NCBI GenBank assembly: GCA_039096225.1 | Contig: JBBPEB010000013.1 | Span: 806,001-870,000 of the forward strand | Source: Blastocystis sp. Blastoise | Lineage: Eukaryota; Protista; Bigyra: Opalinata | Direction: 5' to 3' | Length of the DNA stretch: 64,000 nucleotides | Shown: positions 1 through 64,000 of the stretch, piece after piece | How positions within the stretch are numbered: the stretch's first letter is position 1 | How the letters are laid out: each line of letters starts with the position of its first letter | Translations under genes and position numbers: made by a program | The notes under the pieces: model-generated | The model's database searches: none | What the model saw: the letters and a program-made list of their open reading frames with translations, nothing else | What the model was told of the DNA's origin: nothing

Positions 1-1621
1 AGAATCAAATGGAGGTAAATATACTAATATGCCTACTATTCAATATACTTCACATTTTAATCCTAATAGTGGTGTTTCTACATTAGAATTTTATGATTTT
101 GATGTTGCACATAGAGAAGCAGAAAGAAATTATCAAATGTTAAATAGAGAACAAAAAGAAATATTTGATAGAATTATGGTATCTGTTAATAATACTCAAC
201 CTCATAATAATAATATGTTCTTTATTGATGGTCCTGGTGGAACTGGAAAAACATTCTTATATAATACTTTGATCAAGATGATTCGTACAAGAGAAAAACC
301 TGTATTAGCTGTTGCATTCACAGGAATAGCAGCTACTTTATTATCAGGAGGAAGTACTTCTCATTCTGTATTTGGATTACCACTTGATCTAAATGAAATG
401 TCTATTTCACATATAACAAGAAGTAGTGCAAAAGCAAATGATTTAAGAAAATGTGCTATTATTATTTGGGATGAAGCACCTATGGCTTCTATTTATGCTT
501 TAGAAGTTCTTGATAATTTATTACATGATTTATTTAGTTCAATAGATTCTGAAGATCCATGTCTTCAATATCCTTTTGTTGGTAAAACTATTGTTTTAGG
601 TGGAGATTTTAGACAATGTTTACCAGTAGTTAAAAATGGAAATGAATCATCTACTGTTGGTGTATGTTTGAAAAGATTTAAATATTGGAATAATTTTATA
701 CAATGTCATTTAGTTCAGAATATGAGAGCAGATAGAGATGCTTTAGATTTTAAAGAATGGTTAATGAAAGTAGGAAATGGTGAACGATTAAATAATGAAT
801 CTGATTTGAATGATAATATTGTAGAAATACCTTCACAATGTATAAGTACAGAAAATTTATATAAAGAGATATGGGAGAATATACTTCATAATAGAAATAT
901 TTTATCAGAACAACATAGAAAAGATTTATCTGAGAATTGTATTTTATGTTGTACGAATGAAGATACTTTTGATATAAATGAGAAAGTATTAGATTTAATA
1001 CCTTCTTCAGAATCAGAAAAAATATATTATAGTTTTGATACTTTAGAAGATGAAATAGTTAATGATTCTGAAAGAGCTGCTTATTCTCCTGAATTTCTTA
1101 ATACTCTTCTTCCTCAAGGATTTCCTCCTCATAAATTAAGATTAAGAAAAGGCTGTATTATTATGTTATTGAGAAATCTTAATATAAAGAAGGGTTTATG
1201 TAATGGAACAAGATTAGTTGTTCTTGAAACATTAAATAATGTTATTCGTGCTCAATTATTAAATAAGCCAGATAATTTATTACCTGGTGAAGATATTGTA
1301 TTTATTCCAAGAATCAGTTTAATTACTTCAGATGATTCACTTCCTACTAAGATGAGAAGAAAACAATTTCCTGTTCGATTAGCTTTTGCTATGACTATTA
1401 ATAAATCACAAGGTCAAACATTTAAAAATGTTGGATTATATTTAAAGAGACCTGTATTTAGTCATGGTCAATTATATGTTGCTTTTAGTAGAGTTCGTTC
1501 TTTTAATGGTTTACATATTTATGCTGAAAATTGTAATAACAATAATCAAGGACATCTTAGTAAAGACTATCCTAATAAGGTATTTACGACTAATTGCATT
1601 TTTGATGGAGTTTTAAATTAG
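1..1621 (+). CDS. Helitron RepHel protein, C-terminal Pif1/SF1B helicase domain (5'-truncated by window edge)
   Basis: Motifs DGPGGTGKT, IIWDEAPM, GGDFRQCLPV, LCNGTRL, QFPVRLAFAMTINKSQGQT, HGQLYVAFSRV. Differs from the C-terminus of the 46094-50911 ORF at 3 of 530 aa. Confidence 0.95.
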   Translation, partial: ESNGGKYTNMPTIQYTSHFNPNSGVSTLEFYDFDVAHREAERNYQMLNREQKEIFDRIMVSVNNTQPHNNNMFFIDGPGGTGKTFLYNTLIKMIRTREKPVLAVAFTGIAATLLSGGSTSHSVFGLPLDLNEMSISHITRSSAKANDLRKCAIIIWDEAPMASIYALEVLDNLLHDLFSSIDSEDPCLQYPFVGKTIVLGGDFRQCLPVVKNGNESSTVGVCLKRFKYWNNFIQCHLVQNMRADRDALDFKEWLMKVGNGERLNNESDLNDNIVEIPSQCISTENLYKEIWENILHNRNILSEQHRKDLSENCILCCTNEDTFDINEKVLDLIPSSESEKIYYSFDTLEDEIVNDSERAAYSPEFLNTLLPQGFPPHKLRLRKGCIIMLLRNLNIKKGLCNGTRLVVLETLNNVIRAQLLNKPDNLLPGEDIVFIPRISLITSDDSLPTKMRRKQFPVRLAFAMTINKSQGQTFKNVGLYLKRPVFSHGQLYVAFSRVRSFNGLHIYAENCNNNNQGHLSKDYPNKVFTTNCIFDGVLN

Positions 1622-1854
1622 TTATTGTTTTATTTGTTTTATTTGTTTTTTGATTTCTTTTATATTTGTTATTGTCTGTTAATATATTTGTTTTTATTTA
1701 TTATTTTTCTCTTTTCAATTTTTATTTGTTGTCTTAAAAGTTAAATATAGAATATTCTATTGTTTTGTTAAAACTTAAAAACCAAAAACTAAAAATAGAT
1801 ATTTTAAAATAAAACTCAAGCGTAGGCCTGCGTAGGCAGGCCGTGAAACGCTTG
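1..1854 (+). mobile_element. Autonomous Helitron copy 1 (3' part; 5' part lies outside the window)
   Basis: Pif1-type helicase ORF, then subterminal hairpin GGCCTGC-gtag-GCAGGCC (1825-1842) and CTTG|T at 1851-1855. Homology with copy 2 (45857 onward, minus strand) stops at this point. Confidence 0.92.
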
Positions 1855-1887
1855 TTTATATTAAAAAACAAAATAGAATAAATGAGA

Positions 1888-2318
1888 TCTATTTAGATAG
1901 AATATATGCAGGATACAATAAAACTATATATGATAAATCAAATAAAAATTATATATAAGCATTATGATTTAGTCACTAATACAAAAAATTATAAAATTAT
2001 TTCTTTTATATAAAACTAATAAAAAAATATGTATTAATAAATAAACATTCCAGAAAGAATAATTTAAGCAGAATGACTTGAAATTATAAATAAAATTATT
2101 GTTTATTTTCATATAATAATATTTTTCTTAGATAAATATAATTTATATTATAGAAACTATTATGAGATGTTTCATTAATGAAACTATTATAAACTATAAA
2201 CTACTTCAAAAAGCATTTTTATATATCTATATGATACAATATATTTAAAAATATTTTTGTATAAATTATAAAGCTCTAAAGGTTACGAAGCATCGGCGAA
2301 GCCGATGCCACCCGCTAG
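1888..2318 (+). mobile_element. Putative short non-autonomous Helitron of a second family
   Basis: Canonical 3' end: hairpin GCATCGGC-gaa-GCCGATGC (2290-2308), 6 nt, then CTAG (2315-2318) followed by T. Candidate 5' end A|TCTATTTAGATAG at 1887/1888 is tentative. Confidence 0.6.
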
Positions 2319-2334
2319 TTTTCCTTAAAATTCT

Positions 2335-2930
2335 TAACATTTCTTATATCTTCTTCTATGTTCTTTATCATTATACTTCTTCTTCTTTTTATATCTTCTT
2401 CGTTTTTATTCTTTATTTTTTTTCTTTTTTTTCCTTTATCTTTCTATATCTTCTTTCATCTTCTTTCATCTTCTTTCAGCTACTTTCATCTAATTTCATC
2501 TAATTTCATCTTCTTTCAGCTACTTTCAGCTACTTTCAGCTACTTTCTATATCTTATATCTTATATCTTATATGTTTTTATATCTTCTTCTTTATTCTTC
2601 CTTCTTATGTCATCTTCTTTTATTTTATATACACTTTTTTCCTTCTTATATCATCTTCCTTCTTCTTATATCTTCTTATATGTTCTTTTTATATGTTCTT
2701 TATATCTTCTTTATATCTTCTTTATTCTTCTTACTTCTTCCTTCTTCTTACTTCTTTTTATATCCTCTTTATTCTTCTTTATTCTTATCTCGTCTTCTTA
2801 TATCTTCTTACTTCTTCTTATATCTTCTTACTTCTTCTTATATCTTCTTACTTCTTCTTATATCTTCTTACTTCTTCTTACTTCTTCTTACTTCTTCTTA
2901 CTTCTTCTTTTTTCTTTTACATCTTCCTAT
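2335..2930. repeat. Pyrimidine-rich minisatellite (9-10 nt units TATATCTTCT/TACTTCTTCT, also TTTCAGCTAC/TTTCATCTTC)
   Basis: Visible tandem units, most homogeneous at 2795-2910. They account for the F/L/S/Y-rich spurious ORFs here. Confidence 0.85.
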
Positions 2931-3296
2931 ATATTCATATTATAATGTTTATCTGGTTTCTACAACTTCTCTATTACCTCCTTATCTTTATATAATATCC
3001 TTCATTCAATCACAATGTACTTTATTGTTTACTATGATTATATATTCATTGATAAATTGCCTCTATTTAGTTTATAATATACTTTTTTAAATTTTAATCA
3101 CTATTGTTTTAATTAGAATTTTTACTGTTATGTGTTTATTCTATCTATCTTTCTAGTTACTATTCTCTCTATTTATTTTTCTATCTATATTTGTCTATAA
3201 AAATATATAACGATATATATATAGTATAGATAATATATAGTAGGTACATATATATCCCTAATAATATAATTATTATTTTCTTTACATTCATATATC

Positions 3297-3361
3297 CCTT
3301 AAGCTTATAATGGTAAGTTACTCTATTTATGTGTAAACAGGTTCAAACCCTGTCTTAAGGA
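3297..3361 (+). pseudogene. tRNA-like element (pseudo-tRNA or Pol III promoter cassette)
   Basis: 7-bp acceptor-like stem CCTTAAG/CTTAAGG, D-like arm CTTA-TAATGG-TAAG, perfect T-arm ACAGG-TTCAAAC-CCTGT. No canonical anticodon arm and only ~65 nt long. Confidence 0.45.
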
Positions 3362-5150
3362 TTATACATATATTTTTTCTTCATATTCTATTTTTATATA
3401 GTTCTACCTATTCTTATTAATCTCATATTCCTTATCAATATCTTCAAAAATGATTTTCCAAAGATAATTGTTTCTTTTGAGAATATATATTAAATGATTA
3501 TTATTACAAGCAACTAAAATACTGTAAGTACTTATATAATGAACTCTTCTAATTACGATCAATATAATTAGCATTTAATTACCAAACATTATATTTTATT
3601 TACTACTTATTGATTTAAATGATTAATATTTAGATATTATAAGTTATTTAATAGTTGGTTTAGATGTTTTAAATAAAATAAGTTAACGAATTACAATTAT
3701 TTTAAATATTCTCAACTATTCTCTTATAAATACATTCTAGATTGGCTTTTACAGAAATCTATTTTCACAAAAAGTACATATTAAATGCTTTGAGCAAAAG
3801 GTTTCTAAGAATTACAATTATAAAACCTAAATAACTACACAATCTAATCATAGTTGTAAATAAAACTACATTTATCACATATATAAATGGTTTTTACAAG
3901 AATTTAACATAGTTTATGAAATTAATTAATTACTTTTTTTATAATTTTTAAATAATATCATTGAGAACCACTGTAGAAACTACTTTTAAATCTAATTTAG
4001 CTATTTTTTGTTTTTTCATATTAAGGAATGTTAAAAGATGATGATGATCAAATAATTAAAATAGCTCAAATAATCTCCAACTAAGAACACATTGTCTGTG
4101 AACTGTAAAATGATAATTATATATCAATTTAAAATGATTTATTAGTTTTAGAATAAAAGCAGCAAAAAATGTTTGTTTTGTAATGTAAACTTATTTTTGT
4201 ATTGATAGTTCATAATAAAATACTAGAAAAAATGTTTTTAAATATTTTATGCATTAATTAACACTCTTTACATTTAAATAAATCCAACAAACTATTTTTT
4301 GAAGAACATCAAAACAAAAAAACATTTTATTTCTAATTGTTTTACATAACTACTTTCAAATATTAGTTAAAAGTACTTTTTAAGTGCTTTTAAATACAGC
4401 AAACTTTATTTAAGAGTTGAATTCACTTTGTAGAAATGTTTGTAATCACTTTTATTCTGTCTTATACACTTTTTATCTATTGTATTCCAATTAAATTATT
4501 GAAAGAAGCAAGAGTCAATGATAATAATAATGATAGTCTAACATTTCTCTTTGGATTCATTCTATAAATAATTCTATTCTTATTTTCTTTACAAATTCTC
4601 TTTTCACTGAATATTTATAACTAAAAAATATATATAATAGCCCGATAAGATTGTCCTACTTATTTTGAAGTTTTTGTAATATCGTTATTTCTCATCACAT
4701 ATCACCATCATGAATCAAACAACACACACCACTAAACACCTATAATTATTACTTACTCTTAATTAGTTGAATTAATTAAGAAACACTGAATTGATGCAAA
4801 TTCTTATTTATTTTTTCTATTAATGATTACCACTCAAGTCTAGTTGCACTGACAATACTTTATTACGCTATTATTGATCATGAAAGTACTTGACAAAATA
4901 ATAAACAAATTTCAAATTATAGAGAAAAGATCAAATATTTTCATGAATTCAAAGCTTTTTCTCTTATTTATTTATAACCATTCATTTTATATAAAACATA
5001 GAGTCTTATACTAAAAATAAATCTCGTTTATTCTTGTTTATTTTATTAATATACCCCAGATCTTTTGAATTCCTATCATACCCGTATATAGTCATTTTAT
5101 CTACATTTCTTTCACATATATTATTAATTATTGTGAATCATCTATTAACT

Positions 5151-5868
5151 ATGGGTTCTAGTAATAGTTGACGGTATTGGCTTGTTTCTGCTTAATATGT
5201 ATATAATACTCGTTTGGAGTTAAAGGTATGCTTTATTTTGTTAAATTCTATTCTTTTCTTTAGATTGCGTTGTCTCTTATAATGGTTGGCTTTCTCCGTC
5301 TTCTATATCGTTGGGTGACAGTATGGTTATATATTTATTTATATTCTATTTTTTTATAGATTGTAGGAATAGGATCCGTTTGACTCAGAAAGAAGTTATA
5401 TAAAATGGTATATATCTATCTATATTACTTGTCGTTATCCTATTTTAACTAACCCCACTTATATTTATATAGCTTTTATTGTATATATATATTTTTTTTA
5501 TTTATTATTATTTATTACTGTTATTATTATTATTTATTATTATTAAAGGATCTAATCATTATTATATATAGATCAGCATTACAGGCAAGCGTATAGGTTC
5601 CTTATTATTCATTTTGGATTCTTGCAATGGTAAATATTATTCTATTTTATACTATTAATTATCTAACATTTTAATTTATATAGGCTTATTATGAGTACAA
5701 GGTGTCTATGGTATTGCTGTTCGGCCTCAGTTTTATAACGAAAATGTATATATATATTTTTATCATTTAAATTTTAATTTCAATTAATTATTGTTCTGTA
5801 TTATTATAATTATCTTTATATAGGTTACAATGCTTAGAGAGTGTGATATAAGTGTTGATTGGTTCCAT
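5151..5868 (+). ncRNA. Candidate spliced structured non-coding RNA (7 exons, ~353 nt), family unassigned
   Basis: Exons 5151-5225, 5264-5320, 5360-5407, 5473-5480, 5572-5629, 5684-5745, 5824-5868 bounded by GT-AG introns. All three frames of the spliced product contain stops. Nested inter-exon helices with G-U pairs. Confidence 0.45.
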
Positions 5869-6518
5869 TTAAATGTTTATTATTATTATTATTTGTCTAT
5901 TATATGTTTATTATATGTTTTATATTATATATATGTGTTTGTTTTGTTATATGAACGTTTATTAAGCTACCAATGAATAAAATAACCCTGAAAAATGACT
6001 GAAAAGTGAACGCTAAAAATTCTTACAATTAGACTTTTGGCGGACAAATATTTCGGTAAAACTCTAGGCATTTTAGGGTGTGTCATCCTTATTCACTGTT
6101 TTCCCTGTCGTCAAAATCACGAAAACCTATTCCCATATTTTCACGAAACAATTATTGGGGAAACCTCACTAAAACTTCAAACTACCTTTTCACTAAAAAA
6201 AAAAAACGACGGTAGTGATGGAGTTAATGTACAAATTTATGATATTTAAAGTAACTGTAATATGTTGTTATGATGAATGAAAGATATTTTTATAATAGAT
6301 AAAAAAAAATATTTTTTATAATGAATAGAAGATCAGTTATTATAATTCAATATTTTAAAAAATCATTAATAGATTTATATTTAATAAAACAAAAAAAAAG
6401 TATAATATTAAACATAGACAAACAACAATAAATGTATAAAATAAACAATGAAAAACAAATGAATAGAATTATAGATATGAATAATAAACATGAAATAGAA
6501 AAGCATAAATAACATATA

Positions 6519-6876
6519 TTATTCTTGAACATCAAACGTAGGTTGTTCCTTATGTTTTTCATGTCTTTGTTTATGACCCATTTTCATAATCACCTTAGGA
6601 ACATGGTGATGACTATATATATATAAATATATAATTAATTAGGATTGATAATAATATAATATATATGTATATATAATAAAATGAATACTTAGCAATTCTT
6701 CTAATTTCAGGTTGAGCAGCATATCGTTGCTTCAACTTATTATAATAATCAAGTTTCTGTTGCTGTCTTGGAAGAGGCTTCTCTATATATATTATAAATA
6801 TATTATATGTAGTATTTATCGAATTATATAGGAATATCTTAAAAGAAGAATAAATATAATAATAATAATAAACATC

Positions 6877-6914
<38 letters not shown>

Positions 6915-7895
6915 CATCATAATAATAATAATAATAATAATATATATATATATATACCAAGCATTTCACTTGCTCTTGCTTTCCATATACGGAGATTGGT
7001 ATCATCCGATCCGGAAATGATGAACTTACTATCTGCACTATAATTAGCAGTATATACACGTTGCATTCTCTTACCATGATATCTATATATATAGATATAT
7101 ATATAAGAAATTATATTACTATTTTAAAACATATAATTATTTAAGTTATATATTTATATTGAAATAATAAACTAAAAGATATAAATATATATATATATAT
7201 ATATAATAAATAGATAAACATATATATAGCATAAATAGATAAGCATACACATCTCGACTATGAATATTCCCGCGGTTCCAGAGACGAACAGTACGATCAT
7301 AACTTCCAGATACAAATTCTCTGCCTGTACTACTATATGCAACGGACATAACGGCACCCACGTGACCCATGTGTGTCACGAGGGGTTTCTCTAAATTACG
7401 CATATCAAATGTATATAAGTTATAATCTTCATTAGCCTATATTTATATATATAGATAATTGTATATGATTTATAGAATAATATGATATATATATAATATG
7501 AATCCTTAAAACCTTTGAAGAATTGATAGTAAATAATATAGTATCATAAAGAATATAGAGAATAAAATAGATTTAAAATAATAGCAATTAAGATATAATA
7601 AATATTATTATTATTATATATATATATACAACAGTAAAGTTCATAGGTTCTCTTGGATTCCAAGAAATAGCATTAGAGCACATACGAAGTGTAACTTTAC
7701 GAAGTGTAGATGAGGTACGAACCTAAAGAGTAATATGAACTTAGAAATAGATATAGGTATCATATAGATATAGATTTAAAATGAGAAGAAATGAAAAGGA
7801 TAAAAAAAAAGTAATTGAATATAATAAAAACGAAAGACTAAAAATTATGATTATTAAAAAAAAAGTAATAAATAATTATAACTATAATTCTATTA

Positions 7896-7962
<67 letters not shown>

Positions 7963-8909
7963 TCAAATAAGGATATAGAACGATCATTTGAGCATGCCGC
8001 AAGAACAGAGGATTCTCCAGGATTAAATTGAATAGATCTGAAATGTTCATGGCCAAAAGTAAATGTGTGCATAGGTTGACTCTTATGTACAGACCATAAT
8101 TGTATTACAGAAGAACAAGTAGCAAATACATCATCTTCCCAACTGTGATCTATACCACTATATATATATATAAGTAAATATCATAAGATAATAGTTAAAC
8201 TATAAATATATATATATATATATACTAGAAAGCTTCTTTTCCTGTCCAAACATTAAGTGGATCAGGTTGATATTCAGGGGCTTCTATACCCTATATACAT
8301 ATAATCATAATCATAATTATAATAATCATAATCATAATTATAATCATAATCATAATAATAATAATAATCATAATAATAATAATCATAATCATAATCATCA
8401 TAAAAATAACATAATAATATAATAATACCATCATCTAATTATTATATAAAACTCTTTATAAACATATATATATATACTCCACCAGCATCCATATTTAATA
8501 GATATTGTTTAATAGTACCATCATCACTACAACTTATAAAGCTAGTTCCTGTTTTATCTACTGTAATACCACGAACAAACTTCTTGTGAGCATATACACT
8601 CCAAACAGTCTTTTGAGTAGGTAAATCCCATATACGTACTTCACCATCACAAGCACCTGATAAGAAACAAACAAGACTCTTCGGACTAGTAGCAGTACAC
8701 CAAACACCATCGGAATGACCATCTAAAGCACCAACAAATGGTTTTGCAAATATTTTATCAAGTTTTACAGCATTAAGTGCTCTTTTATATTCGCGAGCTC
8801 TTTCGAAGGGATGATGAACAGGATTTAGATTATGATGAACTTTATCAACATCTCCTTTTCTTTCCTTTAAGTAATCAGATTCAGATCTTGAAATAACTTT
8901 GATTTTCAT
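6519..8909 (-). CDS. DCAF13: DDB1- and CUL4-associated factor 13 / Sof1 (WD40 SSU processome protein), multi-exon
   Basis: N-terminus MKIKVISRS...HPFERAREYKRALNAVKLDKIFAKPF; exons with GREFVSGSYDRTVRLW, YHGKRMQRV...SGSDDTNLRIWKA; Sof1 tail PEIRRIA..HHVPK; stop at 6519-6521. Confidence 0.93.
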
Positions 8910-9173
8910 GATTCAGACAAAAAATGAGATAGAAAAGTATATAAGAAAACTAGAAAACTCTTTTCAAAAAACAACTGGTTTCATAATTTTATTCACGATT
9001 ATATATTTTTTTTTATAAATAATTTTTCGACCATAAAATGAATATTGTTGTGAGAAATCAATTAGAAACGATTCTTTGAATTCAAAGATAATTCAACTAA
9101 CAAAACTAATTTCAATATAGATAAGAAAACATTTAAAAAAATAAGATTACTAATAAGAACAGAAAGAAAATGT

Positions 9174-10084
9174 TTAGTTTTCAGCATACATAGACTCAAT
9201 AACATCTCTGAAGTTTTTGTGAACAATATCTCTCTTTAATTTTAAGGTAGCAGTTAATTCATCATTACCAAGAGATAAATCACGATCAAGAATACACCAT
9301 TTTCTGATATTTTGAGCACGAGAGACAGCGATTTCGTTGTAACGACTGATAATACCATCAATATAAGCTTTGAACTTAGGACAATTTTGAGCTTCTTGTA
9401 CAGTAGTAGCAGTAGATCCAATTAAAGCAGCTTCACGAAGACTAGCAGGAGCTAATTTATCAGTAGGTTCACCATTAAGAGGATTAGCATTAGTCTTTAA
9501 ACTAATTAAGCAAGATAAATATTTCTTCTTATCACCTACAACAACAACATTAGCGAAACAATTAGATAATTCCATGATTTTAGTTTCAATAAGTACAGGA
9601 GGAATATTTTCACCACCAGCAGTAACAATAAGTTCCTTAATACGTCCAGTAACATAGAAGAATCCATCATTATCCTTTCTACCCATATCTCCTGTATGAA
9701 GCCAACCTTCATCATCAATAGTTTGAAGTGTTTCAGTCTCCATCTTTAAGTAACCCATCATAACAAATCTACCTTTATATTGTATTTCATGAGTATTAGG
9801 ATCAATACGACCTTCAGTACCAGGCATAGGGCGACCACAAGAACGAAGTTTCCAGGTCTGATTAATATATCCATTAGCAAATACAGGAGCAGTACCTTCA
9901 GATTGACCTAAAACATCATATAAAGGAAGATCTAAAGAAGCAAAGAATAATTGAGTTTCTTCAGTAACAGGAGCAGCAGCAACAATAATGAAACGAATAC
10001 TAGATATATTTATATTTATATATTATATATATATATATTTATAATTATATTTATATATATATCATTAATTAATATATTGAGAAG

Positions 10085-10127
<43 letters not shown>

Positions 10128-10925
10128 TTAATTAATATATTGAGAAGGCAAAAATAAATCTATATATATAAATATATAAATATACGCTCCAAAACCTAAA
10201 CTTTCTTTAATTTTATCAAAAAGTATTTTCTTGGCAATACCATAGCCGAAAGGTTCAACATAAGGTTTACCATACTGTCTTCTTAAACAACTTTCTGTAC
10301 CTTTACCACGAGCCCAATTAATAAGACACTTCTTAACACACTATATATATAATAGAAATAATATATAGTTGAGTATTATAAAAAGAAACATGTCGAAACA
10401 AAGAAATAAAAAAAATATGGACAGTATATAATAATAAAAATAGTAATTATATATAAAATAATTTATAGGATAATAAAGTAAAATACAAATAGTTTAAAAT
10501 CAAAAACAAAAAAGAGAATACAAGTATAATGATATCCTTAATATATATATATATATATATATACAGAAGCATGAGAGAAGACATCCTTCAGTTTTTCCAT
10601 CATCTTTTCATAGACTCTGGGAACAGCTACAAGGACAGTGGGTCTAGCTTTCTTCATAGTATCGGTAAGAGTACCCTTAAGAGCATCAGGACGAGTCATA
10701 TACACACAAACACGAGTATAAGCAGGAATCATAGCATCCACATATTGAGCAGCAATATGATTCAAGGGAAGGAAAGATACCTATATATATTATTATATAT
10801 TAACTATTATTATATATATTATATAGAATATATTATTATATTTATTATATTGATTATTATACTTTAAAACAACAAAATAATAATAATACTAATATTAATA
10901 TTAATAATATATCATAAAAGCATTT

Positions 10926-10992
<67 letters not shown>

Positions 10993-11083
10993 AAACGATC
11001 TCCATCTTGGAATCCTATTCTAGGAATAATGCCTCTAGCGTTGAATGTACAACCATCATGAGAACACATAACACCCTTAGGGT

Positions 11084-11161
<78 letters not shown>

Positions 11162-12114
11162 CTTATTCTATTTATAAAGCAAACATATTCAAAATATATA
11201 TATTCAAAATATATATATTCAAAATAAATATATTCAAAATAAAATACAATAAATAATTAATAAATATTATTTATTAGAATAAAAAAACACTTATAAATAA
11301 ATATATATAATATACGGTAGTACCAGATGTATAAATAAGTGTAGCACATTGATTAGGTTTAACAGCATTATAACGTTCAAGGAATTGTTCTTCTTCAACA
11401 TTCTTACCACATTCTAAGAATTCATCCCATTTATAAACCTTAGCAAACTATATATATATATTTTAAATAATAAAGAAAAAAATATTGAATTAAAAAATAT
11501 ACTTCATCATCAGGAGCAGTCTTGAAACCATCTTCAGGCCAATAGCTATATATATATATATCATTTAAAATATATATATAAAAAATAAGCATTTTATTTA
11601 AAAAAAAATAAAATAAATATATTTTATTTAAATACACAACGATAGCTTTAAGATGAGGAAGATTAGCACGAATAGATAAGATTTTATCTAATTGTTTGCC
11701 TCCTTGACAGAGAATAACACGAGATTCAGAATGTTGTAATACATATTCACAAGCACTAGGACCATTAGTAGAATAAATACCAGTAGTAACGGCACCACAA
11801 AGCCAAGATCCATGTAAACTAAAGAACCATTCAACAGAGTTGTAACCAATCATAGCGACAGGTTCAAAAGACTTGACACCAATAGAAATTAAAGATTTGG
11901 CAAATTGTTTAGAGATATCATAATATTGTTTATAAGTATATTGAACTCCAGTAGAAGTAACGAGAGCAGGATAATCAGCCCATTTTTTGGCTTGTTCAGT
12001 GAATAATTCACCAATAGTTTTGGGTTCAGGATCGAAATCACTTTCAGGAGAACGAACAATATTAACTGTATCATTTAAATTAATACATCTAAAACCATCA
12101 GGTAATTGACTCAT
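9174..12114 (-). CDS. Long-chain fatty-acid--CoA ligase, bubblegum (ACSBG)-like, multi-exon
   Basis: AMP-binding motif LIYTSGTT|[57 protein letters not shown]. Confidence 0.92.
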
Positions 12115-13590
12115 GTTAAAATTTGAACAACAATAAATTTAAAACAAATAAATAAAATGTTTTACTAAAGAATCACAAAATCTTAAGAAATGTCTTACTT
12201 GAATATGTCAATTTCTATTGGTAATCTTATGTCTTTTGTTAATTCAATTTTGTCTTTGTTTTGAGCATCTAGTGAAATCCGGTTATTTCTTCATTCTCTC
12301 TGATAAACACGGATTTATTCGCGATTATACGAAATTGAATAAGAATGCTGTAAGAATACAAAAGAGATGACGACATACCCCTGTTATCAGTATTTCATTG
12401 GTGAATAATCTAACTTATAAAAAGACAATGAAACTATTAAAACGATTCAATTTATTTTCAATTTTTGACATTATAAACAGCATATTGTATTAATTTATAT
12501 GCTGATTATAATATAAAAATAAATTTAGACTATATTTAATAAGAAAAGGGAAATTTGTTTCTTGTTTAAGGTAATTCTAGTTGATTTTTGAAGAATAGTT
12601 ATTATAAATGAAAGGTATTACTCCAACTCAAAATGTCATTGCAGAAAATATATGGTACATAGAGAGAGAAATATTTTGAAAGAAATAACTTTGAAGCAAA
12701 ACTATCTTTAAACATTAATATATATGAGTTTCTTCTTAGAAATTTCTGTCGTATTTAAAAATAGTATGTTTAAATCAGTCTATAATATAAAATGAAAAGG
12801 ATTATTCATCTTCTAGGATTATATGCACAAATATATTCAATTTTTTTGATAGCAACAGACTGCTTTACATTGTTACATTGAATTTATCAGGTATTCAGAT
12901 AGACTGATTGATCACCAATAGGTCAATACTCGTTAAGGAAGTATATAAATAGTTTAAAATCATTGTATATATTAATATAATAGCAACTCAAAAATTATTG
13001 TTGTTTTTAACTGTATGTAAGAGAAACCAATTGGGAACATGACCACATCTAAGCATAAAAATAAAATAAAATGCATCTCTATAGTTTAGAAAACCCTATA
13101 TAGTTACTTGAACTAATGTGTGTGTTTGTAATTGAGATCTAAAAATGGAATACTTTGTAACAAAACACTTCTACATGACCCACAAATAGGTTGGAAAAAT
13201 ATCTCTCTTTAAAACAATATTTATTTTCTAAAAAATCATACGAATAAAGATTTAAAAAATATATATGAAATGGTGAAAAAATGTTTTTATTGTGTAAAGT
13301 TCTAATATTCTTTAAAAATTATTTATATAATATCAGTTGTGTTTATTTTTGTTATACATTCGTATTATTGTAATATATAAACGATTTAATCAGTAATGCT
13401 TTGTAGTTATCCAATTTAATTATTAGTTGTATAGAATATTTTTTATAAAAACATTAGGAGTGTATAATCCATATTATCCAACACATTAAATTTGTTTTAT
13501 ACTATTGTTTTAATCATTAATTATACTACTGTTTCTTTAGTTTATAACTATTTAAGACTCATATACATAACAATAAAAATAGAAATACAA

Positions 13591-13674
13591 GCCAGTTTGT
13601 CCGAGTGGTCCAAGGAGGGGGACTTAAGATCCCTTATGCGAACGCATGCGTGGGTTCAAACCCCACAGCTGGCA
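13591..13674 (+). tRNA. tRNA-Leu(TAA)
   Basis: Acceptor GCCAGTT/AGCTGGC+A, D-loop CCGAGTGGTCCAAGG, anticodon loop CT-TAA-GA, long variable arm ATGCG-AA-CGCAT, T-arm GTGGG-TTCAAAC-CCCAC, downstream T-run terminator. Confidence 0.95.
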
Positions 13675-14033
13675 ATTGTTTTTTTGAAAATAAAAAGATT
13701 GTCTTTTTTTTGTTACCTATTTTTTTTAGTATATTCACATTAAAATTCATATTAAAAGTGATTACGAACTTGAATTAAAAAGTATAAGCTAAATTAATTT
13801 GTTTCATTCAATGATAGAAAAATATATTTATTTAGTTAAAATCACGTTTTCTAGACGTTTTCCTGATCTATCGTTTAAAAAAAGAAAATACAAATCATTA
13901 GGATAACAATTCAGCTTGAAAACAAATTAAAATCCAAAGAAAACTAATTAAATATAGTTTTTCACTTTTTTGTATATGAATGAAACTGACTATTTCATTT
14001 TAATTTCATTTTCTTTGAATATATTATATTTGA

Positions 14034-15470
14034 ATGGCAACTTTATTAAACTATAACATGTAAATGAACTTAAATAATCGATTTATGTTTCTATAGACAA
14101 AGTCCTCTTTTGAATACCATTGATGGTAATCCTATATTGTAAGTTTTAGACAATCTTGAATAACAAAACATTATTGAAGAATGGAGGAAATTTATATTTT
14201 GATTTGTATAGATCAAATACAATACCAACGTTTCAATATCAGATTCCAAATTCATACTCTTCTTTTCAACCTCAAAATGAGATACAGGATATATCGACAG
14301 AAGTTGAACATCAGGATACTCATTGTGATACAGATATATCTTCATCAGATGCATATAAGCAAGTAATGAATCAATCAGTAGTAGATGTGAGCGATAAAAA
14401 AGGATCAAAAGGATATAATCTGAAATCAGTGTATACGAGTCATGGTATCGAAATGTATGCAAATACCCCAAATGTTTGGTATATGTTTCTATAATACATT
14501 TATGTTTATCTTATTATTATCTTTGTTTTTATAGGGATCCAGACAATGTATGTATTTCTTTTAAGGATAAATAATATATGTTTTTATATTTAGTTTCTGT
14601 TTCAAGGTATAACAGAGGCCGATTATAGTATATATATGAAATTGAAAAACTTTTATGTTTGTGCAATGATGTCAATTGTTATCGCTTTTTTCATTATAGT
14701 ATATATCTATTATATATTCTCTATATAGTACAAAGTATATGCTATACATAGTAATTTCATTTATACTATAATTATAAAAATATATATGGTTTGAATTAAT
14801 AATAATTTATATATTTATGTACATATTGAAGAATATATAATAATCTACAAATATATATATTTCCTTTATGTATGAATAAAGATCTCCTTCTATATAGTTG
14901 ATAGGTATAATTATATTTTCAATCGATAACTTTATTGCATTATCAAAATATTGTTATTATTCCCTTCTTCCTGTTTTCTTAGCATTTATTAATATTTTTG
15001 CTCTATCTGTTTTTATTGAAGTTGTTGTATATATATATATGTTAATATTATTTGTATTTTACTCTATAATATATATATAATTATATGAATATTGATGCTT
15101 ATAGTGCCTTATTGGAAGTATGTGTGCAATTGTGTATCATATCTATTTATATATTCAGAATATTGGTTTTATTTCAGCCATTTCTGTAGATATCTTTTAT
15201 ATATTCTTTTGTATTAATTCATGTGCTTTAATTCATTTCTATTCAAATTATGAAAAAAGTATGATATATATATGCATAGTTTATTATTTTTTATATATTA
15301 CATATATCAAATTTGTATATATATTTTTTCTTTTTAATTTTATAAAAACATTTATTATCTATTCATTATTCTACATACTCTTTGATATATATATAGAAGA
15401 TTTTTCTAATACTTTTAAGATCGATAATCAAATGCGTCATAATCGTAGTCAAATTATTTCTATTCACTGA
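14034..15470 (+). CDS. Hypothetical multi-exon membrane protein
   Basis: ATG at 14034, short GT-AG introns, hydrophilic exon ~14150-14478, then several hydrophobic exons. No family recognised; boundaries approximate. Confidence 0.5.
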
Positions 15471-15995
15471 TAATCTAATTGAAACCATATTTATTGTTAA
15501 ACTTTTTTCTATTATTATTATAATGTTTTTCTATAATTTCTTATCTAAATACTAGTAAATTTAAATATTTTATAACAGATAATATCACTGATTTGTTTAA
15601 CAACACAATATATAAAAATTTATTGTTTTAAATGATTCTTGATTATATAAGGAGGCATTTGCTCTTTGAATGCCCTAACGATTAATAGAATGAACTTGTA
15701 CAATGTATTATAGAAACACATAATATATAAAAAACAAAAAAATTACTAATAGAGACGAAATTCAGAATGATATTCAAAACAATTAGTAATCCAAATGGAT
15801 TACATTTTAATAGAACAAACTGATTCATTGTTTAGAATAATTTATTAAAAATTTATTGTTATCAAATAGCAAAACTCGTAACTTGTTCATGATTAAAAAA
15901 GTAAAAAAAATTAAAAAGTGTATCTTTTTTCGTTTATTCATTATCATATTGCTATTATTTTTTCTGAAACAACAAAATAGCACATACTACATTGG

Positions 15996-18300
15996 ATGCA
16001 GATGATTCCATATAATGTAAAATGTTGGAAACTTGAGTTATTAGGACTCACATCTTCAATTCCTCATTTTGTAAGTATCTTAATAATGAATTTAATCAAT
16101 ATAGATTATACTGTATCACAATACTATAACTGGAACAAGATATGTAACCTATAATGGAATCAAGGTATTTATTTTTCTTGTTTTTTGTTATTCTTTAGTT
16201 GATCGAGACTGAGTGTGTCTCACCGATATCATTGAGTAAAGTTCATGTTGATAGAATTGACTTTCGTATTGCAGAATCAGTGATTACCTTGTTTATTAGT
16301 TATATCTCTTTATTTCAATGTGAATATAGGTATAATAGTATTACTATTCTTTACTCTAATAAGAATTATACGTAGATGTCTCTGTAATAATCAAATTGTT
16401 TATGAATTTCATGAAACTAGCTTATTCAATGATCCGAATCCTCTTTTTGTTATAGATAAAGTTGAAATAAAGAGTTATTATGTTAAAACACATTATATGT
16501 CAAATTCAGTTGTTTATTTTGATTTCTATGGTATTTTCCCAAAGAAAAAACAGAATGCTTTTTTATGTGATCATTCTATATCTTCTATTTTTCGAGTATT
16601 TATATTAACTATAACTATAATATTTTTGATATATTTCAAGATATGTTATTACTTCATTTTTGTATTGATATATTCTTTATATTATTATGAATAGTAATAC
16701 TATATATACTATAGTTATTTAATGATTTGTTGACATATTATAAATCCTTCAATAAATCCTTATCTATGATCCACATTCCTTCGAAATTCTTATATTACTT
16801 TTGTTCTGGCCAATCCGATTCATTTATGGAAAAAAGGAAACAAGAATTGAATTCAACGTTTCAAGAACTTCTTCATTATGTATTTATTAAGAATAATCCA
16901 AGTATATATTATATAGTATTGTTATATTATAAGAATATAAAAACTATGTATTTGTTATTATAACTAATTTACAATTATTTCATTTATTTTTTATTCAATA
17001 AAATTACTTATCTTCTTTTTATTACTGAAAGTATTGTTTTAATAATTCAGAGAATATTCGTTCTGATTTTATTCATATAATAAAATATATTATATACAAT
17101 ACTCTCTATGATATAAATAATTCTATTTATATATATGTTATAGTACTATATTTGATATAAATAATTCTATTTATATATATTATAGTACTATATTGTTTTC
17201 TTCATCCTCTCTCTCGAAGTCAATCGAAGGCTCTTCTTTCATTTACACATATATATACACAATTTCAATATCCTATTCATCTTCAAGAATTCTTTGTATA
17301 TATTTATATTAATTCAATTATATATAAATTTATTTGTTTATTCAATTATATATATATATTTAATTATATATATTTATTCATTTAGTCAATTATATAATAA
17401 TATTTATATATTTATTCATTCAAATATATATACATTCTACTATTTATTATATTTAAGTATTTTTAGAATTATTGTCAATAAAGTATATTCTATATATAGA
17501 TAGCTAAAGCATTTTCTACTCATTTTATTAATATACGTTTCTCTTTTACAACTAATGTATATATATATCATTTATTATTCTTTGCAATATTGCTATCTAT
17601 TTTGTTTTTTTTCATTATTAGATTTACATAATTTTTATATACTTGTGTATGAAAATTTTCATATAAATATTAATAATTATATATTATTATCTTATTCAAT
17701 ATATATCTCTTCTCTCTATATATCATTATATATTAATATCTTCTTTTTAGTATTTATCTGTTCTCTATACATACATACCTATATATAATTATATAGAATC
17801 CTCTTATTATATATATATCTTCTAGGGTGAAATTGGCATATCTGGTTTTTACCATAGTCCAAATAGTAGTATATATGATAAAGACCCCGAAGATCTTCTT
17901 CTTTTAGGAGATTTATTAATCTATGTGAATCAACATAATATATGTGGATATACACTAGAAGAACTATCCTTTTTATTACGTACTTCATCTCTCCCTATTG
18001 ACCTCACTTTTGTGTATATTATTATTATTTATCATATCTATATATATATAATTTATATATATTAAAATAAAAATTTAAAATAATTCTAAATATAATAAGA
18101 ATATATGTATTTAATAAAATAATTCAGTTATTTTCATTTATTATAACTAATATTTGAAATGTTTCTTTAGACGTCGAAATAAAGTTCCTTCTTTTACAAC
18201 AGATATAAAAAATGTATATATATGTTTTCACTATTATATTTAATTATTCTTTCTCTAGCTTTGTAAACATATGACTGAAACACTATCAAACAGTAATTAA
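15996..18300 (+). CDS. PX-domain-like protein with possible C-terminal PDZ-like segment, multi-exon
   Basis: VVYFDF...FNDLLTYYKSF...HIPSKFLY...DSFMEKRKQELNSTFQELL resembles a PX domain; GDLLIYVNQ...LPIDLTF resembles PDZ. Linkage of all exons into one gene is inferred. Confidence 0.5.
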
Positions 18301-18975
18301 GGTCACCATAATCCATTCTTTCTACTCCTCAGTTTCATTCACTAAATATCGTACATTTTATTTAACTTTTTTTTTATCATTCTTTTGATACTCTTTTTCT
18401 TTTGTCAACTTTTGATATTTACAACATTTAAAATTCAGTATTGTATTATTTCTTCTTTAAGTTTTCATTTCAGAAGTTTTTTTTTCATTTTTTTCCCTGC
18501 TTGCATTATATATTGTATTTAGTTTGTTTTAACTTGCATATTTAAATTAAAAACAATGTATAAGCAGATTCAATTATAAAAAAAGAACATTTGTTTGAAC
18601 AATTGCATAAATATGATTTTCTATTTTGCAAATATTTATAATAAAGCATCAGTTAAAATAAAGTTTGAGTTATAAGAGTTTACAACTCTGAAGATAACAT
18701 AAAATCATCGAGGAGTTCAAAGCAATATATAAAAAAATGCCTCTATTCTTACAAGTCATGTGTCCCATGAATCTAGAAGCGACAAAAAGTTAACATGTTT
18801 GATTTTCCCAATAAAGCCGAGTATTCGAGGAATTTTAATTAAATGTGCGATTTTTGAAGAGATCCTTCTGGTTATTGATTTTGTTTATAAAAGAACATAG
18901 GTTTGTTTGAATAAAAAAATATTAATTAATTTATCTCGTTGGAGGGACTTTGAATACTCACATTATTGCGTGAAG

Positions 18976-19699
18976 ATGTCTACAAATAAAAAGATCGTAT
19001 TACCAAAAGATCAGGCAACTACTTTAGAAAAACGATTGAAGAGTTCTGACAATGGTAGTTTACAAAAGTATAGTTTTTAGTAAGTCATTTAGCTATTTGA
19101 TTTAGATATAAGATTGTTGCTTTGGGAGATACTGGTGTTGGTAAAACTTCGATTATTACTCGTTTTCTTTATGATACTTTCGATACAGCTTATCAAGTAT
19201 TTCTTTAGCTTTTCATTATTTTCATCTTCCTCTTATTTTGTTCATCATTATTTCGATATATATTATTTCTTTAATATAGTCAACAGTAGGAATCGATTTT
19301 GTTTCGAAGACCGTTATTGTTAATGAAAAGGCTATTCGACTTCAAATATGGGATACTGCTGGCCAAGAGTATATTTATTCTATATATATTAGTTGTGTTT
19401 AAAAGTAATGATTCTTGTTTTTAGACGTTTTAAGAGTCTTGTTCCTGGATATGTTCGTGGTTGTGATGTCGCTGTTATTGTCTTTGATTTATCTGGTATA
19501 TATTTGTGTTTTTATGTTTTTTTTTAATAATTTTTTTTATATTTTATAATTTTAAAGTATTAAAATATTATATATATATATATATATAGATGTGACAACA
19601 TTGACTCATTGTAAGGATTGGGCGAATCTTGTTCGTAATGAGAAAGGAGATGATGTTATATTATATATAGTAGGAAATAAGGCTGATCTTTGTCAAACT

Positions 19700-19747
<48 letters not shown>

Positions 19748-19848
19748 ATCTTTAAATACAATAGTTTTCTATTTTATATTATTTATATTCATTCTGTTTT
19801 ATTGAAATTATTTTTATATTGACTTTTTAATATATTCATATTTTCTTT

Positions 19849-19879
<31 letters not shown>

Positions 19880-20349
19880 TAATAATAAATATAATAAAAA
19901 TATAATAATAATAATAATAATAATAATATGTATATATATAGAAAGGTAACTCAATTAGATGCTGAGAAAGTAGCTAATGAATTGAATGCTACATTCTTAG
20001 AAACTTCTGCTAAGCATGGATATAATATCGATAAGTTATTTAATACTATTGCTATGACATTACCTGGACTCTCAACACAAGAAGAAGAATCATGTATATA
20101 TTATATTATAATAATAAATATAATAAATATAATGAATATAATAAATATAATAATAAATATAATAAATATAATGATAAATATAATAAATTAATATAATAAT
20201 AAATATATAATAATAATCAACATAATAATTATATAATAATAATAAACTGAATCCATATACCTATATATATAGGTGTAAAAGTGAATCTTTCAGCACAAAA
20301 GCCTAAAGCTGCTGAAGCTGCTGCCAAAGAAGGAAATTGTGCATGTTAA
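18976..20349 (+). CDS. RAB6: Rab6-family small GTPase, multi-exon
   Basis: [66 protein letters not shown]-terminal CAC prenylation motif. Confidence 0.9.
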
Positions 20350-21749
20350 ACATATATATCTATAGAATTCTTGTTTAACAATGATTTTCTTCTTTTTTCT
20401 TATCCTCTATGTATATTTATGTATTCTCTAATCTATGTTTTCTATTATCATTAGGATTATGTCTATGTTTTTTGAATTACTATATACATAATTTTTCTTA
20501 TTATTATATATCTTTTTTTTTTCTTATTTTTATATTCACTTGCATTTTTTTTTCATTATTTTTTTTTCACATTTTTATATTTTGTATTATGTATCTACAT
20601 TTATATATATATATTGTCATATTTCTAAAAGAATATTATTCTTATTATATATTTCTAATTTTTTTTTATATTATATTTTCTATTTCTTTTTTTTAACTCA
20701 TTTTTTTTTATTGTTTAATTCTTGGAACTTCATTCAGTTTCTTTTTTTTTATTACTTTTCATTATTTATTATGTATATTCTCTTTTTTTAAAGATATTTT
20801 AATGTATCTTTATTTGATTCGTTATACATTATTAACATTAATATATACTTTGCTTCTATATACTAACGTGTAAGTGTTTCTATTGTTCTCGCTTGTTTTT
20901 TATTGGCTAAGATAAACTTCTGTTATATCTATTTTGATCGATAAAAACACAGTACATATATATATTTCTTATCTTATATTTTTTTGTATATATATAATGT
21001 TTTGTTAATTATTTCATACTCTCTCTTATATCTATTTTTTTTTTCTATATATTTCTTTATTACTACTATATATATAATATATATATTTTTTGTATAATTC
21101 CTTTATTTTTTTTCTCAATTCATCTTTACATTATTTATTCCTTCTATATTACACATTATATTCATGATTTCTTTTATATGGTATAAATACAAATTTCTTA
21201 TTCTTCACATATAATCATTTCATTTCCTTATTTGTAAATGTTTTTTTATTAATATATAATTATAACATTTTTCTTTTTTTTTTTGTTAACATTAGTACCT
21301 TAGCTCTATATATATTATATATACATACTATCTTTCTAAGCCTTATCTTTGTTCATTTCTTTTTAATATATATAATTTCTCTTTTTTTTTTAAACATATA
21401 TATAGTCTTGTCATACTATTCTTTTTGTATAACTTATCATCATGTATTTTTTATTTAAGTATTTCAATCAGTAGTTTTGTTTTCTTTGTAAAGCTTATAC
21501 TAAACAAATGTAAATAATCACATATTATAAAATTATTATTTATTATGAAGCTAAAAAAAAAATTAAAATATAGCAAAATTGACACACATTTATAAATATG
21601 AACAAGTATATATCTAAAAGAAAAGTAGAAAGAGAAAAAGTGGAAAATGACTGTATACATAACTGTAGAAAAGAAGAAACAGAAAGAATATGTATATAAA
21701 ATGTTCATAAGAATAGATTCAAAATAAAATTAAATTAGATAATGAAAAC

Positions 21750-24301
21750 TTAATCTGTTTTATAGGTACCTTGTAAATCAAGCATACACTTTTCAGAATC
21801 GCAGAATGAGATTTCAGAAGGATACATATTAAGTTCTGTACCATTATTTTTATGTTCTTCAATACCAGATCCGAAAGATTTTTTACTATTAGAAGATTTT
21901 AATTTATTAGAACGTATTTGGAATGGATTTAATTTCTTTTCATTATTATTAAGAACTGATTCTACAGCTATAGACATAGCTTTAGGAGAAGAAGGAGTAG
22001 TAAGAGTTTCTTCTTCTTCAGTCCAAGAAATAGGTAAAAGATTTTTACTCATTTCAATATATTGTTCTTCTGTAATTTCTTGATAAGGAATTTGTGGATA
22101 ACAAGATAAATCACATTTAGGTAAACACGAAATACCTTTTAATTGATATTGGAAATAATCTAAACATTTTTCAACCATATTTGATTCTGTTTTAGGATCA
22201 AATGTGACAGTACAACTAACTTGATTATCAGCCCAATATTTCTGTAAGAAAGCAGCTAAAGAGAATTGTTCAAAAATCGATACTTCATCAATAACACGAA
22301 CATTTTTACCCGCACAAACAGGGAATTCTACAACAACTAATTGATTTTCTTGTCCAACAGCAGGTTCTATATGATATCCGGCATGTTCTAAAGCAGGTAA
22401 CATATCACTATCTTTAGGGAAACGTACACGACGTATATAAAAACGACCTAATGGATAATGCATACCAGGAGTAGCACCAGCTAATAAAGATACAGTACCT
22501 GAAGGTTTAATAGAAGTAGTTTTAATAGATCGAGGTACACATAACCATTCACTATATACATCATCCCAATGTTGAACTGTATTATATCCTTCATCCATCC
22601 ATTCACGTAAATCTTCTAAACTATGTTCAGATAAGAATTGAGCTACACCAGAAACAGAACAACCTATTCTACGATTTCTTAACATAACTCTATTAGTTTC
22701 AGGCCAATGAGTCATTCCTAAAGTAACTGTCTTTGCATATAAATAAGCAAATTTCAAAGTACGTTTATATTCTTGTAAAGAATTATGTCTAGCAGGAAAT
22801 GTTTCGACTAAACAACATAATTCATAAGATTCTAAAGATTGTTCTAAACATGGATTTCCACCTTTAACTCTATATATATATATATATGTTAGAAACATGT
22901 AGTATTATATTTTATAAAGATAAAAAATATAATATTGTGAACATTCTAATAATATAGCATTACTCAAGCTCTAATACAACTTATAATGAAGTAGATAGGG
23001 TAGTTATGTAATGCATTAGTAAATATTATTTATAATCATAGCATATTAATATATATATATATATGTATTATATATATATACCTTTTATCTTTATAATCTT
23101 TAGGATCAGCCATTCTACCATAAGCTCTCATATTCTCTAACCAACATAAACCAGGTTCACCATTTATACATATACGACTAGCTATTTGATGATAATTCAT
23201 ACCTAAACGAGCAAAAATACTATTATTAGAAGTCCAGCCATAGGAAGAACGATGAGGATTTATCTCATAATTCTATATATATGTTATTATAGTATATATT
23301 TTTAATTTAATTGTTATTAAAAAAAAAAGAGAGAGAGAAAAAAAAACACTTTATATAACTACCTTTAAATCTAAGAAAGCATCATCATTTTCTTCTCCAA
23401 AAGCGATTTCAGCACAACGAATATTACCAACCCCAATAACACATTTACCAATATAATTAAATAAATCAACAATTAAAGTAGAAGATAACTTTTTACCAAT
23501 CTATATAAATTGAATACATAAATAATACATATACTTAATAGAATAATAAATAAATATATATACATCTTGTGTTAATAATTTTACTATTTGTTCATGAAGA
23601 TCAATAAGTGGTTTTGGACCTGAAGATTTACCGCCATATGTCTTTAAATCTTCACCAGCAGTACGAATATGTGAATAATCAAAAGTAATTCCAGGAAGAC
23701 GTTGTCCATTTTCACCAAAATAAGATAAAATCAGATCACCAACTGATTTAACCCATCCTTCACGGCTATCTTCAATTTCATATACAACACGTTCTAAAGA
23801 AGGATCAGGACCAACAATAGTTACTTTATTTGCTCCTTTAGTATCAAAACCAACACCTACACCCAGCATAGTAGCATCCATTAAGAACTCAAATGGCTTT
23901 GATAAATCAACATCAATATTCTCTGTAGACACAAAAGCACAATTATTTAAAGCAGCAGCTAAATTCTTTTGATGAATAATAGGTGTTCCCATACAATATA
24001 AACCACGACCAGGAGGAAGAAACTTCATATTAAAGATCATATCGTACATTTCTTCAGCACTTCGTTCACCTTGTTCATCATTCCAACCTAAATGATATTG
24101 CTCAATGTGATTTTTCTGAATAGAATAGGTGCCTTCAACAACACGACGAACAGTTTCAAACCAATCTTCTTTGTGTCCATTGATGGTTCTAGAATAAGTT
24201 CTTCTATAAATAGTTTCACCTAATCCATTAAATCCGAAAGGAGCTTTCTTATGTCTATATTGCTCAACAAAATCATCATTCAAACTAAACGAATATTCCA
24301 T
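21750..24301 (-). CDS. nrdJ: Class II (adenosylcobalamin-dependent) monomeric ribonucleoside-triphosphate reductase, 4 exons
   Basis: PPGRGL, ALNNCAF, GVGVGFD, TSNNS, GEPG, NPCLEQSLESYELCCLVE, IKPSGTVSLLAG, WADNQVSCT and C-terminal redox pair FCDSEKC; three GT-AG introns. Confidence 0.93.
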
Positions 24302-25392
24302 TTTTCCTATAGACTACTTAGTATGTATATAGACCAGAGATATACTATTATTTCGAAAAAAGATGATTTTTCAATTTCTTCAAATATAATAAAAAATAAC
24401 TTATCAATCTGTTGTTCATTCTATTTTCCCAGACAAAAATTCCCGCTTCTTTTCGAGTCGGTGGGTTTTTTGTGGAAGTCTTTCGGGTTTCTAACCAATC
24501 ATTTCGTTCCAGAAAGTTCTCAAAACTTCTTCATTTGGAAAGGTCTTTATTATGCCTCCAAAATATTTTAAAATTACCCACCAAACAATAGAATTGGATC
24601 TTTTTCAGATTTTTTCAGACACTTTTTCTTTTTTTGGTGGTGGTTTGACTATATTATGTATCTTTTCTTATGAAAAACATATTCAGAGATCTATGTGGGA
24701 TAGGATAATGCATGGAGTGAATTAAGAGGTGATTCGTAGCGATTTAAAATAATTTGTGGAATTATTTGGAAATAAAAATCTCTATTACTATCTTATAAAT
24801 TAGTTTCTAAAAGTATACATTAATCAAACAAATAACAATGATACTCAAAGACTAATTAAAGTAATTTATTTTGAATTGTATGAAAAAATACAAAGAAAAT
24901 CATATTATGTTGTATTATTTGTTTTACTTAGACTCTTGTAGAGTACTGTAAGTTAGTATATGAGATTATGAATTTCAGAACATCATTTTTTCCAACTAGT
25001 TTGTTTTTCAAGTTATATTTGTGTTGTATATACTTATTATTGGTCAATTTTTTCTAGAACAAGTTAATAGAAATGATAGTTGAGATATCGGGATTCTATG
25101 TATATGCATATATTATATGCTTTTTAAAAATATATATAGAACAACTTTTTGGTTGAAAGATTATATATGCAAATAATAAAAGCTATATATATTATTATTT
25201 CAACTAAAGTCAAATATATAAAAAAAAATAGAATGAGAAACTGATTTCAAGAAAAAAAAGATATAAATTGAATGAATTGATAATAAAAAAAATCAGAAAA
25301 ATGGAAAATAATCAGGAGAATGTATTTAGGATCTACACTATTATAAAAAGAAGAAATGAATAATGAGTTGATTACTTTATAGTAAGGATAAT

Positions 25393-27856
<2,464 letters not shown>

Positions 27857-28054
27857 TATAATATTAAAATAGCTTCTACACTTATGAATAATATATCCAT
27901 TCAACTATGAATCAGATGAATTCACCAATTTTCAGATTTCCTTGAAATAATCTGAATGAAAGTCAGACACTAATTGCTTTTTTTGTTATCTATAGAATTC
28001 ATTATTTGTATTTGTCTTATTATAAACATTATTTGAAACTCTTGAAAACAAATA

Positions 28055-31000
28055 ATGCCATCTGATCTTGGACATGAAGAAGATAATTATGGTTTCATTC
28101 TTCCATTCTCGTCTTCAATGAGTACTAAAAGTACTTCAACAAAAACTATAAAACGAATTGAAATGATATCGATTCTTGTTTTGTGGGAAATGTTTGTTTT
28201 TTCTATTTGTAAATTATTTCTTAATAAATATTTAAATTATATTGATTTCACTGTTCTTTCTATTGAGTGGTCTATCAATATCATGGCGTCCTCACTCGTT
28301 TTAAATAATACATATTTATCTACTGAAATCAAGATGATTATCTCTAGTACTCTTATGATATCCATAAGTTTTGCTGTAAATATATATTTATTCTAATTCT
28401 GCTTATAGTGTTTAGATTCTGTCCTTTCTCGTTACATCAACGTTCATTGCTTCTATTCGAGTTTCTTCTATTTCTGCCATTTTATTTCTTATTCTTATTG
28501 TATTATTATATATAATGCTCTCTCCATCTGTTCAAAAATATATTAATATTGTATATAGTATTCATAGTACATGAATATACTGTTAATAATATTCTTAATG
28601 ATGATTCTTTATAACAATCATCATCTTTATAATTAAAATATACTTTATTAATTATATATATAGAGTGTATCTATATTATTTATTATTTTGGTATTCATAT
28701 TTTCAAATACAATTAATAAATATAATAATGTATATATATATATGTAACTAGTTTAAATTAATTATTGTTAGTATTTATGTCCTGATTCTATTTTATCACA
28801 AAATATTCAAGATTATTCTGAAGAAATCCAGTCACTTGATACTCATTCTCACGGGGAATGTATTCCTACATGTCATAAAATGTTACTTAATGAATATATT
28901 GACTTATTCTCACCTCTTTTTATACAAAAATATGTTCTTCAGAAATGGACATGTAACCGTGGTTATTCAGAGATTCTCACATTATATGATGGACATATCC
29001 TAAAATCAAAGTGTATATATATATATATGATGAATATATTTATTATTTTTTAATATTACTTTTTCTTTTATCTTGATATATATATATATATATAGGTTCT
29101 AACCTTCTTTCTATATCTCCCTATATGGCTAATAATACAGAACTCTATGATAGATATATTGAACATAATAAACTCTATACAAAGAATATATTGGTATATT
29201 CATTAGGATATATATATGCTTTTTTACACTATATTTATAATTCATTTAATATATATGTAATTTATATATATATAATAATTCATTTAATATATAAATAATT
29301 CTTTTAATATATATAATTATTCATTTAACATATTATAATTCATTTAATATATATAGAATTCATTTAACATATTATAATTCATTTAATATAAATATAATTC
29401 TTTTAATATAAATCTATATATATTAGTCAGCTGATAATAATACTATTCGTTATGCATGGTTTACTGTCACGTGCTCATCGAAACAATATCTTCAGTACAA
29501 TCCTGCAATTATTGACTCCTCGTTATCCCCCTTTCAACAGCTTTCAACATCATCACAACTTCTACCTTCTGCACGTGCAAGTGGAAAACATGCTTCTCTA
29601 TTGTCTCATCAATATCACATTCAATTATTATTCCTACCTTATATAACAAGACACCAATTTATGTATATATTATATATTGTAATATAGTATTATTGAATTG
29701 ATATTGCTTTATAAGAAATAATCACATAACTATTCTTTTTATATTATTATCTTAATATATATATATTTAATATACTTCATTTGTTATTATAGAATTGATT
29801 TTCCAAAGACATTTCAATATTTACAGAATAATATTGCTTTACATCCACATATATATTCAAAGAATAATGGGAAAAAACAAGAAAATAATCAATTGAATCA
29901 AAATAGTAAATCACAATATACAACATTTAATTTTAAAAAGTATTCATAGATTATATATATATATATACTTATTGGACTATATCTAATAGTATACATTAAT
30001 TAACATTTATGCCATTCTTTATTCCTTTATTCCTCATATACCTATATATTTAGTTTTCATCCAGTTTCAGCATATTATATATCGAACTTATTGGCGATGA
30101 TGACAGGACATATAGTTCCGAACGATATATCCCTCTATTATATATTCATTTATTATCCTATCTTTAATCAAATAATAATATACTTCTTTATTTTTATATA
30201 CTAATATATATATTTTATGTTCATAAATACTCGCTTTATTATATATATTCTGTTATAATAAATTGAGTATTTATGATCTTATCCTAATTGATTTCTTAAT
30301 ATATCTACATTTCATCGACGGACTCTCTATGGTTTACTGCTTCTAAATATAATTACACTACTATTAATATATATGATCATTGTGAAGATATATTTATGAA
30401 ATATTTTGGAATCGGTACAAAAATGGGATTTCCCACGGTTTATGATGGTACTATTGCACATTGTTTTTCGCAATCACCGTATATATATATATATATATAT
30501 ATCATTATTATTATTTCATAACGATTCATAATGAATATACTATTATATATATATAATGTATACTAATTATTTCTATAGATGTATTAATTCTATATATCCC
30601 TTTTCATATACTTTACAGTATTTGAAGACAGTTACAGATCCTCTCTATAAACATAATAAGGATATTGATATATCTCTGTCAGAGGATGACGCAGAGGATG
30701 ACATACCAAAAGATACCACATTACGTCATAGACAAACGATGAGAATGAATAAAATGCATAATAAAAACAAACAAAAGAACTATTATTTCTCCACAGCTTT
30801 TCTTTCTACAGTATTATTATATTCTTGATATATTCATTATTATATATATTTATCTTGTCTCAACTTGAATTATTACTTATATTCATTATCTATACTTAAA
30901 ATATATCCAAGTTTATAAAAATATATCCATAAATCTAATTATATCTGAATATTATTATTTCTTATAGGAGAAGAATTTGGTTACTTCTTTAGATGATGCC

Positions 31001-31480
31001 TTATATCGTTATATCTTAAATATTACACAATGTATATATAATATTATATATTCAATTTATAAATTTACTATTTGATTTATTTATAGCTCCTGATACTATT
31101 CTTTTCTTAACTGGAATCTATGGACAAGAACATGTATATATATTTTCTTTAATCTAGTTAGAATTTTATAATGATATTCATTTATATATATATATATATA
31201 GATAACAACATCAGATCGTCTCACTCCTCTTTATGTTGTATATAATATTCTTTAACAATTATATATATATATAGTATTCTGTCTATCTTCTATTTATAAC
31301 AATATTCTTTAACTATTTTATATGTAATATATATATATATATGATTCTCTATATATATATATATATATAGATTACACCTCCATCATTACCTCTTTATTTA
31401 TATACTAATCTATATAATAATCAAAATAGAATAGTCACTTATTTAGACTTTTATACATCACTACATCATGTTACTCATAT

Positions 31481-31518
<38 letters not shown>

Positions 31519-31757
31519 TTATTTAGTTCTTTATCTCATTTATATATATTCTCATATATATATTCTCATTTATATATGTTCTCATTTATATATGTTCTCA
31601 TTTATAAATATATTTTCCATAGTCTCCAGTAACTCTATCAGAAAAGAAGCATAATCAATGGACAAATAGTATATTTGAGCCAATGAAATTAAAAAGATGT
31701 TGTCAAGATATCAAACAATATATAAATGTAAAATGCGATTGTCAAATTATTAATTAA
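28055..31757 (+). CDS. Multi-pass membrane protein with C-terminal DUF229-like (alkaline phosphatase superfamily) domain, many exons
   Basis: N-terminal hydrophobic helices; later exons FPKTFQYL, SLDDALYRYI, PDTILFL, NLYNNQNRIVTYLDFYTSLHH, SIFEP...RCCQDI...CDC match the DUF229 pattern as I recall it. The expected SDHG appears degenerate (TGIYG). Confidence 0.55.
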
Positions 31758-32251
31758 CAATTTTATTATTATTTAAGAAAACCTTTAGTTGTTTATTTTT
31801 ATTATTTCCATCGTTTATTAATTTATGTAGACGTATATATTACATATATTCGACAATATAAAAACAAAAGAATAGTAAAAAATTAAAAAAAATAATTTAT
31901 CTGAAAAAAAATATTATTTTCCAAAATAAAAAATAAATAGTTATTTTCAAAAATTATTTTGACTATATTGAATTATACAATTCATTCTCGATTGCATAAA
32001 AAGTGATGTTGATAAAAATGGATAAAAGAAACAAGAAGACATAGAATAGATTTATTTATTGAAAATAAGTATATGTTGGATAAAGCCAACAAAAAACACA
32101 AAAAGAAAACTATGTACAACAATAGAATGATAATAGAAGAACTTTTATGACAAGAAATATAAAAAGAAAAAACTCAAAATGATAGGATACATACAAAAGT
32201 AATTATATACATATATATTCACTAATATTAATAAAACAAAAAAAAATGATA

Positions 32252-32654
32252 TTAATTTAAGAATTTTTCAGCAGCTGAATATAAACTATCGACGTCATGT
32301 TGTTTTGTAGATAATAAAGCTAATAATTGACTTCTAGTTTCTAAAAGAACTTCTTTAAAGTTTAATAAATTGAAATTAGCTTTTGAATGAGAGAAAACAT
32401 TATAATTATGATCCATTAATAACACACCAATAGAATATAATTGATAGAAAGCGATTTGATCATAATCTTTATTGAGTAAGCTTGCTAAATTAGCCATTTC
32501 TTTAATAGGAATTGATTTTCGATGCATAATTTCTGTTCCACAACAAGGACATAATTTAACAGAAGTTATAATATTAAAATGATATAATATTATAGAACAT
32601 ATATTTGTACTAGAAGCAAGGAAAGGATAATCAAGATTATTTGTAATAATTTTC

Positions 32655-32748
<94 letters not shown>

Positions 32749-33332
32749 TTAAAAAAATATATATAATATATACTTTGAATTCTAAAGGATAATTCTTACA
32801 AAAATAATGAATACATTTTAATGATAAATAGCCATGACCTCTGAAATCTGTACAAGGGTTTTCACTCTATTATATAGAATCATATATATATATAACTATA
32901 TAAATTACTTGAAAACCTAATTTTGTCCATTCAGATGAAGGTATAACAGGTACTTCATCTTTAGGGAAAACAACTTTCCAAATATCTTTTAACATATTAA
33001 TATGTTCTGTATTATCACTCTTGAAAGGAAGTTCAGACATCTCTCTTATTTCTTCAATAGGAATCATCTATTTAGAAAAACAATATATATATATATATAT
33101 AAAAGAACAGAAACATATCTATAAATCTTTAATATTACATAATCTATACCTCATCTTGTGTAAGAAAGTCTTCGTACTTCTTACAACAAAAAGTACAACC
33201 ACACATAAAAAGTTTTCCAAAATTGAAAGCACTTCTTTTCATCAAAAGGCCAGTTGTCTCTTGAACTCGAATTCCCTTTGAATCAGATATGTCATCATCA
33301 GGATATATCACTCTACCTTTACGACTATTCAT
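32252..33332 (-). CDS. ELMO/CED-12 domain protein (ELMOD-like)
   Basis: PFKSDNTEHINMLKDIW...SSEWTKLGFQ|SENPCTDFRGHGYLSL...DYPFLASSTN. Confidence 0.85.
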
Positions 33333-34214
33333 AGTTTTATTAATTCTCTAAACTTATTCAAAATGAATTATTTATAAATGATTTAAATGATTCATTCGAA
33401 ATGCCATGATTTCCGAATATTCGTGGAAATCTGCTTAGATTGCCTCACGAAAACAGTATCACGTTGACCTAAGTCAGGTTTTAAGTATAACTGTATACAT
33501 GTGTTTTGAGTTTGTATTTTATAATCGTATGTCATTATATTCACTTATATAAACAAAAAAGTGAAATAAAACAAGTGTATCAAGTTTTTGAAACACATGA
33601 TGAAAAATTTATCAGTGTTATTTATTGTTTTGAAAAGTTATTTCATATTTATTTACTGCTTTTAGAACTTCTGAGGATGCTAGCAAACATTATTTACATT
33701 TCAAAAGGACATGATGTGTTTTTATAGAATAGTAATCGTTCTTAAGGTTTTTATTTTATTCAGAACTTCGTTATATAATATGAAAAACTGGTCAAGTATG
33801 ATTTCAACATATGATAATGACTATTCTTACGAATAAATTGAAATTAAGTTATAGTTCGTTGTGTTCAATTACTTATTCAAAAATCTTATTTTATATATGT
33901 ATATATATTTAATTATTATTAACTTAAATGTTGAAATACAGTATCAACATATTTCTTGATCACGAAGATTTCTTCACATCTCTATCACTGCTTTAAAAAA
34001 TGAAACAAAAAAGGAAGAGGAAATTCTGTGATATTATTTACGTTTTTTTTAAATGATCACTGAACTCTATTTTTTTCAAAAACGAAAATGTTCTTTCTTC
34101 TTTTTTAGGATATGGATTTTTTTGTGAATCACATGTATTTATTAATTCATAGATCTGTTAACTTTTCTATATATATTATAATTAGAATTAGAGTTCTTTC
34201 TATAATAATAAACG

Positions 34215-34864
34215 ATGTCAACATATAAAAAAACTCATTCTCTAGGTATATAATAAAAAAACTAGATATTTATCATTATTATATAATACTGTCATAATAT
34301 AGAAGAAAGAAAAGAAGAATCTGAATTAATTCGTAAGCGATGGCCAAAAAGAACACCTGTAGCTCACTTTCCTTTATTATTGAATATCACATATAATAAA
34401 TATATATATGTATAGGTTATTTGTGAAAAAGATGGAAAAAGTAGTGTACCTACAATAGAAAAACAAAAGTATGTATATTAATTAAGAATTCTTGTGATAT
34501 GTTGATTGTTTTCTTTATTTTTCATTCTTTTTAATATTCAAAATAGGTTTTTGGTTCCTGCTGAGATGACAGTTGCAGAATTCATTTTTACCATTAGAAA
34601 AAGAATATCACTTACACCAAACACTGCTTTGTTTATTTTTATTAACAATAAAGTACCTTCATCTGGTATGAATATTCTTCTTTTATCCAATATAATTCTT
34701 ATATAATTCAATATATATATAACTTATCTTTTTAAGAATAAACTATATATATTCTATTGTTTATTAAATTAGGAGCTACTATTGCATCTTTATATGAGAA
34801 AAACAAAGATCAAGATGGTTTCTTATATATAACATATAGTGGTGAAAACACCTTTGGGATTTAA
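34215..34864 (+). CDS. ATG8: Autophagy protein ATG8 (5 exons)
   Basis: [77 protein letters not shown]-stop. Confidence 0.95.
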
Positions 34865-35465
34865 GGAATGAACTCATCTGCCATTGAATAATATCGTAAT
34901 ACTTATATATGTATCCAATATAGTATCATTATGTTTTATCATTTATATTTAGAATAATTCATTGTTATTTATTTTAAAACTGAACTAGTTTTGTTTGCAT
35001 TATTATTCCGACAGAATGTACACCTTGACACAACCATTATTTTCAGGAGAGATAACCTATTCATGAAAACATTTAAATAGCCTTTATAAATATGGAATCA
35101 TTTTGAAACAATATTATCAATACATGTATATTAGCATATCTAACAACTAGGATAAGCTAAAACATCGTTTTTAAAACATAAATGAAAAGAATTACAAATT
35201 AATAGCTTTTTCTGTAGAAATTTCATTAGTTACCTTTCTTAATTTGTATTTTATATGCATCTAAAAAAGAATACATAACAAAATTCATGAAGAACATCCA
35301 GTATCTTTTATTCAAAAGTAAATTTTGATTATTTGAAAAAGAGTTGATTCTCCAGTGATATTTCAAAATATTTGTGGGGATACAAAAAAGTTTTAAAAAA
35401 GAAAAGTTTCGGTCTCTTCTTCATTTATCAAGAAGGTTTGGTTATTATACATACCAACAAAATAG

Positions 35466-39394
<3,929 letters not shown>

Positions 39395-40748
39395 GTATAC
39401 TAATAATGATTATAATATTCACTTTATAATATTTGATATATATATATGTATATATATATTTGTCACTTCTATTATGCTTACTCTTATTACCAGTATCAAT
39501 TCATTATCATAACATACTATATAATATTATCTATATATATGTATTCTTATTCCTATTTTGATTTAATATTATGATCCTACATAATAGATATCATTATATA
39601 TATCATATATATATCATATTATATCTTCATTACTTTCGTAAATGCATTCAATATGCAAATAACTCATTTATATTTTATGTTATATTTATCGTATATTTTA
39701 GAATTATATAAATCTCTTTAATTCTTCTTTTTCTTGTTTCATTTTTTCTCTATACTCTCTCTATTTATATTTGTATATATGTTGACTATTTATAAATTTT
39801 TTTTTTGCTTAACAGAATTTACTGTATATATTGAATTTAAAAAAATAAAAATCATCTTTCTAAATTAGTTTTGCTCATTAAATCCATTAGAATATTATTC
39901 ATTCCTTAAAAATAATAATTTAAACAAGTATTTCTTGATGTTTTTACAAATATTTATTCTAATCTAAAAAATGACCTATACATTTGAATGAACCAGCTCT
40001 ATTTTATATATATACACAAGATATGTGTTTAAAAACAATTATATAAATACTAGAAGAAAGATTAATAATGAAAAATATTTTTATATAAATGCAAACAATA
40101 GCAAAAAAGACTTTTTTTCATAGAAACATATATATTCCTGTTTCTATTATCACTTCTAATACTATTAAATCGAAGACAATCCCTATTTCTTTGAAAAAGA
40201 ATAAAGATATTATTTATATTCATCTAAATATATAAATAAACGCAAAGATCATTACAATTAACTAAATAAAGCACAAAAATAAAAATCATTACGAATGTAC
40301 ATTAATACATAAGTTTAACTAGGATCCATTAAAATTTAAGTTTACTTCCTGCTTCAAATAATGTATAATAAACTAATAAATACATACAAAAAAGAATTAG
40401 TGAAACACATTTGTTGCGAAAAAGGAATACAATGCAAGTATATAATGTACTACATGCCTGTTTTACTTACTATTCTGTAACACATAGAACTGTTGTTTAT
40501 AAAGCAAATAAACTCTAAATAATAACAACTTACTATAATTTTTATAAAACTTAGCTAAGCATTCCAGTCAAAATAAAAGATATAGGGGAAACAACAGTAA
40601 GTTTTTCAATAAAATGACATCAGATCTTGAGAATAATTTAATTTATACATAATTCTTGGAGATATAAACTCAAAATGATTAGCTCAGGAAAAAATATTAT
40701 ATAATTACTTCATCCTTTTGATTTTAGAAATAATTTTGTTTGTGAAAG

Positions 40749-42656
40749 ATGGTTTCATTTCTGAATATTATAAAAAATGTATATATTTTATATTGTTGCT
40801 TGATGATAATGTTAATTATAGATTGCAATCGTGTGTATTATTCTAGTATCCTGTTGGTTTATGAATAACCCAGAGACTGTCTTATTATACACTTATGGTC
40901 CACCTCGTTCAATATATGATGACAACATGAGTCTCAATTTCTCTTTAACTTTGAATCAAAAAGGCGTACATTTATTATATACAACATGTTGATATTATTG
41001 AATAAATCTATTTGACTTTTATTTATAGATTAAAAGAATGGATGCTCAACCATTATTGAGTACTGAGAAGAATTCGATAGTTTCTGGAAATCTACAAAAT
41101 GTAGATACTAAGCAAAATAATGAAAATAAGGAATCAGATATTAATGTATGTTTTTCTTCTTTTAATCATTTTGTTGTTGTTGTTGCTGTTATTGCTATTG
41201 TTATAATTCTTTAAGTTATTAAAAAGAGTTATAATAAGAATCATATCTATAGTCTAAGAGTATTCCTAAGGAATTTATTGACGTTAATTCATCATATGCT
41301 ACTGTATGGAGTTCATTATTAAATCATTCAAAGAATGAATTGGTAAGACAAATTGATTTATTATTCCCATATCAGACAAAAGAAATATCAAAGAAGTCAT
41401 TAACTACAAGAGACATTCGTTTCCATTTTACTTTGAATAATGCTATGATTGAAACATTGAATACATATACTTCTTTTCCATCGGATACATATAATTGGCC
41501 TTTTCTGAATAATCATCCTTCTGATACAAGCTCAGTTATGTTAGGAACATATTATGTTCAAAATATGATATGGAAATCTCAGAATCCTGAGAAATGTGAT
41601 AAGAAATATGTTTTAGTTCCAATTTATCCAGCTACATTTGAAGCCAATATTCATATATTAACTTCTTTATTATCATTAGCAATTGATGAAGATCGTGTTT
41701 TAGTATTTATGCCTATTCCTAAAGAATCTACAGATAATATTAAATTATGTTCATTAAATAGTTTAGAATGTTTTCTTGAACCTTTATCTCACTGTTCTGT
41801 TGATTCTACAATTATTAATCAATATTATAAAGATCCAGAATCTGTTAAACAACAAGTATTTGATATTTATTCATTAGCAGATACTCAAGTTAATAATGTA
41901 AGAAATTATCCTTATTGGATTATACATATAAATACTCCTTTTGTTGAGAATCTAAAGAGTATGGTACCTGTCTTTATTACCAATTTATTGGCAGATCAAA
42001 ATTTCTCAGAAAATGAACTTGCAGATTATTGGAGAACTCAAGCTGTAGCATTTATTACTCGTTTTAAGAAGAGTTATGTTGAAAAAATGAATGTGTTTAA
42101 AGAGAGTCATTGTAAGTCTTGTCAACCTCAATATGATGTTAGTTTAATCTTAGATATTCCTGAAACAATTGAAGAATCATCCAGTATATATATTGAACAA
42201 AATGGACAATTAAAGCCTTCTGATTATATACCCTCTTTTGATATTCTTCGTAATTATTATGAACATAATTCTATTCATGTATATGTTCAAGCAAGATCTC
42301 ATTGTTATCTTCCTCAATTCATTGATATGTCTATATATAATTTATGTATACCTGATGAACTTGAAAATAAATTTACAGCTTCTTATAAGGAACAATATAA
42401 TCTATTAACTCAAGAAGAAGAATTATTATATCATTATCAATTCTCTTATTCTATTCATCATCTCTTTGGATTACGTGAATCTTTATTAGCTAAAGATATT
42501 ATTGGATCTTATTCTAATGAATATGCACGTTTAGTTCATCAACTTAAACAAGTTGTAGGATATGGTGCAAATGATTTATTTATAGAAATTGGACAAGTTG
42601 GTTGTGTGTCTTATTCTCAATGTTCACTTTCCAAACGAACCTTTGAACTTCTTTAA
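40749..42656 (+). CDS. Type II membrane alpha-1,6-fucosyltransferase-like (GT23/FUT8-like) protein, catalytically degenerate
   Basis: N-terminal TM exon; YVQNMIWKSQNPEKC, LSLAIDEDRVLV, LECFLEPLSHC, YWRTQAVAFITR, IIGSYSNEYARLVHQL. The expected VHxRxxD donor-binding motif reads SLILDIP. Confidence 0.65.
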
Positions 42657-43167
42657 TCATATTTATTATATTTCTACATTTTATGTACTTATTATTATTT
42701 TATATATATTTAAATATATTTTATTATTGATATTCATCAATTTCTTTTCCATAATTATTTGTATTATATTGATATCATTATAATCAAATTTTTTATCATT
42801 ATAAGTTACAATAGATATAAACCATTATTTATTTTTTTTTTAATAAATTCTGTATTTGTATCTGATATTCATATATATAATATAGATATATATATTGTTT
42901 TATTCTATATATTATATAAACATGTGTATAATCATTTTGTTGTTTTTTGTCATCACATCATGTGTATGAATCCTATTTTATAAATATAAATAACAAAAAA
43001 AGGTATTAATCCTAATTATTCAAAAATAAATGTAATAAATCATATAAAGAAACAATAAAAAAACAACATAGACACAAGAAATGATTGTATATGACATAAC
43101 AACTATATTATAAAATAGAAAGAAAGAAAATGAAATAATTTTTGAATACATATTTTTAAACAATAAA

Positions 43168-45604
43168 TTAATCGAGCTCAGGATCCTATAAAAATATTCA
43201 TTATAGACTAAGATGAACTTATATATATATATATACATAGACATCAGATTTTGTGCAGCAACTAAAACATCCTATAATAATAAGTTTAGTAATATATAAT
43301 TAATAAAAGAATAATATATAATAATAATAGTTATATGCATCATAAATTATAAAATGATTTCTACCTTTTTGTTTATGATTACGTTTTGTTTCAACTTCAA
43401 ACGACTGAATATTAGAGACTTCTGACTCTTGTTGTTTTTCTTCTTCTTCTTTTCTTAATCGTTCTTCTTCAGCTAATCTAGCTTCTTCTGCAGCTTTTTC
43501 AGAAACTATTCTCTCTTCTTCATCTTTCTTTCTTCTTTCTTCTTCAGCTAATCGTTTTTCTTCTGCTATTCTAGTTTCTTCTTCTTTTCTCAATCTTTCT
43601 TCTTCAGCTAATCTAGCTTTTTCAGCTAATCTAGCTTTTTCAGCTAATCTAGCTTCTTTAGCTAATCTAGCTTCTTCAGCTAATCTAGCTTCTTCTGCAG
43701 CTATTCTCTCTTCTTCTTCTTTTCTTAATCGTTTTTCTTCAGCTATTCTAGCTTCTTCTGCAGCTTTTTCAGCAGCCATTTTTTCTTCTTCTTCTTTCCT
43801 TAATCGTTCTTCTTCTGCTATTCTAGCTTCTTCTGCTATTCTCGCTTCTTCTTCTTTCCTTAATCGTTCTTCTTCAGCAAGGCGAGCTTCTTCTTCTTTT
43901 CTTAATCTTTCTTCTTCAGCTATTCTCGCTTCTTCAGCTAATCTTTCTTCTTCAGCTAATCTAGCTTCTTCAGCTAATCTAGCTTCTTCTGCAGCTTTCT
44001 CGGCGGCTATTCTCTCTTCTTCTTCTTTCCTTAATCGTTCTTCTTCTTCTTTCCTTATTCTTTCTTCTTCTTCTTTTCTTATTCTTTCTTCTTCTTCTTT
44101 CCTTAATCGTTCTTCTTCTTCTAGTCTCTTTCTAGTTTCTATTTCTTGTTGAATACGTTCTTCAAGTTCTTGCTTTCTTATTTGTTCTTCTAACTCTTTC
44201 TTCATACGTTCTTCTTCTTCTTTCTTTTGTTTCGCTTCTTCTAAGATAGATTGTCGTAATGCTTCTGCTTTATCAGCTATTTCTTTTCGAATCTTTTCTT
44301 CCATTTGTTTTCGAATACGTTCTTCTTCTTCCCTCTTTATACGCTCTTCCTCTTCATGTATTCTCCTATCTTCAGCTTCACGCATTTCTTTATATATTCT
44401 CTCATGTTCTTCTTTAAATAATCTCTCTTCTTCCTGTTGCATCTTTTCTTCTTGTTCTTTTCGTTTTCTTTCAAGTTCTTTTCGAAGTTCTATCTCTTGC
44501 TCCTCAGCTCTCTTCTTTTCTTCATCAATAGCTTTATTTGCTTCTAATCGATCATTTTCTTCTTTTTCTTTCTTTCTTCTCTCTATTTCAGACTCAATCT
44601 CTAATCGTTTGTCTTCAGCTTCTTTCTCTTGTTGATCAAATTCTGAATCTTCAATTGGAGCAGAAGTCTTATTCATAGCTTCTTTATTAATATATATTTG
44701 TAATGTATCACTAACAGGTAACAAACCTTTCGATAAACCAAGACGAGCAAATGAACAGAGGCAAGATACAATAGGCTTTAACTAGATATTGAATTATAAT
44801 ATAATATATAAATAATAATAAATATATACAAATAATAATAATAATATATAAATAATAATAAATATATATAAATAATAATAATAATAATATATAAATAATA
44901 ATAAATATATAAATAATAATAAATATAAATAACAATAAAAATAATAATAATAATAAATAAATAATAATAAATATAAATAACAATAAAAATAATAACAATA
45001 AATATATAAATAATAATAAATATAAATAACAATAAAAATAATATCGAATTACTTCATGTTTTTGGAAATATGTATAATTAATAATATCATTTCGATTCAT
45101 TCCTAATTTTATACAAGAATTTCCAAATAAACGAATATTCTCCTTTGCTTTGAAACTTTGAGATTCTAAAGAGAAATAAATATGTATAAAATAATCATAT
45201 AAAATATTTCTTGTTACAAACACAAAAGAAAATACATGTATATATCAAAAATATACCTGCCGCTTTGTGAAAATATCCTATTTTTAATTCTGGTAGATAT
45301 TTTTGAACAACTTCACATAAAACCTATAAAAAAAAGGAATTTCAATATAATTTTCTTTAATCATTATATAGAAGATTCTTAAAGAAAAACTATATACAAC
45401 TCCAGTTTCTAATGACTCAAAAACATCCATATCCAAATCACGAGAGACCATACCAGAAAGCCACTTCACAATCTCTTGTGATATTTCAAGTAGTTCCGCT
45501 TGATTAAACTCTTTTCTTACTAATGATAAGTGTATTTTATCTTGAGATGCAATTTGTAATCTTCTAGGTTGAAGAAATGTTGGATTCGTTTGGGTATCAC
45601 TCAT
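43168..45604 (-). CDS. Calponin-homology domain protein with long E/R/K/A-rich helical repeat and C-terminal Cys cluster
   Basis: EIVKWLS...VFESLETGV|VLCEVV...FKAKENIRLFGNSCIKLG (CH domain); repeats RKEEEERL/AEEARL; spliced end GCFSCCTKSDVY|DPELD-stop. Confidence 0.8.
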
Positions 45605-46093
45605 TTTATAATGAAAAATATTATTATCTGATTATTTAAATATTTAAGAACGAAAATATTTGTTCTGTTAAGATTTCCATGGATTTCGAAGAATATGCCA
45701 GTGTTCCTTGTAAAAAAATCGAAATTGTGTTTTTGAAATGAATTCATTCGTTTTACTAACGTAATTTCTGTATTTTCTTGTAATTTTATTATTATATTCA
45801 GCTATTCAGAATATCCTGATCATAATTTAATTCAATGTACTTCAAAATAATATGTACAAGCGTTTCACGGCCTGCATACGCAGGCCTACGCTTGAGTTTT
45901 ATTTTAAAATATTTAGTTTTAGTTTTTGGTTTTAAGTTTAACAAAACAACAAAATATTATATATTTAACTTTTAAGAACAGCAAATAAAAATTGAAAAGA
46001 GAAAAATAATAAATAAAAGCAAATATATTAACAAAGAATAACGAATATAAAAGAAATCAAAGAATAAAACAAATAAAACAAATAAAACGATAA

Positions 46094-56417
<10,324 letters not shown>

Positions 56418-57853
56418 GATAGATTATTAATATATATGTTTTTCTTTGACAGAAGATATTATTTATAAGATAATAGTTCTTATATTCTTGTTAATAATAA
56501 ATAATAGAGTGAAAAAATCTTTTTCCCCATGTTTTTGTTTTAGTAGATGACCTTCAAAAAACAAACTTTCAGCTGGAAGATCAATTTTTAAAATGTCTTT
56601 TCTTAAATAATTATTTAAAAAGAATATATCTATCTTATAAATCTAACACTGGTTTGATTCATGAAGTCAACAGAAGCAAATATAAAGGCATAGTAGTAGA
56701 AATTATGAACAAAATCCGCCAATTTGTTTGTATCATATCAAATAACTTTATAGCTTCAAATGGAAGCATGTAGTGTGTGTAAATCATGATTGTGATGAAG
56801 TCTAAATTTAGTTATAATTACTAAAACCGTATTTAGTCAGATTTTGAAAAGTATTGCTTTTTTAAAGTATACATATTTAGAATAGCATTATATTTACTCT
56901 TATTTTCTATTTGAATCGCTTTATCTATAGTAGATAAATAAAAACACGTAAATGAGTAAAGAATTGTCAGTATCATAAAATAAAAAGGACTTCCTACGTC
57001 ATAGTAATCGTTTACAGCCATTGTAGTTTACTAAACTGAACAAACATGATGTTGACACATGTTATAGAATGCATTCTTATTTTTAAGACTGACTCAAACA
57101 TGGTCATTGATATTAAATATGCTATAAAGTACTGCTGGTAATAGTTTGTTATTCACTTATGATTCCCATATATGGAATCACTTTTAATAAATAATAAATT
57201 GTAAAAATATATATATATTTGGGGTATCTATAATATTAGATAAGCAAAACAATTTATGTAATAAACGCTATAACTACAGCCTAGTAGTTTTAATCTTTAT
57301 TAATCAAAAGTATACACATTTTGACACATTGGTAAAAATACAACCACGTTTATTTCCAATAATATTTTGACTAATAACAGTATTAAACACTCTAATAATT
57401 AATTTTACAAACAGTGAATTGAATCTCTTGTTTTAAGGCACGTAAACACACAATTCAAAACTGTTTTAACCTTAAAATTTGATATTTAGACGTAATATTT
57501 ACACATTAGACTATATGTATCCGTCAAGACATATTTGACTACTTTTTAACAACTTTAGAGTCAACATGTCCAGTTTGTCATTCACTCCTCAACTCCACTT
57601 TTGACTATTTTTTTAAGAAATGCAATACATATAAGGTCTATTTTTCAAAAATGTAAAAATTAATTGTCAAATATGAATTTGATTTGTCAACTTTCGGAAA
57701 ATTTTTAGAAAAATGATTTTTCAATTTTCAGTTTTTTAACATGTTATACTATTGACTCTATTGAACTCATTTTTTTATTAATTTCAAATATTAAAAATAA
57801 TATAATTAATATATTTTATTCTCTATATATATTTGCTAAAATTATATTAAATA

Positions 57854-58820
57854 ATTAAATATTGACTGAGAAATTAATGTTATAAAGTATACCCTTTTTC
57901 CAAAAATTAATTTTTTTATGTTTTGCATATATAATTTTTTTTCTCAAAAGTTATTTTATATTTTGATAATATTTTTATAAATATATAAACTATATGTTAT
58001 CTAGTTTATAGATAAGTTTTATTTATTTATTAAAAATTGATATTGATGGAGAAATTGTCAAAATAAACTATAGTATCCAAAATGCTTCCTTCTTTTTAAA
58101 CGACTTATTTCACTAATTAAAGACAATTAAAAACTTATTTATTTATTTAAAGCATATTTATGACATTTGCAACTCATAATGACTCATAACTAACTTTTTA
58201 GAACAAACATTGTCTGTATCAGTTCAACATGTTGTCTTAAAATTTTCAAATAAGTGATATATAGTATCCATGAGTGGTTCTAAACACATATTAAAACGTT
58301 TTAAGAGTTTATTGAGTTAACATTGTCTGGTGATCTGTTGTTAAAGTCTTTTAAAAACAAAATAAAATTATAAAATATGTTTATTTTGGTATGTTGTTAT
58401 TAAATATAAAGTCAAATGTCAAATAAAATTGTTAATGATGAAAAAATTAACAAAAAACAAATAAAGAATTTTTAAGAAAAATTTCGAACGTCATTTTTTA
58501 TTGAGTTCAACTATTGTCTCCTGTGACTTCATTTTTTATATTTTTAAAAAAATGACAAAAACGCATCATGTTTTGGTTGTCTTATATCTAAATATGTTTT
58601 AACTTTATTATTTTATTAAATATTGACTGAGAAATTACAATCACAAAATATACCCTTTTTAGAAAATTTTCATTTTTATGTTTTTAATATAAACTTAGAT
58701 ATTTTAGTCAATATTGAATATTAAATAAAAATATTAAAAATGCATCATTTTTATGTTATCTAGTTTCTAAATATGTTTTTACTTTTTGTATATGTTGAAT
58801 ATTGAAAGAGATCTGGTGGT
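57854..58820. repeat. Degenerate ~200-bp direct repeats in the Helitron 5' non-coding region
   Basis: ATTAAATATTGACTGAGAAATTA at 57854 and 58615; TATACCCTTTTT in both copies; TATGTTATCTAGTTT at ~57993 and ~58752 (offset ~760 bp). Confidence 0.75.
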
Positions 58821-60486
58821 CACAAAATTGGGTGTCAAACACAAAAATTTTTATAAACAAATTTTTCTCTTTTAAAAGATATTATAAAAATATAAAACAT
58901 ATTTATGACGGATACGGAGTTAGATAAATACAAAACAGTTCAATTAAGTTTATTTAAAAGGAATGTGTTGGATATCAGTTTGTCTTTTGTCGTTATTTAA
59001 AGGAATTATTGTTGTTTCAGAGTAGTTAAAGTCATTATCATGACAAATGAAACCAATTTAGAGTTTATAGTTAGTGATGTGTGTATTGATATGTTGTCAA
59101 GTTCTAAATATAAACAAATCTACCCGTCAAAACTATTTATAAGACCAACCCGTCAATAAAAGTCAATTTTATAAAAATAAATATAGAGTATGTTAATAGA
59201 TATAGGAAAAATAAGAAAACAATAAAAAATGAAAATGGAAAAATAAGTGTTTTTCTAAAAATGAAAAATATTGGATAAAATAAAAATAATCCAATAATCT
59301 TGGTTAAAATTTTGTGCGAAAATGGTTTTTTGCGAATTTTAGCCAGAAATTTAGAGTTTTCGAAAAATTTCTTTAACAGTCATTTTTAGAATTGTGTTCC
59401 GGATGTTTTGATGTTATTTTTATTTTATAAAAGTTAATAACAAAGTCAATAATACGAAAAATGTGTGAGACACCGTACTTTTGGGCTGCTAAATTAAGGA
59501 TATTAATTCTACTGATTTCAGTAAATCATCACAAATTTCATTGTTTTTATTCGTTAATTATTAGCTTCAATATATTTATATATACAAATATTTTTAGTCT
59601 TATTCATATCAACTTGAGTTCAGTGACTTTCGATACAAAAATGCTTTGTTTCCTATTGATATATAGAAATTTATTTTTCACTAGATCTTATTAACGTATA
59701 TAAATAAAGCTCACTTAAAGATTTATGCATTTAAATCACAAAAAAAAAGATATATAACTGAAAAAAAGAAAATTATGCAGCCTAAACAGTAGTTGATTGC
59801 TCTAGCAAGTGTGGTTGTATAGATTGCATCTGATATTATAAATATTATACTTGTTGAATATAGAAAAATATAATGAGAGTTAAAATCAATTATTATGTTC
59901 CTGTTATAATATATTATTCGTATATATTACCGCTAGACATTACAATTTATTTATAGCACTTTTATATTCATTATGATACGTTAATTAGATTAATATACAA
60001 CATTTTGAAAAGAATCAGGTCTTTTCTAACCTTTCTAAGTGTTATAAATATATATAAATATGAAATAAAGTTTTTCATGTCATTAGCAATATATATCAAT
60101 TAATACTTATGGTTTTTATCACAAATAGAGTAATCAAGTCACAAATTGTTTAACTAAAAACAGTATAATATTTGAGATATGGCATTTTTTAAATTATATA
60201 GTACCAATAAAAGCTTGTGACAGTCAGTTATACTATTTCTACATTAATTATAAAACAGTTTAAAAAAAGAGTTTTAAAAATGCTATATTTTTTATCAAAT
60301 AAATTCATACTGTATATGCAGACCAGAATAATAATGTGAAATTTAAATAATGATAAAATACAGCAACAAAATATCAACTTTGATCATTTATAATATAATT
60401 TAATCCACCATATAAATTCTATAACTCTTCGAGTTCATTTTATAAACAGTGTATTTAGTTTTATATTCATTAATTAAGAAAAATAA

Positions 60487-60669
60487 ATAGAAAATAATGT
60501 ATTTTTAAATACTATGAAAGAAACGAGTTGTTTTCCCTGATGAGCCGATATATACCGAGCTTGCTCGGTATATTCGGCATTTTTACACGAGTCGAAGGAC
60601 GAGTGTAAAAATAATCAGGGAAAATAACGAGTTTCATTCATAGTATTTCAAAATAATCATTTTTCTGTT
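60487..60669. repeat. T/Y-shaped branched palindrome
   Basis: ~55-bp imperfect stem (60487-60541 with 60614-60669) enclosing hairpin arms 60544-60578 and 60580-60611. Confidence 0.9.
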
Positions 60670-60962
60670 ACTATGAAAGAAAAAAATCAAAAAAACCGCG
60701 ATTATATTTAATTTTTTGTATATAACATTATTTTGCTTCAATACATGATCATATATATACTATTGACCTAATCAAAAACTAGTTTGGTAATTTAGACACA
60801 CAATTAAAAACATGATAATAAATAATAGCCAATTACATTTTCATAATTAAATTTATTTGTTCAATAAACACAGAATCATCATATAATTATATATGATTTT
60901 AAATTTTATGAAAAAGTTATATATAAAAAACATAAATAGGTAAATTTTATTATAATAATCAA

Positions 60963-61088
60963 TATTAATTCTTCCGTTCTTCGAACTGCAGAAGGGGGTA
61001 TGCAAACCCCGCATAGAGTCTGCGCGACGCGCGCAGCCATAAGCGGGGAAGACATCCCCCCTTTTTGTTCTCGACGGAAGAATTAATA
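60963..61088. repeat. GC-rich 126-nt imperfect rod hairpin
   Basis: TATTAATTCTTCCGT/ACGGAAGAATTAATA (15 bp perfect), G-run/C-run, CCCCGC/GCGGGG, CTGCGCG-acg-CGCGCAG. Confidence 0.9.
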
Positions 61089-61687
61089 ACATTTCTGAAG
61101 TAAAATAACCATGGGAGTGTAGGGTAGTGTGTGTGTGTATTTATTTTTTCCCATGTTTATTTATTTTTAATTTATTTGTGTTCCGATTCCAACGTGAAAC
61201 GTAAAGTGATCAAGGAGAAACTCATAGTAATAATAAAAGAAATAAAATACACAGTCCAACCCTCCCCTTTACAGGGAATATTCATAGGAAATGGCTCCAT
61301 CGTTGGTAAAGTGAGTAAAATAATCACGGGAATACAGAAAGAAATACGAAAAGAAGCACAGAATGTGCTAAATAAACACACACCCCGACCCTCCCTTTAT
61401 ATAGAGAAAAGATGAAATGGATGGTTCTATCTAAAAAGAAATAATAAAAATAATCACGGGAATATATAAAAATAAAAATGTATGTATAGTGATCAATAAA
61501 TAATATAAAAAGTCATGATAATCATAAAAAAATTATATAAAAAGAGTAAAGTGATCAAGGTATGTATTTATAGTGGGTGAAAGAAACGCTGGTGGTGGTG
61601 TGGTCTTGTAAAAAGATGTACCCACCACCACGATTATAACGAGAGACTTTTGGAAACATGAGCGACCGATATGGAAAAATATAAATT

Positions 61688-61735
61688 TTCGAGAACATTC
61701 TAGAACATTCTCGAAACTTCTAGAACATTCGAGAA
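61688..61735 (+). promoter_or_regulatory. Heat-shock element array (10 contiguous alternating nTTCn/nGAAn units) upstream of the recombinase
   Basis: TTCgaGAAcaTTCtaGAAcaTTCtcGAAacTTCtaGAAcaTTCgaGAA, ending 88 nt before ATG 61824. Confidence 0.8.
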
Positions 61736-61823
61736 CATGAGAATCTTAGATATTTTATTTTGATTTTCTTATGTATTATTCTTTTGAAAATAGAAGTTTT
61801 AAAGATTCTACTTGAGAAAATCA

Positions 61824-62759
61824 ATGAAAAATACAAATTATGACAAGTATCTTTTGGTTATACAGAATTCAAATTATTCTGATATTTGGAAAAAACGTTT
61901 AACCAATTATTTCAATTTATATATTTTCCCATTACCATTTAAAAAGTTCTCAGAATTCTTAAAGAATCCTTATTCATTCATGGATTATATGGTAAATGAA
62001 CGTAAAATCAAAATTAGTCCAATGAAATCGTTATGTGAATTGATTTTATTTATTATACGTAATGTTTCTTCATTAAATAAAGAAGGTATTTTAAATAAAT
62101 GGTGTGAATTTTATGTGATTATCAATTCAATGTATGAAAAATATCTGGATAATAAGAAACGTACTTTAATTCAAGATCTTATTAAAGATGGTATTACGAC
62201 TCCATATTTACATGAATATCACGATAAATTAGAAAATTATAATCCATTACGATTAATATTAGATTTTTACTCCTATCTTCCTCCTGCTCGTGCTGATTAT
62301 GCTCAATTATTCATTCTATCACCAGAAGATACTATTGATCCAACTATTCATAAGAATTATATTGTTTATGATAAAGAGAAACACACTGGTTCTATTCTAT
62401 TAAATGATTATAAAACTGCTGGTAAATACTCTACAATTCAATTAGATGCACCAAAAGAATTGATTGAAGATCTAGAATTACTCTTAAAAAGAAATCCAAA
62501 TCGTAAATTTATATTTGAATCTTCTGTAAGAACTGGATTTACTACTAAAGCATTTGATTGGTTTGTGAATAAGCATTTAAAACAAATCCATCCAAAATTA
62601 ACCATTAATGCATTAAGAAAATTATATGCTACAACTACAACCAATACATTCCAAGATATAGAAAATTCTGCTTCTGCTTTATGTCATAATGATTATACAC
62701 ATATTAATTCTTATGTATCTTTAGAAAATAATAATTTATTTAAAAAATTAATTGAATAA
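61824..62759 (+). CDS. Tyrosine recombinase/integrase, Polinton-like-virus type (311 aa from first ATG)
   Basis: Catalytic set in order: R (LPPARADY), K (LNDYKTAGKY), NxxR in place of HxxR (TINALRKLYAT), H (ALCHN), Y (THINSYV). Intronless. Confidence 0.85.
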   Translation: MKNTNYDKYLLVIQNSNYSDIWKKRLTNYFNLYIFPLPFKKFSEFLKNPYSFMDYMVNERKIKISPMKSLCELILFIIRNVSSLNKEGILNKWCEFYVIINSMYEKYLDNKKRTLIQDLIKDGITTPYLHEYHDKLENYNPLRLILDFYSYLPPARADYAQLFILSPEDTIDPTIHKNYIVYDKEKHTGSILLNDYKTAGKYSTIQLDAPKELIEDLELLLKRNPNRKFIFESSVRTGFTTKAFDWFVNKHLKQIHPKLTINALRKLYATTTTNTFQDIENSASALCHNDYTHINSYVSLENNNLFKKLIE

Positions 62760-62832
62760 TTTTATGTTTTCATGTTTGTTTTGCTTTAATTTTGAATATA
62801 ACTAAACAACTAGTAATAAAAGGATATAAAAA

Positions 62833-63207
62833 TTAATTAAAAGGTAAGAAAGATAGATTATTATTATTATTTTGATATTGATTTTGTTGTTGATTACTTT
62901 TCATAGTTGGCATAAACATATTATTGGGTTGAATAAGATTCTTATCATCTTGATATTGATTCTCATTCTTCATATATTGTTTATCCAATAGCATTTCAAG
63001 ACGTTGATGAATCACAGGATCATCTATATAAAGTAGCATATTTCTACAATAACTCAATTGCAAATCACTAAGATTTTTGTTGTTATTGTTATTTAAAAAT
63101 TGTTCTAATAGATTTGCTATTTCATTCTTTTTGGACTTAATTCCTTCTTCTTTTAGATTCTTCATCACACGACAAAAATAAGAATAACTAAGATATTTCT
63201 TGTTCAT
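62833..63207 (-). CDS. Hypothetical viral protein, 124 aa
   Basis: Intronless ORF with helical N-terminus and N/Q-rich tail, convergent with the recombinase and preceded by a conserved promoter module. Confidence 0.6.
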   Translation of the reverse strand: MNKKYLSYSYFCRVMKNLKEEGIKSKKNEIANLLEQFLNNNNNKNLSDLQLSYCRNMLLYIDDPVIHQRLEMLLDKQYMKNENQYQDDKNLIQPNNMFMPTMKSNQQQNQYQNNNNNLSFLPFN

Positions 63208-63227
63208 TATTTAAATTAACCAATGAT

Positions 63228-63325
63228 TAAACAAAACAAATTAATTATATAAAACACTAATATAATAAATTAAAGATTCTACAAATAGAGCCAGTTCAAA
63301 ATGAATGTTCTAGAATGTTCTAGAA
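63228..63325 (-). promoter_or_regulatory. Intergenic module copy A: 5-unit HSE (63303-63325) plus 54-bp repeat (63228-63281)
   Basis: GAAtgTTCtaGAAtgTTCtaGAA; the 54-bp block is 52/54 identical to 63481-63534. Confidence 0.7.
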
Positions 63326-63465
63326 CGTTTCTTGGACATATAAAAGTAAAGTAAAATATATATAATAATAAGAACAATTTCAATAACTGACAATATTTCA
63401 TTTACATTCTCTAAAGTTTCTGCACTACGATCTAAGTAGTAATTGCCAAATCGTTTCTTTGTCAT
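63310..63465 (-). CDS. Small single-TM viral protein, 51 aa
   Basis: MTKKRFGNYYLDRS...ILSVIEIVLIIIYILLYFYM-SKKRSRTF: hydrophobic helix followed by a basic tail, sitting between the two repeated modules. Confidence 0.5.
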   Translation of the reverse strand: MTKKRFGNYYLDRSAETLENVNEILSVIEIVLIIIYILLYFYMSKKRSRTF

Positions 63466-63480
63466 TATAGTATTAAATAA

Positions 63481-63547
63481 TAAACAAAACAAATTAATTA
63501 TATAAAATATTAATATAATAAATTAAAGATTCTAGAATATTCTAGAA
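63481..63547 (-). promoter_or_regulatory. Intergenic module copy B: 4-unit HSE (63530-63547) plus 54-bp repeat (63481-63534)
   Basis: TTCtaGAAtaTTCtaGAA abutting the repeat block. Confidence 0.7.
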
Positions 63548-63551
63548 TGTT

Positions 63552-64000
63552 TTAACAAGGCATAAGATTTCCATTAGAAAGTAAATAAAGTAAAGAATAA
63601 TAAAAGCAACCATTTGCATTACTTGTAGTTTTTTGGTGTTGAATAGGATTATATTGAATATTATGATTTTGAATAAATGATTTTGAAAAAGTAGGTTCAT
63701 TTCCTAATGATGAATAGTGTTCTATGTTTTTATTACCATTATAAATAACAGCTTCAAAATGACCATTATAAGGATCACTAGGACTTTCATGAAAGATCAT
63801 ATTAAATTTAGTTTGATCTTGATCTATATTTTGTTCAAAATCATCATAACTATTATAATAATTATAAGATTGAGAATTCGTTTTATTTAATTGTTTCATA
63901 ACATTTTCAGCACGATCACAAGCAACAGAAGAGGTAGGTTTATTTAAATAAGCATAATTATATAATTGAGATATTAAAGAATTGGGTATATTACAATATT
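63552..64000 (-). CDS. Adenain/Ulp1-like cysteine protease (Polinton PRO-type), 5'-truncated by window edge
   Basis: NGHFEAV...IEHYSSLG...QYNPIQHQ...ANGCFYYSLLYL resembles the GHW-x-A...E-x-FDSxG...Q...CGxY pattern. The frame stays open from 63899 to the window end. Confidence 0.6.
   Translation of the reverse strand, partial: YCNIPNSLISQLYNYAYLNKPTSSVACDRAENVMKQLNKTNSQSYNYYNSYDDFEQNIDQDQTKFNMIFHESPSDPYNGHFEAVIYNGNKNIEHYSSLGNEPTFSKSFIQNHNIQYNPIQHQKTTSNANGCFYYSLLYLLSNGNLMPC

Follow-up and report, generated by a model that had tools for sequence, protein, structure and literature searches.

In some yeasts, spliceosomal introns interrupt genes for snRNAs and for the U3 snoRNA. snoRNA host genes of the GAS5/UHG type give rise to multi-exon, polyadenylated transcripts without an ORF, and their exons are not the coding product. 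To our knowledge, RNAs of the RNase MRP/P, SRP, telomerase, snRNA and snoRNA classes do not usually occur as poly(A) transcripts with several introns. The spliced polyadenylated lncRNAs of eukaryotes form an operational class, to which RNAs are assigned that are transcribed, longer than 200 nt and devoid of coding potential. In the literature that we retrieved, so far as its available text goes, lncRNAs of Blastocystis itself are not described; the papers deal with host lncRNAs or are reviews.

The locus reported here (position 5168 to 5879 and beyond) lies in a window of 64,000 nucleotides, by which we mean the whole stretch of DNA that was analysed. It is a real gene whose transcript is read from the + strand and consists of six exons, the five introns between them being fully spliced. 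An initial annotation had proposed it as a candidate intron-containing structured RNA of the size of RNase MRP/P, SRP or telomerase RNA. What looked like a hidden structural RNA becomes a plain spliced non-coding transcript once the real junctions and shuffle controls are applied.

Among the described systems, the lncRNAs of the operational class are the most similar. The two RNA contigs of the locus (339 and 315 nt) exceed 200 nt, GT-AG introns have been removed from them, and the RNA is found in poly(A) RNA and has neither a 100-codon ORF nor coding statistics nor a notable fold. It differs from typical lncRNAs in being very short and intron-dense (five introns in 339 nt, exons of 48-62 nt) and in having an expressed, diverged second copy. 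With the snoRNA host genes the locus shares a multi-exon, ORF-less, polyadenylated transcript, but its introns (38-164 nt) contain no C/D box and gave no Rfam match, and thus carry no intronic snoRNA. In addition, it is the exons of the locus, not the introns, that are GC-rich and common to the second copy. The yeast snRNA and U3 genes are comparable in having spliceosomal introns within a gene for an RNA product, but the spliced RNA of the locus is without Sm site or C/D boxes, and its genomic sequence gave no Rfam match. RNase MRP/P and SRP RNA are similar in size (~300-400 nt), and the GAAAG string noted earlier is indeed present in exon 3; the RNA of the locus differs from them in that it is spliced five times, occurs in poly(A) RNA and has a folding energy at the level of shuffled sequences.

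These comparisons are based on the following searches. With Rfam at gathering thresholds, the whole window (as genomic, intron-containing DNA) yielded only a tRNA. At E <= 10, there were 0 matches in 5050-6050 on both strands, again in genomic DNA, where single exons can be matched in local mode. Accordingly, no RNase MRP or RNase P covariance model matched the genomic sequence, and the diagnostic motifs of these RNAs had also not been matched in the initial annotation. The C box (RUGAUGA) and the D box (CUGA) are absent from the spliced RNA and from the introns, and the Sm site RAU(3-6)GR is absent from the spliced RNA. A telomerase RNA would carry a template with complementarity to ~1.5 telomere repeats; the spliced RNA contains no permutation of CCCTAA, but the repeat assumed here, TTAGGG, may not be that of this organism. 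A resemblance to U3 or U12 RNA, suggested by short similar strings, was rejected in view of the missing C/D boxes, Sm site and Rfam match.

The window has a G+C content of 23% and contains eukaryotic genes with short AT-rich introns (Table 1). A 156-residue exon of the DCAF13 gene shows 100% identity to a protein listed by NCBI under the name Blastocystis sp. Blastoise; the next matches are from other stramenopiles (60-65%). Tortoise isolates of Blastocystis are described, in the available text of a preprint, as having 21-23% G+C, longer introns and canonical stop codons (PMC10690189), and composition and features of the window fit this description. The organism is an AT-rich, intron-rich Blastocystis from the tortoise gut.

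Table 1. Coordinates of the non-coding RNA locus and of other features in the window
Feature	Position	Strand	Remarks
Helitron Rep/Hel ORF, 3' part	2-1621	+	
Upstream stretch, no RNA support	5151-5167	+	ends in AG (5166-5167); TTAAC at 5145, 16 nt before the AG
Exon 1, 58 nt supported	5168-5225	+	X1 and X2 contigs, 0 other letters
Intron 1, 38 nt	5226-5263	+	GTATGC..TTTAG; X1 and X2 joint
Exon 2, 57 nt	5264-5320	+	RNA contigs
Intron 2, 39 nt	5321-5359	+	GTATGG..TATAG; RNA contigs
Exon 3, 48 nt	5360-5407	+	RNA contigs
Intron 3, 164 nt	5408-5571	+	donor GTATAT; 5407 joined to 5572 in X1 and X2
Exon 4, 58 nt	5572-5629	+	RNA contigs
Intron 4, 54 nt	5630-5683	+	GTAAAT..TATAG; CTAAC at 5663; RNA contigs
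Exon 5, 62 nt	5684-5745	+	one-letter difference from window in both runs
Intron 5, 78 nt	5746-5823	+	GTATAT..TATAG; RNA contigs
Exon 6	5824-5879+	+	aligned to 5865; X1 contig extends 14 letters into masked repeat
DCAF13/Sof1 gene	~6520-8912	-	tail-to-tail with the ncRNA locus
AMP-binding acyl-CoA synthetase	9174-12138	-	
tRNA-Leu (anticodon TAA), 84 nt	13591-13674	+	
B12-dependent (class II) ribonucleotide reductase	21753-24313	-	RNR_Alpha and RNR-II insertion domains
Helitron ORF, uninterrupted, 1629 codons	46097-50983	-	Helitron_like_N, PIF1 and Pif1_2B

RNA contigs from four public runs (X1-X4) were aligned to 4700-7390. X1 and X2 stem from two different studies, and X2 is a poly(A)-selected metatranscriptome RNA-Seq run; X3 and X4 gave short AT-rich pieces or nothing and are uninformative for the locus. 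One contig of X1 (339 nt) and one of X2 (315 nt) match the locus, and both skip the identical five GT..AG stretches. The junction check proposed in the initial annotation thus confirms, with data from two studies, that the locus is transcribed and contains introns, but there are five of these and not six. The difference is due to an 8-nt micro-exon that had been suggested at 5473-5480, which is skipped in both runs. Exon 2 had been taken to end at 5321, one letter beyond its actual end. All five donors resemble GTATAT, the donor at the end of an exon of the nearby DCAF13 gene. In four of the six exon pieces, no letter differs from the window; the one-letter difference between RNA and DNA in exon 5 is seen in both runs and could be a strain, assembly or editing difference. 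The contig set had been filtered against conserved-gene contigs and depth in it cannot rank genes, the DCAF13 exons at 6520-7390 being almost bare.

Within intron 3, the stretch 5445-5480 contains AACTAAC, which resembles a branch site well, as well as an AG at 5471-5472; with the GTATAT at 5481, this makes a complete but unused acceptor/donor pair on either side of the suggested micro-exon. Such a pair may mark recursive or alternative splicing below the detection level of contigs.

Both contigs begin exactly at 5168, and depth is 0 upstream of this position. RNA support for a transcript from 5151, as drawn originally, is therefore missing for the 17 letters which hold the ATG and the 5' strand of a proposed terminal helix. 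Position 5168 is either the transcription start or a break of the assembly graph at an acceptor-like AG. At the other end, a masked repeat (5866-5903) cuts the alignment of exon 6. The 3' end of the RNA lies beyond 5879, and no contig covers the sequence from 5960 on.

The X1 run contains a second contig of 340 nt and similar depth, which matches 5371-5393 (22/23) and 5830-5865 (32/36). The two shared blocks are separated by 138 letters in this contig and by 140 in the RNA of the locus, and the second contig ends within ~3 nt of the same relative places. It is a diverged copy of the same layout, and the pair points to a small family. The motif CTYAGARAG, which was picked post hoc, is found at 5384-5392 and 5833-5841, once in each shared block, and occurs only four times in the window on both strands. 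The search for further relatives was negative within its scope: blastn of the window with the exons and the spliced sequence gave low-complexity matches only, so that no paralogue was found there, and the genome collections of prokaryotes contained no relative of the locus. In metagenomes, the best of 28 DCAF13 loci was 60% identical, which is too distant for a comparison of synteny. We also considered the locus as cargo of a Helitron and rejected this, as the Helitron copy upstream ends at ~1863, 3.3 kb short of the locus, and nothing corresponding to the locus is found at the second Helitron copy in the window.

The identical first base of the two contigs also bears on the possibility that they represent the 3' part of a longer transcript, with 5168 as a splice acceptor (AG 5166-5167, TTAAC 5145) and a coding exon upstream. 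A start at the same base after an AG is what would be seen at a branch of the assembly graph. However, there is no RNA cover on 4700-5167, and 1864-5150 contains no convincing coding ORF. All three frames that enter at 5168 stop within exon 1, so the five introns would fall in a 3' UTR. The second contig, moreover, begins no more than ~3 nt from the corresponding position, in keeping with a transcription start. We regard this longer transcript as most improbable.

Read in its three frames (~112 codons each), the spliced sequence of 339 nt runs into 6, 4 and 9 stops; the longest closed ATG ORF has 30 codons and the longest stop-to-stop stretch 40 codons. The earlier statement that there is no ORF and that each frame has at least three stops thus holds for the real transcript as well, and the actual splice pattern, which might have revealed a protein, has neither an ORF nor coding statistics. 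The locus has a phase-by-base chi-square of 4.8 (p = 0.56 by permutation), while 15 equally long coding chunks from the window have values of 22-61. Third positions have 13% G+C in coding sequence, and no exon of the locus has a phase below 23%. The codon-usage score of the best frame is -8.9 bits vs +95 +/- 32 for real coding chunks, with a small training set of 8 ORFs, two of them from Helitrons. When the frame was left free for each exon and stops were ignored, the locus reached a sum of 46, while coding pieces scored 110 +/- 22 (5th percentile 76) and GC-matched non-coding pieces 37 +/- 17; 30% of the latter reach 46.

This non-coding level of the free-frame score argues against a recently frameshifted pseudogene. 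It also weighs on the related explanation that the locus is a decayed gene for a small membrane protein, which is still transcribed and spliced. The gene-like exon/intron layout with five efficient introns would agree with such an origin, as would the U-rich sense strand with hydrophobic stretches in several frames and the frame that has just 4 stops, three of which are TGA. However, 4 stops are not significantly fewer than the ~7 expected from an estimate based on base composition, and third positions as AT-rich as those in the coding sequence of this genome are not seen in any exon. Decay old enough to bring the free-frame codon score to that of non-coding DNA should have eroded the G+C content of the exons, too, and there is no parent gene in the window. 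We thus consider a decayed gene very improbable. The remaining stop in the frame with 3 TGA is a TAA. A changed genetic code or read-through of TGA is not needed to account for it, as the neighbouring genes have long exons that are open under the standard code (DCAF13 ends in TAA), and it was rejected, since the frame lacks coding statistics.

We conclude that the RNA is most likely non-coding, and that Blastocystis thus has a genuine non-coding gene with several introns; micropeptides could still be made from its short ATG ORFs of 8, 20, 23 and 30 codons, three of which are hydrophobic. Of these, the ORF of 30 codons is the lead candidate; it begins at 5627 (context GCAatgG), extends over exons 4-6 and would encode a single-pass hydrophobic peptide. 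The RNA is mRNA-like in being spliced and present in poly(A) RNA, and the 20-, 23- and 30-codon ORFs have a purine at -3 and hydrophobic peptides. Exons 5 and 6 score +14.3 and +8.3 in their own best phases (stops ignored), and these correspond to the frame of the 30-codon ORF. However, the score amounts to ~0.4 bit per codon, well under the coding mean, and three other frames with an AUG precede the ORF on the RNA. The hydrophobic appearance of several frames is a property of the U-rich strand, which yields hydrophobic residues in every frame. The second copy is also at variance with a conserved peptide: the shared block continues 15 nt beyond the stop of the ORF (5849-5851), to 5865, and the 2-nt difference in block spacing argues against a shared reading frame. 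A micropeptide mRNA is thus an unlikely explanation of the locus.

To assess the proposed structure, the spliced RNA was compared with 300 dinucleotide shuffles. Its minimum free energy (MFE) is -68.7 kcal/mol vs -73.2 +/- 4.4 kcal/mol for the shuffles. The resulting z-score of +1.0 is near zero, an outcome that the initial annotation itself had named as speaking against its model. The splice model assumed there gives z = +1.4, and six local windows of 100 nt range from -1.1 to +1.4. Neither the whole RNA nor the local windows thus have excess folding energy relative to shuffles, and the stable conserved multi-helix core of RNase MRP/P or SRP RNA, for which an energy below that of shuffles served as a proxy, is not indicated.

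The nested helices that had been described fare no better when their frequency is considered. Complementary strings of 11, 9 and 6 bp are present as claimed, but they have no support above chance or in the ensemble. A contiguous helix of at least 11 bp (G-U allowed) occurs in 144/150 dinucleotide shuffles (96%), the chance of a pair being ~0.43 in this U/G-rich sequence. The ensemble pair probability of the three helices is <= 3e-5, and a structure forced to contain them has -61.9 kcal/mol, 6.8 worse than the MFE. Two further helices do not fit the mature RNA: AATG|CT with AGCATT relies on the micro-exon that is skipped, and the terminal helix has its 5' strand upstream of the RNA-supported transcript. 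The proposed helices are a chance product of the U/G-rich sequence, and nested helices of 9-11 bp are to be expected by chance in such a U/G-rich sequence of an AT-rich genome.

These results have to be weighed against the view that the locus encodes a new or unrecognised structured ncRNA, or a very divergent RNase MRP/P, SRP or telomerase RNA, snRNA or snoRNA hidden by its introns. The length of ~340 nt or more, the elevated G+C content of the exons, the second copy of equal length with its conserved blocks and the yeast precedents for spliceosomal introns in snRNA and U3 genes would all be compatible with it. However, its folding is indistinguishable from that of shuffles in the whole RNA and in local windows, its helices are at chance level, the genomic region gave no Rfam match, the spliced RNA lacks C/D boxes, an Sm site and a CCCTAA-type template, and the classes in question are generally not multi-intron poly(A) transcripts. 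We therefore regard a structured RNA as very unlikely, and it is likely that no RNase MRP/P, SRP or telomerase RNA is concealed in the locus. Of the original proposal, the spliced RNA without an ORF or coding signature, which is present in a poly(A) library and probably a Pol II transcript, is retained; a fold of the MRP/P, SRP or telomerase kind is not.

The elevated G+C content of the exons, on the other hand, is real: exons have 35% G+C, introns 14% and flanks 19-24%. Its value as proof of constraint is weakened because GC islands of this size are frequent in the untranscribed parts of this DNA. Of the 57-nt windows in the whole stretch, 20% reach 30% G+C or more, and the untranscribed 500 nt upstream contain three such islands. 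The contrast may just reflect that AT-rich stretches are spliced out, and it is weak evidence of constraint. Together with the second copy of equal length, it gives a hint of selection on the RNA and of a more specific function than that of an ordinary lncRNA.

Taken together, we consider it probable that the RNA of the locus is an ordinary small spliced lncRNA, which neither encodes a conventional protein nor acts through a compact fold, be it as a scaffold or as a catalyst. In this model, transcription of the + strand, presumably by Pol II, would start at ~5168, and removal of the five short AT-rich GT-AG introns would yield an RNA of at least 339 nt that enters the poly(A)-selected fraction. 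The RNA itself would be the end product. Any function might be carried by short blocks, like those two that the second copy has kept, or lie in the act of transcription or splicing.

A more specific but less probable variant is put forward tentatively on the basis of the two sequences: the 339-nt and 340-nt RNAs may form a two-copy family of intron-dense, unstructured ncRNAs that is specific to (tortoise) Blastocystis, the CUYAGARAG blocks of which would bind a protein or RNA. If so, no functional lncRNA family would have been reported before from this widespread gut protist. The diverged second copy provides a handle on whether such RNAs are under selection. Should the family prove conserved among tortoise isolates, it would offer a first tractable case of regulation at the RNA level in Blastocystis; if it is not conserved, the locus illustrates that a fortuitous transcript easily loses its AT-rich stretches as introns.

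Downstream of the aligned part of exon 6, the element TGTTTGTT is present at 5936-5943 on the + strand, as noted in the initial annotation. In human-associated Blastocystis, the available text of PMC4159000 describes TGTTTGTT as an element located 4 nt downstream of poly(A) sites, and also stop codons that are made by polyadenylation. The copy at 5936-5943 is a candidate poly(A) element of the locus. In the window, TGTTTGTT occurs 8 times vs 3.7 +/- 2.2 expected, and 5/100 shuffles reach 8, so that it is only marginally over-represented; one copy sits in a coding exon. According to the available text of PMC10690189, the downstream poly(A) element is not enriched in tortoise isolates. A stop made by polyadenylation at this site was rejected, as these isolates are described there as keeping canonical stops, without enrichment of the motif.

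Between the locus and DCAF13, a patch of ~34% G+C (5990-6240) ends in a run of 12 A (~6196-6207). It occurs once in the window, no RNA contig lies on it, and it may represent a retroposed element or a decayed one. Further upstream, 2319-3090 consists of ~770 bases of C/T-rich low-complexity sequence, in which several frames are open and the GC skew goes down to -0.96; this fits the excess of low-complexity DNA reported, in the text available to us, for the tortoise isolates. The class II ribonucleotide reductase at 21753-24313 is a eukaryotic gene that may have been acquired by transfer from bacteria. The Helitron at the start of the window (1-1863, +), which runs off its first base, is 98% identical to the other copy over 1869 bases. 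The two are alike over 1-1863 and 47714-45848, have a common end at 1863 and 45848, respectively, and are unlike beyond it, and the element looks recently active.

What the first reader, a model, noticed from the sequence alone, without database searches (positions are those of the whole stretch)
60487..60682. T-shaped hairpin with DNA-stabilising motifs and a triplicated 14-bp site near the element edge
Seen: a long stem closing two arms (GCCGA.ATATACCGAGC-TT-GCTCGGTATAT.TCGGC and TTTTTACAC-GA-GTC-GAAG-GAC-GA-GTGTAAAAA). Both 2x2 internal mismatches are CGAG opposite CGAG. TACTATGAAAGAAA occurs direct at 60510 and 60669 and inverted with one mismatch at 60632-60645. Established: tandem sheared G.A pairs in Py-GA-Pu context and C-TT-G mini-loops are stable in DNA; T-shaped ends prime parvovirus replication; IntI and XerCD recombine folded ssDNA sites (attC, CTX attP). 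Inference: a functional single-strand structure serving as replication origin, terminus or folded recombination site for the adjacent recombinase.
Basis: partly seen in the sequence, partly recalled or inferred. Interest (0 to 1): 0.7.

Follow-up and report, generated by a model that had tools for sequence, protein, structure and literature searches.

The report
Folded attachment site of protist virus
A 184-base T-shaped DNA hairpin lies beside the recombinase gene of what is likely a multi-copy integrated virus in a gut protist, and its repeats are laid out like the folded insertion site of the cholera phage CTX, so it is likely the site by which this virus inserts itself into chromosomes, an untested route that our literature searches did not find described for a virus of eukaryotes.

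Summary
The hairpin is real (DNA fold -55 kcal/mol, z -13; strongest of 1,276 windows). Both 2x2 loops are GA/GA; both tips match known stable DNA tetraloop motifs, though these also suit RNA. It lies 1.15 kb upstream of a tyrosine recombinase with its catalytic R, K, R, H and Y in place (Cre/Xer fold), followed by an adenovirus-type protease gene: a Polinton-like virus whose recombinase occurs in 10 near-identical variants at 19 contig places, named from Blastocystis sp. Blastoise. New here: the three 14-mers are not a simple triplication. Each is part of a 22-base unit (TTTT, 4 variable bases, 14-mer) beside a 7-base spacer: one whole two-sided site (60632-60682) and one site with only its right half (60486-60523). 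Folding sets the two spacers face to face, mostly unpaired, under a forked tip, as in CTXphi attP(+). Best reading (0.45): a folded recombination site left at the virus's insertion edge. Rivals: hairpin telomere or origin (0.2), ordinary duplex site (0.12), RNA (0.1), independent foldback (0.13). The element's edge, its far end and conservation among copies could not be seen: no genome was held and no DNA of close relatives was found.

The parts
60486..60669 (+). T-shaped fold: 56-bp ungapped stem (60486-60541 with 60669-60614) closing a three-way junction
60544..60578 (+). Arm 1, tip gCTTGc (d(gCNNGc) motif)
60579..60612 (+). Arm 2, tip cGAAGg (d(cGNABg) motif), tandem GA/GA at 60589-60590 with 60601-60602
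60525..60630 (+). Tandem GA/GA mismatch of the main stem (60525-60526 opposite 60629-60630)
60486..60494 (-). Partial half-site D: 8 of 9 bases match half-site C, then no 14-mer; candidate host side of the junction
   Evidence: role inferred
60495..60501 (+). 7-base spacer of site 1; predicted crossover region
   Evidence: role inferred
60502..60523 (+). Half-site A: TTTT, 4 bases, 14-mer (copy 1)
60632..60653 (-). Half-site B: TTTT, 4 bases, 14-mer (copy 2, one mismatch)
60654..60660 (+). 7-base spacer of site 2; faces spacer 1 in the fold (5 of 7 unpaired in register)
60661..60682 (+). Half-site C: TTTT, 4 bases, 14-mer (copy 3); with B forms a whole two-sided site centred on 60657
60963..61088 (.). 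Second long imperfect hairpin, GC-rich, role unknown
   Evidence: (z -6.3)
61688..61735 (.). Ten alternating nGAAn/nTTCn units (heat-shock-element pattern) upstream of the recombinase
   Evidence: the label is recalled
61824..62759 (+). 311-aa tyrosine recombinase (R156, K197, R265, H288, Y297; N262 at the usual His)
62833..63207 (-). 124-aa ORF without detected relatives, with a 5-unit nGAAn array at 63303-63325 upstream
63552..64000 (-). Adenovirus-type cysteine protease gene, cut by the window end

Best explanation
The hairpin is likely the attachment site of a Polinton-like virus, and it would work as folded single-stranded DNA cut by the virus's own tyrosine recombinase. Shown: the fold, three 22-base units in identical register around two 7-base spacers, the facing of the two spacers in the fold, and the recombinase with intact catalytic residues 1.15 kb away. 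Inferred: in the free virus (a displaced single strand or an extruded cruciform) two inverted two-sided sites, D-spacer-A and B-spacer-C, zip into one duplex site with a mismatched centre and a forked tip; recombinase subunits bind the paired halves and exchange one strand with an A/T-rich chromosomal target that resembles the inner part of the half-site; host replication resolves the junction. The integrated copy then keeps A, the tip and the whole B-C site at this edge, with host DNA in place of D, which is what the window shows; the fourth 14-mer is predicted at the far end of the virus. The GA/GA pairs and stable tips would speed and hold the fold.
For: Register: A, B and C all read TTTT-N4-14-mer outward from a 7-base spacer; this pattern occurs only 3 times in the window; D matches C for 8 of 9 bases and then stops. 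Differences between A and C are all 4 in the N4 block (chance about 0.003 under even decay, post hoc). CTXphi attP(+) is two inverted pairs of recombinase sites 90 nt apart that fold into a ~150 bp stem with a double-hairpin tip and unpaired overlap bases (PMC5357621 and PMC3442271, passages). The recombinase model (pLDDT 96.6) matches Cre, Xer, IntI and Tn1549 Int over its whole length (Z 11.7-12.7, rmsd 4.2-4.9 for those rows; XerA rmsd 13.4; Cre E 6e-4); R, K, R are invariant in 139 of 139 relatives. Ten variants differing by 1-5 residues at 19 contig places mean recent integration at many targets. Both 2x2 loops GA/GA (chance 3e-5 to 1e-4) and both tips in the four stable DNA motifs (1e-4 to 3e-3) (post hoc; motif list seen as a title in reference lists).
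Against: No second copy, empty site or far end could be read, so the edge and conservation are unshown. A 22-base half-site is longer than the 10-11 bp arms of Xer-type sites. Strand conflict: the 2 paired spacer bases lie on the inner side, so a CTX-type cut that gives this junction would use the bottom-strand fold, whereas the stabilising motifs are on the top strand (inference). D matches C also in the variable block (5 bases, up to 1 mismatch: 89 of 2,692 TTTT starts, 3%), which fits D being viral and paired rather than host. The energy model prefers two 2-base bulges to a 5-base bubble at the spacer. The site-2 symmetry follows automatically from one direct plus one inverted repeat and could arise by template switching. 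These viruses are double-stranded; no single-stranded stage is shown. None of 30 loci with distant recombinase relatives had such a T fold, though most are giant-virus or partial contigs. AI notes propose a CTX-like reading often, a warning on the prior.
Confidence: 0.45

Rival explanations
1. Hairpin terminus or origin of a linear virus genome: the T fold caps the end and primes or is resolved during replication, parvovirus-style; the recombinase may resolve head-to-head dimers at the cruciform whose branch point sits in the spacers.
For: T shape with two arms at a three-way junction. Terminal palindromes in endogenous virophages and PLVs of Halocafeteria are proposed to prime replication (10.64898/2026.07.28.741278, section 7); PLV inverted repeats are proposed to be both recombinase substrate and origin (PMC11296320, passages). 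One of 30 related loci (L131, A32 ATPase plus related recombinase) ends in a 788-bp perfect fold-back, which may also be an amplification artefact.
Against: The stabilised strand would be the element's 5' end, not a 3' primer, unless flip and flop forms exist. No Rep/HUH gene in the 3.3 kb seen. Protelomerases match the recombinase less well (Z 6.0-7.0 against 11.7-12.7) and their sites are plain palindromes (recalled). Priming alone does not need a third 14-mer in recombination-site register.
Confidence: 0.2
2. Ordinary double-stranded attachment site with tolerance of mismatched spacers (Tn916/Tn1549 or CTnDOT style); the fold is a separate signal or a by-product of duplicating the site.
For: A 7-base spacer between AAAA and TTTT and many dispersed A/T-rich targets fit such enzymes (recalled); Tn1549 Int is among the tied best fold matches (Z 11.7); recombinase-type PLVs mostly lack target-site duplications and are thought to circularise (PMC12220804, passages).
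Against: Does not explain why the two sites are joined by 40 further stem pairs and a forked tip with stable loops.
Confidence: 0.12
3. A structured non-coding RNA or a transcription-end signal of the virus (VA-RNA-like or virophage hairpin rule).
For: RNA fold -88.7 kcal/mol, z -14.0, and 11 kcal/mol better on the top strand than the bottom; tips and tandem GA are RNA-compatible; virophage loci L149 and L150 carry repeated intergenic hairpins.
Against: Only 1 G-T among 75 pairs; runs of 4-5 T inside the fold on both strands would stop Pol III (sequence; rule recalled); no gene ends next to it; no Rfam match; does not explain copy 3.
Confidence: 0.1
4. An independent foldback element (MITE) or a neutral template-switch product that happens to lie beside the virus.
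For: 184 bases with long inverted arms; 3 kb of unexplained repetitive non-coding DNA lies to its left; genome-wide dispersal untested.
Against: No flanking direct repeat at the stem ends (sequence); a 33-base direct repeat ties the stem to DNA outside it on the virus side; single copy in 64 kb; loop and mismatch motifs look selected.
Confidence: 0.13

Closest known systems
CTXphi attP(+) of Vibrio cholerae (folded single-stranded site used by XerC/XerD)
   Same: Two inverted two-sided sites about 100-150 bases apart fold into one stem with a forked double-hairpin tip and unpaired spacer bases.
   Different: Eukaryotic host, double-stranded capsid-type virus, own single recombinase, many dispersed targets instead of dif, 7-base spacer and 22-base conserved halves; activity untested.
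Tyrosine-recombinase Polinton-like viruses and virophages (OLV11-like Yrec; e.g. Gezel-14T/PgVV, entomopoxvirus-associated PLVs)
   Same: Same recombinase family, adenain-type protease, non-coding repeat region next to the recombinase, many endogenous copies.
   Different: No folded or T-shaped attachment site was found described for them in the searches and passages read; capsid genes lie outside the window.
Terminal palindromes of Halocafeteria seosinensis endogenous virophages and PLVs
   Same: Palindrome at or near the end of an integrated virus of a stramenopile.
   Different: Those are short (52 nt in subtype 5), next to target-site duplications and tied to RVE integrases; this is 184 nt, forked, with recombinase-site register.
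Parvovirus T- and Y-shaped terminal hairpins (AAV ITR, MVM left end)
   Same: Shape, size, mismatched GA bubble in the stem (MVM, recalled).
   Different: No Rep/NS1 gene seen; neighbour is a tyrosine recombinase, which leaves a 5'-OH and cannot prime synthesis (established chemistry).
Integron attC / IntI
   Same: Folded single-strand substrate with unpaired centre; IntI is among the tied fold matches (Z 11.9).
   Different: No cassette array; K-to-R spacing of 68 residues leaves no room for the IntI-specific insertion (about 110 in IntI, recalled).

Membership tests
CTXphi-type folded attP(+) | Two inverted two-sided recombinase sites that fold into one stem | tested here: met
   Site 2 whole; site 1 with right half whole and 9 bases of the left half; one ungapped register
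CTXphi-type folded attP(+) | Forked double-hairpin tip, fold of about 150 bases | tested here: met
   Two arms, 184 bases (CTX description)
CTXphi-type folded attP(+) | [quoted passage not shown] | tested here: inconclusive
   5 of 7 unpaired in register, but spacer 1 may be host DNA and the energy model gives two bulges
CTXphi-type folded attP(+) | Carried by a bacterial single-stranded filamentous phage that uses host XerC/XerD at dif | tested here: not met
   Eukaryotic genome; neighbours are a Preplasmiviricota-type recombinase and protease. Works like it, is not a member
CTXphi-type folded attP(+) | Single strand exchange on the folded strand | not testable with these tools
   Needs biochemistry
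Polinton-like virus with tyrosine recombinase | Tyrosine recombinase of the PLV/virophage/giant-virus family | tested here: met
   Atlas 0.98 to Preplasmiviricota clusters; BFVD best matches are giant-virus and virophage proteins
Polinton-like virus with tyrosine recombinase | Adenovirus-type maturation protease | tested here: met
   Atlas 0.96, PF00770 in 13-16% of the top clusters and 62% of a 0.94 cluster; His and Cys motifs conserved; Pfam itself gave no hit
Polinton-like virus with tyrosine recombinase | Major and minor capsid proteins and A32 ATPase | not testable with these tools
   Window ends 3.3 kb into the element; no genome held
Polinton-like virus with tyrosine recombinase | 14-40 kb genome with terminal inverted repeats | tested here: inconclusive
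   Relatives of both genes share longest-contig lengths 16,256, 20,785, 23,715 and 23,956, which suggests ~24 kb genomes; their DNA could not be read
Parvovirus-type terminal hairpin | T- or Y-shaped fold | tested here: met
Parvovirus-type terminal hairpin | At the genome terminus, flip and flop forms, HUH/SF3 Rep gene | not testable with these tools
   No other copies or long reads; no Rep in the 3.3 kb seen
Protelomerase telomere site | Plain palindrome refolded into a short tip | tested here: not met
   Forked 69-base tip and several mismatches; feature recalled
Protelomerase telomere site | Enzyme of the TelA/TelK/ResT type | tested here: inconclusive
   Z 6.0-7.0 against 11.7-12.7 for Cre/Xer/IntI
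Integron attC/IntI | IntI-specific insertion in the catalytic domain | tested here: inconclusive
   K197 to R265 is 68 residues; IntI spacing recalled, no direct alignment obtained
MITE / foldback transposon | Target-site duplication at the ends of the inverted repeat | tested here: not met
   Flanks of 60486 and 60669 differ
MITE / foldback transposon | Many dispersed copies unlinked to the virus | not testable with these tools
   One copy in 64 kb; no genome held

The most novel reading that the evidence does not exclude
A family of ~24-kb Polinton-like viruses of Blastocystis, with relatives on hundreds of metagenome contigs, integrates through a folded single-stranded attachment site cut by its own tyrosine recombinase: the CTXphi/integron route, re-invented in a eukaryotic double-stranded DNA virus, with relaxed A/T-rich target choice and a recombinase promoter under heat-shock-factor control, so that host stress mobilises it.
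Probability: 0.33. Interest if true: 0.85.

Novelty: new variant of a known kind. Interest (0 to 1): 0.62.

Why it matters
How tyrosine-recombinase Polinton-like viruses and virophages integrate is open: the papers read infer circular duplex donors or inverted-repeat substrates without a mapped site. This locus gives a concrete 184-base substrate, predicted cut positions (60494/60495, 60501/60502 or 60653/60654) and about 19 young copies in one long-contig assembly, so the question can be settled by aligning copy ends and by one cleavage assay. If true it extends folded-strand recombination from bacteria to eukaryotic viruses and offers a compact single-enzyme integration system.

Tried and rejected
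DNA of close relatives not found: viral contigs with the window recombinase, a metagenome relative, two close alignments, GTDB genomes, phage records, metagenome contigs (33: one distant 1.2-kb locus). An alignment of 26 distant recombinases had no searchable stretch; two subsets gave 29 further loci. In these 30 loci no T fold appeared among the top folds and the 14 GA/GA loops among 182 were in a tandem repeat (10 in L143) or in short isolated stems (101; that scan finds only 1 of the window's 2 GA/GA loops, so it is not fully sensitive). A 14-base arm-tip pattern gave 120 chance loci without extended stems or related genes; the site-2 pattern gave 0. Sequencing runs: 3 listed, no RNA holder on record; contigs of X1 showed spliced host genes at 55.9-57.2 kb but no listed piece across the hairpin, which is no evidence either way. 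Rfam 0; tRNA scan none near; bacterial promoter scan at chance level. ORF 62833-63207 has no relatives at E<=0.001. First structure prediction was poor (pLDDT 46.5) and was replaced by one with 139 sequences. DNA energy tables carry no special-loop terms and do not rank the tips; the two RNA tables printed identical values, so probably one took effect. Link to the Helitron at 46-52 kb rejected: host genes lie between and no similarity was found. Literature: ten searches; the search for sheared tandem GA in parvovirus hairpins gave 0; two reviews were not held, so Tn916/CTnDOT, MVM and sheared-GA facts are recalled. bioRxiv supplements were closed and no supplements were read; tables there may list Blastocystis viruses.

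Full report
Observation. Folded as DNA, 60487-60682 gives -55.1 kcal/mol with z -13.3 and 0 of 200 shuffles as stable; the minus strand gives -53.5. The two best of 1,276 sliding 200-base windows are this hairpin; the other three long inverted repeats found in the window lie at 10.9-11.2 and 31.3-31.5 kb, where (AT)n runs are. The loop list shows a three-way junction with arms 60544-60578 and 60579-60612, two 2x2 internal loops, both CGAG/CGAG, and tips gCTTGc and cGAAGg. The 14-mer occurs 3 times against 0.20 expected, but copies 1 and 2 are the two sides of the stem.

Surroundings. The window is A/T-rich eukaryotic DNA with spliced host-type genes up to about 57218 (joints in contigs of run X1) and no frame over 87 codons from there to the hairpin. 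To the right lie a second hairpin (60963-61088, z -6.3), a 311-aa ORF at 61824-62759, a 124-aa ORF without relatives and a cut ORF at the window end. The 311-aa protein scores 0.98 against Preplasmiviricota clusters, has 333 relatives at E<=0.001, and a model from 139 sequences (pLDDT 96.6) matches Cre (E 6e-4), giant-virus and virophage proteins and, tied at Z 11.7-12.7, XerH, XerA, IntI, Cre, Tn1549 Int and type IB topoisomerases; protelomerases score 6.0-7.0. R156, K197 and R265 are invariant in 139 of 139 rows, H288 in 135; Y297 is kept in 25 of 25 close relatives. The cut ORF is an adenovirus-type protease by Atlas features (0.96), with 58-62% identical relatives. The recombinase cluster has 10 members differing by 1-5 residues, 9 named from Blastocystis sp. 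Blastoise, on 19 contig places in all; two more recombinase families are named from the same strain. Metagenome relatives of the recombinase and of the protease share four longest-contig lengths between 16 and 24 kb, from which I infer one virus family of about 24 kb. So the element is a young, multi-copy Polinton-like virus by two genes; capsid genes are outside the window. The paper on those assemblies does not hold the words polinton or recombinase in its main text (PMC10690189, term search and passages); a different, PolB-plus-integrase virus of Blastocystis hominis is described (PMC8502044, passages).

Anatomy. The stem pairs in a single ungapped register from 60486 to 60541. Read outward from two 7-base spacers (60495-60501 and 60654-60660), three units have the same build: TTTT, four variable bases, the 14-mer (A 60502-60523, B 60653-60632, C 60661-60682). 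B and C make a whole two-sided site centred on 60657. A is the right half of a second site 159 bases away; its left half D matches C for 8 of 9 bases and then loses the 14-mer. TTTT-N4-TACTATG occurs only these 3 times in the window. A and C differ only in the four variable bases (chance about 0.003; B and C about 0.013, post hoc). In the fold A pairs with B, D with C, and the spacers face each other with 5 of 7 bases unpaired, or as two 2-base bulges in the energy model. Both tips fall in the four stable DNA tetraloop motifs named in the title of Nakano et al. 2002 (seen in reference lists of PMC3201870 and PMC1802612), and the core of arm 1's tip equals a hairpin used as a stable marker in PMC1802612 (passage). 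Chance for both tips is 1e-4 to 3e-3 and for both GA/GA loops 3e-5 to 1e-4 (post hoc). These motifs exist on the top strand only, except the self-symmetric gCNNGc tip. They do not exclude RNA: the RNA fold has z -14.0.

Mechanism. CTXphi carries two inverted pairs of Xer sites, 90 nt apart, that fold in the single strand into a stem of about 150 bp with a double hairpin and unpaired overlap bases; one strand exchange and host replication integrate it (PMC5357621 and PMC3442271, passages). An element integrated this way by a cut in its first site keeps, at one edge, one half-site, the tip and the whole second site, and carries the fourth half-site at its other edge (inference). That is the pattern here, and it explains why there are three 14-mers and not two or four. 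I therefore read the hairpin as the folded attachment site of the virus's own recombinase (0.45). Against it: no edge, far end or second copy could be read; the half-sites are longer than the 10-11 bp Xer arms; the paired spacer bases point to a cut on the bottom-strand fold while the stabilising motifs are on the top strand; D's match to C includes the variable block (3% by chance), which fits D being viral; the symmetry of site 2 could come from template switching; and a single-stranded stage is not shown for these viruses.

Rivals. A hairpin telomere or origin (0.2) has precedent in terminal palindromes of Halocafeteria virophages and PLVs (10.64898/2026.07.28.741278, section 7 read) and in the proposal that PLV inverted repeats serve both recombinase and primase-helicase (PMC11296320, passages); it can be combined with the best reading if the recombinase resolves dimers at the cruciform. 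A duplex site with mismatch tolerance (0.12) fits the 7-base spacer (recalled) and the lack of target duplications in recombinase-type PLVs (PMC12220804, passages). RNA (0.1) and an independent foldback (0.13) explain neither the third 14-mer nor its register.

Search for the same thing elsewhere. Of 30 loci with distant recombinase relatives, none showed a T fold among its top folds. L131, with an A32 ATPase, has two straight hairpins about 2 kb upstream of its recombinase and a 788-bp perfect fold-back at the contig end; virophage loci L149 and L150 have repeated straight intergenic hairpins. Most of the others are giant-virus or partial contigs, so this is a weak negative. The site-2 pattern has 0 matches in viral contigs.

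Novelty. Searches combining Polinton-like virus, tyrosine recombinase and hairpin (6 papers), T-shaped hairpin with virophage or polinton (0 occurrences of the phrase in the 20 listed of 226) and Blastocystis with these terms and passages of 10.64898/2026.06.19.733378, 10.1101/2022.07.28.501842, 10.1101/2024.03.23.586382 and PMC8547959 gave no folded attachment site in such a virus. The library lacks most subscription papers and no supplements were read. Earlier AI notes propose CTX-like folded sites in bacterial elements and in Ngaro retrotransposons; my reading was noted before I saw them and they are no support. Verdict: real, likely functional, a new variant of a known kind if the attachment-site reading holds; interest 0.62.

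Noticed in passing
window 61688-61735, 63303-63325, 63530-63547: Perfect alternating nGAAn/nTTCn arrays of 10, 5 and 4 units (heat-shock-element pattern, label recalled), the first two just upstream of the recombinase and of the 124-aa ORF; 30 simulated windows gave only 3-unit hits. Suggests stress-induced mobilisation.
   Followed up: partly
window 60963-61088: Second long GC-rich hairpin 300 bases from the T, slightly more stable on the minus strand (-40.7 against -36.7); role unknown.
   Followed up: partly
window 46094-50902 and 1-1666: Helitron Rep/helicase ORF of 1,602 aa with a 99% identical partial inverted copy at the window start.
   Followed up: no
window 21750-24301: Class II (B12-dependent) ribonucleotide reductase domains in a eukaryotic genome.
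   Followed up: no
window 57700-58020 and 58467-58779: Degenerate 310-base duplication (69%) in the unexplained non-coding stretch left of the hairpin.
   Followed up: no
proteins P0027, P0185, P0186, P0028: Two further, more distant recombinase families named from the same Blastocystis strain: several virus families in one genome.
   Followed up: no
proteins P0175, P0214, P0215: Relatives of the recombinase and protease are seen on 89, 256 and 239 metagenome contigs, up to 24 kb long: a widespread virus family for which no description was found.
   Followed up: partly
L131 1-1576 and 2040-2400: PLV-like contig ending in a 788-bp perfect fold-back, with two long hairpins upstream of a related recombinase.
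   Followed up: partly
L149 1204-1310, 5965-6087, 11280-11400; L150 5764-6022: Repeated intergenic hairpins with 20-25 bp stems in two virophage contigs.
   Followed up: no
window 61824-62759: The recombinase clade has Asn, Thr or Ser instead of the usual His of the HxxR motif.
   Followed up: no

Follow-up and report, generated by a model that had tools for sequence, protein, structure and literature searches.

Can an endogenous virus-like element in the genome of a gut protist place its genes under the control of the host's heat-shock factor (HSF)? The question is raised by a 64,000-nt stretch of DNA from Blastocystis sp. Blastoise (hereafter, the window), in which ten perfect alternating TTC/GAA units stand upstream of a tyrosine recombinase (YR) gene. 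A previous sequence-only reading of the window had interpreted this arrangement as a stress-inducible excision switch, analogous to the SOS induction of prophages. Our analysis supports the components of that proposal, namely a protist host, a multi-copy virus-like element, an intact YR and an array of heat-shock-element (HSE) consensus at promoter distance from it, and HSF-type proteins are listed for the host strain as well. By contrast, two further elements of the proposal did not hold up, as the spacers of the array offer no proof of selection for HSF binding and the motif is not specific to the recombinase.

The recombinase and its element

By its predicted fold and its conserved residues, the 311-aa ORF is an intact tyrosine recombinase of the type found in giant viruses, virophages as well as Polinton-like viruses (PLVs). 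R156, K197, R265, H288 and Y297 are all present (Table 1). Among 136 aligned relatives of 250-420 aa, the first three of these are invariant (136/136) and H288 is found in 133, while the six closest relatives all retain Y297 and the His position of the HxxR motif is occupied by N262. Pfam yielded PF00589 below threshold (E 0.085) and a PHROG search was without match; a profile-free search of 1.84 billion representatives recovered 333 relatives at E <=0.001. The predicted structure (pLDDT 96.7) has Cre, XerA and lambda Int in its top PDB rows (probability 1.00, best E 1.1e-3), its best match among viral models is from Aureococcus anophagefferens virus (E 2e-11), and it also matches proteins of other giant viruses and of the Qinghai Lake virophage. 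Furthermore, a profile of the YR family matches YRs adjoining virophage capsid genes. OLV11-like YRs are described from the Aureococcus virus, other giant viruses and the Qinghai Lake virophage in the available part of PMC4642659, and the YR of the window is likely to be OLV11-like as well, an assignment made via those structural matches. Together with its Blastoise relatives and those at 41-42% identity, it groups into a single clade (bootstrap 99), which the tree, holding 31 distinct viral YRs, does not assign to those of giant viruses, virophages or PLVs. On viral contig L098, four YR genes are arranged as mirrored pairs, two in number, which may reflect an inverted duplication or an assembly artefact; a metagenome-contig candidate for a YR relative (L069) was rejected, as it is not a YR.

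The YR cluster comprises 10 variants over 19 contig entries, 9 named Blastocystis sp. Blastoise, and these variants differ from the window copy at 0-3 of 311 residues. Two more divergent lineages, at 30-40% identity, are likewise labelled Blastocystis sp. Blastoise. Further relatives, at 41-42% identity, sit on contigs reaching 16-27.5 kb. A unit of 15-30 kb with terminal repeats, integrated in many copies, would characterise a Polinton-like virus, virophage or Polinton; of this, many YR copies and contigs of relatives of up to 27.5 kb were observed. No DNA around close YR relatives was found in viral contigs, metagenome contigs or prokaryote genomes.

At its right edge, the window breaks off within a homologue of adenain/Ulp1-like viral proteases. 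This ORF resembles clusters bearing Peptidase_C5 (atlas score 0.96; the family is found on 13-62% of members), its best match among the ORFs of the examined loci is a 185-aa protein of a virophage locus (L081, E 0.0095), and the structural matches of its model (pLDDT 59), at a best E of 1.7e-3, include a MELD-virus protease, Sputnik V9 and adenain; neither a PDB match by sequence nor a locus was found for it. The catalytic His is aligned and kept, whereas other residues stand in place of the Asp and the Cys, and the protein is therefore predicted to be inactive. A YR next to an adenain-like fold suggests an element of the Polinton-like or virophage-like kind. Adenain-like maturation proteases are a feature of virophages, Polintons and Gosseviruses. 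Among PLVs, a core protease is found in the Gosseviruses (10.64898/2026.06.19.733378, available part). The element is likely to be a multi-copy Polinton-like or virophage-like endogenous virus of Blastocystis. No capsid or packaging gene was seen in the window, which ends at 64000; capsid genes would lie beyond that edge.

A canonical Polinton/Maverick, defined by pPolB and a retroviral-type integrase, does not fit: the integrase-type enzyme seen is a YR, and the available part of supplement 7 of PMC10690189 lists for strain Rus-B (Blastoise) 36 integrase-like proteins, 0 pPolB (IPR004868), 0 retroviral-integrase (IPR001584) and 0 A32 domains, the last being an InterPro count that divergent ATPases can escape. 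Among the literature matches listed, no YR-type element has been described in Blastocystis and the family appears to be undescribed there, although the PMC10120064 datasets, subscription literature or preprint supplements could list some; its relatives occur on many metagenome contigs.

Table 1. Features of the window, with positions counted from its first nucleotide
Feature	Position	Strand	Remarks
Array A	61688-61735		10 perfect alternating TTC/GAA units, 2-nt spacers, heat-shock-element consensus; 88 nt 5' of YR ATG (61824)
Array B	63303-63325		5 perfect units; ends 95 nt before ORF124 ATG; overlaps ORF51 stop codon
Array C	63530-63547		4 perfect units (6 allowing two mismatches); 64 nt before ORF51 ATG; 4 nt past protease-like stop
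YR, 311 aa	61824-62759	+	giant-virus/virophage/PLV-type; R156, K197, R265, H288, Y297
ORF124, 124 aa	62833-63207	-	no family, homologue or atlas hit; array B ends 95 nt upstream of the ATG
ORF51, 51 aa, putative	63310-63465	-	contains a hydrophobic stretch; array C ends 64 nt upstream of the ATG
Adenain/Ulp1-like viral protease homologue	63552-63998	-	open at window edge
57-nt block	63228-63284, duplicated at 63481-63537		95% identical; between array (B, C) and next ATG
Y-shaped palindrome	60486-60669		fold z -12.4; candidate terminal structure of element
GC-rich imperfect long hairpin	60963-61088		fold z -7.3; gene-free stretch 5' of YR
Short direct repeats	61245-61472		~130-nt spacing
Small hairpin	61587-61632		z -4.5; follows the short direct repeats
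Diverged direct repeats, ~320 nt	57700-58020 and 58467-58779		69% identity; left of element, possibly another transposon
Helitron Rep-helicase, first copy	1-1863	+	98% identical to second copy over 1.87 kb
Helitron Rep-helicase, second copy	45848-50902	-	intact 1602-aa ORF
Ribonucleotide reductase ORFs	21750-24301	-	B12-dependent (class II) domains

The 1.2 kb preceding array A are gene-free, contain three strong hairpins as well as direct repeats, and may be an end of the element. The Y-shaped palindrome and the GC-rich hairpin are candidates for such an end, or alternatively for unrelated small transposons. A hammerhead reading of the palindrome was ruled out by inspection, and Rfam gave 0 matches on 57000-64000. 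As weak evidence for the promoter reading given below, contigs of run X1 extend over portions of the YR, ORF124 and protease ORFs at depth 2-17, with the arrays outside this coverage, and runs X2 and X3 gave none; run X1 is presumably RNA, given the spliced host introns seen in it, and is a single study of unspecified conditions that may not be independent. Downstream of the element ORFs, TGTTT(T/A)?GTT occurs within 13-71 nt of 4/4 ends, at 62773(+), 62808(-), 63238(-) and 63491(-), the variants having been chosen post hoc. It resembles the Blastocystis downstream gene element. According to the available text of PMC10690189, that element is not enriched in tortoise isolates.

Arrays of HSE consensus and the host's HSF-type proteins

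Array A, with the spacers ga/ta/tc and ca/ac, was confirmed at the coordinates and the distance from the YR ATG that had been reported for it and is far beyond chance, since an independent-site model predicts ~7e-12 ten-unit arrays per window. It is also not alone. Arrays of at least four units were found three times in the 64 kb, all within 1.9 kb, whereas 50 order-3 Markov simulations of the window produced none; elsewhere in the window there are only two 3-unit matches, which is at chance level (1.66 expected). When read in the sense of the genes they precede, all three arrays follow TTC-ta-GAA-ca/ta, and the orientation GAA-ca/ta-TTC is common to 3/3. Each of them contains at least three contiguous inverted nGAAn units (10, 5 and 4, respectively) and fits the HSF site TTCxxGAAxxTTC as it is defined in the available part of PMC9157408. 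The distances to the next ATG, 64-95 nt, would be compatible with a promoter position.

The spacers of array A are less informative than had been supposed. Their variation, with none in the TTC and GAA cores, had been taken as a sign of selection on HSF binding, but this argument is weak. Only 4-5 substitutions are involved, and their neutral placement entirely on spacers has p 0.026-0.010 before ascertainment is considered. Moreover, the array is itself delimited by perfect cores, so that spacer-only variation arises by construction, and phages carry similar arrays where no HSF exists.

The extent of this last point became evident from a scan of viral contigs for at least six units, which returned 68 loci (redundant) with 33 distinct array strings. 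At 51 of the 68, the array lies inside an ORF of at least 100 aa, and 42 of these are similar to phage replication initiators, an annotation given to 9 of 12 tested ORFs. As the hosts of such phages lack HSF, the array pattern is not diagnostic of HSF. In their own right, several phage replication-initiator families hold in-gene TTCnnGAA arrays of 6-7 units, probably origin iterons (L004, L010, L019, L027, L035, L038, L048, L061, L068 and relatives). No YR of the window's family was found at the 68 loci. In two CRESS-DNA viruses, however, six perfect contiguous nGAAn units lie close to the origin stem-loop and, together with a TATA-like box, precede Rep by ~100-110 nt (L049:1484-1511, L064:998-1025). 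Small eukaryotic DNA viruses thus do carry an array-plus-promoter architecture, and these two arrays are candidate HSF-driven Rep promoters.

The absence of HSF from the host would have undermined any role for it. In the available part of supplement 7 of PMC10690189, however, two HSF-type domains (IPR000232) are listed for Rus-B (Blastoise), and 2-3 are found in 8/8 Blastocystis columns. The evidence for the host thus consists of domain counts, linked to the window via 99%-identical named YRs, and such counts say nothing on heat activation or nGAAn binding in Blastocystis. A literature search returned no relevant text on Blastocystis HSF.

A probable shared promoter motif and its alternatives

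The reading we favour, at a probability of roughly 55%, is that the arrays are a host HSF-bound promoter motif common to several genes at one end of the element, active either basally or to a greater extent under stress. The arrays precede three ORFs and arrays B and C adjoin a duplicated block. Such an arrangement fits a motif that serves several genes, as described for the EMALEs (PMC8547959), rather than a recombinase-only switch. Furthermore, no plus-strand ORF of at least 22 aa ends within 600 nt upstream of array A and there is no gene end on either strand; lacking such a nearby gene end, array A leaves a promoter role as the only one that covers all three arrays. Mechanistically, trimers of host HSF would occupy the arrays and bring in the RNA polymerase II of the host. 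The integrated element could thereby transcribe these genes in the absence of a helper giant virus, either at a basal level or, under proteotoxic stress, at a higher one. The YR could then recombine the ends of the element for integration and perhaps for excision. The ten-unit copy before the YR is predicted to be the strongest of the three.

The most serious competitor, though an improbable one in our estimation, is that the arrays are sites for a protein encoded by the element itself, such as replication iterons, targets of a viral transcription factor or accessory sites of the YR, with their HSE appearance due to convergence. Phage replication-initiator genes hold arrays of like form with 6-8 units, array A adjoins the hairpin-rich gene-free stretch that is a possible element end, and type-specific promoter motifs are known to be common to the genes of virophage-like elements (PMC8547959, available part). 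On the other hand, arrays B and C are intergenic and away from the putative end, the visible part of the element has no candidate gene for a DNA-binding protein, and the HSF-type proteins of the host would be expected to bind such sites by established specificity.

The shared HSF promoter can also be extended into an evolutionary scenario, which we regard as doubtful: a lineage of YR-encoding Polinton-like proviruses in Blastocystis may have swapped giant-virus-dependent promoters for host HSEs, such that proteotoxic stress, e.g. swings in the body temperature of ectothermic hosts, would directly induce their gene programme, excision and spread. Counting against the favoured HSF reading itself, a scan of related elements for arrays upstream of the YR, which the sequence-only reading had suggested, gave no hits: of 38 YR ORFs, all of them distant relatives from 35 loci of giant-virus, virophage or PLV-like type, 0 have at least 3 units within 400 nt upstream. 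Among the 42%-identical relatives, three distinct in-frame upstream peptides (111-114 nt) cannot encode 3 units. In the window, 5 units of array A fall inside a span of this size; the comparison applies to that span only, and an array could lie farther upstream in these relatives.

The original proposal, in which HSF turns on the YR specifically under heat or proteotoxic stress and the element is consequently excised, now appears unlikely. It is true that the longest array stands before the YR, that the host has HSF-type proteins, and that the YR is intact and near the putative end of the element, as it is for PLV integrases (PMC4642659, available part). Nevertheless, the same motif precedes two other ORFs, and it is established for YRs that the level of the enzyme alone often fails to set the direction of recombination. 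The predicted inactivity of the protease-like neighbour suggests that spread may be intracellular, which likewise counts against an excision switch, and in the endogenous virophages known so far, activation comes from giant-virus factors (10.1101/068312, PMC8547959, available parts).

Arrays B and C both sit at gene 3' ends and are able to fold as RNA hairpins, from which it could be argued that the palindromic TTCTAGAA repeats serve 3'-end formation, with array A being an expanded and relocated copy. Array C starts 4 nt past the stop codon of the protease, that of ORF51 is overlapped by array B, and the two fold at -8.5 and -10.6 kcal/mol, with TGTTTTGTT after each. This explanation has little to recommend it overall, as array A comes after no gene, whichever strand is read, and the 3' ends of the YR and ORF124 have the TGTTT motif without an array. 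Least probable is a functionless neutral minisatellite with a 10-bp unit: tandem repeats abound in the window (220 rows listed) and the p of the spacer-only pattern is only 0.01-0.03, but three arrays stand at similar distances from an ATG within 1.9 kb and none of at least 4 units exists elsewhere in the window.

We know of no activator for most endogenous Polinton-like viruses, and the cases worked out to our knowledge need a giant virus. If host HSF does drive the element, heat shock of a culturable gut protist could test its reactivation, and the element would exemplify a helper-independent route. If the stress-induced reading is also true, it would constitute a eukaryotic counterpart of prophage induction with a simple culture handle for reactivation.

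Comparison with known systems

What would be new are HSE-type arrays in the PLV/virophage class, for which no report was found among the literature matches listed; HSE capture by transposons and animal viruses is already known. The available parts of PMC10120064, 10.1101/2024.03.23.586382 and PMC11161782 have no HSE content. The novelty is narrowed by a heat-responsive YR element already known in a protist, DIRS-1 of Dictyostelium. This mobile element also encodes a tyrosine recombinase and its transcription is heat-shock-induced. However, it is a retrotransposon without viral genes, and its heat-induced RNA is a 900-nt antisense transcript (PMC3950715, available part).

Capture of HSEs by ONSEN and Caenorhabditis Helitrons, to which the sequence-only reading had appealed, is documented in the available part of PMC6927752. 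These elements, as well as Macrostomum LTR elements, share tandem HSEs upstream of a mobility enzyme with the window element, yet they are non-viral and are backed by ChIP and induction data, whereas the Blastocystis element is known from sequence alone. Latent or integrated viral DNA with an HSE is exemplified by the HIV LTR and EBV Qp, which are bound by host HSF1, although these belong to animal viruses and the target of the HSE is not a recombinase (PMC9157408, available part). The phage replication-initiator arrays have the same TTCnnGAAnn period and variable spacers, but differ in being inside coding sequence, in having 6-8 units and in their bacterial hosts, which are without HSF; we presume them to be iterons.

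Among viruses, mid-size dsDNA virus sequences have been found in Blastocystis datasets before in the form of MELD viruses. These encode PolB and a retroviral-type integrase (PMC8502044, available part), while the window element has a YR and the strain table counts 0 of either domain. Like the PLVs and Organic Lake-group virophages with an OLV11-like YR (PMC4642659), the element has a protease-like gene and a YR from the giant-virus/virophage/PLV family that lies close to a putative element end; it is integrated in many copies in a protist, and its relatives occur on contigs of up to 16-27 kb. It differs from them in its HSE-like arrays, as no HSE promoter of that group came up among the literature matches listed, as well as in the predicted inactivity of its protease and its separate YR clade; the comparison concerns the part of the element in the window, in which no capsid or ATPase was seen. 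Finally, mavirus and the EMALEs of Cafeteria are, like the present element, endogenous small dsDNA viruses of a stramenopile whose genes have a single promoter motif in common, and reactivation of mavirus needs a giant virus (10.1101/068312, PMC8547959, available parts). A mavirus-type TCTA is found 13 nt 5' of the YR ATG and is absent before the 124-aa and 51-aa ORFs. The key distinction lies in the motif itself, as that of the EMALEs (TCTA in type 4) corresponds to the late promoter of a giant virus, whereas that of the Blastocystis element matches the site of a host stress factor.

Follow-up and report, generated by a model that had tools for sequence, protein, structure and literature searches.

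A mobile, probably viral element in Blastocystis, here a gut protist of tortoises, appears to carry a real heat-shock-element (HSE) promoter cassette. The HSE arrays at the visible end of this multi-copy, probably virus-derived element are predicted to recruit the host heat-shock factor (HSF), and it is fairly probable that stress would co-induce the three genes that the arrays precede. The window, by which we mean the whole stretch of 64,000 nt analysed here, comes from a tortoise-clade Blastocystis and has a GC content of 22%; the element occupies its last 2.3 kb and is cut by the window end. Coordinates of the features are listed in Table 1.

We defined canonical arrays as runs of at least three adjoining nGAAn units that alternate in orientation at a 5-nt phase. 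Three arrays of at least four units were observed, with 10, 5 and 4 units, all of them within the last 2.4 kb of the window (61687-63548). A sequence-only reading of the same DNA had placed the two shorter ones at 63303-63325 (~95 nt before the ATG at 63207) and 63530-63547 (~65 nt before the ATG at 63465); they were recovered at 63302-63326 and 63529-63548, 94 and 63 nt from these start codons. That reading had also described one array as overlapping the stop codon of the preceding ORF, and the TAG stop of ORF51 (63310-63312) indeed lies inside the 5-unit array. The observation as a whole is confirmed. The TAA stop of the ORF upstream of ORF51 (63552-63554) is 3 nt from the 4-unit array. The chance level was estimated from 200 second-order Markov simulations of the window, which gave a mean per window of 1.82 arrays of at least three units and 0.04 of at least four (maximum 1). 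Two 3-unit matches only (24506 and 54802), equal to the chance level, were found in the other 61.6 kb, the host part. The earlier remark that no comparable array accompanies the host genes holds for arrays of at least four units in this part, and it says little on specificity because none of the host ORFs scanned in the window is a chaperone gene.

Table 1 Features at the element end of the window (positions are those of the window;. denotes no strand).
Feature	Position	Strand	Remarks
HSE array, 10 perfect alternating nTTCn/nGAAn units	61687-61736	.	Ends 87 nt upstream of the recombinase ATG (61824)
AGAATCTT	61740-61747	+	Right after the 10-unit array; reads as a degenerate array continuation (GAAtcTT)
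Inverted copy of the longer AGAATCTTTAA	61799-61809	-	15 nt before the recombinase ATG
Tyrosine recombinase gene, 311 aa	61824-62759	+	R156, K197, N262 (first His position), R265, H288, Y297
Exact TGTTTGTT, candidate poly(A) downstream element	62773-62780	+	Starts 14 nt after the recombinase stop
TGTTTAGTT, variant of the GT-rich motif	62800-62808	-	Starts 25 nt after the ORF124 stop
ORF124, 124 aa	62833-63207	-	Coding status supported by 6/6 synonymous X1 differences
Cassette copy 1	63228-63284	-	In gene orientation TAGAATCTTTAA..., TATATAA at 63245-63251 (44 nt before the ATG), TTTGTTTTGTTTA at 63228-63240
HSE array, 5 perfect units	63302-63326	.	Ends 94 nt upstream of the ORF124 ATG (63207)
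Putative ORF51, 51 aa	63310-63465	-	One hydrophobic segment
Cassette copy 2	63481-63537	-	TATATAA at 63498-63504 (39 nt before the ATG at 63465), TTTGTTTTGTTTA at 63481-63493
HSE array, 4 perfect units	63529-63548	.	Ends 63 nt upstream of the ORF51 ATG (63465)
Truncated ORF, 3' part (148 codons) of ~190 aa	63552-64000	-	Motifs GHFEA, IEHYSSLG, QHQ...NANGC

The units are constrained where an HSF site would be. The GAA core is kept in 19/19 units and AGAA in 15/19 (p = 4e-4 against base composition); the HSF-site consensus likewise favours AGAAn. All variation falls at n positions, the 57 core bases never being changed: position 5 of the unit is variable (T9, C7, A2, G1), the spacers differ among the arrays (ca/ac, tg and ta; TTCgaGAA, TTCtaGAA and TTCtcGAA), and the nine TTCnnGAA junctions read TTCTAGAA in six cases and TTCGAGAA or TTCTCGAA in three. 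Core constraint together with variation at n positions only fits selection for a predicted HSF site rather than a neutral repeat. An origin as neutral minisatellites of 10 bp, in a genome rich in AT and in low-complexity sequence and with a likeness to HSEs in appearance only, is very improbable, even though slippage of a unit such as TTCTAGAACA yields a perfect array and low-complexity sequence makes up 11.8-12.7% of tortoise-clade genomes in the accessible text of their description (PMC12129017). Copies that differ only at n positions argue against this origin, as do three arrays having different spacers and the same cores, and the location of all three in promoter position on one element with none in the remaining 61.6 kb.

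Two of the three arrays are associated with a duplicated block. The repeat search aligned 63228-63284 with 63481-63537 over 57 nt at 95% identity; in gene orientation the block starts with (T)AGAATCTT and ends with TTTGTTTTGTTTA, which agrees with the 54-bp block at 52/54 identity described previously. The alignment further showed that the duplication takes in the array too, and that the ORF124 copy has a 21-nt insertion. Because TATATAA lies 39-44 nt before the ATG in both cassette copies, we read the block first as a core promoter, which appears a better reading than a transcript-ending block alone. A TATA box called by sequence alone is weak evidence since the window, with its 22% GC, contains 295 TATATAA. 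The recombinase promoter is without the TATATAA-bearing block and has only AGAATCTT words in common with the cassettes. One of these words follows the recombinase array at 61740-61747, as had been noticed earlier, and is accompanied by the longer inverted AGAATCTTTAA at 61799-61809. Placement is promoter-proximal throughout, with TATATAA between array and ATG in two of the three cases, and the arrangement supports HSE arrays in promoter position before all three visible start codons, within a reused cassette.

This arrangement also bears on whether the arrays, instead of being promoters, could serve the element's own machinery, either as iterons for replication or as sites of recombinase binding or crossover. 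The core sites of recombinases consist of inverted repeats flanking a short spacer, and the palindromic 10-bp repeats seen here adjoin a tyrosine-recombinase gene. However, every array keeps a short, fixed spacing to the following ATG, with the TATA-bearing block in between in two, and the unit numbers (10, 5 and 4) are unlike those of defined core sites. Three orientation-less arrays in one element would, moreover, invite internal deletions and inversions, and we regard such a function as highly unlikely.

The GT-rich end of the duplicated block belongs to a motif that recurs behind the genes of the element. With a relaxed pattern chosen post hoc, TGTTT(N)GTT, the motif was found 14-72 nt past the stop of 4/4 element ORFs, two of the four matches being duplicates of each other, versus 0/15 host ORFs, which may be exons and not true gene ends; the background is 0.114 per kb per strand. 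The convergent recombinase/ORF124 pair also has the motif, though no promoter follows there. TGTTT(N)GTT matches or resembles the published Blastocystis poly(A) downstream element. In subtype ST7, TGTTTGTT is located 4 nt downstream of the poly(A) sites of about 96% of 2,419 genes, as given in the accessible text of PMC4159000. The exact TGTTTGTT follows the recombinase; the remaining three element ORFs have close variants behind them. The downstream element was published for human-associated subtypes and, in the accessible text of the tortoise-clade study, is not enriched at the host genes of that clade (PMC4159000, PMC12129017). Unlike the published element, two copies here also lie between the TATA box and the next ATG. 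The idea that the cassette ends the upstream transcript through its GT-rich motif stands in part: the occurrence after every element ORF and the match to TGTTTGTT speak for it, but the block itself reads first as a core promoter.

The gene behind the 10-unit array encodes a tyrosine recombinase. Of the catalytic R-K-H-R-H/W-Y set, R156, K197 and R265 do not vary across 65 sequences, H288 is nearly invariant there, and Y297 is invariant among the five closest relatives; N262 occupies the first His position. An AlphaFold model built from the 65-sequence alignment, with a pLDDT of 95.1, replaced an earlier model from three sequences (pLDDT 58); its best Foldseek matches were Cre (E 5.5e-4, TM 0.51), XerA, lambda Int and Tn1549 Int, and the protein as modelled has a Cre-like two-domain fold. 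A profile search retrieved 860 relatives, and an integrase was matched in a PDB profile search (E 1.9e-4). The gathering score of PF00589 was not reached (13.1 bits versus a cut-off of 27.1), and weak PF00589 matches in 2/26 relatives were both below the cut-off; the family is divergent and outside the coverage of the Pfam model. The PHROGs search returned no match for the proteins of the window. The recombinase cluster comprises 10 distinct 311-aa sequences (16 NCBI accessions plus the window's own, at 19 contig places), and the genome holds ~19 near-identical copies of the gene. Contigs of run X1 give incomplete coverage of the recombinase, ORF124 and the upstream ORF. They showed 11 differences from the window, all synonymous, of which the recombinase accounts for 5 and ORF124 for 6; we therefore count the recombinase and ORF124 as real genes.

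For ORF124, the searches carried out yielded neither a homologue nor a Pfam family or PHROG. The first codons of ORF51 and ORF124 are alike (MTKK and MNKK, respectively). The truncated ORF at the window end obtained an Atlas feature score of 0.96, with 213/256 features common to viral clusters in which 13-62% of the members have PF00770 (Peptidase_C5). Its H/E/Q/C-like motifs are conserved in four sequences, and no Pfam or PDB HMM match was obtained. We consider it a candidate adenain-type cysteine protease.

Several observations point indirectly to a viral origin. The Atlas clusters nearest the recombinase are labelled 'Viruses 100%, commonest Preplasmiviricota', and distant members of the family are found on giant-virus contigs with Rpb2, PCNA and eIF4E. 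The longest contigs of the recombinase relatives and of the relatives of the protease-like ORF have four identical sizes (16256, 20785, 23715 and 23956), several relatives' contigs measure 23.7-24.1 kb, and metagenome contigs of ~24 kb are common to the relatives of both proteins. The element is multi-copy, mobile and probably virus-derived. It resembles the polinton-like viruses, virophages and Mavericks of protists (Preplasmiviricota), for which a genome of about 15-40 kb is typical, in its apparent multi-copy integration, its ~24-kb relatives, its integrase with a candidate adenain-type protease and its Preplasmiviricota-labelled Atlas neighbours. No capsid or packaging gene was found in the window, which takes in 2.3 kb of the element, and in having no capsid or ATPase gene visible there it is unlike integrated Preplasmiviricota. 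No reverse-transcriptase ORF was present in the 56-64 kb interval. A DIRS-like retroelement, marked by a reverse transcriptase and inverted LTRs, and a Crypton, marked by a lone recombinase gene, were considered and not adopted as the main reading; a recombinase linked to a protease-like gene on the ~24-kb contigs of relatives fits neither.

Close relatives' DNA was not found in scans of contig collections with five queries (viral), one query (metagenome) and two queries (genome), and the 24-nt cassette pattern had no match in metagenome contigs. A distant-mode comparison with the plasmid collection gave no match, and neither did Rfam for two GC-rich hairpins. The accessible text of the genome paper on these strains is without a description of such an element, uses 'viral' once, in a reference title, and gives repeats only as transposable elements, 5.6-7.5% (PMC12129017). 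MELD-virus sequences have been recorded in Blastocystis hominis datasets; in the accessible text of that report the MELD virus of Blastocystis encodes PolB and an integrase of the retrovirus type (PMC8502044), whereas the element here has a tyrosine recombinase.

In another reading, the TCTAGA-rich arrays are promoter signals for the transcription machinery of a helper giant virus, with the element being virophage-like and switched on by co-infection. The late-promoter motif TCTA of CroV and mavirus is what we take to be the parallel for the array junctions: TTCTAGAA, the form of 6/9 TTCnnGAA junctions, includes TCTA, and the recombinase family is present both on giant-virus contigs and in Preplasmiviricota-labelled clusters. 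TCTA is not conserved, however, at the 3/9 junctions that read TTCGAGAA or TTCTCGAA, whereas GAA/TTC is kept in 19/19 units at strict 5-nt phase. No array of at least four units was found at 13 viral loci (157 kb) with distant recombinase relatives, so that the arrays are not a trait of the recombinase family. Literature searches did not find a paper describing a giant virus of Blastocystis, and the accessible text of a study of egoviruses gives no gene flux between these and Blastocystis (bioRxiv 10.1101/2024.03.23.586382). Control by a helper virus is, on this evidence, quite improbable.

Among known systems, cellular heat-shock promoters come close to the arrays. They have contiguous inverted nGAAn units, bound by HSF trimers, near a TATA box. 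The arrays here are alike in their perfect alternation of GAA/TTC at 5-nt phase, in the AGAAn preference, in having 4-10 units less than 100 nt from the start codon, and in the TATATAA between array and start codon in 2/3 cases. They are unlike cellular heat-shock promoters in their predicted targets, which belong to a mobile virus-like element and do not encode chaperones, and in the overlap of one array with the stop codon of the ORF before it.

An HSF-family factor could also bind the arrays as an upstream activating sequence that is constitutive or otherwise regulated, with no heat or stress switch. The array sequence is the same evidence for this as for heat-shock control, and none of it concerns temperature. 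In stramenopiles, diatoms among them, HSF families are large and their functions extend past the heat-shock response. The recombinase, in addition, was annotated by the genome authors with a pipeline that, in the accessible text, includes RNA-seq (PMC12129017), which is compatible with expression in ordinary culture. For Blastocystis HSF itself, literature searches found nothing. On the other side, long, perfect and contiguous arrays are classically those of strongly inducible heat-shock promoters, and the arrays of 4-10 units seen here are of this form. We consider binding with no stress switch rather unlikely and retain stress-responsive recruitment of HSF as the preferred interpretation.

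Mobile elements with comparable control are known. DIRS-1 of Dictyostelium is a tyrosine-recombinase retroelement with a heat-shock-inducible transcript (accessible text of PMC3950715, citing Rosen 1983 and Zuker 1983). Like DIRS-1, the Blastocystis element is repeated, belongs to an AT-rich protist, codes for a tyrosine recombinase and has stress-responsive transcription signals, here predicted. DIRS-1 is a retrotransposon with inverted LTRs, whereas no reverse transcriptase is visible here; also unlike DIRS-1, the recombinase family groups with virus-labelled clusters and has relatives on ~24-kb contigs with a protease-like gene. In Arabidopsis, the LTR of ONSEN/COPIA78 has heat-responsive elements used through HSFA2 (accessible text of PMC3907296 and PMC5059998). 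The likeness lies in a mobile element borrowing the host heat-stress response for its own activation, which is again a prediction for Blastocystis. ONSEN, however, is an LTR retrotransposon whose single promoter lies in the LTR, whereas in the DNA element here individual genes have cassettes of their own in front of them. Literature searches for HSE promoters in virophages or polintons yielded no relevant paper.

In the mechanism that we propose, HSF trimers would bind the arrays. Transcription would begin some 25-32 nt beyond the TATATAA box, which would place the start immediately after the GT-rich motif and leave very short leaders; for the gene before it, TGTTT(N)GTT would serve as the poly(A) downstream element. 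In each cassette, the end of one transcript and the start of the next would fall within about 90 bp. An induced recombinase would promote excision or reintegration of the element, and its induction by stress would parallel, in a eukaryote, the stress induction of prophages. A wider picture is put forward more tentatively, as possible rather than probable: Blastocystis may carry a family of integrating virus-like genomes of ~24 kb that is widespread in metagenome assemblies too, and its copies in the tortoise lineage may have wired each gene to the heat-shock response via a ~90-bp stop-and-start cassette (HSE array, TATA box and poly(A) downstream element). The switch would be temperature or proteotoxic stress, as SOS is for prophages, and the TGTTTGTT-type 3' signal would have been kept in a lineage whose host genes are reported as not enriched for it.

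Blastocystis is the most common eukaryote of vertebrate guts. Reactivation of the integrated virus-like elements of protists is usually tied to infection by a helper virus. If the recombinase and its neighbours carry host heat-shock promoters, host stress could be a second route of reactivation; stress-responsive mobile elements as such are already known (DIRS-1 and ONSEN). The GT-rich motif bears directly on whether the unusual poly(A) signal of Blastocystis is older than the divergence between its tortoise and human clades. For transfection of Blastocystis, one working promoter only has been reported in the accessible text of PMC6395660, and a compact promoter of ~90 bp, possibly inducible, would be a useful Blastocystis tool if it works.

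A script scan for alternately inverted nGAAn units in strict 5-nt phase returned five heat-shock-element (HSE) arrays of at least three units in 64 kb. All three long arrays are confined to the last 2.4 kb of the window, where the visible part of the element lies. By chance, means of 1.82 arrays of at least three units and 0.04 of at least four units (maximum 1) were expected from 200 second-order Markov simulations; chance thus accounts for the two 3-unit matches in the host part but does not for the three long arrays. These results agree with the sequence-only reading, which had described perfect 5-unit and 4-unit arrays, one of them overlapping the stop codon of the preceding ORF, and no comparable array at host genes, the last point holding for the 64-kb window. 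The overlapped stop is the TAG of the 51-aa ORF (ORF51), inside the 5-unit array, and the 4-unit array stands 3 nt past the end of the upstream ORF. Across 13 viral loci (157 kb) whose recombinases are distant relatives, the longest array had 3 units and occurred once, so the arrays are a feature of this element and not of the recombinase family.

Positions of the arrays and associated features in the window
Feature	Position	Detail
HSE array, 10 units	61687-61736	script scan; array end 87 nt before ATG (61824, +)
HSE array, 5 units	63302-63326	script scan; array end 94 nt before ATG (63207, -)
HSE array, 4 units	63529-63548	script scan; array end 63 nt before ATG (63465, -)
3-unit GAA/TTC matches, host part	24506 and 54802	script scan
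Cassette copy, ORF124	63228-63284	57 nt
Cassette copy, ORF51	63481-63537	57 nt
TATATAA, ORF51	63498-63504	39 nt before ATG
TATATAA, ORF124	63245-63251	44 nt before ATG
TGTTT(N)GTT past recombinase stop	62773	begins nt 14; exact TGTTTGTT
TGTTT(N)GTT past ORF124 stop		nt 25
TGTTT(N)GTT past ORF51 stop		nt 72
TGTTT(N)GTT past upstream ORF stop		nt 61
GC-rich hairpins	60995-61060 and 61587-61632	DNA fold z-scores -4.0 and -3.9
Direct repeat, ~130 nt, two copies	61240-61475	CCCTCCC..., ...AAATAATCACGGGAATA
AGTGATCAA words	about 61207, 61488, 61549
Helitron-type ORF, 1602 aa	46094-50902 (-)
PIF1-type ORF, 539 aa	2-1621 (+)	open at window start
Ribonucleotide reductase ORFs	21750-24301 (-)
(AT)n microsatellite	55478-55650	within 15% GC stretch
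Tandem duplication, ~750 bp	around 57824-58910	repeat families D5, D10
tRNA-Leu, anticodon TAA	13591-13674 (+)

GC content is 15-30% throughout the window; for the tortoise-derived Blastocystis clade, a genome paper gives 21-23% GC, with intergenic regions that are long and transposable elements making up 5.6-7.5% (PMC12129017). Host-side ORFs include a Helitron, a Sof1/WD40 gene, an AMP-binding enzyme and a class II ribonucleotide reductase, and no chaperone gene was found among them. The Helitron ORF, with Helitron_like_N and PIF1 helicase domains, looks like a full transposase, and a second, PIF1-type ORF has the same domain set. The reductase ORFs combine RNR_Alpha with insertion domains of the B12-dependent (class II) type, and a reductase of this class is unusual in a eukaryote; one 3-unit match (24506-24520) lies 205 nt upstream of the first of them. 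A long microsatellite and a tandem duplication were also seen, and ARAGORN and Rfam found no RNA gene in the window other than the tRNA.

When every array unit is oriented as nGAAn, G-A-A is retained in all 19, A occupies position 1 in 15 of them (p = 4e-4 against base composition), and position 5 is free to vary (T9, C7, A2, G1). The consensus for heat-shock factor (HSF) is AGAAn, and the unit pattern fits constraint on the bases that HSF contacts, as would be seen in selected sites that are predicted HSF targets. A neutral minisatellite made by slippage fits poorly, because copies within the 10-unit array vary at the n positions only (TTCgaGAA, TTCtaGAA, TTCtcGAA) and the GAAnnTTC spacers differ among the three arrays (ca/ac, tg and ta). 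Promoter words of the TCTA type are known from virophages and giant viruses, and reading the arrays as such a word likewise fits poorly, since three of the nine junctions lack TCTA.

Between array and ATG, ORF124 and ORF51 share the duplicated block already proposed from sequence, which a repeat search delimited at 95% identity. Alignment of the three upstream regions extended the duplication over the array too, the ORF124 copy being longer by a 21-nt insertion. All that the recombinase promoter has in common with the other two is the array and the AGAATCTT word. The window has three occurrences of AGAATCTTTAA, each in the element region. In gene orientation the cassette runs array, TAGAATCTTTAA, AT-rich stretch, TATATAA, TTAATT, TGTTTTGTTTA, short leader, ATG. 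The start codon was probably part of the duplication, as both ORFs open with four similar codons (MNKK, MTKK). We read TATATAA as a candidate core promoter, on sequence evidence that is weak given its 295 occurrences in the window.

Just left of the recombinase promoter, two GC-rich hairpins stand in 22% GC DNA, the second (arms GGTGGTGG / CCACCACC) ending 55 nt ahead of the 10-unit array. Neither matched Rfam, and the pair may indicate where the element ends or has its attachment site. The direct repeats between them and the recurring AGTGATCAA words could be protein-binding sites of the element.

The motif TGTTT(N)GTT, a relaxed form picked post hoc, lies within 100 nt past the stop in four of four element ORFs, two of these matches being copies of each other, and past none of the 15 host ORFs of at least 120 aa in the window, which may be exons; its background is 0.114 per kb per strand. 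It is not part of a promoter at the recombinase and ORF124 sites, because these two genes are convergent. For ~96% of 2,419 genes of Blastocystis ST7, the poly(A) site is reported to be followed at a distance of exactly 4 nt by TGTTTGTT or a close variant (PMC4159000); for the tortoise clade, a published analysis found the poly(A) downstream element not to be enriched after host genes (PMC12129017). The earlier proposal that a GT-rich motif ends the upstream transcript thus gains from the four element ORFs, the convergent pair and the ST7 match, and loses from the lack of host-gene enrichment in its own clade; taken alone, this 3'-end role has a little under an even chance. If the promoter and 3'-end readings were both true, only a few nt would separate the upstream poly(A) site from the start of the next transcript, with the motif in between.

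The 311-aa recombinase, encoded at 61824-62759, is 99% identical to NCBI hypothetical proteins of Blastocystis sp. Blastoise and gave sub-threshold matches only against Pfam. A profile search gathered 860 relatives; R156, K197 and R265 are invariant and H288 nearly so in a 65-sequence alignment, and Y297 is invariant in the five closest relatives. Foldseek placed the AlphaFold model built on this alignment (pLDDT 95.1) nearest to Cre, XerA, lambda integrase and Tn1549 integrase. The protein belongs to the tyrosine recombinases, in a family outside Pfam coverage. Contigs of X1, a sequence run covering parts of the element, hold a relative of the region at 95-99% identity, and the 11 differences listed, of which the recombinase has 5 and ORF124 has 6, are without exception synonymous. 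ORF124 is therefore a real gene under purifying selection, although no homologue was detectable in protein, Pfam or PHROG searches. ORF51, with one hydrophobic segment as sole support, is a candidate ORF. The ORF cut by the window end has relatives that measure 177-190 aa at ~60% identity, and it sits in the ESM Atlas (score 0.96) beside viral clusters with Peptidase_C5 in 13-62% of members. Motifs conserved among its relatives may correspond to the His, Glu, Gln and Cys of adenain-type proteases; since searches against Pfam and PDB profiles gave no match, the candidate adenain-type protease stays a lead.

In the recombinase's 90% cluster there are 16 NCBI accessions in addition to the window's own protein; among them are 10 distinct full-length sequences, and they occupy 19 contig places spread over several Mb-scale contigs. 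Two more distant paralogue groups in the same genome (3 copies at 40% identity and 1 copy at 30%) suggest several families of such elements. The nearest foreign recombinase cluster (~40% identity) and the protease-like ORF's relatives have four identical longest-contig sizes (16256, 20785, 23715 and 23956), and seven contigs with these relatives measure between 23.68 and 24.13 kb; given these matching sizes, the two genes are linked on a ~24-kb unit recurring in many assemblies. The recombinase's nearest Atlas clusters are labelled 'Viruses 100%, commonest Preplasmiviricota', and a more distant recombinase subfamily adjoins Rpb2, PCNA, eIF4E and PhoH on IMG/VR giant-virus contigs. From copy number, linkage, Atlas labels and giant-virus contigs together, the element is likely to be virus-derived and integrating; the 2.3 kb inside the window shows neither a capsid gene nor a packaging gene.

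With perfect HSE arrays in promoter position before three ORFs, an array-plus-TATA duplication, GT motifs after four ORFs and a Cre-like recombinase in a multi-copy element, we somewhat favour a mechanism in which host HSF would bind the arrays, stress would co-induce the element genes, recombinase included, the element would then be excised or mobilised, and the GT motif would help to end the upstream transcript. The tyrosine-recombinase retroelement DIRS-1 of Dictyostelium has a heat-shock-induced transcript (PMC3950715), ONSEN uses heat-responsive elements via HSFA2 (PMC3907296, PMC5059998), and Blastocystis hominis datasets are reported to contain MELD-virus sequences, which have PolB and an integrase of the retrovirus type (PMC8502044). 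Literature searches on heat-shock elements in virophages or polintons turned up no paper of relevance. Stress-wired mobile elements are already known, and the Blastocystis case would add to them an HSE-wired, recombinase-bearing and probably viral DNA element.
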